Virus record (IMG/VR): IMGVR_UViG_3300045988_057496
Source: a virus
Direction: 5' to 3' (one strand)
DNA: 41,862 bases
Below are positions 1 through 41,862 of this stretch, piece after piece; positions within the stretch are counted from its first letter, which is position 1, and every line of letters starts with the position of its first letter. The notes below the pieces were generated by a model that saw nothing but the letters and a program-made list of their open reading frames with translations, made no database searches and was not told the origin of the DNA. Position numbers and translations under genes: made by a program.

Positions 1-55
1 GGCGGGGAGCTTGCCGGGCAGCTGTTGCAAAAATTGCAACAACCTTGCAACCACG
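1..55. repeat. Terminal direct repeat, copy 1 (identical to 41808-41862)
   Basis: ggcggggagcttgccgggcagctgttgcaaaaattgcaacaaccttgcaaccacg occurs exactly at both ends of the window. The ORF starting at 41658 continues through the junction and stops at TAA 58-60. Confidence 0.95.
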
Positions 56-84
56 AATAACAACGCGCATATTTTGCGCTGATT

Positions 85-174
85 CAGCGTAAAACGTGCA
101 AAAGTCAGCGTAAATTTTAACGCTTCAACGAAAATGAATAAATTTTTAACTGGTTTTGCGCAATTTTTTACGCT
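85..174. promoter_or_regulatory. AT-rich region with three AGCGTAAA boxes (85-94 and 106-115 direct, 167-174 inverted) and small palindromes (65-79, 155-162)
   Basis: cAGCGTAAAa and cAGCGTAAAt lie on the plus strand. TTTACGCT (the reverse complement) overlaps the -35 of the 174-203 promoter. These are candidate regulator binding sites. Confidence 0.35.
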
Positions 175-203
175 TGACGATATACAACCAACGGTTTTAT
201 AAT
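174..203 (+). promoter_or_regulatory. Sigma-70-type promoter TTGACG-18-TATAAT directed antisense into the 3' end of the minus-strand gene 220-936
   Basis: TTGACG 174-179, 18-nt spacer, TATAAT 198-203. No plus-strand ORF lies downstream. Confidence 0.4.
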
Positions 204-219
204 ATGGTTGTAAACAAGT

Positions 220-936
220 TTACAGGCCAAGCAACTGAGCTTTCTTTGCGTTGTACTCCGCTTCCGTGATGGCCCCCATATCCAGTAGCTGCTTAAACTT
301 CAAAAGTTCATCGGCGGAGCTGGGGGCAGTCGGAGCGGTGCCCTGCGGCTGTTCTGGAGAGTCTTTGCAAATCTTGAGAAACGCAGTCATTCCGCCTGGA
401 TAAACCGTTGTCGGCAAGTTGCTTTCGCCCAGCGGAAGCACAAAGTGGATAGATACGCTCTCCTTACTACGACCCTTGCGGGTCTCTGTTTTGGCAGTGG
501 CAGCGCCCACGATTGCACCCACAGGACCGGCAACAGCTGCACCGATCACGGCACGGCCAATGCCGCCTTTGGTCTCGGTCACCGTCAGATCGTCTGGCAC
601 GTCAGATTCATACCCGGCGACTTCATCAAAGCTGTAGATCATACGAGGGCCTTTATCACCGCCGCGGTGCCCAAAGCAAAAAAGCCGGTTGGGTTTGTCA
701 ATCGACACAAAGAGCGCGTCACCATCATAGATGGAATCGGTTTCTTTGAACGCCTTGCGGCGGCATTCCAATGTAGCCCAGTAACCAGCAAGGGCGGCTG
801 TCGGTTGCTTTGCTGCCCGGATGCCCAATTTTGAAAAGAAAAAGTTACTGCACCCGGCACAGATCGGGCCGTCAACGCTCTTCTCCCGATTCAGCAAGCC
901 AAGCTTGCCACCGCAGACAGGGCAGGTATTCGCCAT
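220..936 (-). CDS. Zinc-ribbon / PH-like / glycine-zipper / SHOCT-domain protein (possible membrane-acting exclusion or abortive-infection effector)
   Basis: 238 aa. It has an N-terminal CPVCG...CAGC zinc ribbon, a central beta-rich segment, and a GGIGRAVIGAAVAGPVGAIVGAA glycine zipper. The C-terminal ELLKFKQLLDMGAITEAEYNAKKAQLL matches the SHOCT domain pattern. Its start abuts the stop of the upstream ORF (939). Confidence 0.75.
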   Translation of the reverse strand: MANTCPVCGGKLGLLNREKSVDGPICAGCSNFFFSKLGIRAAKQPTAALAGYWATLECRRKAFKETDSIYDGDALFVSIDKPNRLFCFGHRGGDKGPRMIYSFDEVAGYESDVPDDLTVTETKGGIGRAVIGAAVAGPVGAIVGAATAKTETRKGRSKESVSIHFVLPLGESNLPTTVYPGGMTAFLKICKDSPEQPQGTAPTAPSSADELLKFKQLLDMGAITEAEYNAKKAQLLGL

Positions 937-938
937 GA

Positions 939-1532
939 TTACACCTCATCTTTTGATTTTATAAAATTCTGCATTTTGTCAAAACGCAAAATCACACAAC
1001 CCATCATTGAATTTGTAATTCGTTCATCTGAAAAAGAATCTTTCCATTTTTGAATAGAATTTGCTTTTCCCTTTTGGGTTTTCAAGGTCAGGAGTTTTTC
1101 CAGCTGCTTGATATAAGAATTTTCGACAACAACTTCAAAAAGGTCAAAAAGAGAAAACTTCATCATATCATAAAGCTCAGTAGGGCTAAAATCAAATTTG
1201 AACCCCATCCTCTCATACTTCTTGAGCTCATCGAGCGTATCGAGAATCATATCATATCTTGAAAACAGAACATCGATATCTGAAGTCCTCTCTATCACTA
1301 GAAAAGAGTCCAAAACTTTCCGTATCCGTTCTGGTATTGTTTCTTCTGGGAAATCCACAAATTCTTTCCCAGTGTCAGGATCGATTAAAACAACGGGATC
1401 TGGTGATTTGCTCCACTTAGCGTTCGGGCTCACAAAACGCAACGGCTCTTGGGCTTCAGGATCGTCTTTTTTCTTGAAGACCGCATTGATAACCCGCGTG
1501 ATATTTTTTCGAAATCCAACATTCCATATCAC
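939..1532 (-). CDS. Hypothetical protein, AT-rich, co-transcribed with the SHOCT protein
   Basis: The ORF is open to 1568. GTG at 1532 is preceded by GAGGTG 6 nt upstream, whereas ATG 1568 has no SD. No recognisable motif; the C-terminal half looks helical. Confidence 0.6.
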   Translation of the reverse strand: MIWNVGFRKNITRVINAVFKKKDDPEAQEPLRFVSPNAKWSKSPDPVVLIDPDTGKEFVDFPEETIPERIRKVLDSFLVIERTSDIDVLFSRYDMILDTLDELKKYERMGFKFDFSPTELYDMMKFSLFDLFEVVVENSYIKQLEKLLTLKTQKGKANSIQKWKDSFSDERITNSMMGCVILRFDKMQNFIKSKDEV

Positions 1533-1621
1533 GGGAACCACCTCACATATACAAAAATAGGCAGCCAACCAGCTGCCGAAAAACTAAGTTATCAAGGAAA
1601 ATGCCAAAGGAGGAAAATAAA

Positions 1622-1771
1622 GTGCAAGAAACTAGCACAAAACGCGCAAAGTGTGATACAATAGAAAAAGAAAAGTGCCGTCTCAAAGCTTTATTTTCCT
1701 CTCTGTCGGCACAGGAAAAACAAGACGTGCTTTCCTATGCGGAAAGCTTGCTCAACAGCAGAAAGGAGTAA
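1622..1771 (+). CDS. Small hypothetical protein (49 aa)
   Basis: GTG start 8 nt after AAAGGAGG. Below the ORF-track size cut-off. Divergent from the 939-1532 gene. Confidence 0.35.
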   Translation: MQETSTKRAKCDTIEKEKCRLKALFSSLSAQEKQDVLSYAESLLNSRKE

Positions 1772-1775
1772 ATCC

Positions 1776-2225
1776 GTGGACAAGTACGAGATTGAACTAG
1801 GCCGGTACAAAACCAGAATTTTTGCTCTTCTGGCAACGGAAGCGTCCGGCCTGCCCGGAATCAAAAGCGAAGAGTGCGCAAATTGCGACCACAGGTGCTC
1901 TCTTGAAATCGGGTGTTACTGCTTCAATTACGGATGCGGAAAGGGTAAGACCACGGAAGAGCTGCACGAAGCATTTGACCGCGTTTGTGATGCCCTTAAA
2001 ATTTCTGACCGAAGATGGACACCAGCAAATCCAATGCGGCCTGAAGTATTTGATTCTCCCGATCTGCTCGAAGTTCTTGAAGATAGGCTTCTCCAGTTAG
2101 CGGAAGAGAATAAATGTACTCGCTGGGAAGAAAACCACCCACCCCGTCAGGAATGTACTCTTTTCGGCGCTCATCAATCAGACCGCGGCTCTTCAAATTC
2201 TGAATGTACCGATTCTGGCCGTTGA
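1776..2225 (+). CDS. Cys-rich hypothetical protein (CANCDHRC...CYCFNYGCG), extent uncertain
   Basis: GTG 1776 lies 7 nt after AAAGGAG. The last ~230 nt run antisense to the better-supported minus-strand gene 1996-2337. Confidence 0.3.
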   Translation: MDKYEIELGRYKTRIFALLATEASGLPGIKSEECANCDHRCSLEIGCYCFNYGCGKGKTTEELHEAFDRVCDALKISDRRWTPANPMRPEVFDSPDLLEVLEDRLLQLAEENKCTRWEENHPPRQECTLFGAHQSDRGSSNSECTDSGR

Positions 2226-2337
2226 GACTAAAATCCTCGCCGGAAATGAGGCAAACTTCATGCTGATTCATTTTTCCGTTGTGCTTCTCCATATATAATA
2301 GGAGAGCCAGACTTTTCTTATCCAAGAACTCAGCCAT
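1996..2337 (-). CDS. Hypothetical protein (possible winged-helix DNA binder)
   Basis: 113 aa from ATG 2337 (SD GAAGGGA). It overlaps the end of the repressor gene by 8 nt, suggesting translational coupling. LLLYMEKHNGKMNQHEVCLISG...NRYIQNLKSRGLIDERR is wHTH-like. Confidence 0.55.
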   Translation of the reverse strand: MAEFLDKKSLALLLYMEKHNGKMNQHEVCLISGEDFSLNGQNRYIQNLKSRGLIDERRKEYIPDGVGGFLPSEYIYSLPLTGEAYLQELRADRENQILQAALDLLVSIFGQKF

Positions 2338-2695
2338 TGGGGTTTTCCCTTCTTGAAGCAACCTTAAATTTTGCATATTGCAGCACGTCAGCAAGCTCCT
2401 GTTCGGTCAACTGATCGAGCACGGCGTTGAATGCTGCATCCAGCCCACTCCCTTCACCGGGGGCGGGCTTTTCTTTTTGCTCGCTTTCGCCGGTGAGCTC
2501 TTTAGAATCAACTCCAAAGTAGGTTGCGATTTTTTCAACGGTTGCTTTTCGCGGGGCGCTTCCATTTGCCCATCTTGTTACAGAAGAGCGCTGAAGCCCC
2601 ATATCCTCTGCTACGGCAGATGGCGACTTGCCAATGCTATTGCAAAGGCGAACGAAGTTCAAATAGAACAAAACACCACCCCCGTTTTTGTGCAA
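2330..2695 (-). CDS. CI-like XRE-family HTH repressor
   Basis: NFVRLCNSIGKSPSAVAEDMGLQRSSVTRWANGSAPRKATVEKIATYFGV is a classic XRE/HTH_3 motif. The gene is divergent from the Cro-like gene. TTG starts are possible at 2695 or, better spaced from GGGGGTGGTG, at 2662. Confidence 0.85.
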   Translation of the reverse strand: MHKNGGGVLFYLNFVRLCNSIGKSPSAVAEDMGLQRSSVTRWANGSAPRKATVEKIATYFGVDSKELTGESEQKEKPAPGEGSGLDAAFNAVLDQLTEQELADVLQYAKFKVASRRENPNG

Positions 2696-2729
2696 GTCTA
2701 CAAATAGACAACAAACGCAACAAAACCTA

Positions 2730-2758
2730 TTGAATGTTGCGTTTGTTTACGTTATAAT
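2730..2758 (+). promoter_or_regulatory. Rightward promoter TTGAAT-17-TATAAT with an operator copy in its spacer
   Basis: TTGAAT 2730-2735, 17-nt spacer, TATAAT 2753-2758. This is the best plus-strand promoter upstream of the Cro-like gene and implies a ~500-nt leader. Confidence 0.55.
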
Positions 2759-2788
2759 ACAGACACTGCTTGTGAACAAACGCAACAC

Positions 2789-2817
2789 GAAAAACGCCCG
2801 AACAGAAATCGGGGCGT
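2789..2817 (-). terminator. Intrinsic terminator, minus strand only
   Basis: The minus strand reads ACGCCCCGAtttctgtTCGGGCGTTTTT: a 9-bp stem with one bulge, followed by T5. On the plus strand no T-run follows the hairpin. Confidence 0.55.
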
Positions 2818-3202
2818 CCGAATGCTATTGGTAACCTTGCAATTACATAATAGCACGTTTTGTGAACATTTGCAACAGTATTTTGACACGGCGATAAGAA
2901 AAAATCTGCCTGCGGTTGTTTCACAGACAGACTTTTCACCGATTTGTCACCAGAACGCACTTGCACCCCGGCGGTAATGCAAACATGCGCGTTTGCACGT
3001 CTTTTGCGCCATGCGCGGCGTAAAAGTAACGCCGAGGCTGCAAAAACAACTTGCAGGGCTATGGGTACGCCGCTTCCTTTGGCGGGTCGGCACCGCCTTG
3101 TAAGCCCTAGCGCTTCACGCACTTGCTCGTGTCTGGAACTGGCTGGCTCAAAAGTTGGGTCAATGAAATCACCTTCCTTTTGAATCAGTTTAACTAGGAG
3201 CC
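2790..3202 (-). ncRNA. Candidate ~410-nt leftward non-coding transcript, antisense to the Cro leader
   Basis: It is bounded by the consensus promoter at 3237-3209 and the terminator at 2817-2789. It is GC-rich with many local hairpins, including two with the same ATGCGC loop (2969-2988 and 2991-3016). No SD-led ORF is present. Confidence 0.35.
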
Positions 3203-3208
3203 TTGAAC

Positions 3209-3237
3209 AGTATAGCAAATCGGTGCGCCGTTGTCAA
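3209..3237 (-). promoter_or_regulatory. Leftward promoter TTGACA-17-TATACT
   Basis: The reverse complement of 3201-3240 reads aaaTTGACAacggcgcaccgatttgcTATACTgttcaagg. Confidence 0.55.
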
Positions 3238-3267
3238 TTTATTAACACATAACAGGGAGGTGGAAGA

Positions 3268-3471
3268 GTGCCCGAACCGTGGACTGGCCGTTTGATTGGC
3301 CGAATGCACAACAACAAAGTCACGCTGGAACAGCTTGCCGCTTATCTGGGCTGGACAAAGAGCTACTGCTCGATGATCCTGAATGGCCAGCGCAAGCCGC
3401 GCGGCATCCGCGAGAAAATGGAAGCCGCCGTCAGCGAGATCATCAAGGAAAAGGAGGACAAAACGGCATGA
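3268..3471 (+). CDS. Cro-like small HTH protein
   Basis: 67 aa, with a GTG start after GGGAGGTGG. VTLEQLAAYLGWTKSYCSMILNG is HTH-like. It is the first gene of the rightward operon, divergent from the CI-like gene. Confidence 0.7.
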   Translation: MPEPWTGRLIGRMHNNKVTLEQLAAYLGWTKSYCSMILNGQRKPRGIREKMEAAVSEIIKEKEDKTA

Positions 3472-4247
3472 GCGAATTAAACAATCTCATCCCCATTAGC
3501 TACGATAACCCGGAACGCCCTACGGTGAGCGGCCGGGAGCTGCACGACTTTTTACAGGTCAAGACGGCTTACAAAGACTGGTTTCCCCGCATGGTGGAAT
3601 ATGGCTTCACCGATGGAGAGGACTTTTGCTCAATTTTGAGCGAAAGTACTGGAGGCCGTCCGAGCACCGACCACCAGCTGACCATCCCGATGGCCAAAGA
3701 GCTCTGCATGATCCAGCGAAACGAACGAGGAAAGCAGGCCCGGCAGTATTTCTTGGCCGTGGAGGCGCAGTGGAACAGCCCGGAAGCGGTCATGCGCCGT
3801 GCGGTGCTTATCGCCCAGAAGCAGAACGACCAGCTCAAGGCCGTAAACAAACAGCTTTTGGCAGAGAACAGCGACCTGAAGCCAGATGCAGAGTATGCCA
3901 GGGCCGTGTGCATTGGCGATAACTGCCGGACGGCTACCAGCATTGCAAAGGATTACGGCATGAGCGGCGAGAAGCTGAACAGCATCCTGCACGGTCTGAA
4001 AATCCAGTGGAAGAACAGCGACGGGCAGTGGGTGTTATACGCAAAGTATAGCGGAAAAGGTTACACCAAAAACCGCAAAGGCCGTCCGTTTGAGCACAAC
4101 AGTGGCAAGATCACCACGCCAAACACCACCGTTTGGACGGAAGCGGGCCAGCGGTTTATTTATGAGCAGCTCAAGGCCATTGGCCTGACGCCCAGCATCG
4201 ACCACAAAGAGAATGTGGAACAGACCACGTTTGAAAGGGGTGCGTAA
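3468..4247 (+). CDS. Phage antirepressor (AntA/ORF6N-type N-terminus, KilA-C-type C-terminus)
   Basis: 259 aa. ATG 3468 overlaps the Cro-like stop. Motifs: RPTVSGRELHDFLQVKTAYKDWF...MAKELCMIQRNERGKQARQYF and AEYARAVCIGDNCRTATSIAKDYGMSGEKLNSILH. Confidence 0.85.
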   Translation: MSELNNLIPISYDNPERPTVSGRELHDFLQVKTAYKDWFPRMVEYGFTDGEDFCSILSESTGGRPSTDHQLTIPMAKELCMIQRNERGKQARQYFLAVEAQWNSPEAVMRRAVLIAQKQNDQLKAVNKQLLAENSDLKPDAEYARAVCIGDNCRTATSIAKDYGMSGEKLNSILHGLKIQWKNSDGQWVLYAKYSGKGYTKNRKGRPFEHNSGKITTPNTTVWTEAGQRFIYEQLKAIGLTPSIDHKENVEQTTFERGA

Positions 4248-4248
4248 T

Positions 4249-4458
4249 ATGACGCTGAACCGCCTGATCTGCGCCTGCTGCAACGTGTTTACGGGCGCAA
4301 CAAAAATCAAAGTCGTTGACAACCACGGCAAGGAGCTGTATTTCGGACTCTTGAACGATGGCTTTATCAAGGATTTTGGTGGCCTGACCGTTCGGAATTT
4401 CGAGATCGACGAGATCAAGAAAAACGGCGTCGCAAAGACGCTTACGGCATGGACTTAA
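4249..4458 (+). CDS. Hypothetical protein (69 aa)
   Basis: ATG 4249 follows GAAAGGGG. The track start at 4213 lies inside the previous gene. Confidence 0.55.
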   Translation: MTLNRLICACCNVFTGATKIKVVDNHGKELYFGLLNDGFIKDFGGLTVRNFEIDEIKKNGVAKTLTAWT

Positions 4459-4471
4459 AGGAGGAGCAAGC

Positions 4472-4687
4472 ATGAAAACCACGATGCGCGATAAGGTTTG
4501 CCAGCTGATTGGCAAGTATCAGTTCTTGGAAGAGGACTTCCGTTCAAAGTCGTTTTTCAAGCCCGGGCCATTTTGCGGCCCGTATGGCCAGTCGGAGGAA
4601 GCTATAAAAGCGAAGATGTGCGGCCAGTTCTTGGCCGACCTGAAGAACCTGCTGGAAGAGGACGAGGTGAACGGCCATGAAGCTTGA
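4472..4687 (+). CDS. Hypothetical protein (71 aa)
   Basis: SD AAAGGAGGAG precedes ATG 4472. Confidence 0.6.
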   Translation: MKTTMRDKVCQLIGKYQFLEEDFRSKSFFKPGPFCGPYGQSEEAIKAKMCGQFLADLKNLLEEDEVNGHEA

Positions 4688-4964
4688 AGACCATATCAGG
4701 GCGCTGATCACCCAGTACCAGAAGCTCCAGCAGCGCCATCAGTTCCACGCACAGAACGCCTATTACAAGTTCCAGAGCGATATGTGGCAGGCTATGGCCG
4801 ATGATTTTGGCATCATCGTGGAAGACCTGCAGCAGGCACTCTATTGTGCAGATGATGTGAAGCCCCCGGAACGGCCGGAGCCAAAGAATCCGGAAACCTG
4901 TCGCAAGCTGAACACCGCCACCGCCAGAAAACTTGTTGGCAAGGAGGTGGCGCACCGTGGCTAA
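4677..4964 (+). CDS. Hypothetical protein (95 aa)
   Basis: The start overlaps the previous stop region. The protein looks helical and Q-rich. Confidence 0.6.
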   Translation: MKLEDHIRALITQYQKLQQRHQFHAQNAYYKFQSDMWQAMADDFGIIVEDLQQALYCADDVKPPERPEPKNPETCRKLNTATARKLVGKEVAHRG

Positions 4965-5139
4965 GGCATTGATGATCGTTGCAATCCTCGCTGTGCTGCT
5001 TGGTATCTCGTGGGGTGTTACCTGCGCCGCCGTGTGGGCCATTTGCACGCTGATGCATTGGACGTTCACCTGGGCCGTCGGAACGGCGGCGTGGATCGCG
5101 CTCTGGCTCATCGGCAGCTTTGGCAGCTCTAAGAAGTAA
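4957..5139 (+). CDS. Small membrane protein (two predicted TM helices)
   Basis: 60 aa from GTG 4957 (SD AAGGAGGTGG). Hydrophobic stretches ALMIVAILAVLLGISWGV and AAWIALWLIGSF. Confidence 0.5.
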   Translation: MAKALMIVAILAVLLGISWGVTCAAVWAICTLMHWTFTWAVGTAAWIALWLIGSFGSSKK

Positions 5140-5321
5140 GGTGCACAATGGAAGAAGAAACCATCAAGGAAAACGTCTGGTACATCCTCGAAAACGGCGA
5201 GTTTGTGGAGGTTCAGACGTGAACGGTAAAAATAAGCGCTGGCTTGAGCAGCGATGGGACAAGCGCCAGTCAGAGCGCCTGAAACACATTCAGGCAAAAC
5301 AAAAAAGAAAGGAGAATCCGC

Positions 5322-5567
5322 ATGGAGCAGATGCAGAGGCAAAGGCCCCCGACGCCCGGAATCGGAATCCACGACTGCTGCGAGATTCTGAGGGCAAATC
5401 AGATTCCAAAGACTGAGCGCACACTCACGAAAGAAATTCAGTCGGGAATGTATTCGTGGGCGATTCCGTCCATTGGAACAAAGAGAGCAAATCCAATCAT
5501 TTCCCGCGCCCGGTTTATTGCGTGGATAAAGGATTTTTACATGCTGGAAGAGGTGATAATCCCATGA
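5322..5567 (+). CDS. Putative small DNA-binding protein (excisionase/HTH_17-like)
   Basis: 81 aa, SD AAAGGAG. IHDCCEILRANQIPKTERTLTKEIQSG...ISRARFIAWI resembles MerR/Xis-type HTH proteins. Confidence 0.5.
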   Translation: MEQMQRQRPPTPGIGIHDCCEILRANQIPKTERTLTKEIQSGMYSWAIPSIGTKRANPIISRARFIAWIKDFYMLEEVIIP

Positions 5568-5824
5568 TTCGAGTTTATGCATTTTATACGACTGGCGTCG
5601 CAGCGTTTGTGCTGGCCGTTATGGCCGGAGGCGGAATTGAGAACGCTGCAGGGCTGGTTTCACAGCTTGGTTACATTGCATTGAGCGTGATTCTGCTTGG
5701 TGCTGGACTTTGCCTGTGGGCGCTTGGATTGACGCGAGAGCGGGAGATCAGAGCCGCCAGCAGGAAAGTACACAAGCCCCACGCCCGGCCCCAGAGAATG
5801 GAGGATGAACGATGGAGAGCGTGA
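5564..5824 (+). CDS. Small membrane protein (86 aa)
   Basis: ATG 5564 overlaps the previous stop. Two hydrophobic helices (TTGVAAFVLAVMAGG, YIALSVILLGAGLCLWALGL). Confidence 0.55.
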   Translation: MIRVYAFYTTGVAAFVLAVMAGGGIENAAGLVSQLGYIALSVILLGAGLCLWALGLTREREIRAASRKVHKPHARPQRMEDERWRA

Positions 5825-6033
5825 CCCACTACCATGTTTACGCCTACCACAAAAGCGGCGGGTACGAGGCCAAACGCTTCGAGGGCGACGCCGTGACCGC
5901 ATCGGCGCAGGCCATCCACTACGCGGACCAGATCGCCCACACCTGCGATTACGCCGAGGTGCGGAACGCTGTAGGCGATTTAACTTACACCGTCCGCGAT
6001 ACGCACGGCAAGCTTGCAAATCAACAACGATAA
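5812..6033 (+). CDS. Hypothetical protein (73 aa)
   Basis: The start overlaps the previous gene's end. No motif recognised. Confidence 0.5.
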   Translation: MESVTHYHVYAYHKSGGYEAKRFEGDAVTASAQAIHYADQIAHTCDYAEVRNAVGDLTYTVRDTHGKLANQQR

Positions 6034-6047
6034 AAGGAGACAAAAGC

Positions 6048-6671
6048 ATGAAAACCATCAAAGTCAAAATCACATTCATTGAGCCCGTTCTGGGCACCTT
6101 GCCCGCAAACCCCAACGTGGCCCGGGAGTTCATCGCCAGCAAGAGCCCGGATGCTTCCACCATTGAGGACGAAGTTGCTTCCCTTGGCGCAGATGCAGCC
6201 GCCGATAAGGCCATGACCGTCTTCCCCCGGGACGAGAACGGGCGGCCCGCATTCTGGGACTACCAGATCAAAGGCTTCTTCAAGGACGCCTGCTCGATGC
6301 TGGGCCGTATCGGCGGCAAGACCGAAACTGGAAAGAAGCGGGCTGTGAACGAGTCCGGCAAGCTGACCGCCTACAAGAAAGTCATTGACGGCCTGATCTT
6401 TGTCTCCCCCCGGATGATCCCCATTGATGTGAACGGCGAGATCGGCGATTGCCAGCGACCTCTCCGCGCCCAGACCGCGCAGGGCGAGCGCGTGAGTCTC
6501 GTGAACTCCGAGGAGATCCCCGCAGGTTCCGAGTGCATCATCGAAGTGACCTGCATGGATGACAACCACATGGCAGCCGTTCTGGAGTGGCTGGACTACG
6601 GCAAACTTCGCGGCATCGGCCAGTGGCGCAACAGCGGCAAGGGCCGCTTTACTTACCAAATCCTGAGCTGA
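6048..6671 (+). CDS. Hypothetical protein of the recombination module; C-terminal GIGQWRNSGKG glycine-rich loop
   Basis: 207 aa, with ATG 6048 after AAAAGGAG. The track start at 5805 is upstream read-through. No nuclease motif was seen, and the function is unknown. Confidence 0.7.
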   Translation: MKTIKVKITFIEPVLGTLPANPNVAREFIASKSPDASTIEDEVASLGADAAADKAMTVFPRDENGRPAFWDYQIKGFFKDACSMLGRIGGKTETGKKRAVNESGKLTAYKKVIDGLIFVSPRMIPIDVNGEIGDCQRPLRAQTAQGERVSLVNSEEIPAGSECIIEVTCMDDNHMAAVLEWLDYGKLRGIGQWRNSGKGRFTYQILS

Positions 6672-7156
6672 CCGCAGCGGCATGGCATTGATGGCCCTGA
6701 TTCGCGGAGAAACGGCATGGTTCGTATGGCACCGCACCGCGGCGGCAAAGCTTGGCATCGACATGCTTAGCAACGGCAAAGCACAGTGAAAATAGCATAG
6801 AAACGTTCGGAGCAGTGTACAGCAAAGGCTATGGTTGGCAGTGAAATCCAGTGCTACGGCAGCGCAAGGCGTTGCTACGCTGAGGCATGGCGATGCGAGG
6901 AAATGCAAAGGAGTGGCTATGAGGTGAACTGCTGTGCAGTGGCAGCGTATCGCAGCCCACCGCAACGCAGCGGCACTGAGAAGCACGGACAGGCAAGGCA
7001 AAGGCAGGGCGAGGTAGAGCGACGTTTTGCGAAGCAAAGGCAAGGCATGGAGATGCTTGGCAGCGGCATGGCGAAGCGAAGAAATGCGAATGAATTGCCA
7101 AGCTAAGAGCTGCAACGGCAAAGCAAAGTGATTTTTTACGAAAGGAGGTTAAACAC
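6672..7156. repeat. Non-coding purine-rich (GA/GGCA-word) spacer with dispersed degenerate direct repeats
   Basis: GCAACGGCAAAGCAmAGTGA occurs at 6770-6789 and 7112-7131 (19/20). GCAGCGGCATGGC occurs at 6674-6686 and 7060-7072. A 33-mer at 6884-6916 matches 7065-7097 (about 27/33). There is no SD-led ORF. Confidence 0.7.
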
Positions 7157-7771
7157 ATGAACCAGTTGGCAAAAAGAGCGCAGATCAAAGACCTTTCCAA
7201 CAAGGCGGAGGGCATCTTCCACTTTGTAGGAAAAGATAATGTTCTGTTCCGGCTTATCAGCACGGGGAACGAGTTGACAAGCGATATCAATCACGCCGTG
7301 GCGCTGTTCACCAATTTTGCCCGGTATGAAAAATTGGGGGACCAGGAGACGCGGAGCGTCATCAATGGGATTTACCGCCGAGTTGGGAAGCTTATGTGTC
7401 TGATTGATATTATCCACGCGGCGGCAGGCGAGCAAATCATGCCGGAGCCGTACGAGTCCATAGATTTTTGTTACATGAACGAATATCGCACCTTGCTCAG
7501 GGAAGCGGTTATTAAAGGGATGCCGGACAACTACAAAGGACCTCAGCAAAATCCGTTTCAGGTAAGGCTTGTAAAGCCTTCCATTGCGTATGGTGCAGAT
7601 TACCAGCCGGATGAGTACGATGATGATTTTTTTACAAATTTCGTTCGTAAGGAAGAACCGAGAGATCGAAAGCTTGTTTTTCGGTGCACAAAATCCGAGC
7701 TGGAATCCATCATGCGATACGCAAACATCATCGATGTAAAGTTTACAGAGGAGGAAATTCATCATGGCTGA
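7157..7771 (+). CDS. Hypothetical protein (204 aa), lower G+C
   Basis: SD AAAGGAGG precedes ATG 7157. It lies immediately upstream of, and overlaps, the RecT-like gene. Confidence 0.7.
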   Translation: MNQLAKRAQIKDLSNKAEGIFHFVGKDNVLFRLISTGNELTSDINHAVALFTNFARYEKLGDQETRSVINGIYRRVGKLMCLIDIIHAAAGEQIMPEPYESIDFCYMNEYRTLLREAVIKGMPDNYKGPQQNPFQVRLVKPSIAYGADYQPDEYDDDFFTNFVRKEEPRDRKLVFRCTKSELESIMRYANIIDVKFTEEEIHHG

Positions 7772-8456
7772 AACAGTCAAAGCACCCGTTGAGCAACTTC
7801 AGATGGCGAAGCAGCTCTCCACCACCGCGCCCGCTCCTGCAGCCCCGGTTCTTACGCAGAAGCCTCAGAACCAAACTTACGCGGAAAAGGTACAGGGGCT
7901 CACCGTGGAGGAGAGAAAGTGGATGCTCTCGAAATCGAAGGCTTCCGCATTGGCACAGTTGCCGGAGGGCTTCTTGCCTGCCACCTACGCCGGGAACCCC
8001 GGTTCTTGCGCAATCGCCTGCGACATGGCACAGCGCATGGGGGTTTCAGAGCTCTTTGTCATGCAGAACCTGTATATCGTCTATGGTCAGCCCACATGGA
8101 GCGGAAAAAGCTGCAAAGCTCTGATCGACAATAGCGGCCAGTTCGCAGGCCGCACTCGCTACCGCATGGAGGGGGAAGAAAACACTTCCTCTTGGGGCTG
8201 CCGGCTGATTGGCGTGGACAAGCTCACTGGCGAAAAGGTCGAAGGCCCAAAGGTCACCGTAAAGATGGCCAAAGATAATGGTTGGTGGGACAAGAAAGGC
8301 AGTTACTGGCCCCGTATGACCGAAATGATGCTGAAATACCGCGCCGCAGCTTATTTTGCACGCGCTGAGTGCCCCGAAGTCTTGATGGGCGCAAACATCG
8401 ACTATGAGGTCGGTTCCGGCGATGCCGAGGAAGACGGAGGTTTAACTCATGCTTAA
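7764..8456 (+). CDS. recT: RecT-family single-strand annealing recombinase
   Basis: 230 aa. LYIVYGQPTWSGKSCKALIDNSGQF and WPRMTEMMLKYRAAAYFARAECPEVLMG fit the RecT pattern. It is adjacent to SSB. Confidence 0.75.
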   Translation: MAETVKAPVEQLQMAKQLSTTAPAPAAPVLTQKPQNQTYAEKVQGLTVEERKWMLSKSKASALAQLPEGFLPATYAGNPGSCAIACDMAQRMGVSELFVMQNLYIVYGQPTWSGKSCKALIDNSGQFAGRTRYRMEGEENTSSWGCRLIGVDKLTGEKVEGPKVTVKMAKDNGWWDKKGSYWPRMTEMMLKYRAAAYFARAECPEVLMGANIDYEVGSGDAEEDGGLTHA

Positions 8457-8928
8457 CGTTGTGGCATTGATGGGCCGTTTGGTGGCCGACCCGGAGCTGA
8501 AGACCACCCAGAGCGGGAACAGCGTGTGCACGTTCCGCATCGCCGTTGACCGCGGTTATGTTCCGCAGGGCGAAGAGCGCCAGGCGGATTTCATCACGGT
8601 CACCGCGTGGCGCAAGACGGCGGAGTTTGTCTCGAAGTATTTCCAGAAAGGCAGCATGATCTCCGTGCAGGGCCGTCTGGAGACCCGGCAATATCAGGAC
8701 AAGAACGGTAACAACCGCACAGCAACCGAGGTCCTCGCCGCAGAAGTCGGCTTTTGCGGTCCAAAGGCGGCAGACAAGCCCGCCACGGCGTCCTACGAGA
8801 AGCAGACGGCAAATCATGTGCGAGAAGCAAACGCCGCGCACAGCGCCCAGCAGCAGCCTCAGAGCTACGCACAGGGCAGCGACGACGACTTCGCCGAGAT
8901 TTCCGACGCGGACGATCTCCCATTCTGA
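8449..8928 (+). CDS. ssb: Single-stranded DNA-binding protein
   Basis: The N-terminus is an OB fold (MLNVVALMGRLVADPELKTTQSGNSVCTFRIAV...ITVTAWRKTAEFVSKYFQKGSMISVQGRLETRQYQDKNG). The acidic tail ends DDLPF. Confidence 0.95.
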   Translation: MLNVVALMGRLVADPELKTTQSGNSVCTFRIAVDRGYVPQGEERQADFITVTAWRKTAEFVSKYFQKGSMISVQGRLETRQYQDKNGNNRTATEVLAAEVGFCGPKAADKPATASYEKQTANHVREANAAHSAQQQPQSYAQGSDDDFAEISDADDLPF

Positions 8929-9053
8929 TTTTGGCAGCTGTGCTATCTGGCTATACGGGCGTGCAAGGAAGGAGGTGAGCCGAAACGAAAGAGATAGAAA
9001 AAAAGAGTATAATTCTCTACAAGTCATGGAAAAAACCGCTGCGTCGCCTATCC

Positions 9054-9749
9054 TTGGAACAAAAAGGCCGCATTTTTGAGGCGCTGCTCGATTTTCCTGA
9101 ACAGCCGGAATTTGAAGACCCAATGCTTGTGATGGCATGGGACTTTATGGCTGACGCTCTGGAAGAAAACGATAAAAAGTGGGATGAAACGCGAGAAAAG
9201 CGTTCCGCTGCAGGGCGAAAAGGTGCAGAAGCAACAAACGGAAAGCGTCAGCAAAACGCGGCAAATCCGGCAAATGCCGATTTTGCCGAGCAAAAGCAGC
9301 AAAACGCGGCAAATCCGGCTGTATCTGTTACTGTTAATGATACTGTTAATGATACTGTTAATGTTATATCCCCTAACGGGGATATATATAATAGCGCCGC
9401 CGCCGTTGACGTAGAACTTTCTAAAATCGTCCAGCATTATCAGCAGGCCGTTGGAGACTTCCCGCGCTCTGCGCTGGACAAGCTGCAGAAGTGGAGGCAG
9501 GAGTACAGCACAGAGATGATCTTGCTGGCGATTGACAAGGCCACAGAAGCCGGGAAGCGGTCATGGAACTACATCAACGGCATATTGTCCGGATGGAAAC
9601 GGGACGGCCTGCGTACGCCGGGAGACGTGGAAGCCAACGAACAAAGCCGACAAGCCAGACCGAGGGGCAAGCAGCCAACCGAGACCATAGACGACCAGCT
9701 TACCCGGGTGCTGGCGAAGATGGACAGAGAAAGAGGGTTTGAGACATGA
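9054..9749 (+). CDS. DnaD-domain replisome organiser / replication initiator (start uncertain)
   Basis: The C-terminal IVQHYQQAVG..LDKLQKWRQEYSTEMILLAIDKATEAGKRSWNYINGILSGWKRDGLRT fits the DnaD/DnaB_2 pattern. The TTG 9054 start lacks an SD, and the frame stays open upstream to 8979 behind a strong SD (8965-8978). Confidence 0.8.
   Translation: MEQKGRIFEALLDFPEQPEFEDPMLVMAWDFMADALEENDKKWDETREKRSAAGRKGAEATNGKRQQNAANPANADFAEQKQQNAANPAVSVTVNDTVNDTVNVISPNGDIYNSAAAVDVELSKIVQHYQQAVGDFPRSALDKLQKWRQEYSTEMILLAIDKATEAGKRSWNYINGILSGWKRDGLRTPGDVEANEQSRQARPRGKQPTETIDDQLTRVLAKMDRERGFET
9249..9394. repeat. Iteron-like repeats, hairpin and AT-rich tract inside the organiser gene (candidate ori)
   Basis: A 23-bp perfect direct repeat CAGCAAAACGCGGCAAATCCGGC occurs at 9249-9271 and 9297-9319. 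A 12-bp tandem CTGTTAATGATA runs x3 (9331-9366, with a partial unit at 9325-9330). The hairpin ATATCCCCtaacGGGGATAT is at 9366-9385, followed by atatatataatag. Confidence 0.6.
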
Positions 9750-10315
9750 CACGGGAAGACGTGGCAAAGCTGATCCGCATGAATTTTGTACTGTACAAGT
9801 TGGGCTCCAAGCCACTGACCGATGAAGAGATGCAGACCACCATCGATGTGTGGACGTACCAGTTTGGCGACTATGACGGCGATACTGTCAAGCGGGCTTT
9901 TCTGGCAGCGAACCGGGTATGCGTTTATCCGGTTACGGTGGCCGACATCTTCAAGCAACTTTCCCAGTGTCTTGACCCGTCCGCTGAATGGGAAGCTCTG
10001 GCTATAGCGGCGCGCAAGGCACAGACATTTTTGAGCTGGAGCAAGTTCCCGAGGATCATCGGCATTGACGAAAAGGGCGGGCTGCTGCGTAGTGACGGAC
10101 AGAAAGAACTGCAAGCCCTGTATGACCAACTCCCCCCGGCGGCAAAATCCTATGCCGGGAGCGTGGGAGGGCTGGCAGAGCTGGCTGAAATGCCAGACCT
10201 TACATACCGCCGTGCCGAGTTTTTGAAGCAGGCGCAGTCCGATATCACCACTGCCCCCCGTGAAGCGGTAAGGCTGCGGGCGAGCGAGACGACAAGGAAG
10301 GAGATTACAAAATGA
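9746..10315 (+). CDS. Putative replicative-helicase loader (SPP1 G39P-like)
   Basis: 189 aa. The N-terminal REDVAKLIRMNFVLYK...MQTTIDVWTYQFGDYDGDTVKRAFLAANRVCVYPVTVADI fits the G39P loader pattern. It directly follows the organiser gene. Confidence 0.55.
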   Translation: MTREDVAKLIRMNFVLYKLGSKPLTDEEMQTTIDVWTYQFGDYDGDTVKRAFLAANRVCVYPVTVADIFKQLSQCLDPSAEWEALAIAARKAQTFLSWSKFPRIIGIDEKGGLLRSDGQKELQALYDQLPPAAKSYAGSVGGLAELAEMPDLTYRRAEFLKQAQSDITTAPREAVRLRASETTRKEITK

Positions 10316-10809
10316 GCGAAAAACGTATGGTCTACGCGGAGGACGTGATCCAGAGAATCCGAGACCTAGCCCCGGAAATCCTGGGCGGCTTGTATAACCC
10401 AGACATGGAGAACGAGTTGGAGCAGCTTGTTTGCGTTGTTGAAAGCACTCCGACGTCAGCAGATACGGACGTCCAGCGCTGGCGCAAGACCGCAGAAGAG
10501 CCACCGACTGAAAAAGATTCTGCGCACGGAAATGTTCTCGTGAAGTACATGGATGCGACTTTTGCTCAATCAGCGATGTGGGACACCGTGGCCAGTGCAC
10601 CAGATCTTTTCACGCTTTGGATGCCCATGCCTAAACTGCCGGGCGAACGTCCCAAAAAGCTTTACTGGCGTGAAAAAGCATTCTATACAATTTGCCCCGT
10701 TTGCGGATATGAATGCAACGATGATTATTACCTTGACAAATTTTGTCCAGGATGTGGAACACGCCTTTGGTTTAACGAGGAGAAAGACGAAAATGAACAC
10801 ACCGTGTAA
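10312..10809 (+). CDS. Hypothetical protein with C-terminal zinc ribbon (CPVCG...CPGCG)
   Basis: 165 aa. The start overlaps the previous stop (ATGA). Confidence 0.65.
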   Translation: MSEKRMVYAEDVIQRIRDLAPEILGGLYNPDMENELEQLVCVVESTPTSADTDVQRWRKTAEEPPTEKDSAHGNVLVKYMDATFAQSAMWDTVASAPDLFTLWMPMPKLPGERPKKLYWREKAFYTICPVCGYECNDDYYLDKFCPGCGTRLWFNEEKDENEHTV

Positions 10810-11008
10810 AAACTGCCCCGCACGGCACCCGATCTGTCACGATAGCTGCCCGAAGTACGCCGAGTACAAGCGCCAGCGCGGCGCAGAAGCCGCTTACACC
10901 AGAGAGATGCTGGACACAGGCAAGGTCTACCACTACGACCACGAGGACCGCCACCGGGAGCGGGGACGCAAGAAGTACATGGGAGCGAACGGAGGAGCGG
11001 ACAGATGA
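10793..11008 (+). CDS. Small Cys-rich protein (NCPARHPICHDSCPKY)
   Basis: 71 aa from ATG 10793. The track ORF from 10553 is upstream read-through. Confidence 0.5.
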   Translation: MNTPCKNCPARHPICHDSCPKYAEYKRQRGAEAAYTREMLDTGKVYHYDHEDRHRERGRKKYMGANGGADR

Positions 11009-11021
11009 AGGAGGAACAAGC

Positions 11022-12182
11022 ATGAAAACCGTACAGGAGATTATGGCTGAAAATGGCTCTTTGGCAAACATCGAGCGTTTTCAGACGATGCAGAAGTGGG
11101 ATTACAAGCGCAAGGTGGAGCACGCGCAGGAAATGGCCGAGGCATTCTACTACTGGGCAAAAGAGCACGACAAGGGCGTGCACCTGTCCGTGGGAGGCCT
11201 GGATTCCATCACGCTGCACTACTTTTTGGAGAGCATCGGGCTGCCCGTTACATGCGTGTCCTGCTCCTCGCTGGAAGGCAAAGGCGTACAGCAGGTGCAC
11301 AAGCAGATGGCAGCAGAGATGGAGACCGAATACAAAAACTGGATGGGCGATGGCGAAGCCCCGTCCTTCGTGTTCCTGAAGCCGTTGAAAAGCAAGGTTC
11401 AGGTCTTGCAGGAATTTGGCTGGCCAGTCATCAGCAAAGAAAAGGCTGGCAAGATCATGCTGCTGCAAAACCCGACAGAGCAAAACGCAACCGTGCGGCA
11501 TGCGATCATCACCGGGGAAACCGGCGAATACGGCGGATGGCAGAAAAACAGCCGGATGAAACTGCCGCAAAAGTGGCTCGACCTGTTTGGCGGCGCAGAC
11601 GCGGAGGGTGCGGCGCTTGGGTATCAGGCGGCCCCATTCAAAGTATCAGACCGCTGCTGCTACTATCTCAAGGAAAAGCCATGCAACGACTGGGCGCGTG
11701 AACACAACAGCGTTCCCTATATGGGCCTTATGGCCAGTGAGGGCGGGCGGCGCGAAAAGAGCCTGAAGATGCACGGATGCAATTACTTCGGCAAGACCAC
11801 CACCAGAAGTGCGCCCTTTGCCATTTTTGACCGACAGGACGTTTTGCAGCTTGCGCTGGACCTGGACGTGCCTATTCCCGCCGAATATGGCGAGATCGCA
11901 AAGGATAGAGACGGCAAGCTGTACACCACCAAAGCGCAGCGCACGGGCTGCACAATGTGCGGATTTGGGATCCACGTCGAGGGCAGGCCGCATCGGTTTG
12001 ATATTTTGCGAGAGACAAACCCAAAAGAGTGGGAGTTCTGGATGAAGCACGTCTGCCGGGATGAAAACGGCAACTGGTACGGCTGGGGCCGTGTGTTGGA
12101 CTATATCGGCATCGGCTGGGAAGATGTGCCGGAGCAAGCCGTGCAGATGCACATTGACGATTTGATGGGGGTTGAGAAGTGA
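11022..12182 (+). CDS. PAPS-reductase-family PP-loop protein (DndC-like; possible DNA-modification enzyme)
   Basis: 386 aa. PP-loop SVGGLDSITLHYF, and VSDRCCYYLKEKPCNDW typical of phage PAPS-reductase-like proteins. Confidence 0.8.
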   Translation: MKTVQEIMAENGSLANIERFQTMQKWDYKRKVEHAQEMAEAFYYWAKEHDKGVHLSVGGLDSITLHYFLESIGLPVTCVSCSSLEGKGVQQVHKQMAAEMETEYKNWMGDGEAPSFVFLKPLKSKVQVLQEFGWPVISKEKAGKIMLLQNPTEQNATVRHAIITGETGEYGGWQKNSRMKLPQKWLDLFGGADAEGAALGYQAAPFKVSDRCCYYLKEKPCNDWAREHNSVPYMGLMASEGGRREKSLKMHGCNYFGKTTTRSAPFAIFDRQDVLQLALDLDVPIPAEYGEIAKDRDGKLYTTKAQRTGCTMCGFGIHVEGRPHRFDILRETNPKEWEFWMKHVCRDENGNWYGWGRVLDYIGIGWEDVPEQAVQMHIDDLMGVEK

Positions 12183-12379
12183 TGAAAAAGTCATACACTG
12201 TTCTCCCTTGCCCAAAGTGCGGGAGCGGACTTATTGCATGGGGAAAGAAAATCAAGTCAGTTAATCCGAAGCTCACAGTGCTGTCAGACCCGGGGACTGA
12301 ACTTTGTTGTTTGATGTGCGGGCATTACGCACCAACACTCAAGCAGTGGAACAGCGAGGAACGGAAAAAATGCACTTGA
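12179..12379 (+). CDS. Small zinc-ribbon protein, Lar-like (possible restriction alleviation)
   Basis: 66 aa. CPKCGS...CLMCGH followed by TLKQWNSEE resembles the Lar-family ending (..AIEAWNRR). GTG 12179 or ATG 12182 could be the start. Confidence 0.45.
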   Translation: MMKKSYTVLPCPKCGSGLIAWGKKIKSVNPKLTVLSDPGTELCCLMCGHYAPTLKQWNSEERKKCT

Positions 12380-12741
12380 CCCTCTACGGCGACCCGCGAA
12401 CCAAGAAAAACTCTGTCCGCATCCTCAAAAGCCGCTCAGGCGGGCGCTTTGTGGCCCCTAGCAAGGCTTACGTGGATTATGAGACGGATTGCCTGCGGCA
12501 AATCAAAAGGCCGCGCAGACCCATCTCTGCCCGCGTGAACGTGAGGTGCGTATACTACATGAAAACCGCCCGCCGGGTCGATCTGGCAAACCTCATCGAG
12601 GCTACAACGGACATTCTGGTTAAAGCCCGCGTGCTGGAGGACGACAACAGCAAGATCGTTGCCGCCCACGATGGCAGCCGGGTGCAGCTTGACCGAAAAC
12701 AGCCACGGGTGGAAATTGAGATTGAAGAAATGGAGGAGTAG
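12370..12741 (+). CDS. rusA: RusA-family Holliday-junction resolvase
   Basis: 123 aa from ATG 12370. YGDPRTKKNS... and DLANLIEATTDILVKARVLEDDNSKIV match RusA motifs. Confidence 0.85.
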   Translation: MHLTLYGDPRTKKNSVRILKSRSGGRFVAPSKAYVDYETDCLRQIKRPRRPISARVNVRCVYYMKTARRVDLANLIEATTDILVKARVLEDDNSKIVAAHDGSRVQLDRKQPRVEIEIEEMEE

Positions 12742-12744
12742 AAC

Positions 12745-13023
12745 GTGTCTCAATTATTCGGTATTTTGCTTTTTGTCTTTTTGATATCAATAACCGCATG
12801 GGGGCTATTTTTTGACTTCAAAAACCCATTCAAGCCACAAAAAGACCCTCGGTTGTGCGAACGATGTATCCACTTGGTCAAAAAGTTCCCAGATGGAAAC
12901 GAAAAGTACAACAGATATATTTGCTCTGTAAACAAAGAAAAAGTCAAAGGGTATGACATTTCGCCCGAATATTGCCGCGATTTTGAGGAAAGGAGCACCA
13001 ATGACCCACACATGGACACCTGA
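12745..13023 (+). CDS. AT-rich small membrane-anchored hypothetical protein
   Basis: 92 aa with a GTG start. N-terminal TM (LFGILLFVFLISITAWGLFF) and a CxxC...C pattern. Confidence 0.5.
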   Translation: MSQLFGILLFVFLISITAWGLFFDFKNPFKPQKDPRLCERCIHLVKKFPDGNEKYNRYICSVNKEKVKGYDISPEYCRDFEERSTNDPHMDT

Positions 13024-13498
13024 CACCGACACACCAAAGCCTGACAGCGGCGTGGACTACCGCATCGTCAAAGCATGGTTTCAGCAGTGCCGGGACGGTC
13101 AAAAGACCGTTGAGGCACAGCGTGCAAAAATTGCACAGATAAGGCTGCTTGCCAGCCATATCACGCCCAGCATGATGGGCATGCCTCTGGCACCGGGCAA
13201 CGGGGACAAGGTTGGAGAGGGCGCCGCAAACATCGTGGATGAGCGGCGCAGGCTCCAGCGGATGGAAACCGACCTGTGCAATCTGCGTATCGAGGCTACC
13301 CGGCGGGCATACTGCCTGTATGAGCTGCCGGAATGCGCAAAGGCCATCTGCGAATACTACGTCAACGGCAAGACGCAAACGGTCATTGCGCAGGAATCGG
13401 GCTTTCTCGACCCGCGCGTCATTCGGAGCCGGATCAAGCGAGGGCTTATCACTCTAGCGGAAATCTGGGACAGTTTTGATAAAAACACACAAAAATAA
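13001..13498 (+). CDS. Late-gene transcriptional activator candidate (ArpU/RinA/sigma-70 region-4-like)
   Basis: 165 aa, ATG 13001 after GGAAAGGAG. The C-terminal CAKAICEYYVNGKTQTVIAQESGFLDPRVIRSRIKRGLITLAEI is a region-4-type HTH. It is the last gene before the packaging module. Confidence 0.65.
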   Translation: MTHTWTPDTDTPKPDSGVDYRIVKAWFQQCRDGQKTVEAQRAKIAQIRLLASHITPSMMGMPLAPGNGDKVGEGAANIVDERRRLQRMETDLCNLRIEATRRAYCLYELPECAKAICEYYVNGKTQTVIAQESGFLDPRVIRSRIKRGLITLAEIWDSFDKNTQK

Positions 13499-13524
13499 AG
13501 CATGTTTTTATACACGCGGTGTCC

Positions 13525-13533
13525 TGTTAAAAT
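13525..13533 (+). promoter_or_regulatory. Extended -10 promoter element TGtTAAAAT
   Basis: TG 13525-13526 and TAAAAT 13528-13533. The -35 is weak. Confidence 0.35.
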
Positions 13534-13539
13534 CCTCAT

Positions 13540-13972
13540 GGATAGGCTAAAATAATTACAAGCGATTCAGCGCTTTGAGCGCGACGCTTGCTACGCGGCC
13601 TCCGAAACGGTTCCACCCGGCTGGTTTTCATGCTTTCCCGTTCCTTCCCCGTTTCGTGGGCTGCTTCTATGCGAGATTCCGAAACGGCTCCGCTCAGAGC
13701 TGCGCAACTTTGAGCGCAATGGGCAGGTTCGAGGCCTTCCTCTCCGCGCGGTTTGACTCCGCGATCTCGCACCGTAACGCGGGGCAGCTGTACCCGCAAC
13801 CGCCTGACGCATGGGGCCCATCACCCCACCGGCAACACCTCCTTTCTGGCTTTTTCTTCTCTATGTCACACGCATTTTTCCATAACAGCAGAGCCGGAAT
13901 CCTAAGCGCGCCGTTCCTTGCGCGCCGGATGTGCGTCAACAAAGCCCCGAGACCGCAAACCCGGGGCTTTTT
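13540..13972 (+). ncRNA. Candidate ~430-nt structured non-coding RNA (possible large ornate RNA class; may extend to the tRNA at 14061)
   Basis: No credible ORF: the only long ORF, 13575-14084, runs into tRNA-Trp. The region is GC-rich with many local hairpins. Internal repeats include TCCGAAACGG (13601, 13679) and TTTGAGCGC (13574, 13709). It ends at a strong terminator and lies adjacent to tRNAs. Confidence 0.45.
13941..13972 (+). terminator. Intrinsic terminator
   Basis: AAAGCCCCG (13941-13949), a 12-nt loop, then CGGGGCTTTTT (13962-13972). Confidence 0.65.
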
Positions 13973-14060
13973 CAATGCTATATGGCCGTCTGAGCGCAGT
14001 CTGGAGCGCGTGTCAGCTGAGATATTGCTGGCTGGTTCGAGTCCAAGGGCGGTGTTTTAT

Positions 14061-14135
14061 ATTCCCGTAGCTCAAGAGTGGTAGAGCAGCGGTCTCCAAA
14101 ACCGCCGGTTGCAGGTTCGAGTCCTGCCGGGAGTG
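14061..14135 (+). tRNA. trnW: tRNA-Trp (anticodon CCA)
   Basis: Hand-folded cloverleaf: acceptor ATTCCCG/CGGGAGT, D arm GCTC-aagagtggta-GAGC, anticodon arm GCGGT-CTCCAAA-ACCGC, T arm GCAGG-TTCGAGT-CCTGC, discriminator G. Confidence 0.85.
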
Positions 14136-14234
14136 CTTGCGTTGACTGGGTAGACGGAAAACGCGATAGCGGAGCATCTGGCCGCGAAAGTTCCGGATGC
14201 AGCGGTTTCACCGACATGGAGCCGCTTGTTTTAT

Positions 14235-14370
14235 GCCGCCATAGCTCAATTGGCAGAGCGCCGCCCATTTAAGGCGGGACAACGTTGGTGACACCACGGG
14301 AACATCACTGCACAGCCAACCACTGCGCACATCCATTCCGTGGGTGCTGGTTCAAATCCAGCTGGCGGCT
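14235..14370 (+). tRNA. tRNA-like gene with a 68-nt insertion at the variable-loop position; anticodon loop CATTTAA (UUU, Lys-type, with A at position 33)
   Basis: The acceptor is a perfect 7 bp (GCCGCCA/TGGCGGC). D arm GCTC-aattggca-GAGC, anticodon arm CCGCC-catttaa-GGCGG, T arm GCTGG-TTCAAAT-CCAGC. Positions 14278-14345 sit between the anticodon and T stems and can form a CCACGG/CCGTGG-closed arm. Confidence 0.5.
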
Positions 14371-14382
14371 AGCGTGATTTTA

Positions 14383-14405
14383 GAGTGTCCACTGTGGACA
14401 CTTTT
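14383..14405 (+). terminator. Intrinsic terminator after the tRNA-like gene
   Basis: AGTGTCCACtGTGGACACT followed by TTTT. Confidence 0.6.
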
Positions 14406-14422
14406 GGAGAGGAGGCATACAA

Positions 14423-14650
14423 ATGTTTGAGCGCTTGAAAGAACTGATTTGCGACATGGCAAAGTTTTTGACGCGTCTCGGCGCTGGCCTTATCCTCTCG
14501 GCCTTACCGATCAGCAACAAAGAAAGCCACTTTGTGCGCTATGCGCGACGTTTCGGTTTCCGCGCAGACCACACAAAACGCGAGCCTCGGGCAGAGATCG
14601 GAGGCCGTGGCTGTATCCAAGGAGCACGGCCTGCTATCCGTGCGGATTAA
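14423..14650 (+). CDS. Small ORF (75 aa) with a strong SD inside the RNA block; may instead be non-coding
   Basis: GGAGAGGAGG lies 7 nt before the ATG. The N-terminal half is amphipathic/hydrophobic (MFERLKELICDMAKFLTRLGAGLILSALPI). The 3' half is GC-rich with hairpins and reads like non-coding sequence. Confidence 0.3.
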   Translation: MFERLKELICDMAKFLTRLGAGLILSALPISNKESHFVRYARRFGFRADHTKREPRAEIGGRGCIQGARPAIRAD

Positions 14651-14677
14651 CCGCTGCTGATACAATACAATTAAAAA

Positions 14678-14724
14678 CCAGCTTTTTGCATGATGAGCTC
14701 CATGCAGCAAAGCTGGCTTTTCTT
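14678..14724 (+). terminator. Intrinsic terminator
   Basis: CCAGCTTTttGCATG...CATGCagcAAAGCTGG followed by CTTTTCTT. Confidence 0.55.
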
Positions 14725-14726
14725 AT

Positions 14727-14800
14727 GCTGCTTTAGCTCAGTCGGCCAGAGCATCCGGCTCATAACCGGACGTGTGCAGGTTCGAGCCCTGCAAGCGGCA
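14727..14800 (+). tRNA. trnM: tRNA-Met (anticodon CAT; elongator Met or Ile2-type cannot be distinguished)
   Basis: Acceptor GCTGCTT/AAGCGGC (one G-U). D arm GCTC-agtcggcca-GAGC, anticodon arm TCCGG-CTCATAA-CCGGA, T arm GCAGG-TTCGAGC-CCTGC. Confidence 0.85.
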
Positions 14801-14870
14801 TATTCGATATTTTGACCGTTCGGATTTCCGGGCGGTTTTTCTTTTGCGTGAGTTTAGAGAGGTGGTGGCG

Positions 14871-15338
14871 GTGAGCGCGAAGCGGCTGACGGACAGGCAA
14901 AAAAAGAAGATCATTGCTGACTATGTGCAGCTTCAGAGCTACGCCAGAACCGCCAAACTGAACGACGTAGCAGAAAGCACCGTGCGGAAAATCGTGAAAG
15001 ATAATCCCAAGTGTGCGGATTTGTGCGCCTTAAAAAAAGAGCAGAACACGCAGGACATGCTTTCCTACTTAGGCAGCAAGCGCGGGGAAGCACAGGATCT
15101 TCTCGGGCTGTACCTTCAGGCGATGGCAGACCCTGACAAGATCGCAGAGGCGACGCTGCCGCAGCTGTCCACGGCGTTTGGAACCATCGTGGACAAGTTT
15201 GCTATGCTGGGAGACCAGAGCGGCATAGAAGCCCCGGACGATGGCCTGCTGGAAGCCCTGAGCGCTGCCGCAGACATCAGCCCGCCGGATGACGTGGAGA
15301 TGTTGCCGGAGGAAGAGGACGACAATGCGGAAAAGTAA
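14871..15338 (+). CDS. terS: Terminase small subunit
   Basis: 155 aa from GTG 14871 (SD AGAGAGGTGG). N-terminal HTH (LTDRQKKKIIADYVQLQSYARTAKLNDVAESTVRKIV) and an acidic C-terminus. It overlaps the start of terL. Confidence 0.75.
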   Translation: MSAKRLTDRQKKKIIADYVQLQSYARTAKLNDVAESTVRKIVKDNPKCADLCALKKEQNTQDMLSYLGSKRGEAQDLLGLYLQAMADPDKIAEATLPQLSTAFGTIVDKFAMLGDQSGIEAPDDGLLEALSAAADISPPDDVEMLPEEEDDNAEK

Positions 15339-16572
15339 CGGTTTTCGCTGGAAAGCCCTCAGCCAGCGGCAAAAGATGGTTCTTTGCTGGTGGACACCGC
15401 AGAGTGCATACAGCGGTTACAACGGCATCATTGCAGATGGCGCCATCCGATCGGGCAAGACCTTTGCCATGAGCTTTTCTTTCGTCCAGTGGGCCATGAC
15501 CTGCTACAGCGGGCAGCAGTTTGCCATGTGTGGCAAGACCATCGCCAGCTTCCGGCGCAACGTGATGGGCACGCTCAAGCAGCAGCTTGCAGCCCGTGGC
15601 TACAACGTCAAGGAGCACCGGGCAGAAAACTGCATGACCGTCAGCAAGAGCGGCAGAACCAACGAGTTTTACTTTTTCGGCGGCAAGGACGAGAGCAGCC
15701 AGGATCTGATCCAGGGCATCACCCTTGCCGGGGCATTCTTCGACGAGGTGGCCCTGATGCCGCAGAGCTTCGTCAATCAGGCCACAGCCCGATGCTCTGT
15801 CACCGGGTCAAAGTTCTGGTTTAACTGCAACCCGGGCAGCCCGCAGCACTGGTTTTATCTGGAATGGGTGCGCAAGTGCCGTTCCCGCAAGATGATGTAT
15901 CTCCATTTCACGATGGACGACAACCTGTCGCTTTCTGAGGACATCAAGGCCAGATACCGCAGCCAGTACAGCGGCGTTTTCTATCAGCGCTACATTCTGG
16001 GCCTGTGGACGGTGGCCGAGGGCCTTGTATATGACATGTTCGACCGCAAGAAGCACGTCGTTGATGAGCTGCCGGAGCTGTCACCAAAGAGCGCCTATGT
16101 GGCGTGCGACTTTGGCACCCAGAACGCAACGGTTTTTTTGCTATTCCAGAAGCAGGCAGATGCAGACTGCTGGATCGTCACCCGGGAGTACTACTACAGC
16201 GGCCGGGAACAGAAGCGGCAAAAAACCGTGGGCGAGTACGTCACAGACCTCAAGGCGTGGCTGAATGGTCTCAAGCCGGAGAGGATCATCGTTGACCCCT
16301 CTGCCCTGCCCCTGATTACAGAGCTGCGCAAGAACGGCTTTACTCAGACACCAGCAAACAACGACGTTCTGAGCGGCATTCTGGACGTGCAGACCATGCT
16401 GCAGACCGGGCGGCTGAAGATCTACAAAGACTGCAAGCACACGCTGGAAGAGTTCGGCGTGTACGCTTGGGATCCGGATAAAGACGACACCGTGCTAAAG
16501 GCCAATGACCACTGCATGGACGCTATCCGCTATTTCGTGCGCACAAAGCGCCTTGTGAAACTGAGGGATTGA
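15325..16572 (+). CDS. terL: Terminase large subunit (PBSX/Terminase_3-type)
   Basis: 415 aa. Walker A-like ADGAIRSGKT, plus LAGAFFDEVALMP and a C-terminal nuclease region (DPSALPLI...NDHCMDAIRY). Confidence 0.95.
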   Translation: MRKSNGFRWKALSQRQKMVLCWWTPQSAYSGYNGIIADGAIRSGKTFAMSFSFVQWAMTCYSGQQFAMCGKTIASFRRNVMGTLKQQLAARGYNVKEHRAENCMTVSKSGRTNEFYFFGGKDESSQDLIQGITLAGAFFDEVALMPQSFVNQATARCSVTGSKFWFNCNPGSPQHWFYLEWVRKCRSRKMMYLHFTMDDNLSLSEDIKARYRSQYSGVFYQRYILGLWTVAEGLVYDMFDRKKHVVDELPELSPKSAYVACDFGTQNATVFLLFQKQADADCWIVTREYYYSGREQKRQKTVGEYVTDLKAWLNGLKPERIIVDPSALPLITELRKNGFTQTPANNDVLSGILDVQTMLQTGRLKIYKDCKHTLEEFGVYAWDPDKDDTVLKANDHCMDAIRYFVRTKRLVKLRD

Positions 16573-17960
16573 TTTTGAGCACTGTATACACATTCCAGAC
16601 TTTCCAGCAGGCGCAAGCCGCCGGGGAGCAACCTGATTTCATCCGGCGATTCGTGCAGCAACACTGCGCTTCCAAGCCCTACAAGATGGCTCTGGACGCC
16701 GACCTGTACGATGCCCAGAAAAACCCGGGGGCTGAACGCTTTGCGCAGGCTTACGCTTTGATGCTGAAGCGCCTATCCAAAAACACCAAGCAAGACATCC
16801 TACACCCTGATATGGTCAAGAGCAATCTTTTCCGGAGGCTCAACAAGCAGCGGGCGACCTACTCCCTCGGCAACGGCGTGGTCTTTGCAGACGATGGCGT
16901 GGACAAGGGCAAGCTTGGGCAAAACTTTGATGAGCAGATCCAGAAGGCCGGATATTTTGCCCTGATCCACGGCGAGAGCTTTGGCTTCTGGAACAACGAC
17001 CATCTGGTGGTTTTCAAGCTGACCGAGTTTGCGCCCCTGTACGATGAAAAGACAGGCCTTTTGCAGGCCGGCGTGCGCTTCTGGCAGCTGAACCCGGACA
17101 CGGATATGCACTATATCCTGTACGAGCTGGACGGCTTTACCGAGTATACGAAAAGCCAAATCGGCAATGTGATGCAAGAGACAACGCCGAAGCAGGCATA
17201 CAAGAGCGTGACCGTCACCACACCCGGCGGCGGGCTGGAAAGCGTAGAAGGAGAAAACTACAGCGCCCTGCCCATTGTGCCGCTGTGGGGCTCCGACCTG
17301 CACCAGAGCACGCTTGTGGGCTTAAAAGCCTACATCGACAACACCGATCTGGTGATGTCCGGCTTCTGCAATGACCTGCAGGACTTTTCGCAGATCTACT
17401 GGCTGTGCGAGAACTTCAACGGCATGACCGATGACGAGCTGCAGGAGTTCCTCGTCAAGCTGAATCTGTACCACATTGCAGGCGCAGACACCAGCGAGGG
17501 CGGCAAAATCACCCCCTACACCACCGAGATCCCTGTGACGGCCCGGCAGGCTCTTTTGGAGCTGCTCCACACCCGGGTGTATGAGGACTTCGGCGGTCTG
17601 GATGTGCACTGTGTGAGTGCGGACAGCACCAACGACCATCTGGACGCGGCCTACGAACCGCTGAACCAGAACGCGGACGACTTCGAGACGCAGGTCAAGC
17701 CGTTTATCCGGCAGATCTGCGCACTGGCTGGCTTTGACAACGCTATGCCGACATTCAACCGCAGCAAGATCACCAACACCGCCGAACAGGTCGCAACGGT
17801 GATTTCTGAGGCACCGATCATCGGGCAGGACATGGCCATTGACCTGCTGCCCAACCTGACCCCGGAGCAAAAGGAGCAGGCCAAGGCCGCGCTGATGGCA
17901 GAGAGCGCAACGCGGGAGACCGTGGACGAGGAGGACGAGGAGGACAATAATGATGAGTAA
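16569..17960 (+). CDS. Portal protein (SPP1 gp6-like)
   Basis: 463 aa, directly after and overlapping terL. It has an acidic C-terminal tail. The size and position are typical. Confidence 0.85.
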   Translation: MILSTVYTFQTFQQAQAAGEQPDFIRRFVQQHCASKPYKMALDADLYDAQKNPGAERFAQAYALMLKRLSKNTKQDILHPDMVKSNLFRRLNKQRATYSLGNGVVFADDGVDKGKLGQNFDEQIQKAGYFALIHGESFGFWNNDHLVVFKLTEFAPLYDEKTGLLQAGVRFWQLNPDTDMHYILYELDGFTEYTKSQIGNVMQETTPKQAYKSVTVTTPGGGLESVEGENYSALPIVPLWGSDLHQSTLVGLKAYIDNTDLVMSGFCNDLQDFSQIYWLCENFNGMTDDELQEFLVKLNLYHIAGADTSEGGKITPYTTEIPVTARQALLELLHTRVYEDFGGLDVHCVSADSTNDHLDAAYEPLNQNADDFETQVKPFIRQICALAGFDNAMPTFNRSKITNTAEQVATVISEAPIIGQDMAIDLLPNLTPEQKEQAKAALMAESATRETVDEEDEEDNNDE

Positions 17961-18111
17961 GAATGAAGACTGCCCGCTTGTTCAGGCTTTTATTAACGCA
18001 CTGAACGCAAAATCTCAGGACGAAATTGAAAAACAGGCCGAAATTATGCATGACCTAGTGTTTCGAGACCGCTATAGCGGCAGAGACGACCATGAAACAA
18101 ACCGACCGTGA
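17950..18111 (+). CDS. Possible small ORF (53 aa) bridging portal and head-morphogenesis genes
   Basis: ATG 17950 follows GAGGAGGA. It overlaps both neighbours. No motif. Confidence 0.25.
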   Translation: MMSKNEDCPLVQAFINALNAKSQDEIEKQAEIMHDLVFRDRYSGRDDHETNRP

Positions 18112-19189
18112 CCGCATCTCTACCCGCCAGCTGAACCGCCTGCGCCGCCGGATCCTGCGGGTGTACGGAACTGCCCGCCGGGAGATGCAGGAGCAGCTTA
18201 CCGAGTTTCTGGCAAAGTACAAAGCATTGGACGAGCGCAAACGGGCGCAGCTGGATGCAGGCGAGATCACCGAGGACGATTACCGCATTTGGCTGCAAAA
18301 TCAGGTCTTTCAGTCCGATTTGATGCGCCAGAAGCTGGATGGCATCACGCAGACCTGCACCACAGCCCAGCAGACGGCCTACAAGCTGGCCCGGGACGAG
18401 CAATACAACATCTTTTCCTTTGGCGCAAACTGGGCTTTCTACGAGCTGGAACAGGCCGCAGGCGTGACGTTCGGGCTGACCCTGTACAACACCGAAGCGG
18501 TCAAGCTCTTGCTGAAAGAAAACCCCCGCATGGTACCCAACAAGCGCATCAAGAGCGAGAGCAACCGCACCTATGATGCACGGGTGTTCAACCGCTACGT
18601 CATGCAGGGCATCGTGCAGGGCAAGAGCGTACACGACATCGCCGTGCAGGCCGTGAACGGCATGGCAGACACGGAGATCCACTGGGCCATGAACAACGCC
18701 ATCACAGCCCTTACCAGCGCCCAGAACGCCGGGGCTTTGCAGCAGATGCACAACGCCCAGGCTTTGGGCATAGAGGTCAAAAAGCGCTGGAACTCCACCC
18801 ACGACTACCGCACCCGTGAGATGCACCGCTTGCTTGACCAGCAGACAGCAGAGCTTGACGAGCCATTCAAGGTCATGGGTTACGAGATTCAGCGACCTGG
18901 CGACCCGAACGCAGCGCCGGAGATGGTCTACCACTGCCGCTGTGTGCTGTCCTCTGCTCTGGGCAAGTATCCACGGCAGAACGCACGGCAAATTGACAAC
19001 GTGCCTGTGGTCGAGGACAGCGGCAAGGTGGACGAAAAAGGCAGGCCTATCATGGTGCGGGTCAAAAAAACCACCCCCGTCATGGATTACACCGAGTGGT
19101 ACAAGGCCAAGGGCGGCAAAGAGAAAGAACAGATGTGGTGGGCGGAAGAGAGAAAACGCAGAAAGGAGAGCGAAAAGCATGAAAAATAA
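18092..19189 (+). CDS. Head morphogenesis protein (SPP1 gp7 / Mu F family)
   Basis: 365 aa. STHDYRTREMHRLLDQQT...EPF...RPGDPNAAPEMVYHCRC matches the Phage_Mu_F pattern. Confidence 0.85.
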   Translation: MKQTDRDRISTRQLNRLRRRILRVYGTARREMQEQLTEFLAKYKALDERKRAQLDAGEITEDDYRIWLQNQVFQSDLMRQKLDGITQTCTTAQQTAYKLARDEQYNIFSFGANWAFYELEQAAGVTFGLTLYNTEAVKLLLKENPRMVPNKRIKSESNRTYDARVFNRYVMQGIVQGKSVHDIAVQAVNGMADTEIHWAMNNAITALTSAQNAGALQQMHNAQALGIEVKKRWNSTHDYRTREMHRLLDQQTAELDEPFKVMGYEIQRPGDPNAAPEMVYHCRCVLSSALGKYPRQNARQIDNVPVVEDSGKVDEKGRPIMVRVKKTTPVMDYTEWYKAKGGKEKEQMWWAEERKRRKESEKHEK

Positions 19190-19364
19190 GAAGTTTGGGA
19201 TTGTCGTAATCAACGATGACTTTTTCTTGAACTTTTGCCGTGATTTTAAGCCACCGTGTGGTTACATTAAGCCAAAACACGCGCGGCCTTCCTACGGAAA
19301 TGGCGCAAAGCCGCATGGAGCACACAAACGCCTTATTAGGACAATGGAAGGATTCAGAAAATGA
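19179..19364 (+). CDS. Small hypothetical protein (61 aa)
   Basis: ATG 19179 lies 9 nt after AAAGGAG. It sits in the same frame as the longer spurious track ORF 18816-19364. Confidence 0.35.
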   Translation: MKNKKFGIVVINDDFFLNFCRDFKPPCGYIKPKHARPSYGNGAKPHGAHKRLIRTMEGFRK

Positions 19365-19379
19365 AAGAAGGGATGAACT

Positions 19380-20003
19380 GTGATCTTGCCGATGGAAAAC
19401 ACCGAAAAGATGATTTTTTCGGGCGTGGGCAAGTATGGCATCCCTGAAATCAAGCCAGAAACGGACATCCGCATTGACAAGCTGGAATGGATCCCGGTCA
19501 ATTATGCGTTGACAGCCAAAGACAAGGCCACAAAAGGCGTGCATTTTTACAAGGACGATTACCAGTTTGAACGGTTTTGGAACAACCCCGATAAATACAT
19601 TCCTCTTTTGCAGCAGTTCGGCGCGGTATGTTCGCCGGATTTTTCACTTTACAGCGATATGCCGCTTGCGGTACAGCTTTTCATGCACTACAAAAAGCAC
19701 TGGCTGGCTGCATACTGGCAGGCGCACGGCATCCACGTTATTCCAACGCTCTGCTGGTGCGGTGAGCAAAGTTATGACTGGTGCTTTGATGGTGAGCCCA
19801 GAAACGCCATTGTGAGCATTTCGAGCCACGGCACACAGTCTGACCCATACGAAGCAGAATGCTTTGCCAAACACTGCCGAAAGGCGCTGGAAGTTCTGCA
19901 ACCAAGCGGTATTTTGTGGTACGGCAAGTGCCCGGCAGAATTTGACTGGAACGTAACAAAAATCAAGCCATTTCAATACGAGAGGAGGCATTACCGTGAG
20001 TAA
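19380..20003 (+). CDS. DUF4417-like protein (moron within the head module)
   Basis: 207 aa. GVHFYKDDYQFERFWNNPDKYIPLLQQFGAVCSPDFSLYSDMPLAVQLFMHYKKHWLAAYWQAHGIHVIPT fits my recollection of the DUF4417 pattern. Confidence 0.65.
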   Translation: MILPMENTEKMIFSGVGKYGIPEIKPETDIRIDKLEWIPVNYALTAKDKATKGVHFYKDDYQFERFWNNPDKYIPLLQQFGAVCSPDFSLYSDMPLAVQLFMHYKKHWLAAYWQAHGIHVIPTLCWCGEQSYDWCFDGEPRNAIVSISSHGTQSDPYEAECFAKHCRKALEVLQPSGILWYGKCPAEFDWNVTKIKPFQYERRHYRE

Positions 20004-20415
20004 ACGAGGTTCGGGCAGATCCGAGAGAGCGGGCGGCGGAAGCGCTGATGAGCACAAGTTTGAATCATTTGTAAATGGCCGCTGGATAACAGACGACAGA
20101 AAAGTTGAAGCAGAACGGCAAAGAAAGCTTGCGACTATTGTTGACAATTCGAGATATAAGAAATCACACAACGAAACCATTGACTTTGTGAAAAAGCAAG
20201 TTGGCGTTGACCTTAACAAATACAGAACTGGTGATGGTTCTGAACCTTACATGACAACATTTTGGGAAAAAGGCCCAAAAGTTGCATTTGATTTCAAAGG
20301 AATGTCTCGCGGCGACTGGGACAAGTTAATGCAGCTAACAACAAAGCCGTATGGCGTTACTTTTGAACAGGGCAATGCGTGGATTGGTTACATCTCCAGA
20401 AAGAAGAAAAAGTGA
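19996..20415 (+). CDS. Hypothetical protein (139 aa)
   Basis: The GTG start overlaps the previous stop. Basic termini; no motif. Confidence 0.5.
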   Translation: MSKRGSGRSERAGGGSADEHKFESFVNGRWITDDRKVEAERQRKLATIVDNSRYKKSHNETIDFVKKQVGVDLNKYRTGDGSEPYMTTFWEKGPKVAFDFKGMSRGDWDKLMQLTTKPYGVTFEQGNAWIGYISRKKKK

Positions 20416-20418
20416 GCC

Positions 20419-20871
20419 ATGAAATTTGAATACGACATCAAATTCACCGACAACACCCCGCAGCTGCATGAAGCTCTGGATTCATGGGCAGAACGGGTGC
20501 TGACCCTCTGGGGCATGAAAGTGCAGGACTACGCCCAGCTGCTTGTGCCCACCGGCACGGCAGACAGCACGGGCATTGAGGGCTACGTAGGCGGCGCACT
20601 CAAGCAAAGTCTGACCTTTGCCGTAGACCTTACCAAAAAGGCCGTGACTATCGGCAGCAATCTGTTTTACAGCGTGTATGTGGAGCTTGGCACGGGCATC
20701 TTTGCCGAGAAGGGCAACGGACGCAAAACGCCGTGGGTCTGGAAGGATTTTAACGGCAAGTGGCATTTTACCCGGGGCATGAAGCCACGCCCGTTCCTCC
20801 GCCCGGCGGTAGAAGATCACATTGAAGAGCTGCGGCAGATCGCGGTGGAAGAAGCAAACCGGGAAAATTAA
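20419..20871 (+). CDS. HK97 gp10-family phage protein (neck/tail-completion type)
   Basis: 150 aa. YSVYVELGTG...KPRPFLRPAVEDH matches the gp10-family signature. Confidence 0.7.
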   Translation: MKFEYDIKFTDNTPQLHEALDSWAERVLTLWGMKVQDYAQLLVPTGTADSTGIEGYVGGALKQSLTFAVDLTKKAVTIGSNLFYSVYVELGTGIFAEKGNGRKTPWVWKDFNGKWHFTRGMKPRPFLRPAVEDHIEELRQIAVEEANREN

Positions 20872-20879
20872 ATATATCA

Positions 20880-20908
20880 TTGACTTTTGTGTAACCAAAT
20901 GTTATAAT
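20880..20908 (+). promoter_or_regulatory. Near-consensus promoter TTGACT-17-TATAAT
   Basis: TTGACT 20880-20885, 17-nt spacer, TATAAT 20903-20908. It lies immediately after the gp10-like stop. Confidence 0.6.
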
Positions 20909-20940
20909 AATTATGGTGACACAAAAGTGAGGTGATTTAT

Positions 20941-21114
20941 ATGTCGCCTAGAACAGGACGGCCAACATCAGACCCTAAGACCCATGACACACGAATTAGA
21001 ATGTCTGACGATGAAGTTCGTATGTTGAATATCTGCTGTGAAAAAACTGGCTTAACAAAAGCCGATGTTATTCGCAAAGGCATAAAGGAGTTGTACGAAC
21101 GCCTGACAAAATAA
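20941..21114 (+). CDS. Ribbon-helix-helix (CopG/MetJ-type) DNA-binding protein
   Basis: 57 aa from ATG 20941 (SD GTGAGGTGA). GRPTSDPKTHDTRIRMSDDEVRMLNICCEKTGLTKADVIRKGIKELY is a typical RHH layout. Confidence 0.7.
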   Translation: MSPRTGRPTSDPKTHDTRIRMSDDEVRMLNICCEKTGLTKADVIRKGIKELYERLTK

Positions 21115-21115
21115 T

Positions 21116-21156
21116 AAGCTCTCGCCCGATGATTGGTAGTCGGTGGGCGAGAGCTT
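21116..21156 (+). other. 12-bp perfect-stem hairpin (AAGCTCTCGCCC / GGGCGAGAGCTT)
   Basis: The loop is 17 nt. No T-run follows, so it may be an attenuator, a processing site or a binding site rather than a terminator. Confidence 0.45.
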
Positions 21157-21240
21157 GCAAAGCACCAGAGGTTTCCCTTTGGTAAATCCATTATACCAAA
21201 CTGGGCGACCTCTTACAAGTGAATAAGAGGTATTTTAGCA

Positions 21241-21528
21241 ATGGAAACACCAAAAATCACGAAAGTGGAGCTTGAACTGGATGCTGTTTCTGGTGAACTC
21301 CGAGTAATGCACGACCTGCTGAACATCTTTGCCAACTGGTTTGAGGAAACACACAAGACCGATATGATCAAGCGGGAGCGCAACAGCGAGCTTGTGAGCC
21401 AGATTTGGAGAGAAGCCCCGATGTACAGCTCTATGCTGACGGCCTTGTTTGCATCCCTCACCGGGCTGGAAAAGGAAGTTGATGCAGTTCTTGAATCGGA
21501 GATTGCGAGGGTCAGCAATGGATGCTAA
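21241..21528 (+). CDS. Hypothetical helical protein (95 aa)
   Basis: SD AAGAGG. The stop overlaps the next gene's start. Confidence 0.55.
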   Translation: METPKITKVELELDAVSGELRVMHDLLNIFANWFEETHKTDMIKRERNSELVSQIWREAPMYSSMLTALFASLTGLEKEVDAVLESEIARVSNGC

Positions 21529-22153
21529 AAAAGATATTGAAGGGAAAAGATTTGGCAGATTAATTGCGATAGAGCTTGTTCCGGGAAATGGACGTTCCAG
21601 ATGGAAATGTGTTTGCGACTGCGGTAATACTATAGAAGCAAATCGAACCAATTTGGTATCTGGAAATACCAAAAGCTGTGGATGTTTAAGAAAGGAAACT
21701 TCACGAAAAAATGTAGAAAAGCACCCATTTACTAAAAAGCACGGGAAGCACGGAACCAAAATATATGAAACGTGGGCAAATATGCTTTCTAGGTGTAGAA
21801 ATCCTAAAATCAGATCGTATAGAGATTATGGATCCAGAGGAATCAAAGTATGTGAAGAGTGGCTTGAATTTGAAAATTTCTATAAATGGGCGTTATCATC
21901 GGGGTATAAAGAAAATTTAACGATTGACAGAATAGATGTTAATAAGGATTATTCACCAGAAAATTGCAGATGGGCAACAACAAAGCAACAGGCAAGAAAC
22001 AAAAGAACATCCGTTTTTATTACTTATAAAGGAGAGACCAAGGTATTAAAAGATTGGGCGATAGAGTATAAAATAGACAGCTCAACGCTAAAAGGAAGAA
22101 TTTCGAGAGGATGGAGAATTGAAGACGCACTAACAAAACCGGTAAAAAAGTAA
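21518..22153 (+). CDS. AT-rich DNA-binding protein with Zn-ribbon and AP2/HNH-associated-like domain (possible free-standing homing-endonuclease relative)
   Basis: 211 aa from ATG 21518. GKRFGRLIAIE...WKCVCDCGN...SGNTKSCGC and YRDYGSRGIKVCEEW...IDRIDVNKDYSPENCRWATTKQQARNKR are present. Sampled row 21901-21960 has 18/60 G+C. Confidence 0.65.
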   Translation: MDAKKDIEGKRFGRLIAIELVPGNGRSRWKCVCDCGNTIEANRTNLVSGNTKSCGCLRKETSRKNVEKHPFTKKHGKHGTKIYETWANMLSRCRNPKIRSYRDYGSRGIKVCEEWLEFENFYKWALSSGYKENLTIDRIDVNKDYSPENCRWATTKQQARNKRTSVFITYKGETKVLKDWAIEYKIDSSTLKGRISRGWRIEDALTKPVKK

Positions 22154-22164
22154 TTTTTTTTTTG

Positions 22165-22197
22165 GAAGAAGCTCACATTGTGGGCTTCTTCTTTTTA
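22165..22197 (+). terminator. Intrinsic terminator closing the AT-rich cassette
   Basis: GAAGAAGC-tcacattgtgg-GCTTCTTC followed by TTTTTAT. Confidence 0.7.
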
Positions 22198-22216
22198 TAC
22201 CCAAATTCCAATATAT

Positions 22217-22293
22217 GCCGCTTTAGCTCAGGTTGGCAGAGCACCGGACTTGTAATCCGGGGGTCGTGGGTTCAAGCCCCACAGACGGCACCA
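22217..22293 (+). tRNA. trnT: tRNA-Thr (anticodon TGT), CCA encoded
   Basis: Acceptor GCCGCTT/AGACGGC (one C-A mismatch, one G-U). D arm GCTC-aggttggca-GAGC, anticodon arm CCGGA-CTTGTAA-TCCGG, T arm GTGGG-TTCAAGC-CCCAC, discriminator A then CCA. Confidence 0.8.
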
Positions 22294-22368
22294 CGCCGGC
22301 AGCACGTCCGGCAAATAAACCTTATTGCCAAGCATGGCAGCCCGAGCATGGGCAGAAAGGACTATCAC

Positions 22369-22956
22369 ATGGCACTCAAAAGAGCTGACATCCGCACGAT
22401 TCTGGAGAACCCCGAGACCTCCAACGATGACAAGGCCAAGGCCATTCTGGACGCCCTGCACAAGGAGACGGACGAACTCAAGGACCAGCTGGATGCAGAA
22501 AAAGCAGCCCGCACACAGGCCGAGAAGGACCGGGACGCAGCCAACGGCGGCAAGGAAGCCGCCGAAAAGGCGCTGACCGACTACAAGGCTCAGCAGACCC
22601 AGAAGGACACCCACGCAGCCAAGGAAGCCAAGTTCCGGGAGCTGCTGAAGTCCGCCGGGGTGCTGGACAAGTATGCAGACCGCGTTGTGCGGCTGTCTGG
22701 CGAGGATATCGACAAGCTGGAGCTGGACGATAAGGGCGAGGTCAAGGACGCCAAGAAGCACACCGACAGCCTGAAAGCTGATTGGAGCGACTTTGTAGGC
22801 ACTACGACCACCACCGGCGCAAAGGTGGACACTCCGCCCACCAATACCGGCTCCAAAATGACCAAAGACCAAATTTTTGCAATCAAGGACGCAGGCGAAC
22901 GCCAGGCCGCGATTGCTGCAAATGCCGACCTGTTTACAGGCGGCGGAAAGGACTAA
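22369..22956 (+). CDS. Scaffolding protein
   Basis: 195 aa from ATG 22369. The track start at 22162 runs through the tRNA. The protein is a highly charged coiled coil and lies immediately upstream of the capsid gene. Confidence 0.75.
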   Translation: MALKRADIRTILENPETSNDDKAKAILDALHKETDELKDQLDAEKAARTQAEKDRDAANGGKEAAEKALTDYKAQQTQKDTHAAKEAKFRELLKSAGVLDKYADRVVRLSGEDIDKLELDDKGEVKDAKKHTDSLKADWSDFVGTTTTTGAKVDTPPTNTGSKMTKDQIFAIKDAGERQAAIAANADLFTGGGKD

Positions 22957-22959
22957 CAC

Positions 22960-23859
22960 ATGGCAGCAAAGACCAATCTGACCACCACTACCGAGATCAC
23001 CGTCAACCCCCGGGAAATCGACTTTGTGACACGCTTCCAGCGCAACTGGGAGCACCTGCGGGAGATCATGGGCATCATGCGTCCCATTCGGATGCAGCCC
23101 GGCACCGTGCTGAAGAGCAAGTACGCCCAGGGCACCCTGCAGAGCGGCACCGTGGCAGAGGGCGAGGAGATCCCCTACAGCCAGTACACCGTCAAGGAGA
23201 AGGACTACGGCAAGATCACCATCGAGAAGTACGCCAAAGCCGTCACCATCGAGGCCATCCAGAATTACGGCTACGAGGTTGCCGTGCAGAAGACCGATGA
23301 TGAGTTTCTGTACGACCTGACCGCAAAGGTGACCGACAAGTTCTACAAGTATCTGAACACCGGCACCCTGAAAGGCACCCCCAAGACCTTCCAGATGGCT
23401 TTGGCCATGGCAAAGGGCAGCGTGGAGAATAAGTTCAAGAATATGCACCGCACCGTCACCGGCGTTGTGGGCTTTGCAAACGTCCTGGACGTGGCGGAGT
23501 ACCTGGGCACCGCCCCGATCACCATTCAGAACCAGTACGGCTTCCAGTACATCAAGGATTTCATGGGCTACAACACCATCTTCCTGCTGTCTGACGGCGA
23601 GATCGCAAAGGGCAAGGTCATTGCCACCCCCGTGGACAACATCGTGATGTACTACGTTGACCCATCCGACAGCGACTACGCAAAAGCTGGGCTGGTGTAC
23701 ACCACCGCGGGCGAAGCCAGCAACCTGATCGGCTTCCACACCCAGGGCAACTACACCACCGCCGTCTCTGAGAGCTTCGCCATCACCGGCGTGACCCTGT
23801 TTGCTGAGTACCTGGACGGAATCTCTGTCCAGACCATTACCACGGGGGAATCGGTCTAA
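22960..23859 (+). CDS. Major capsid protein
   Basis: 299 aa. The call rests on its position after the scaffold gene and on its size and composition. No protease gene lies between them. Confidence 0.8.
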   Translation: MAAKTNLTTTTEITVNPREIDFVTRFQRNWEHLREIMGIMRPIRMQPGTVLKSKYAQGTLQSGTVAEGEEIPYSQYTVKEKDYGKITIEKYAKAVTIEAIQNYGYEVAVQKTDDEFLYDLTAKVTDKFYKYLNTGTLKGTPKTFQMALAMAKGSVENKFKNMHRTVTGVVGFANVLDVAEYLGTAPITIQNQYGFQYIKDFMGYNTIFLLSDGEIAKGKVIATPVDNIVMYYVDPSDSDYAKAGLVYTTAGEASNLIGFHTQGNYTTAVSESFAITGVTLFAEYLDGISVQTITTGESV

Positions 23860-23880
23860 CCTGCAAGGGGGTGACTTTGC

Positions 23881-24291
23881 ATGACCGTCCCCGAGCTGTG
23901 CGTTTACACGCACAATTTTTTTGACCTGGCAGACGACCCCGTTGCCGGGGAGTTCGCCTTTGAGCCGGACACCGTGCCCGCCGGGGTAGTGCCGGGACAG
24001 TATTTCCTTGTGTGCGGATCCATCTTCAATGACGGCGTGCACAAGGCCGGGGACGGTGATCTGACCGCCGAGACATTCACCGGGACGGTGCAGCCCATGC
24101 GCGTGCCGCCTGATTTTGTGGCGCTGGCTGAAAAAATCGACGCATACGACAAGGCGCTCCCGTCCGGCGGCGTGTATGTGTCCCAGTCCTTTGCCGGGTG
24201 GTCCGGCACAATGGCCACAGGGGCCGACGGCCTGCCTGCCGACGGCAAAACCCACTATAAATCCGAGATCAATCAGTGGAGGAAGATGTGA
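23881..24291 (+). CDS. Putative head-tail connector protein
   Basis: 136 aa. The call is position-based only. Confidence 0.5.
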   Translation: MTVPELCVYTHNFFDLADDPVAGEFAFEPDTVPAGVVPGQYFLVCGSIFNDGVHKAGDGDLTAETFTGTVQPMRVPPDFVALAEKIDAYDKALPSGGVYVSQSFAGWSGTMATGADGLPADGKTHYKSEINQWRKM

Positions 24292-24292
24292 C

Positions 24293-24661
24293 ATGGTCAA
24301 CGCGTTCACTGCATCCACCGTGATGCAGAGCTTTACCCAAAAATACCGTTTTCAGACCCGCAGCTATGAGCCGGACGGCGTGGGCGGCTTTGTGTCCGGC
24401 TGGACGGACGGCCCGGAGTTTGAGGCTGTGGAGCGTCACGACACCACCGTGGAAGCTCAGGTGGCGGAGCAGGCTGACACCGCCTCCACCTACACCCTGC
24501 TTGTCAGCACCGGCGTGCCGCTGGCTTTTCCGGACTACATCAAGCGGGTGAGCGACGGGCAGACTTTCCAGATCACCAGCACAGCGGACGAGGCCAAAGC
24601 CCCACCGGAATCTGGCATGGGGCTGCGGGCCGTCAAGTGCAAAAAGGCGGTGCTGCCGTAA
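24293..24661 (+). CDS. Head closure / head-tail adaptor protein (SPP1 gp16-like)
   Basis: 122 aa from ATG 24293. The size and the ...TYTLLV....PDYIKRVSDGQTFQI pattern fit head-closure proteins. Confidence 0.6.
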   Translation: MVNAFTASTVMQSFTQKYRFQTRSYEPDGVGGFVSGWTDGPEFEAVERHDTTVEAQVAEQADTASTYTLLVSTGVPLAFPDYIKRVSDGQTFQITSTADEAKAPPESGMGLRAVKCKKAVLP

Positions 24662-25038
24662 TGGGGGCCGCCGAGAGCATCAACCGGGCGCTGAACGCGT
24701 TCTTCAACGGGTTCGGCATCCCCGGCTATCTGGAAGACAACATCCCGCCCGCCGCTTCCTTGCCCTACCTGACCTACAAGCCCGCCGTCCCCGGCAGCTG
24801 GAACGAGGAAGCGTCGTTTCATGGCCGCTTGTGGTACCCAAGCAGCGCGGGGCGCTTACCCATCTTACAGACCGAAGACAAAATCAGCGCAGCCCTTGCA
24901 GGCGGTTTGACCGTGCCGTGCGAGGGCGGCGCTATTCTTTTGCGCAAAGGCGTCCCGTGGGCGCAGCCGCTCGACAACCCGCCCGAGGGTTATTTGTGCG
25001 AGTACCTGAATTTTGAAATCACGCAGCTATGCGAGTAA
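24661..25038 (+). CDS. Putative tail-completion / tail-terminator protein
   Basis: 125 aa. The start overlaps the previous stop (TAATG). The call is position-based. Confidence 0.55.
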   Translation: MGAAESINRALNAFFNGFGIPGYLEDNIPPAASLPYLTYKPAVPGSWNEEASFHGRLWYPSSAGRLPILQTEDKISAALAGGLTVPCEGGAILLRKGVPWAQPLDNPPEGYLCEYLNFEITQLCE

Positions 25039-25046
25039 GGAGAATT

Positions 25047-25622
25047 ATGGGAAGAAAATTTACCAAAATTTCCGCAGAAGCATTCAAGTCCATGCAGATC
25101 AACGCGGGCCTTGTGCTGAACAAGTTCGACACTGAGGGCCAGACCGCCGTCGCTGATGCCGACATCCTCTGCGCAACCACTGGCGGCATCACCGCCAACT
25201 GCACCCCAAACATCAAAGACCTGGGCGAAGATGTGGACAACTGCCAGAAGAACACCGTGGAACTCATGGAAATTGAGAGCTACGACTGCACGCTGGCCTT
25301 CACCGCGCTGAATACCTCCGCCGAGGTCATCCGCATGGCGCTGGGCGCAGCGGACGTGGCCGAGGGCAAGGTAACGCCCCGCATGAAGTTCAAAACCGAC
25401 AAGACCACGGGCGACTTCAAAACCATCTGGTTTGTGGGCGACCTCATCGGCGGCGGATATGTGGCTGTTCGGCTGGACAACGCAATCAGCACGGGCGGCC
25501 TGTCCCTCAAGACAACCGACAAGGGCAAGGGCAATGTGTCCGTCACCCTGACGGGCTGTGTCCGCATGGGCGACGAGACCGTCCCCATGGAGTTCTTTGT
25601 AAGCGAAGACGCGGCAGCATAA
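25047..25622 (+). CDS. Major tail protein
   Basis: 191 aa, SD TAAGGAG. It lies immediately upstream of the chaperone pair and the tape measure. Confidence 0.75.
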   Translation: MGRKFTKISAEAFKSMQINAGLVLNKFDTEGQTAVADADILCATTGGITANCTPNIKDLGEDVDNCQKNTVELMEIESYDCTLAFTALNTSAEVIRMALGAADVAEGKVTPRMKFKTDKTTGDFKTIWFVGDLIGGGYVAVRLDNAISTGGLSLKTTDKGKGNVSVTLTGCVRMGDETVPMEFFVSEDAAA

Positions 25623-25633
25623 GGAGTGAAACA

Positions 25634-26038
25634 ATGAAAACTCTCAACCAGATGGACGAAACAGAATTTCTGCGCCACTGTTACATGATCGCGGACAAGG
25701 TGGCCGCCCTGCTGACCGAGACGCAGGTGATGGAGCTGCGCAAAGTCGGCCCCATCCTCACGGGCAGTGAAACCCCCGATGAGCTCAAGGCCAAGAAAGA
25801 AGCCCAGGGCCGAAAGAACATCAAGGCAATGGCAAAAAAGCTGCTGTTCGACAACGCCCAGAACACAGCGGAGCTGCTGCCTTTGCTGTATGAGCTGGAA
25901 ACGGACAAGGACGGCAACCCCGAAAAGATGACTCCCTTCAAAACCCTGCGCGTCATCACGGAGACCATCAACGACCGGGATGTGCTGGATTTTTTATCCT
26001 CGTTAGTGAGATTGGCTCAGACCGATATCGGCGGCTGA
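25634..26038 (+). CDS. Tail assembly chaperone (gpG-like)
   Basis: 134 aa, acidic. It contains the slippery heptamer near its 3' end. Confidence 0.75.
   Translation: MKTLNQMDETEFLRHCYMIADKVAALLTETQVMELRKVGPILTGSETPDELKAKKEAQGRKNIKAMAKKLLFDNAQNTAELLPLLYELETDKDGNPEKMTPFKTLRVITETINDRDVLDFLSSLVRLAQTDIGG
25990..25996 (+). promoter_or_regulatory. -1 programmed ribosomal frameshift slippery site T_TTT_TTA
   Basis: The zero frame reads gaT TTT TTA. The -1 frame is open from 25996 and merges with ORF 26059-26298 (63 nt = 21 codons apart, with no stop). Confidence 0.7.
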
Positions 26039-26298
26039 TCTCATCCATCCGGCTGGATATGCTGAAAGCCATTGGCAAACCCTACATTGCCCAACATTGC
26101 GTCAATGCGATGCAGCAGGAAGCTTACGAGAAGAGCTACCGCGCCTACATCACGGACGCTCTGGCTGGCCTTGTGGGCATGGAGTGTCGGTGGGTGGACA
26201 CCCTGCCCGACTTTAATACTCCCGCCCGGCCCCAGCAGAGCGCAGAGGAAATCAAGGCCCGTATTCTGGCCGGGCTGAACGGAGGTGATACGCCCTGA
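25996..26298 (+). CDS. gpT-like extension of the chaperone, expressed as a G-T fusion: join(25634..25996,25996..26298), 221 aa
   Basis: See the slippery site. The track ORF 26059-26298 has no SD of its own. Confidence 0.65.
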   Translation: MLVSEIGSDRYRRLISSIRLDMLKAIGKPYIAQHCVNAMQQEAYEKSYRAYITDALAGLVGMECRWVDTLPDFNTPARPQQSAEEIKARILAGLNGGDTP

Positions 26299-26309
26299 AA
26301 CTTTTTGAA

Positions 26310-28934
26310 TTGATGGCCACTCTTGGGCTGGACACGTCCGCGTATGAGCGGGGCATCAACAACGTCCAGAGCGAGACCAAAAAGACCGTGACGGCGCTTT
26401 CCAGCGAGTACAGCAAGGCCGCAAAAAGCGTGCTGGAACTGACAAAGCAGTATAACGAATCTGCCGCCAAGACGGGCAAGACCTCGGCTGAAACTAAAGA
26501 GCTGAAAAATCAGCTTGCAGCAGCCGAGGCGCAACTCAAAACGACTGCCTCCGCCCTGAAATCCGCAAACAACGGCATGGACTCCTTTGGCAAGTCGGCC
26601 AGCAGTACGGGAAGCGGGCTGACGGCAGCGCTGACAAAATCGCAGCTTCTGGCTTCTGCCATCTCCACGCTTTCCACCGCGGCTTTCAGCGGCGCAAAGC
26701 AGTTTGTATCTATGGGCATCGAGTACAACGCCCAAATCGAGAGCTACCGCGTGGGCCTGACCAACATGCTGGGCGATGCAGAAGCGGCCAATGCGGCCAT
26801 GCAAGCCATTCAGGAAGATGCAGCACGCACCCCGTTCAGCGTGGATTCGCTGACCCAGGCAAACCAGCTGCTCATCAGCGCGGGCGAAAATGCGGAATAC
26901 TCCCGCAAGGTCATCAATGCATTGGGTGACGCGGTTTCCGCCACAGGCGGAGGCAACACGGAGCTTTCCCGCATGGCAGCTAATCTGCAGCAGATTGCCA
27001 ATGTGGGCAAAGCGTCCGCAATCGACATCAAGCAGTTTGCCTATGCCGGAATCAACGTTTATCAGGTGCTGGCTGACTACACCGGCAAATCGGTGCAGGA
27101 AGTCCAGAACATGACCATCAGCTATGACCTGCTGTCTGAGGCCCTTATCGCTGCCAGCGAGGAGGGCGGGCGCTACTACAACGCCATGGACACCCAGAGC
27201 CAGACCATGAATGGCCGCGTTTCCACCCTGAAAGACAACGTGAGTCAGCTGGCCGGGCTCATGACGGGCGACCTCAGCAGCGGAATCGGTGTGGTAATCT
27301 CCAACCTCAACGATATGACCGTGGCGGCCATTGATGCTTACAAAACGGACGGCTGGAAGGGGCTCGGCGAGGCCATTCTGGAACTGAACAACCCCATCAA
27401 CTCCGTCATCAATAAATTTGGCGAGCTTGGCTCTGCCGGAATCGGCGTTCTCGATAAATTGAGCTTTAAGCTCAACAAAGCCCTCGGGAAGAATGCTTAC
27501 GCGGGGTACGAGAACAGCAACGAAGGATACAATCAGTACCGCTCTGACAAAAACAGCCAGAGCAACTACGACCGCCGACGGCAGGACGCTAAAAACGGAA
27601 AGGGCATCTACAACGAAAGCTGGACGGAACGGCAGGCAAAGGCGGCTGCAGCCGCCGGGAACGGTGGGAGCAGCATTACCACCTCGGGTGGCGGCGGCAA
27701 AGGCGGCGGAACAAGCAAAAGCTCTACAGCCAAAGCGGCTGCTGACACCAAAAAGCTGGCGGATACCGTCACCGAAACGTCGAAGCAGATCCTCGCCGGA
27801 ACGGGCAACATCGTGGGCAACATCCAGCGCGTGGTGGAGACTGCCGACAATACCTACAACGTCTACGACGGCACCACCAAAAAGCTCAAGGGCACCACAA
27901 AGGAGACCGTGGAGACCATCACGGACTCTTGGAAAGAAGTGGTGGACGGAACGGAGAAGACCGTCAAATCGGTCACAAAGAAAGTAACCGATGCGGCTGG
28001 AAACGTGACCACGACCACGCAAAAGACCTGTGACGATGTGGTTTTGTCCGTGACGGAGCTGCAAAGCCGCATTGACCAGAACCTCAGAAATGCGCAGAAG
28101 CAGTGGTCAAACGGCATCTTTGGCCGCCTGCAAAATATGCTGACCAATGCCAAAAACGGCAATTGGTCTGGGCTGGCTACAGACATTGCAAAACTTATTT
28201 GGGGTGAAGTCACGCAGGACCAGCGAAATATTATCTCCAAATGGCTGGTGGACTCCCTAACGGCCATCAACGATAGCTACTCCGGCGGCGGGCTGAAAGC
28301 TGCTTTTGAACAGCTGCAAAACCTCTTTACCAACGGCATCGCGGCGGACGCTACAGAAGCAAAGACCACGGTGCAGAGCTTCTCCACGATCCTGGAGGGA
28401 CTGAACGCATCCGGCGGCGTGGGTACAAAGCTGGCTGGCATCGCCACAAGCTTTTCCAGCATGTCCGGCAACGTGATCTCCAGCTTGGGCGGCATCGTGT
28501 CCTTTATCACTGCCAACCCCATTGTGGCGGCGATCCTGGGCCTCACGGTGCTGGCGGGTGGCATTGGGCTGGCAGCGCTCTCCAAAAAGAGCAAGGGCAG
28601 CGACAGCGTGACGGGTGGAAACCCTGACAGCCCGTTCTCCAAAACGCCCATCTATGACTCGCTGGCGGAGTTTTCGGCCCGTGCGGACTCTCTGAGCCGC
28701 TACAGCACGGCCACTGTGTCGCCGTTCAGCGGCCAGCAGGACAGCACCGGAAAGCAGCAGCTCAGTGTGCTGCAGCGCATTTCCAATTCTCTGGACGAGC
28801 ACCTCCCTGCCATCGGCACCGGGCAAGTCGTCTTTGATACCGGGGCCGTGGCGGGTGCTTTGCGTCCGGCTCTGGTGGACGGCATTGATACTGACCTGGG
28901 CACACGGGCCAAGCGGAAAGCGAGGGGCGGCTAA
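26310..28934 (+). CDS. Tail tape measure protein
   Basis: 874 aa. The TP901-type core is AMQAIQEDAARTPFSVDSLTQANQLLISAG...ELSRMAANLQQIANVGKASAIDIKQFAYAGINVYQVLADY. There are Gly-rich and TM-like segments. The start is TTG 26310 or ATG 26313. Confidence 0.95.
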   Translation: MMATLGLDTSAYERGINNVQSETKKTVTALSSEYSKAAKSVLELTKQYNESAAKTGKTSAETKELKNQLAAAEAQLKTTASALKSANNGMDSFGKSASSTGSGLTAALTKSQLLASAISTLSTAAFSGAKQFVSMGIEYNAQIESYRVGLTNMLGDAEAANAAMQAIQEDAARTPFSVDSLTQANQLLISAGENAEYSRKVINALGDAVSATGGGNTELSRMAANLQQIANVGKASAIDIKQFAYAGINVYQVLADYTGKSVQEVQNMTISYDLLSEALIAASEEGGRYYNAMDTQSQTMNGRVSTLKDNVSQLAGLMTGDLSSGIGVVISNLNDMTVAAIDAYKTDGWKGLGEAILELNNPINSVINKFGELGSAGIGVLDKLSFKLNKALGKNAYAGYENSNEGYNQYRSDKNSQSNYDRRRQDAKNGKGIYNESWTERQAKAAAAAGNGGSSITTSGGGGKGGGTSKSSTAKAAADTKKLADTVTETSKQILAGTGNIVGNIQRVVETADNTYNVYDGTTKKLKGTTKETVETITDSWKEVVDGTEKTVKSVTKKVTDAAGNVTTTTQKTCDDVVLSVTELQSRIDQNLRNAQKQWSNGIFGRLQNMLTNAKNGNWSGLATDIAKLIWGEVTQDQRNIISKWLVDSLTAINDSYSGGGLKAAFEQLQNLFTNGIAADATEAKTTVQSFSTILEGLNASGGVGTKLAGIATSFSSMSGNVISSLGGIVSFITANPIVAAILGLTVLAGGIGLAALSKKSKGSDSVTGGNPDSPFSKTPIYDSLAEFSARADSLSRYSTATVSPFSGQQDSTGKQQLSVLQRISNSLDEHLPAIGTGQVVFDTGAVAGALRPALVDGIDTDLGTRAKRKARGG

Positions 28935-29438
28935 ATGGCAGCACTACAAGGCGTACAGCTGGGCGACTACCACACCCTCAAAGACTGGGGGCTTTATCTC
29001 GTAGTGGGCGGAACCACCGTGGGTGAAGCCGAGGTGGACGAGCACCTGGTAAAAGTCCCGGGCGGTGACAGACTGCTCAATCTGACCAAAGCACTGGATG
29101 GCAAAGTGCACTACACCCAGCGAAAAATCACCATCACCCTCAAGTGCGTAAAACCGAAAAAATACTGGCCCAATGTGCAGCGCACCCTCGAAAATGCGCT
29201 GCAAGGCCAGTGGCTGCGGTGCATCTTTGATGATGACCCGTCTTGGTACTGGGAGGGCCTTTGGAAAGTGGCCCCGCAGAGCCATGACCGATGGACGAAT
29301 GTTTTTGTTATCACAGGCACCTGCAACCCGCACAAGATCAGCCTGACCGCAGAAGCGGGGGCAGACTGGCTGTGGGACCCGTTCAATTTCGAGACGGATA
29401 CCATCTATACCACCCCAACGAAAGTGAAGAGCTTATGA
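28935..29438 (+). CDS. Distal tail protein (Dit-like)
   Basis: 167 aa, directly after the tape measure. Confidence 0.65.
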   Translation: MAALQGVQLGDYHTLKDWGLYLVVGGTTVGEAEVDEHLVKVPGGDRLLNLTKALDGKVHYTQRKITITLKCVKPKKYWPNVQRTLENALQGQWLRCIFDDDPSWYWEGLWKVAPQSHDRWTNVFVITGTCNPHKISLTAEAGADWLWDPFNFETDTIYTTPTKVKSL

Positions 29439-31147
29439 GCTATAAAGTCTATGCCGGGACTCAGACGGCAATCGATACATGGAGCGAAAAGGTCTGTATC
29501 TATGACCCGGGTGCCGAGGATGACACCAAAATCCTGCTGGATCCGGTGCTCACGCGGGAAGACAACAAAGCGGGCAGCTTTGAGGCTACCGTGCCGCTGG
29601 GCAATATCGCCCACTCTGCTTTGCAGAAGCTGAAAGCCATCGTGGAAGTGGAGCAGGACGGAGAAACGCTCTGGCAGGGGCGCGTCATGAGCCACGACAT
29701 GGACTTTTATCTCAATCAGAAAATCTACTGTGAGGGCGAGCTGGCGTACCTCAACGACAGCTCCATGACCCCGTACAAGTACGAGTGGATCACCATCTCT
29801 GAGTTTCTTGGCAAAGTGCTGTACAACCACAACAGCCAGACAGAGGGCTACAAAGCTTTTTACCGTGGCACCGTGGACGCGGGCGGTTATCAGCAGGTGC
29901 TCTATGCCACAGGCTGCACCGTCCAGAGCCACAGAGACGAGGACGATGACGGCCATGTAGACCGCTGGTATACCTACCACGATCAGAGCGGCAGACTGCT
30001 GGCTAAGACCGATGATGACCCGTCCAGCTGGGAAGTGGGCTCCACCCACTACGTCGGCGGCACGGATTATGTATGGGGCCAAGCTCAGGATGCCGCAACG
30101 GCGATCACAAAGACGTCCGACACTCTGTATACCGTCAGCGTGGGCGTCGTGTACAGTGATAGCTCAAAAAAGACCTATGTGGCCAATATCAAAGTGGTCA
30201 CGTCCGGCAGCACAAAGCGGGCCATGTTTGAGCCCACCGACACCGAAAGCGGCGCCTATACGGTGACTGTGGCGGATGATGGTAGCGTGACCGTGACCAT
30301 CAAAGACAAAAACGCTGTAACCGGGGCAACGACCACCACCGGCGTGGGCTATGTGCTGAAAAAAGAGTACAACCTGTATACCTTTGGCGACGGCAAAAAC
30401 TTTGGCATTACCTGGGATATCCTGCAATCCGAGCTCACGGACACCTACGGCGGGCATTTTATCGTGCGGAGAAAGAAGCGGAAGCTTGTCAATACCACCA
30501 TCACCCTGCGGTATCTGGATTATGTGTCCAATGTCACCGAAAAAACCGGGCAGAAAATCGAGTTTGGCGAGAATCTTCTGGATCTGGACAGCTATGTCAA
30601 GGCAGAAAACATCGTCACCCGCGTCATCGCGGTAGGCTACCGGACAAGCGGCTTCTGGGTGTGGAAGAGCACCAAGATCCTCACGGCCACGGCCAACGAC
30701 TACGACGCCCAGAAGTACTATGGCATCATCACACGGGTCATCGTGATCGAGGGCACATCCTCTACCACAGAGACCCTTTTGAAAGCGGCTCAGAAAGAGC
30801 TTGCAAAAAATCTGCGGTATCTGGATGGCATGACCATCTCTGCCGTAGACCTGAAAGACGCGGGAGTGGATACCGAGCGCCTGCAGTTTATGAAGAATGC
30901 GGACATCATCTCCGAGCCCCACGGCGTGCACACGTCTCTGACCTGCACCAAGCTTGTGGAGCCGCTGGATAAGCCGGACGAGAAGAAATTTACCTTTGGG
31001 ATTGACTTTTCTTCCATCTCTGACCTGCAGGCCCTCAGCGCCCGCAAAGCCACCAACGCTTTTGATATGGCGCACTCCGCCGTCATGAGCTTTAACGACT
31101 CTACTCCCGCCAGCCTGAGTTTGGACGAAGAGGAAGATTTGAAGTAA
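29435..31147 (+). CDS. Tail-associated hub / Tal-like protein (prophage tail endopeptidase family position)
   Basis: 570 aa from ATG 29435, overlapping the Dit stop. The N-terminus is typical of siphophage Tal proteins (ILLDPVLTREDNKAGSFEATVPL...LWQGRV). Confidence 0.7.
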   Translation: MSYKVYAGTQTAIDTWSEKVCIYDPGAEDDTKILLDPVLTREDNKAGSFEATVPLGNIAHSALQKLKAIVEVEQDGETLWQGRVMSHDMDFYLNQKIYCEGELAYLNDSSMTPYKYEWITISEFLGKVLYNHNSQTEGYKAFYRGTVDAGGYQQVLYATGCTVQSHRDEDDDGHVDRWYTYHDQSGRLLAKTDDDPSSWEVGSTHYVGGTDYVWGQAQDAATAITKTSDTLYTVSVGVVYSDSSKKTYVANIKVVTSGSTKRAMFEPTDTESGAYTVTVADDGSVTVTIKDKNAVTGATTTTGVGYVLKKEYNLYTFGDGKNFGITWDILQSELTDTYGGHFIVRRKKRKLVNTTITLRYLDYVSNVTEKTGQKIEFGENLLDLDSYVKAENIVTRVIAVGYRTSGFWVWKSTKILTATANDYDAQKYYGIITRVIVIEGTSSTTETLLKAAQKELAKNLRYLDGMTISAVDLKDAGVDTERLQFMKNADIISEPHGVHTSLTCTKLVEPLDKPDEKKFTFGIDFSSISDLQALSARKATNAFDMAHSAVMSFNDSTPASLSLDEEEDLK

Positions 31148-31158
31148 GGAGAAAAATT

Positions 31159-32835
31159 ATGGCTACGAATCTTACTGACATCATCAAAAAAGTACGCACT
31201 GCCTTGCGAGGTGAAGAGGTGCGCGGCAGCATCGCCGACGGGCTGGAGTTTTGTGGGCAGATTTCCGAGAATGCCAAAGCAGATATGGAGGCAACTGCCG
31301 CATCCACCAAAGAGCAGCTGTCTAAAGATATCGACGCCAAAGCCGCAGAGACACTCAAGACCATCCCGGAGAGCTATACGGAGCTTGATGGGAGTATGAA
31401 GCAGCTAAAGGAAGATTTAGATAATTGGTGTTTTAATCCTTTTAATAATGATGATTACGAACTTGGAGATAAAGATAATTATACAAATGGAATAAGTGAA
31501 TTTCCTATATTCATGTACAATGATAACGGCAATATCGTTGTTATATCCCCTAACGAAGCATTTGAGTATAAAGCGATTTCATATAGTAATACTGACCAAC
31601 AAACAACTTTATATATTTTCAAGTACAACGATTCGTTAACATTTGATGTATTAGAATCATTCGACTTTAAAAATGGGGAAACACACAGATATAAAAATAC
31701 AAGTGGTTATCCGATTTGCGTTGGATTTTTGCAAAAATCCAAAAATAAAATTAGGACTACAACTAATCCACAAAACACCCCTGGTCAAACATCTATACAA
31801 TCATATATTGCTGATAATGATTTGAAAACAATAAGATTTTATATCGCTATTAAACAACTTAGATATTTTTCATTCATTATCAAAGTATTTAGATATACTG
31901 ACAAGTCTTTATCAATGAATGATATTCCTGCCGACTCTAAAACAGTCGGTAAAGTACTATGTGAAAATGGTATTGGTAAATCGTATGTGGTTGATAAGAA
32001 TGGAAATGGTGATTATATATCACTATATGAATGTTTAAATGCATTTAAGGATATTTCCGATTATAAAATTATTCATATAAATGAGGGCGTTTATGATTTA
32101 TATGAAGAAATGGGTGGGGATAATTATTTCAGTGCTATTGACACAAATGCTCAAACAATTTATGATGTTCAACCATGGTTAACCAATGTGAAAATAATCG
32201 GTCATGGAAATGTTGAAATCAACTTAAATATTCCAATTACAATACCACAAAAGATACGTTGGTTATTTTCAAATTTAAACGTTAAAGGTAATTGTTGGAT
32301 TGAGAATATTGAATTAAATTCAAATAATAATCGATATGCAATTCACGATGAAAATGGTAATGAATATCCAAATACCACTCACGTTTATAAAAATTTAAGA
32401 ATGAATAAAAAAATGTATTCCGTATGTCTCGGTTGCGGATTTTCAAAGGGAAGTACTCTTGTTATTGAAGATTGTAAATTAAACAGCCAATACGGAGGTG
32501 CGTATTCGCATCATTCTAAAGGAGGTTTGAATCTTACTATTAAAAATAGTATATTTACTACCGAAACAAATTCAAACAGTGTAAGGTTTAGTACAGAATC
32601 AAATGAAATAGATATAATTAACATTGATAACAGCTTTATTGGAACTGGCTTAATGCTCAGACCGGAATTTAGTTTTTCAAACAGTATTTGCAATACTATT
32701 ATGGATATTAAAAACACAAAGATTGTAGAATTGTTGACTGAAGAGGATGGGCTTCACTACGATTCATTTAATGGAAAGATAAAATTCTATAACACGATCG
32801 AGGGAACTATCGTAGACTTAACACCAAGTAATTAA
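31159..32835 (+). CDS. Receptor-binding / tail fibre protein; GC-rich N-terminal adaptor fused to an AT-rich C-terminal module (possible beta-helix)
   Basis: 558 aa. G+C in sampled rows is 40/60 at 31201-31260, against 14/60 at 31441-31500 and 14/60 at 32221-32280. The junction is near 31400. Confidence 0.7.
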   Translation: MATNLTDIIKKVRTALRGEEVRGSIADGLEFCGQISENAKADMEATAASTKEQLSKDIDAKAAETLKTIPESYTELDGSMKQLKEDLDNWCFNPFNNDDYELGDKDNYTNGISEFPIFMYNDNGNIVVISPNEAFEYKAISYSNTDQQTTLYIFKYNDSLTFDVLESFDFKNGETHRYKNTSGYPICVGFLQKSKNKIRTTTNPQNTPGQTSIQSYIADNDLKTIRFYIAIKQLRYFSFIIKVFRYTDKSLSMNDIPADSKTVGKVLCENGIGKSYVVDKNGNGDYISLYECLNAFKDISDYKIIHINEGVYDLYEEMGGDNYFSAIDTNAQTIYDVQPWLTNVKIIGHGNVEINLNIPITIPQKIRWLFSNLNVKGNCWIENIELNSNNNRYAIHDENGNEYPNTTHVYKNLRMNKKMYSVCLGCGFSKGSTLVIEDCKLNSQYGGAYSHHSKGGLNLTIKNSIFTTETNSNSVRFSTESNEIDIINIDNSFIGTGLMLRPEFSFSNSICNTIMDIKNTKIVELLTEEDGLHYDSFNGKIKFYNTIEGTIVDLTPSN

Positions 32836-32940
32836 CTAAACAGAAAAATGGTGACACTAAGCATAACTGGGTTACAACAGATCAGAATTATGATGTTAAA
32901 GGAAGCTTTATCTTACCAAAAAACAAAAGGACGTGACCAC

Positions 32941-33777
32941 ATGAACCTCTTGACTTTTCTCTCCCGCCTCTTTTCCGCCCTTGCCCACGCAAAGGAAGCG
33001 GCAGACGTCTCCGGCGCACCGGATGGCGAGTACCGAATTTACAACGACAAGAATAGCATTTATGACGTGTCCACAGTGGACACCCAGAGCGCCGCTCCCC
33101 CCGGCTGGGGCGGGCCGCTGCCTTACCGATACATCGACGTGAGCCGCTATCAAGGCAAAATCACCCTCGACGGCTGGCGCAAGGTCAAAGCTGCTGGTTA
33201 CAAGGGCGTCATGCTCAAGACGGTCTCCACGAATCCGAAGATGAGCAAGCGGGCAGACGGTCTGTACATCGACCCCACCTTTGAGCGCAACTATGCCGGG
33301 GCCCGTGCGGCCGGGCTGGACGGGGGCGTGTACTACTACACCTACGCCACCAGCGAGGCTATGGCGGATGCAGAGCTGGCCCTTGTGCGGGAAGCGGTAC
33401 GCGGCAAAGAGCTCACCATGCCCGTGTGCGTGGATGTGGAAGAAAACAAGCTCAAGCCCATGAGCACGCTTGACCTCACCAACGTGGTGGCGTATGCGCT
33501 GGAAAAGGTGGAAGCTATGGGCTTTTATGCCCAGCTGTACACCTACACGGGTTACAGCTATGAGTTGGACATGCAGCGCCTGGCAGGCCGCTGGGACGTC
33601 TGGCTGGCCGACTACACGGGCAAGACGCCCAAGGTGGATTACATCTACCACGCCCACCAGCACACCAGCAAGGGCTCTGTGCCGGGAATTACGGGAAATG
33701 TAGACCTCAACGTCACCACCCGCAACTATCCGAAGATCATCAAGACAAAGGGCCTGACGCGGCTCAGGGAGGGGTAA
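32941..33777 (+). CDS. Endolysin, glycoside hydrolase family 25 (muramidase) with N-terminal signal/anchor sequence
   Basis: 278 aa from ATG 32941. YIDVSRYQGKITLDGWRKVKAAGYKGVMLK...DPTFERNYAGARAAGL..GVYYY...VDVE matches GH25. The N-terminus is MNLLTFLSRLFSALAHAKE. Confidence 0.88.
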   Translation: MNLLTFLSRLFSALAHAKEAADVSGAPDGEYRIYNDKNSIYDVSTVDTQSAAPPGWGGPLPYRYIDVSRYQGKITLDGWRKVKAAGYKGVMLKTVSTNPKMSKRADGLYIDPTFERNYAGARAAGLDGGVYYYTYATSEAMADAELALVREAVRGKELTMPVCVDVEENKLKPMSTLDLTNVVAYALEKVEAMGFYAQLYTYTGYSYELDMQRLAGRWDVWLADYTGKTPKVDYIYHAHQHTSKGSVPGITGNVDLNVTTRNYPKIIKTKGLTRLREG

Positions 33778-34176
33778 ATGGAGATCCTTTCTGCATTTGA
33801 AGCATGGTGGGCCCCCGTCGCCATCGTCTTTGGTGTGCTGGCATCTCTGGACAAGGCTTTTGACCTGTACAAGAAGTATAAAGGGCTGGCACAGGCCCCC
33901 GACGATGCACAAGACAAACGGCTGGATGAGCTGGACAAGCGCGTGGGAGTGCTTGAGACGGGCTACTCTAACCACTCTGCCGCTCTTGGCCGCGATCTGG
34001 AGCATTTTGGGGCGCTGGAAAACGCCATCACCATCCTTTTGCGCTCCAACCGCGCCGTTTTAGGCGCTCAGTTGTCAGGTGATAATATCAAAGCAATGGA
34101 ACAGAGTGCGGAGGAAATCGACAAGTTTTTGTATGAGAGGAGAGAAAACGCATGGACGCAGCAGCAAAAATCCTGA
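33778..34176 (+). CDS. Holin-like / lysis-accessory membrane protein
   Basis: 132 aa. One N-terminal TM helix (WWAPVAIVFGVLASL) followed by a coiled coil. It abuts the endolysin stop. Confidence 0.5.
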   Translation: MEILSAFEAWWAPVAIVFGVLASLDKAFDLYKKYKGLAQAPDDAQDKRLDELDKRVGVLETGYSNHSAALGRDLEHFGALENAITILLRSNRAVLGAQLSGDNIKAMEQSAEEIDKFLYERRENAWTQQQKS

Positions 34177-34490
34177 GCGCCGTCCCGGGCCCGGTGGCCC
34201 TGGCTCTGATGCTGGGCGGCTTTATCTTCTACGCCCTTGGCTGCATCCGGCTGGGCTATGGTGCGGCGGTCAAGCCCACCGTGCTCCAGCTCATCGAGCA
34301 GGCAGAAAAGGACATCCAGGGCACCAAGAAAGGCGCGGAGCGCAAAGCCTGGGTGGCTCAGATGCTCCGCGCGGCCCTGGCCACAAGCAAGTACGGAAAA
34401 TTTATCTCGTGGGCCATTACCGATGAGACCATCGGGGTGGTGATTCAATTTTTCTTCGACCGCATGAAAGCGGCGCTGGAAAAGCAATAA
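34152..34490 (+). CDS. Putative holin (LL-H-like)
   Basis: 112 aa. N-terminal TM (VPGPVALALMLGGFIFYALGCI), then EKDIQGTKKGAERKAWVAQMLRAAL as in LL-H family holins. Confidence 0.55.
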   Translation: MDAAAKILSAVPGPVALALMLGGFIFYALGCIRLGYGAAVKPTVLQLIEQAEKDIQGTKKGAERKAWVAQMLRAALATSKYGKFISWAITDETIGVVIQFFFDRMKAALEKQ

Positions 34491-34500
34491 GGAGGATATC

Positions 34501-34731
34501 ATGGCAAGCAATACATACGAGCAAACGCCGCGCTATTTTTATGATCGGCGTGCGTACCCGATTTTGTGGCCCGCGGTGTGTGACCATTTTGCCAACGGCG
34601 GCAAAATGGGACATAACCGCTCCGTGACCGCTCGAGTGCGCAACGCAGGAGAGCTGCCGCAGCCTTTTTGGCTCGGTGCTGCCTGTGGCGGCGGCTCGTG
34701 TAGTGCTGCCACTGTGCCTGCAAGGACTTAA
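34501..34731 (+). CDS. Hypothetical protein, possibly the N-terminal part of a split sigma-like gene
   Basis: The SD AAGGAGG is strong. The last third of the ORF reads poorly and overlaps the open frame of the next ORF. Confidence 0.4.
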   Translation: MASNTYEQTPRYFYDRRAYPILWPAVCDHFANGGKMGHNRSVTARVRNAGELPQPFWLGAACGGGSCSAATVPART

Positions 34732-34741
34732 CCGGAAGCAA

Positions 34742-34909
34742 ATGACCGCTGCTATCAAAAGCGCACCGCTTGGGAGGGTTGACCGAAAGATAGCTCTTTT
34801 GCGGTACGTTGAGCGGCTCCCACAAGCTGACATTGCAGCACGCACCCACTACTCCCGGCAGGCGGTGAGCTATCGCCTGCAAAGCATTGATAAAATGCTG
34901 GATTTGTGA
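34742..34909 (+). CDS. Sigma-70 region-4 / LuxR-type HTH protein (start uncertain; frame open from 34628)
   Basis: RKIALLRYVERLPQADIAARTHYSRQAVSYRLQSIDKML is a region-4 HTH. ATG 34742 has only a weak SD; the track start is GTG 34676. Confidence 0.5.
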   Translation: MTAAIKSAPLGRVDRKIALLRYVERLPQADIAARTHYSRQAVSYRLQSIDKMLDL

Positions 34910-34915
34910 TATAAT
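34887..34915 (+). promoter_or_regulatory. Promoter TTGATA-17-TATAAT with TG extension
   Basis: TTGATA 34887-34892, TGaTATAAT 34907-34915. Confidence 0.55.
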
Positions 34916-34921
34916 GTAACA

Positions 34922-35036
34922 TGAGTCAAGCGCCTTTAGAATTATATCCTTATTACTGGAGACTAGTTCTATATGGCGAAGTCTGCAGCGTAATCCTGAT
35001 GGGTTCCAGCCATCACGGTTACGCTGTTTTCTTTTT
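34922..35036 (+). ncRNA. Candidate ~115-nt small RNA
   Basis: It runs from the 34887 promoter to a terminator, CAGCGTAA (34986-34993)...TTACGCTG (35019-35026), followed by TTTTCTTTTT. The only ORF here (34921) has no SD and reads through into the tRNA-like element. Confidence 0.35.
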
Positions 35037-35113
35037 GCACAAATTGTGGTATAATCATCTCAACAAATCCACCCGGCCTCTCGAAGAAGCACAACAGGGT
35101 GGATATTTGAAAA

Positions 35114-35186
35114 GGCTATGTAGCTCAGTTGGTAGAGCAGGGCGTTACACCGCCTATTGCCGCTGGTTCGAGTCCAGCCATAGCAA
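35114..35186 (+). tRNA. Degenerate tRNA-like element (Val-UAC-like; 6-nt anticodon loop TTACAC, G1-A72 mismatch)
   Basis: D arm GCTC-agttggta-GAGC and T arm GCTGG-TTCGAGT-CCAGC are canonical. The acceptor GGCTATG/CATAGCA pairs at 6 of 7 positions. The anticodon stem GGGCG/CGCCT encloses only 6 nt. It is preceded by an extended -10 (TGgTATAAT, 35047-35055) and an 8-bp leader hairpin. Confidence 0.4.
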
Positions 35187-35316
35187 GCCCGAAAATGCTT
35201 GAATGGTTTTGAATAGTGCGCATACGTCAAAATTGCGATAGCAGAAGTAGGCATTTTTAGTTGATACAGTCTCCTGCCCGCCCACTAACAGTGCGTACCA
35301 TGCAAGAGACGCAAAT

Positions 35317-35386
35317 AATCCCCTGCTTTGCCGAAGCCCTGCGTTTCATGCGGGGTACTTTGTAGGTAAAGTAGGGGATTTTTTTG
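35317..35386. terminator. Composite hairpin, probable bidirectional terminator
   Basis: The outer stem is AATCCCCT (35317-35324)/AGGGGATT (35373-35380) and the inner stem is 35337-35355. It is followed by TTTTTTTG on the plus strand and lies just beyond the stop of minus-strand gene 35389-35712. Confidence 0.45.
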
Positions 35387-35388
35387 TT

Positions 35389-35712
35389 TTACAGTAGCTT
35401 GTAGTGCTCAGCCAACAAAAACCGGACGTATGCCGGGCAGTCGCGCTCGCCCAAACACCACCCCTGCACCGTGCGCAGAGGGATGCCTGCCCGTTTTGCA
35501 AATGCGGTCTGTGACAGACCGGTACGGTCTACCAACTCCCGCATGGACAGGTGCGCCAGTTCCCAGATGGTGGAAAGCCTTTTTTTCTCGGCGTCCAGAT
35601 CAAGACACCCGTCGGCATCATCCGGGATGCTGAGAGTGACACTGTTCAAAAAGATTTCTTTAACGGCCTTTGGGTCAGATGCCATGACGAAAAGTTCAGC
35701 TGCATTATACAT
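35389..35712 (-). CDS. XRE-type HTH regulator of the cargo island
   Basis: 107 aa. The C-terminal LSMRELVDRTGLSQTAFAKRAGIPLRTVQGWCLGERDCPAYV is an HTH. Confidence 0.75.
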   Translation of the reverse strand: MYNAAELFVMASDPKAVKEIFLNSVTLSIPDDADGCLDLDAEKKRLSTIWELAHLSMRELVDRTGLSQTAFAKRAGIPLRTVQGWCLGERDCPAYVRFLLAEHYKLL

Positions 35713-35781
35713 TGCAATTCTCCTTTTTTGATTGATAAATTCCCCGGGTGGTGTTTGCGCATCACTCGGGGATTTTTTATT

Positions 35782-35970
35782 TTATACGTTAACCCAAGCG
35801 GTATCAACCAGCTCACCGTACTGATATTTTGCCACCAGCATCTTTTTGCTGGATTCGTCCCACTTGGTAGCCTTGTATGCATACTGCTTACCAGTAACCC
35901 AACCGTCCATGCCGCAGATCACATCGCGGGCATTCCAAATCTTTTCGATCATGTTCTTGGAAAGTTTCAT
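35782..35970 (-). CDS. Small hypothetical protein (62 aa), first gene of the regulator operon
   Basis: ATG 35970 lies 7 nt after GGAGGT. The track ORF extending to 36156 is upstream read-through across the promoter. Confidence 0.55.
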   Translation of the reverse strand: MKLSKNMIEKIWNARDVICGMDGWVTGKQYAYKATKWDESSKKMLVAKYQYGELVDTAWVNV

Positions 35971-36016
35971 TTTAGTTACCTCCAGTTGATTGTGTGTGGT
36001 GTCTTTCACTGTCTTT

Positions 36017-36078
36017 ATTATACGCTCATTGAGCGTATTTGTCAAGGCTCTTTGCAAAATTTTATGCTCATTGAGTAC
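36017..36078 (-). promoter_or_regulatory. Consensus promoter TTGACA-17-TATAAT with palindromic operators
   Basis: On the minus strand, TTGACA is at 36045-36040 and TATAAT at 36022-36017. The spacer contains the perfect palindrome ACGCTCAtTGAGCGT (36022-36036). A second, degenerate copy ATGCTCAtTGAGTAC is at 36064-36078, 42 bp centre to centre. Confidence 0.65.
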
Positions 36079-36128
36079 ATTTCTTTGCGCCTGCGCGGCC
36101 CCGCTGCCGTGCGGGCGCTTTTTTATTT

Positions 36129-36160
36129 TTGGCACTCGTTTGGCATTCGTTGGCACTCAC
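36129..36160 (+). repeat. Three tandem TTGGCAYTC(g/a) repeats (10-11 bp period) upstream of the cargo operon
   Basis: ttggcactcg / tttggcattcg / ttggcactcac. This is a probable regulator array. The first pair also resembles a sigma-54 -24/-12 element (TGGCAC-N5-TgGCA). Confidence 0.5.
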
Positions 36161-36204
36161 CGCGGTTTAAAAAAGTACACTGGGTGCAAAGGGAGGGGGG
36201 TGCC

Positions 36205-36582
36205 ATGTGGCACAAGTTTAACCCGAACCCGCGCGGGAGCAGCGTCGGGGACTGCGTAGTGCGGGCGGTATCTGCGGCCACCGGTCAGAGCTGGGAGCAA
36301 GCGTATATTGCGCTGGCGCTCACCGGCTACGCCCTCGGCGATATGCCCAGCGCCAACCGCACATGGGGCGCGTACCTCCAAAAGCAGGGTTACAAGCGCC
36401 GCATGGTGGAGGCAGACTGCACCACCTGTTACACCGTGGCAGATTTTGCCCGGGAGTACCCGCGCGGCGTGTATGTACTGGGCTGCTCCGGCCACGTCCT
36501 GACCGTGATCGACGGCGTGTGGTGGGACAGCTGGGACAGTGGCGCAGAATGCCCGATTTACTACTGGTATAAGGAGGAGTAA
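36205..36582 (+). CDS. Small protein with Cys/His motifs (possible papain-fold cysteine peptidase)
   Basis: 125 aa, ATG 36205 after GGGAGGGGGG. GDCVVRAVSAATGQSWEQAY and CSGHVLTVIDGVWWDSWDSG suggest a Cys-His dyad. The track ORF from 35551 is read-through. Confidence 0.6.
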   Translation: MWHKFNPNPRGSSVGDCVVRAVSAATGQSWEQAYIALALTGYALGDMPSANRTWGAYLQKQGYKRRMVEADCTTCYTVADFAREYPRGVYVLGCSGHVLTVIDGVWWDSWDSGAECPIYYWYKEE

Positions 36583-36585
36583 ACG

Positions 36586-37035
36586 ATGCCTTACAATCCG
36601 TATGCGTATCAGATGCCGACATACTACGGCCAGCCAATGCCGGACAACCTCGCTCAACTCAGGCAGGGAACAGGCTATCAGTCTCCCATGATGCAGCAGC
36701 CGACAGCACAGACAGCACAGGCTACGCCCTCCATCATCTGGGTACAGGGAGAAGAGGGGGCAAAAGCCTATATGGTCGCCGCAGGCAACAGCGTGTTGCT
36801 GATGGACAGCGAAAACAGCGCTTTTTACATCAAGAGCACCGACGCCAGCGGGATGCCGCTGCCTCTCCGCGTCTTTGACTACAAGGAACGCGCCACGGCG
36901 ACAAAAATGCCCCCTCAGACGGCGCAGCAGCCCGGCGGGGAGTTTGTCACCCGAGCAGAGTTTGACGCTCTGGCAGCCCGCTGTGCGGCGCTCGAGAAGC
37001 AAGAGCCTGCAAAACCTGAAACGGAGGTCAAATAA
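36586..37035 (+). CDS. P/Q/Y-rich protein with a compact beta-rich core, unknown function
   Basis: 149 aa. The N-terminus is low-complexity (MPYNPYAYQMPTYYGQPMP...). The core is IIWVQGEEGAKAYMVAAGNSVLLMDSENSAFYIKSTDASGMPLPLRVFDYKE, and the C-terminus is helical. Confidence 0.6.
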   Translation: MPYNPYAYQMPTYYGQPMPDNLAQLRQGTGYQSPMMQQPTAQTAQATPSIIWVQGEEGAKAYMVAAGNSVLLMDSENSAFYIKSTDASGMPLPLRVFDYKERATATKMPPQTAQQPGGEFVTRAEFDALAARCAALEKQEPAKPETEVK

Positions 37036-37037
37036 GT

Positions 37038-37262
37038 ATGGCAAACCCTCTTTTTAACGCACTGGGCGGCGGTATGCCCGCCATGCCAAACCCTATGGGT
37101 CAGTTCGGGCAGATGATGCAGCAGTTCCAGCAGTTCCGTGCAAACTTTCAAGGCGACCCGAAAGCAGAGGTGCAAAAGCTGCTGCAATCCGGCAAAATGT
37201 CACAAAACCAGCTGAACCAGCTGCAGGCGATGGCGCAGCAGTTTCAGCAGTTCCTCCATTAA
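37038..37262 (+). CDS. Q-rich small protein (74 aa), unknown function
   Basis: GQFGQMMQQFQQFRANFQGDPKAEVQKLLQSGKMSQNQLNQLQAMAQQFQQF. It starts 3 nt after the previous stop. Confidence 0.6.
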   Translation: MANPLFNALGGGMPAMPNPMGQFGQMMQQFQQFRANFQGDPKAEVQKLLQSGKMSQNQLNQLQAMAQQFQQFLH

Positions 37263-37267
37263 GTCGT

Positions 37268-37283
37268 AACCGTGGCCACGGTT
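37268..37283. other. Perfect 16-bp palindrome AACCGTGGCCACGGTT
   Basis: It lies in the intergenic gap between 37262 and 37326 with no T-run, so it is a candidate protein-binding site or RNA hairpin. Confidence 0.35.
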
Positions 37284-37325
37284 CAAGCATAAAACTCATT
37301 CAAAACACACGAAAGGAGTGCAAAA

Positions 37326-38102
37326 ATGTCTCTTTCTTCCGATTCTGCGGTTCTGACCATGCCCGTTCAGCCCGCAAACACCAACGGCGGCAACGGCTTT
37401 GGCTTTGGCAATGATGGCGCATGGTGGATCATCATCCTGTTCCTGTTCGCCTTCTGCGGCGGCTGGGGCGGCAACTGGGGCGGCAATGGCAACACCGGTG
37501 CCGGTGTCGTTGACGGCTACGTCCTGACCTCCGATTTTGCCAACATCGAGCGCAAGATGGATGGTATCAACAACGGCATGTGTGATGGCTTCTACCAGCA
37601 GGCGCAGCTTGTCAACGGCGTGCAGCAGACCGTGAATAACGGCTTTATGTCCGCAGAGATCAGCCGTGCAAACCAGCAGGCGGCGTTCATGCAGCAGCTG
37701 TTTGCCATGCAGATGCAGCAGCAGGAGTGCTGCTGCGAGAACCGCTCTGCCATTCAGGGCGTCAACTACAATATGGCTACCCAGTCCTGCGAGACCCGGA
37801 ACACGGTGCAGAACACCACCCGGGACATCATCGACAACCAGAACCAGAACGCCCGCGCCATCCTTGACGCCCTGACCGCACAGCGCATCGAGGCAAAGGA
37901 CGCAAAGATCGCTGAGCAGGGTCAGCAGCTGTTCGCAGCACAGCTTGCGGCATCTCAGGCAGCCCAGAACGAAACGCTCAAGGCCTACATGAGCGGTCAG
38001 CTGGCCTACTACAATCCGCGCCCTGTACCTGCATTCCCGGTTTCTGCACCTTACCAGTACGGTAACTGCGGCACCGGTTGCGGCTGCGGCAGCTGCGCAT
38101 AA
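37326..38102 (+). CDS. Membrane-anchored Q-rich coiled-coil protein with Cys clusters, unknown function
   Basis: 258 aa, SD GAAAGGAG. The N-terminus is Gly/Trp-rich with one TM helix (GNDGAWWIIILFLFAFCGGWGGNWGG). There is an internal ECCCEN motif, and the protein ends GNCGTGCGCGSCA. Confidence 0.7.
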   Translation: MSLSSDSAVLTMPVQPANTNGGNGFGFGNDGAWWIIILFLFAFCGGWGGNWGGNGNTGAGVVDGYVLTSDFANIERKMDGINNGMCDGFYQQAQLVNGVQQTVNNGFMSAEISRANQQAAFMQQLFAMQMQQQECCCENRSAIQGVNYNMATQSCETRNTVQNTTRDIIDNQNQNARAILDALTAQRIEAKDAKIAEQGQQLFAAQLAASQAAQNETLKAYMSGQLAYYNPRPVPAFPVSAPYQYGNCGTGCGCGSCA

Positions 38103-38194
38103 CCGAATCGCGACAGCTTTTTGAGTGGCTGTTTCCAAAATGGAAATTCCCACATCAAAATGTTCAGCCCCTGAGCTGATTTTGCAAACTAGAG

Positions 38195-38221
38195 CGCCGG
38201 GGCAAAAGTCCCGGCGTTTTT
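38195..38221 (+). terminator. Intrinsic terminator inside the cargo island
   Basis: CGCCGGG-gcaaaagt-CCCGGCG followed by TTTTT. Confidence 0.6.
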
Positions 38222-38241
38222 CTATGAAAGGAGCCGATAAA

Positions 38242-38664
38242 ATGGCCGAATTTTCTAATTCTAACATCGTCATCGTGGCGGCGGGTGAAAATCTTCCCCT
38301 GACCGAGACCGCGGTGAAAGCCCCTGCCTGCATCATGCACCGTGAGGGCAGCGGCCTTGTGACCCTGCGGGGTCTGACCAATCAATGCAAAGCGCGCTTC
38401 AAGGTAAGCTTTGGCGGCAATATCGCCATTCCCACCGGCGGCACTGTGGGACCCATTTCCGTGGCGCTGGCTGTCGGCGGTGAGTCGCTGACCAGTGCGA
38501 CCGCCATTGTCACCCCGGCGGCAGTCGAAAATTACTTCAACGTTTTCGTGGCCGCTTTCATCGAGGTGCCGCGCGGCTGCTGCGTGACCGTGGCGGTTAA
38601 AAACACCAGTACGCAGGCAGTCAGCATTGCAAACAGCAATCTGATTGTTGAGCGGGTAGCATAA
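38242..38664 (+). CDS. BclA C-terminal-domain-like (C1q/TNF-type jelly-roll) protein without collagen repeats
   Basis: 140 aa, ATG 38242 after AAAGGAG. The alternating beta pattern (RFKVSFGGNIAIPTGGTVGPISVALAVGGESL...VTVAVKNTS...) and the ending NSNLIVERVA resemble the BclA C-terminal domain, which ends ..SIIIEKVA. That comparison is from memory. Confidence 0.6.
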   Translation: MAEFSNSNIVIVAAGENLPLTETAVKAPACIMHREGSGLVTLRGLTNQCKARFKVSFGGNIAIPTGGTVGPISVALAVGGESLTSATAIVTPAAVENYFNVFVAAFIEVPRGCCVTVAVKNTSTQAVSIANSNLIVERVA

Positions 38665-38680
38665 GAAAGGAGATAAAGTC

Positions 38681-41862: not shown

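Follow-up and report, generated by a model that had tools for sequence, protein, structure and literature searches.

Large structured RNAs encoded beside tRNA genes have been described from phages and prophages. GOLLD (RF01998) is found in phages and prophages beside tRNA islands, its expression rises during lysis, and it consists of a variable 5′ region, a tRNA-capable linker, and a conserved 3′ region (bioRxiv 10.1101/2024.12.08.627333). ROOL (RF03087) is likewise a large structured RNA of phages and prophages that often lies near tRNAs, and its function is not known (PMC5737381). In phages with late activators of the Ltr superfamily, to which DUF1492/LtrB belongs, the ltr gene is located directly 5′ of the terS promoter, and the whole late cluster is driven by a single promoter in the ltr-terS gap; Ltr proteins have been described as promoter activators, not as antiterminators (PMC3753634).

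We analyzed a 41,862-nucleotide stretch of DNA (hereafter, the window) from a temperate siphovirus (IMG/VR record IMGVR_UViG_3300045988_057496). The gap between an Ltr-type regulator gene and terS, on the + strand and in the leader position of the late operon, carries a predicted RNA that is conserved, modular, structured, encoded on the + strand, and absent from Rfam. All features described below are on the + strand. The regulator gene (12953–13498) encodes 181 aa, or probably 165 aa from the Met at 13001. Ltr membership is defined at the sequence level by the RinA, ArpU, Sigma70_r4, DUF1492, and LtrC families. The position of the gene 5′ of the terS promoter fits the superfamily; the sequence evidence consists of a match to PHROG 36 "transcriptional regulator" (E 1.6e-5) and a single homologue named DUF1492 in nr, with no match in Pfam, NCBIfam, or a PDB sequence search. 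Since only one PHROG match at this E value and one database name point to it, the assignment to the Ltr superfamily is weak. NCBIfam, which was searched with the neighboring genes only, returned nothing. The TerL of the phage falls in a cluster of ~4900 member sequences, and its named homologues, at ~60% identity, are from Bacillota prophages; the host is probably one of the gut Clostridia. Of two pattern scans of genome contigs for a host, one gave no matches and the other chance matches only. Among annotated phage records, the sole match was an unannotated 4.6-kb fragment, MT839005.

The initial annotation had found no credible ORF in this region, and our data agree. A 169-aa ORF (13575–14084) runs into the tRNA-Trp gene, and three minus-strand ORFs of 77–93 aa are also present; none of them matched Pfam or PHROG. 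The spacer is 431–564 nt long in relatives, multiples of 3 are not preferred, and indels are of any length with no 3-nt periodicity. The spacer lengths and the lack of a family match indicate that the region is non-coding. A protein gene, intact or frameshifted, is scarcely conceivable as an explanation: the ORFs exist and the + strand is pyrimidine-rich, as it would be opposite a minus-strand gene, but whole blocks are replaced or inverted between relatives with RNA pairing preserved.

All 4227 models of Rfam 15 were then compared with the region by cmscan. At the gathering score, for the whole window and 12 diverse relatives, and at E ≤ 10, for window positions 13300–14500 and positions 3500–4450 of the relative L016, only tRNA models were matched, apart from noise. 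Neither GOLLD (RF01998) nor ROOL (RF03087) was matched in any of these searches, so that membership in either family, as had been proposed, was not supported. The fallback proposal, by which this is either an analogue of that class or a late-expressed phage RNA not seen before, describes the data better, and the context (a phage tRNA island) fits it. No description of an RNA of this kind was found in full-text literature searches. tmRNA was rejected as a candidate, with none called by ARAGORN and no Rfam match. Taken together, the features of the locus are those of an undescribed RNA of the phage tRNA-island kind, which is smaller and simpler than GOLLD and ROOL.

The RNA is predicted to begin close to a conserved promoter element. 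The extended −10 that had been read at 13525–13533 (TGTTAAAAT) is indeed there and is present in the window's own subgroup (L002–L015), but it is absent from other lineages. The positionally conserved −10-like element is TAAAAT at 13548–13553, 23 nt downstream: in nearly all lineages, a hexamer of the form TAAAAT, TAGAAT, or TATCAT ends 6 nt 5′ of the first hairpin, often with TGn upstream, and the sequence further upstream differs between lineages. Transcription is predicted to start at or just before this hairpin, P1 (13560–13589). P1 consists of an outer helix, AAGCG/CGCUU, around the hairpin GCGC-UUUGA-GCGC; in other phages, the outer helix is AAGCGG/CCGCUU or CAUCGG/CCGAUG and the inner helix CCGC/GCGG, UCGC/GCGA, or GCC/GGC. 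P2 (13595–13664) has a base of 15–16 bp (GCGGCCUCCGAAACGG / CCGUUUCGUGGGCUGC) with one C·U mismatch and a pyrimidine-rich apex, which is reverse-complemented in L070, L079, and L080. P1 and P2 form a 5′ domain that is the one universal module and is kept where the 3′ domain and terminator T1 are absent. The P2 base keeps its sequence in addition to its pairing, beyond what a mere 5′ fragment would need, and this hints at a specific partner, which the processing model set out below does not name.

Directly 3′ of P2 is a slot that holds interchangeable tRNA-like cassettes. It is preceded by a linker, UUCUAU (13665–13670), that is nearly invariant in all lineages. UAU lies directly before nucleotide +1 in five of the seven tRNA or tRNA-like elements of the window (for tRNA-Met, by the Rfam start at 14727); the exceptions are the element TLS-B, described below, with an extra G after UAU, and a tRNA-like element at 35114 without UAU. 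We infer that UUCUAU is an RNase P leader. The cassette of the window, TLS-A (13671–13773), has the acceptor stem GCGAGAU/AUCUCGC, the T arm CGCGG-UUUGACU-CCGCG (13747–13763), a discriminator A followed by CC, and a 69-nt non-tRNA interior. Across phages, the slot cassettes comprise at least 10 acceptor stems, all paired at 7 of 7 positions, nine T stems, and interiors of 19–105 nt; the 7-bp acceptor stem, the T arm, and an NCC(A/G) tail are retained. The interiors are unrelated in sequence and do not share the 5-bp anticodon stem and 7-nt anticodon loop that are conserved in tRNAs. The slot of other phages holds elements that scored 44–51 bits with the Rfam tRNA model (49–51 bits in L143/L123), a long-arm tRNA in L094/L197, and, in ~37 loci, a copy of TLS-B with an ACCA end (GGCGGC-A-CCA). 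In the window, TLS-A and TLS-B were not called by ARAGORN and did not match the Rfam tRNA model (RF00005; threshold ≥29 bits) even at E ≤ 10; both show a tRNA outline with an acceptor stem of 7 bp, a T arm whose loop fits UUCRANU, and a discriminator followed by CC(A). An optional hairpin, Ha (CGCGGG-GCAGCUGUA-CCCGC(A), 13778–13798), follows the cassette. At this position, other phages have GCCGC/GCGGC, CGCUGC/GCAGCG, or GCCGCC/GGCGGU, and short-form RNAs lack Ha.

The 3′ domain (13805–13938) is a three-way junction closed by S1 (UGACGCA, 13805–13811, with UGCGUCA, 13932–13938). Its arms are Sx (13813–13827), S2 (CCGGC, 13829–13833, with GCCGG, 13893–13897), and S5, with a base AUCC...GGAU (13899–13930) and a distal helix GCGCGC/GCGCGC. 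Conservation extends to the nucleotides of the junction (CAUGG, AAUCC, and GGAUG), and minimum free energy folds of eight divergent types gave one common architecture. S2 and the distal part of S5 each occurred in eight complementary versions, and for S2 the combined chance probability was ~1e-5 (per-type p values, Fisher combination by hand). Inside the S2 arm is an anti-Shine-Dalgarno-like stretch, CACCUCCUUUCU (13836–13847), that is predicted to be largely unpaired. Its core ACCUCC was found in 101 of the 107 unique 3′ domains, in at least nine flanking contexts and mostly within a hairpin loop or an internal loop. CCUCC is absent from five unique 3′ domains, and the L330 copy has CCCUUCUU there. 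We take ACCUCC to be the anti-Shine-Dalgarno core, with CACCUCCUUUCU resembling the 16S rRNA 3′ tail GAUCACCUCCUUUCU. Shine-Dalgarno sequences pair with C/U-rich loops in general, so that the motif points to no specific target.

The 3′ domain is followed by T1 (13941–13972), a predicted intrinsic terminator in which AAAGCCCCG and CGGGGCUUUUU form a G+C-rich stem of 9 bp around a 12-nt loop, followed by UUUUU, at a conserved place. The strong terminator that had been claimed there was thus recovered, and the length of its loop explains why a simple terminator scanner missed it. T1 occurs in seven complementary stem versions, each with a U tract. Its loop is reverse-complemented in some phages, as is the apex of P2. 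A riboswitch or attenuator with an antiterminator was rejected as a candidate: the alternative partner for the 5′ strand of T1 (CGGGGC in Ha) occurs in the window's subgroup only and is not conserved.

A second tRNA-like element, TLS-B (13985–14054), lies 3′ of T1. It has the acceptor stem GCCGUCU/GGGCGGU, the D arm GCGC-AGUCUGGA-GCGC, a variable "anticodon" arm, and the T loop UUCGAGU on a 3-bp stem; the T-loop-like motif that had been seen at 14034, GGTTCGAG, is this T loop. Among 72 unique copies, there were at least three self-complementary versions of the anticodon arm (GUCAGC/GCUGGC, CGUGU/ACACG, and GUGC/GCAC), and the "anticodon" loops were 9, 6, or 10 nt long, not the 7 nt with a conserved anticodon of a decoding tRNA. 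TLS-B was also considered as an attP site and rejected, because the integrase gene (39657–40793) is 26 kb away and the shape of TLS-B is that of a whole tRNA and not of a 3′ fragment. The first canonical tRNA of the island is tRNA-Trp (CCA; 14061–14136), which was called by ARAGORN and scored 59.5 bits with the Rfam tRNA model. It is followed by the hairpin CAUCUGG-CCGCGAAAGUU-CCGGAUG and then the terminator-like T2 (together 14175–14234; fold z = −3.2, terminator scan); L329 carries a compensatory version of this hairpin, GUGUCUGG/CCGGACAC. Next are a cloverleaf tRNA with a ~62-nt extra arm and the anticodon loop CAUUUAA (14235–14370), which scored 50.2 bits with the Rfam tRNA model (fold z = −3.4) and was not called by ARAGORN, and tRNA-Met (14726–14801). 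The latter lies just 5′ of T3 (14814–14845), a strong intrinsic terminator by the terminator scan that ends 25 nt before the terS start (GTG, 14871), and the interval from T3 to terS is too short to hold a promoter.

This arrangement bears on whether the leader might instead act in cis. P1–P2 could work in the manner of λ nut or HK022 put, either by themselves or together with the upstream protein, against T1–T3 and later terminators, with the rest of the RNA as cargo; we regard this as possible but unlikely. Three intrinsic terminators lie between the sole plausible late promoter and terS, an additional strong one lies within the structural module, and none of them leaves room for a new promoter. 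P1–P2 begin at the predicted +1, upstream of T1–T3, as a promoter-proximal site should; the 5′ domain is universal and persists without the 3′ domain and T1; and the sequence conservation of the P2 base would suit a site that a protein or the polymerase reads. However, put and nut RNAs must remain tethered to the elongating polymerase, and a cassette or a real tRNA sits directly 3′ of P2, where cleavage would sever the tether. In addition, no described antitermination RNA was matched in Rfam, leaky termination accounts equally well for late expression, and Ltr proteins are described as activators of promoters (PMC3753634).

Conservation and covariation in related phages, the check that the initial annotation had asked for, were both found. 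Conserved copies of the region are present in several hundred phage contigs of IMG/VR and ENA, from uncultivated gut phages, and its base pairs covary on the + strand. The RNA is ~415 nt long in the window and ~330–560 nt in relatives. Single-sequence folding gave a mild excess over shuffles (z = −2.3 for the + strand and −1.0 for the − strand). When the 3′ domain or P1 is aligned globally with MAFFT, helices are misregistered between lineages; formal counts were therefore taken from lineage-level alignments, and lineages were compared with one another in hand-curated strand tables. For P2, 98.2% of cells were paired, compared with 35–48% when the partner was slid (RNAalifold and pair counts). 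Both sides had changed in 6 of 15 pairs, 34 G·U cells were found against two A·C cells, and the covariation score was reached by none of 500 shuffles. In 67 short-form sequences, the helices of the 3′ domain and the terminator were paired in 97% of cells, compared with 28–45% when slid, and pair 5–113 of S1 was GC in 36, GU in 23, and AU in 8, with no A·C. A pair in the base of S5 was CG in 33 and UA in 33, and pair 127–139 of T1 was CG in 40, UA in 24, and UG in 3. Across lineages, seven helices each occurred in 4–10 fully complementary versions, and their strands were 96–100% paired with their own partners but 50–73% paired when partners were swapped. The tolerance of G·U and near absence of A·C in P2 and S1 indicate that pairing is strand-specific and acts at the RNA level. 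The same architecture was found beside regulators only 39–51% identical to that of the window and also in a lineage with a different terS.

These counts weigh heavily against a DNA-level site, in which repeats (CGAAACG three times, and others) would be bound by the terminase small subunit as pac or cos or by a late regulator. The region is upstream of terS, it contains repeated words, with TCCGAAACGG occurring twice, and the occasional inversion of hairpin apices is a DNA-level event. Nevertheless, we consider such a site very improbable: G·U but not A·C is tolerated, helix sequences differ wholly between lineages with complementarity retained, the second TCCGAAACGG is confined to one cassette type, and the conserved region lies ~0.9–1.3 kb from terS in the window.

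It could also be argued that the locus is a tRNA operon with decayed members, whose cassettes are degenerating tRNAs, whose hairpins are spacers or processing signals, and whose only functional products are the canonical tRNAs. Phage tRNA clusters are mosaic, and the elements in the slot and its flanks grade from real tRNAs into tRNA-like remnants. Against this, TLS-B is ~96% conserved across lineages where the neighboring protein is only ~60% identical, compensatory changes keep the helices paired, ACCUCC and the junction nucleotides are conserved, and one lineage retains the whole RNA without a canonical tRNA-Trp downstream. These observations point to purifying selection on the non-tRNA parts, and we regard the decayed-operon explanation as quite improbable.

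The modules also vary in combination: the 5′ domain, the cassette, and the 3′ domain reassort between phages, and the 3′ domain is missing in three loci. An ornate RNA of the GOLLD/ROOL kind would be an intact single fold, perhaps self-assembling, in which the tRNA-like module stays covalently linked and shares the function. The phage context beside a tRNA island, the probable late expression, the GOLLD-like layout (5′ region, tRNA-capable linker, conserved 3′ region), and multi-helix junctions with conserved nucleotides are all consistent with such an RNA. However, the free reassortment of the 5′ and 3′ domains and the dispensability of the latter argue against an integrated fold. The GOLLD and ROOL models were unmatched at E ≤ 10, the RNA is ~330–560 nt compared with ~580 nt for ROOL and >800 nt for GOLLD, and no pseudoknots or inter-domain covariation were noticed on non-systematic inspection. 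We therefore consider a single ornate fold improbable.

With respect to the initial annotation, a structured non-coding RNA that runs from promoter to terminator, adjoins phage tRNAs, and lies 5′ of terS is upheld by the sequence features and the covariation. Each feature it listed is at its place, and the three hairpins that it quoted correspond to the T arm of TLS-A (13747–13763), Ha (13778–13798), and distal S5 (13906–13925). It missed the modular build, the embedded tRNA-like cassettes, and the anti-Shine-Dalgarno-like motif. Its interval of 13505–14060 is non-coding and structured but is not one RNA, as the last ~75 nt, 3′ of the terminator, are a separate tRNA-like element.

The reading that we favor, tentatively and with somewhat less than even confidence, is that of a late leader (~13555–13972) made as one transcript, which tRNA-processing enzymes would cut into separate stable RNAs, with read-through into the tRNAs and late genes. 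The late-leader position is suggested by the Ltr-like gene upstream, the single-promoter organization in the Ltr literature, the conserved placement of the −10 element 6 nt from P1, and the lack of space for a promoter 3′ of T3. The product of the adjacent Ltr-type gene would activate the late promoter (−10 at 13548–13553), and transcription would start at P1. Host tRNA-processing enzymes would then cut the primary transcript, RNase P at UAU|G 5′ of the cassette and RNase Z or 3′ exonucleases 3′ of the A-CC tail. The products would be a ~110-nt 5′ hairpin RNA, a tRNA-like RNA, and a ~200-nt RNA comprising Ha and the 3′ domain and ending at T1. A fraction of polymerases would pass T1, T2, and T3 to give TLS-B, tRNA-Trp, the other tRNAs, and the terS-terL late mRNA. 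Processing at the slot is proposed because the slot of some phages holds Rfam-scored tRNAs, which need excision to function. Recognition of the window cassettes by RNase P and RNase Z is plausible, although these cassettes were not recognized as tRNAs and the T stem of TLS-B has only 3 bp. Inferred elements of this scheme are the activity of the promoter, an RNA end at T1, cleavage at the named sites, and stable products. In the least certain step, the exposed ACCUCC of the 3′ RNA might pair with Shine-Dalgarno sequences of the GGAGGU type, or the RNA might bind a factor that recognizes the 16S 3′ tail, and late translation would be modulated.

A bolder reading, to which we give little weight, is that this modular, late-expressed RNA represents an undescribed class for translational hijack, in which a tRNA mimic is joined to an imitation of the 16S 3′ tail (ACCUCC, here within CACCUCCUUUCU). 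Such an RNA could sequester mRNAs that carry Shine-Dalgarno sequences, or else a factor of the translation machinery that binds the anti-Shine-Dalgarno tail (e.g., bS21), and reprogram host translation at the switch to virion production. As part of the same doubtful reading, the interchangeable cassettes might adapt the RNA to different hosts or defenses. Selection on both the motif and the cassettes is clear across hundreds of phages, and neither is explained by a known family.

The locus offers experimental handles, namely a fixed place in the genome as leader of the late packaging operon after the Ltr-type gene, a swappable slot, a short conserved motif with the very sequence by which the ribosome docks mRNA, and natural variants that lack one domain. 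The question of what tRNA-linked phage RNAs do could thereby become testable. The locus also bears on how temperate phages of Gram-positive bacteria pass several terminators in late transcription, and it explains the "empty" gap of 0.5–1.3 kb 5′ of terS in the annotation of this phage group.

Among known systems, GOLLD resembles the leader RNA in its phage origin, its location (here beside tRNA-Trp), and a slot between 5′ and 3′ domains that holds cassettes or tRNAs. The leader RNA is at most about half as large as GOLLD (>800 nt), it has a plain three-way junction in its 3′ part where GOLLD has a multi-pseudoknot fold, its modules reassort, and its 3′ domain can be lost; GOLLD itself assembles into a 14-mer cage. 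Embedded tRNAs are not described for ROOL, whereas the leader RNA holds slot cassettes, and its junctions, unlike the structure of ROOL, are the one three-way junction of the 3′ domain and the cloverleaf-like junction of the cassette.

In the late leader system of phage λ (with Q), a short non-coding transcript of the late promoter, the 6S RNA, runs from pR′ to the intrinsic terminator tR′, and HK022 put is a promoter-proximal pair of hairpins. The leader likewise is a terminator-ended, non-coding late leader ahead of all late genes. Unlike the λ leader, it is far more conserved and structured than 6S, and the upstream protein resembles Ltr and not Q; unlike in put, a cassette directly follows the hairpins and would cut the tether.

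The stable RNAs of the T4 tRNA cluster (species 1 and 2), the tRNA-like domain of tmRNA, and the bacterial Y RNA YrlA are non-decoding RNAs with an acceptor stem and a T arm. The leader elements share these parts, as well as predicted co-transcription with phage tRNAs and maturation by tRNA enzymes, but lack the G3·U70 pair and tag reading frame of tmRNA and the Ro-binding stem of YrlA. The only trace of such RNAs in the Rfam searches, a YrlA match over TLS-B of one relative, was not significant (16 bits, E 2.8).

Finally, the Firmicute sRNAs RNAIII, RoxS, and RsaE pair with Shine-Dalgarno sequences through C-rich loops. Like them, the 3′ RNA is predicted to be structured, to end at a terminator, and to expose a C/U-rich stretch that is complementary to GGAGG. 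Unlike in these sRNAs, the stretch reads ACCUCC, and the window has a longer form of it, CACCUCCUUUCU, the sequence of the 16S 3′ tail itself; the RNA is also part of a phage late leader.

The region upstream of tRNA-Trp encodes a structured, modular, non-coding + strand RNA that is conserved, heads the late operon, and is absent from Rfam. The interval is bounded on its 5' side by a 181-aa ORF (12953-13498, + strand) and on its 3' side by tRNA-Trp (14061-14136, + strand). Its + strand is pyrimidine-rich, which the flanking genes are not, and folded slightly better than shuffled sequences (z = -2.3), while the - strand did not (z = -1.0). All motifs named in the initial annotation were found in the window at their reported positions. 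The absence of a credible ORF was likewise confirmed: ORFs of the interval gave no match to Pfam or PHROG, and the sole long ORF extends into the tRNA. A protein gene is thus unlikely. By contrast, the suggested membership in the ROOL/GOLLD class was not borne out, since Rfam 15 returned only the neighboring tRNAs from the interval, both at the gathering score and at E ≤ 10.

Relatives of the upstream protein were confirmed in 326 IMG/VR stretches. The initial set comprised 81 loci (80 from these stretches plus MT839005), and 74 of them kept the order of this gene, a spacer of 431-564 nt, and tRNA-Trp. At least 120 additional loci were located by pattern through the tRNA-like element preceding tRNA-Trp, another 42 loci came from scanning for a variant junction, and three ENA contigs encoding distant protein homologues (39-51% identical) carried the same RNA. 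Among annotated phage records, the only related entry was the unannotated fragment MT839005. The window itself is a temperate siphovirus; it encodes an integrase and an antirepressor as well as an SPP1-type portal and a tape-measure protein. The 90%-identity cluster to which its TerL (15289-16572) belongs comprises 4919 sequences from public sequencing runs, indicating that this phage group is very common, and the named TerL homologues (~60% identity) are Bacillota terminases of the PBSX family.

The anatomy of the leader RNA was read from alignments of divergent representatives (all coordinates on the + strand). A -10-like TAAAAT (13548-13553), often TGnTAAAAT, ends 6 nt 5' of helix P1 in almost every lineage, and the sequence further 5' differs lineage by lineage. 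The -10 element proposed initially, TGTTAAAAT (13525-13533), is present but confined to the window's subgroup. P1 (13560-13589) is an outer helix enclosing a small hairpin and occurs in two versions unrelated in sequence, AAGCGG/CCGCUU and CAUCGG/CCGAUG. Next comes P2 (13595-13664), a long hairpin whose base is conserved in sequence; it contains a 1x1 mismatch, and its apex is rich in C and U. An invariant UUCUAU linker (13665-13670) follows. The slot behind the linker is occupied in the window by the tRNA-like cassette TLS-A (13671-13773), with acceptor GCGAGAU/AUCUCGC, T arm CGCGG-UUUGACU-CCGCG, an A-CC tail, and a 69-nt interior that is not tRNA-like. TCCGAAACGG occurs twice in the window, in the 5' strand of P2 (13601-13610) and where the TLS-A interior begins (13678-13687); the second copy, limited to this cassette type (also in L158), could replace the first in pairing with the 3' strand of P2. 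An optional hairpin, Ha (13778-13798), precedes the 3' domain (13805-13938), a three-way junction closed by S1 with arms Sx, S2, and S5 and conserved junction nucleotides CAUGG, AAUCC, and GGAUG. Terminator T1 (13941-13972) closes the unit.

Covariation in relatives, which the initial annotation had proposed as a check, was observed for P2, S1, the S5 base, and the terminator. Among 19 representatives, 98.2% of P2 cells were paired, compared with 35-48% when the partner was slid by 1-3 columns; both-sided changes were found in 6 of 15 pairs, and the covariation score of 0.326 (0.158 in shuffles) was reached by none of 500 shuffles. In 67 unambiguously aligned short-form 3' domains, 97.2% of cells were paired (28-45% when slid), with S1 pair 5-113 being GC in 36, GU in 23, AU in 8, and A.C in none, an S5 base pair CG in 33 and UA in 33, and a T1 pair CG in 40 and UA in 24. 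Because sequence-only alignment misregisters helices across lineages, strands were tabulated by hand. These curated tables contained 8 distinct complementary versions each of S2 and distal S5, 7 of T1, 10 of the TLS-A acceptor, 9 of the TLS-A T stem, 4 of outer P1, and 5 of inner P1. Helix strands were 96-100% paired with their own partner and 50-73% paired with partners swapped between lineages. A positional chance test of S2 in eight lineages gave a combined p of about 1e-5 (per-type p values joined by hand with Fisher's method), and MFE folding gave a common architecture for 3' domains of eight divergent types. G.U pairs were frequent and A.C almost absent, indicating that it is the + strand RNA that folds; this pattern argues against a duplex-DNA site, which is unlikely.

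Slot content between UUCUAU and the 3' domain varies among phages, with at least seven unrelated TLS-A bodies of 19-105 nt. In L143 (5780-5853), L123 (4383-4456, - strand), and also L150, the slot is occupied by an element recognized by Rfam as tRNA (49-51 bits in L143 and L123). Its anticodon loop is 8 nt long and is read by ARAGORN as a 4-base 'attg', and the anticodon stem has an A.A mismatch; this tRNA may be quadruplet-reading or non-decoding. The slot holds a long-arm tRNA in L094, L130, and L197, and in about 37 loci TLS-B ending GGCGGC-A-CCA. In the window, TLS-B lies 3' of T1 (13985-14054, + strand). It is ~96% conserved and comprises an acceptor stem, a GG-containing D arm, and a T loop; its 'anticodon' arm has at least three unrelated versions, each self-complementary, so TLS-B cannot decode. 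Decayed tRNA genes are an unlikely explanation of the region. In all versions of the slot element, the 7-bp acceptor stem begins directly after UAU, and both the T arm and the NCC(A/G) tail are kept. UAU stands immediately 5' of position +1 in five of the seven tRNA or tRNA-like elements of the window, the exceptions being TLS-B, with one extra G after UAU, and an element at 35114, without UAU. The latter (35114-35186) scores 47 bits in Rfam, and ARAGORN gives it a 2-nt 'anticodon'. A DUF3800-VIII RNA (72.6 bits, 35317-35380) lies 130 nt 3' of it, and the ORF downstream (35551-36582) had no Pfam match, so no DUF3800 protein was seen.

Of 107 unique 3' domains, 101 contain ACCUCC, which usually lies in a loop within the S2 arm and has at least nine different flanks; complementary GGAGG occurred in cis in only 14 of the 107. 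In the window, the motif is extended to CACCUCCUUUCU (13836-13847), which matches the 3' tail of 16S rRNA.

The 5' domains, cassettes, and 3' domains are found in differing combinations. In L327 (L328 is a second contig of this type), L329, and L360, the 5' domain is followed directly by TLS-B and tRNA-Trp, without the 3' domain or T1, and in one lineage the complete RNA lies directly before terS without tRNA-Trp. The P2 apex (L070, L079, and L080) and the T1 loop (L022, L024, L039, and others) are reverse-complemented in some phages. The reversal is exact (GGCGGAGAACC versus GGTTCTCCGCC) with stems unchanged, and it represents hairpin inversion in the DNA.

The upstream protein matches PHROG 36 'transcriptional regulator', and one homologue is named DUF1492. 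Genes for DUF1492/LtrB, RinA, ArpU, and other Ltr proteins lie just before terS, and Ltr proteins activate a single promoter in the gap before terS, driving the whole late cluster (PMC3753634). In the window, this gap is 1.37 kb long and filled with RNA genes. T1 is followed by TLS-B, tRNA-Trp, a conserved hairpin with terminator-like T2 (14175-14234, + strand), the long-arm tRNA, a 75-aa ORF, tRNA-Met, terminator T3 (14814-14845, + strand), and terS (start 14871, + strand). The element at 14137-14234, between tRNA-Trp and the long-arm tRNA, had a fold z of -3.2; its hairpin is CAUCUGG-CCGCGAAAGUU-CCGGAUG, with compensatory GUGUCUGG/CCGGACAC in L329. The long-arm tRNA (14235-14370, + strand) scores 50.2 bits with the Rfam tRNA model and forms a cloverleaf whose variable region bears a ~62-nt extra arm; ARAGORN made no call for it. 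Its anticodon loop is CAUUUAA, with A where U33 is expected; in other phages, relatives occupy the leader slot, and the loop in L094 is GAGUUAA.

There is no space for a promoter between T3 and terS; therefore, late transcription must pass T1, T2, and T3. These three terminators and the universal 5' domain would suit P1-P2 as a put- or nut-like antitermination element. Such elements need a tether, however, which a cleavable cassette directly 3' of P2 would sever, and we consider this main rival rather unlikely.

Elsewhere in the window, a full-length FuFi-1 RNA with its own terminator (2900-3122, - strand, 70.5 bits) adjoins the antirepressor gene (3279-4247). Within the structural module, a near-consensus sigma-70 promoter, TTGACT-17-TATAAT with TG (20880-20908), precedes a strong terminator (22164-22192) and then tRNA-Thr (22217-22293); 20880-22293 resembles an inserted cassette with transcription of its own.

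We tentatively favor, as a reasonable possibility, a leader made as a single late primary transcript in which tRNA-like cassettes serve as punctuation. Three points favor this reading: real tRNAs are found in the same slot, the modules are mutually independent, and the 3' part is shaped like a terminator-ended small RNA. Host tRNA-processing enzymes would cut the transcript, releasing a hairpin RNA from its 5' part, a tRNA-like RNA, and a 3' RNA that ends with the terminator and presents ACCUCC, and read-through would supply the tRNAs and late mRNA. An integrated or assembling RNA of the GOLLD/ROOL kind is improbable: module reassortment does not fit it, although the genomic context does, as does the layout, in that GOLLD, too, can carry tRNAs in a linker (bioRxiv 10.1101/2024.12.08.627333).
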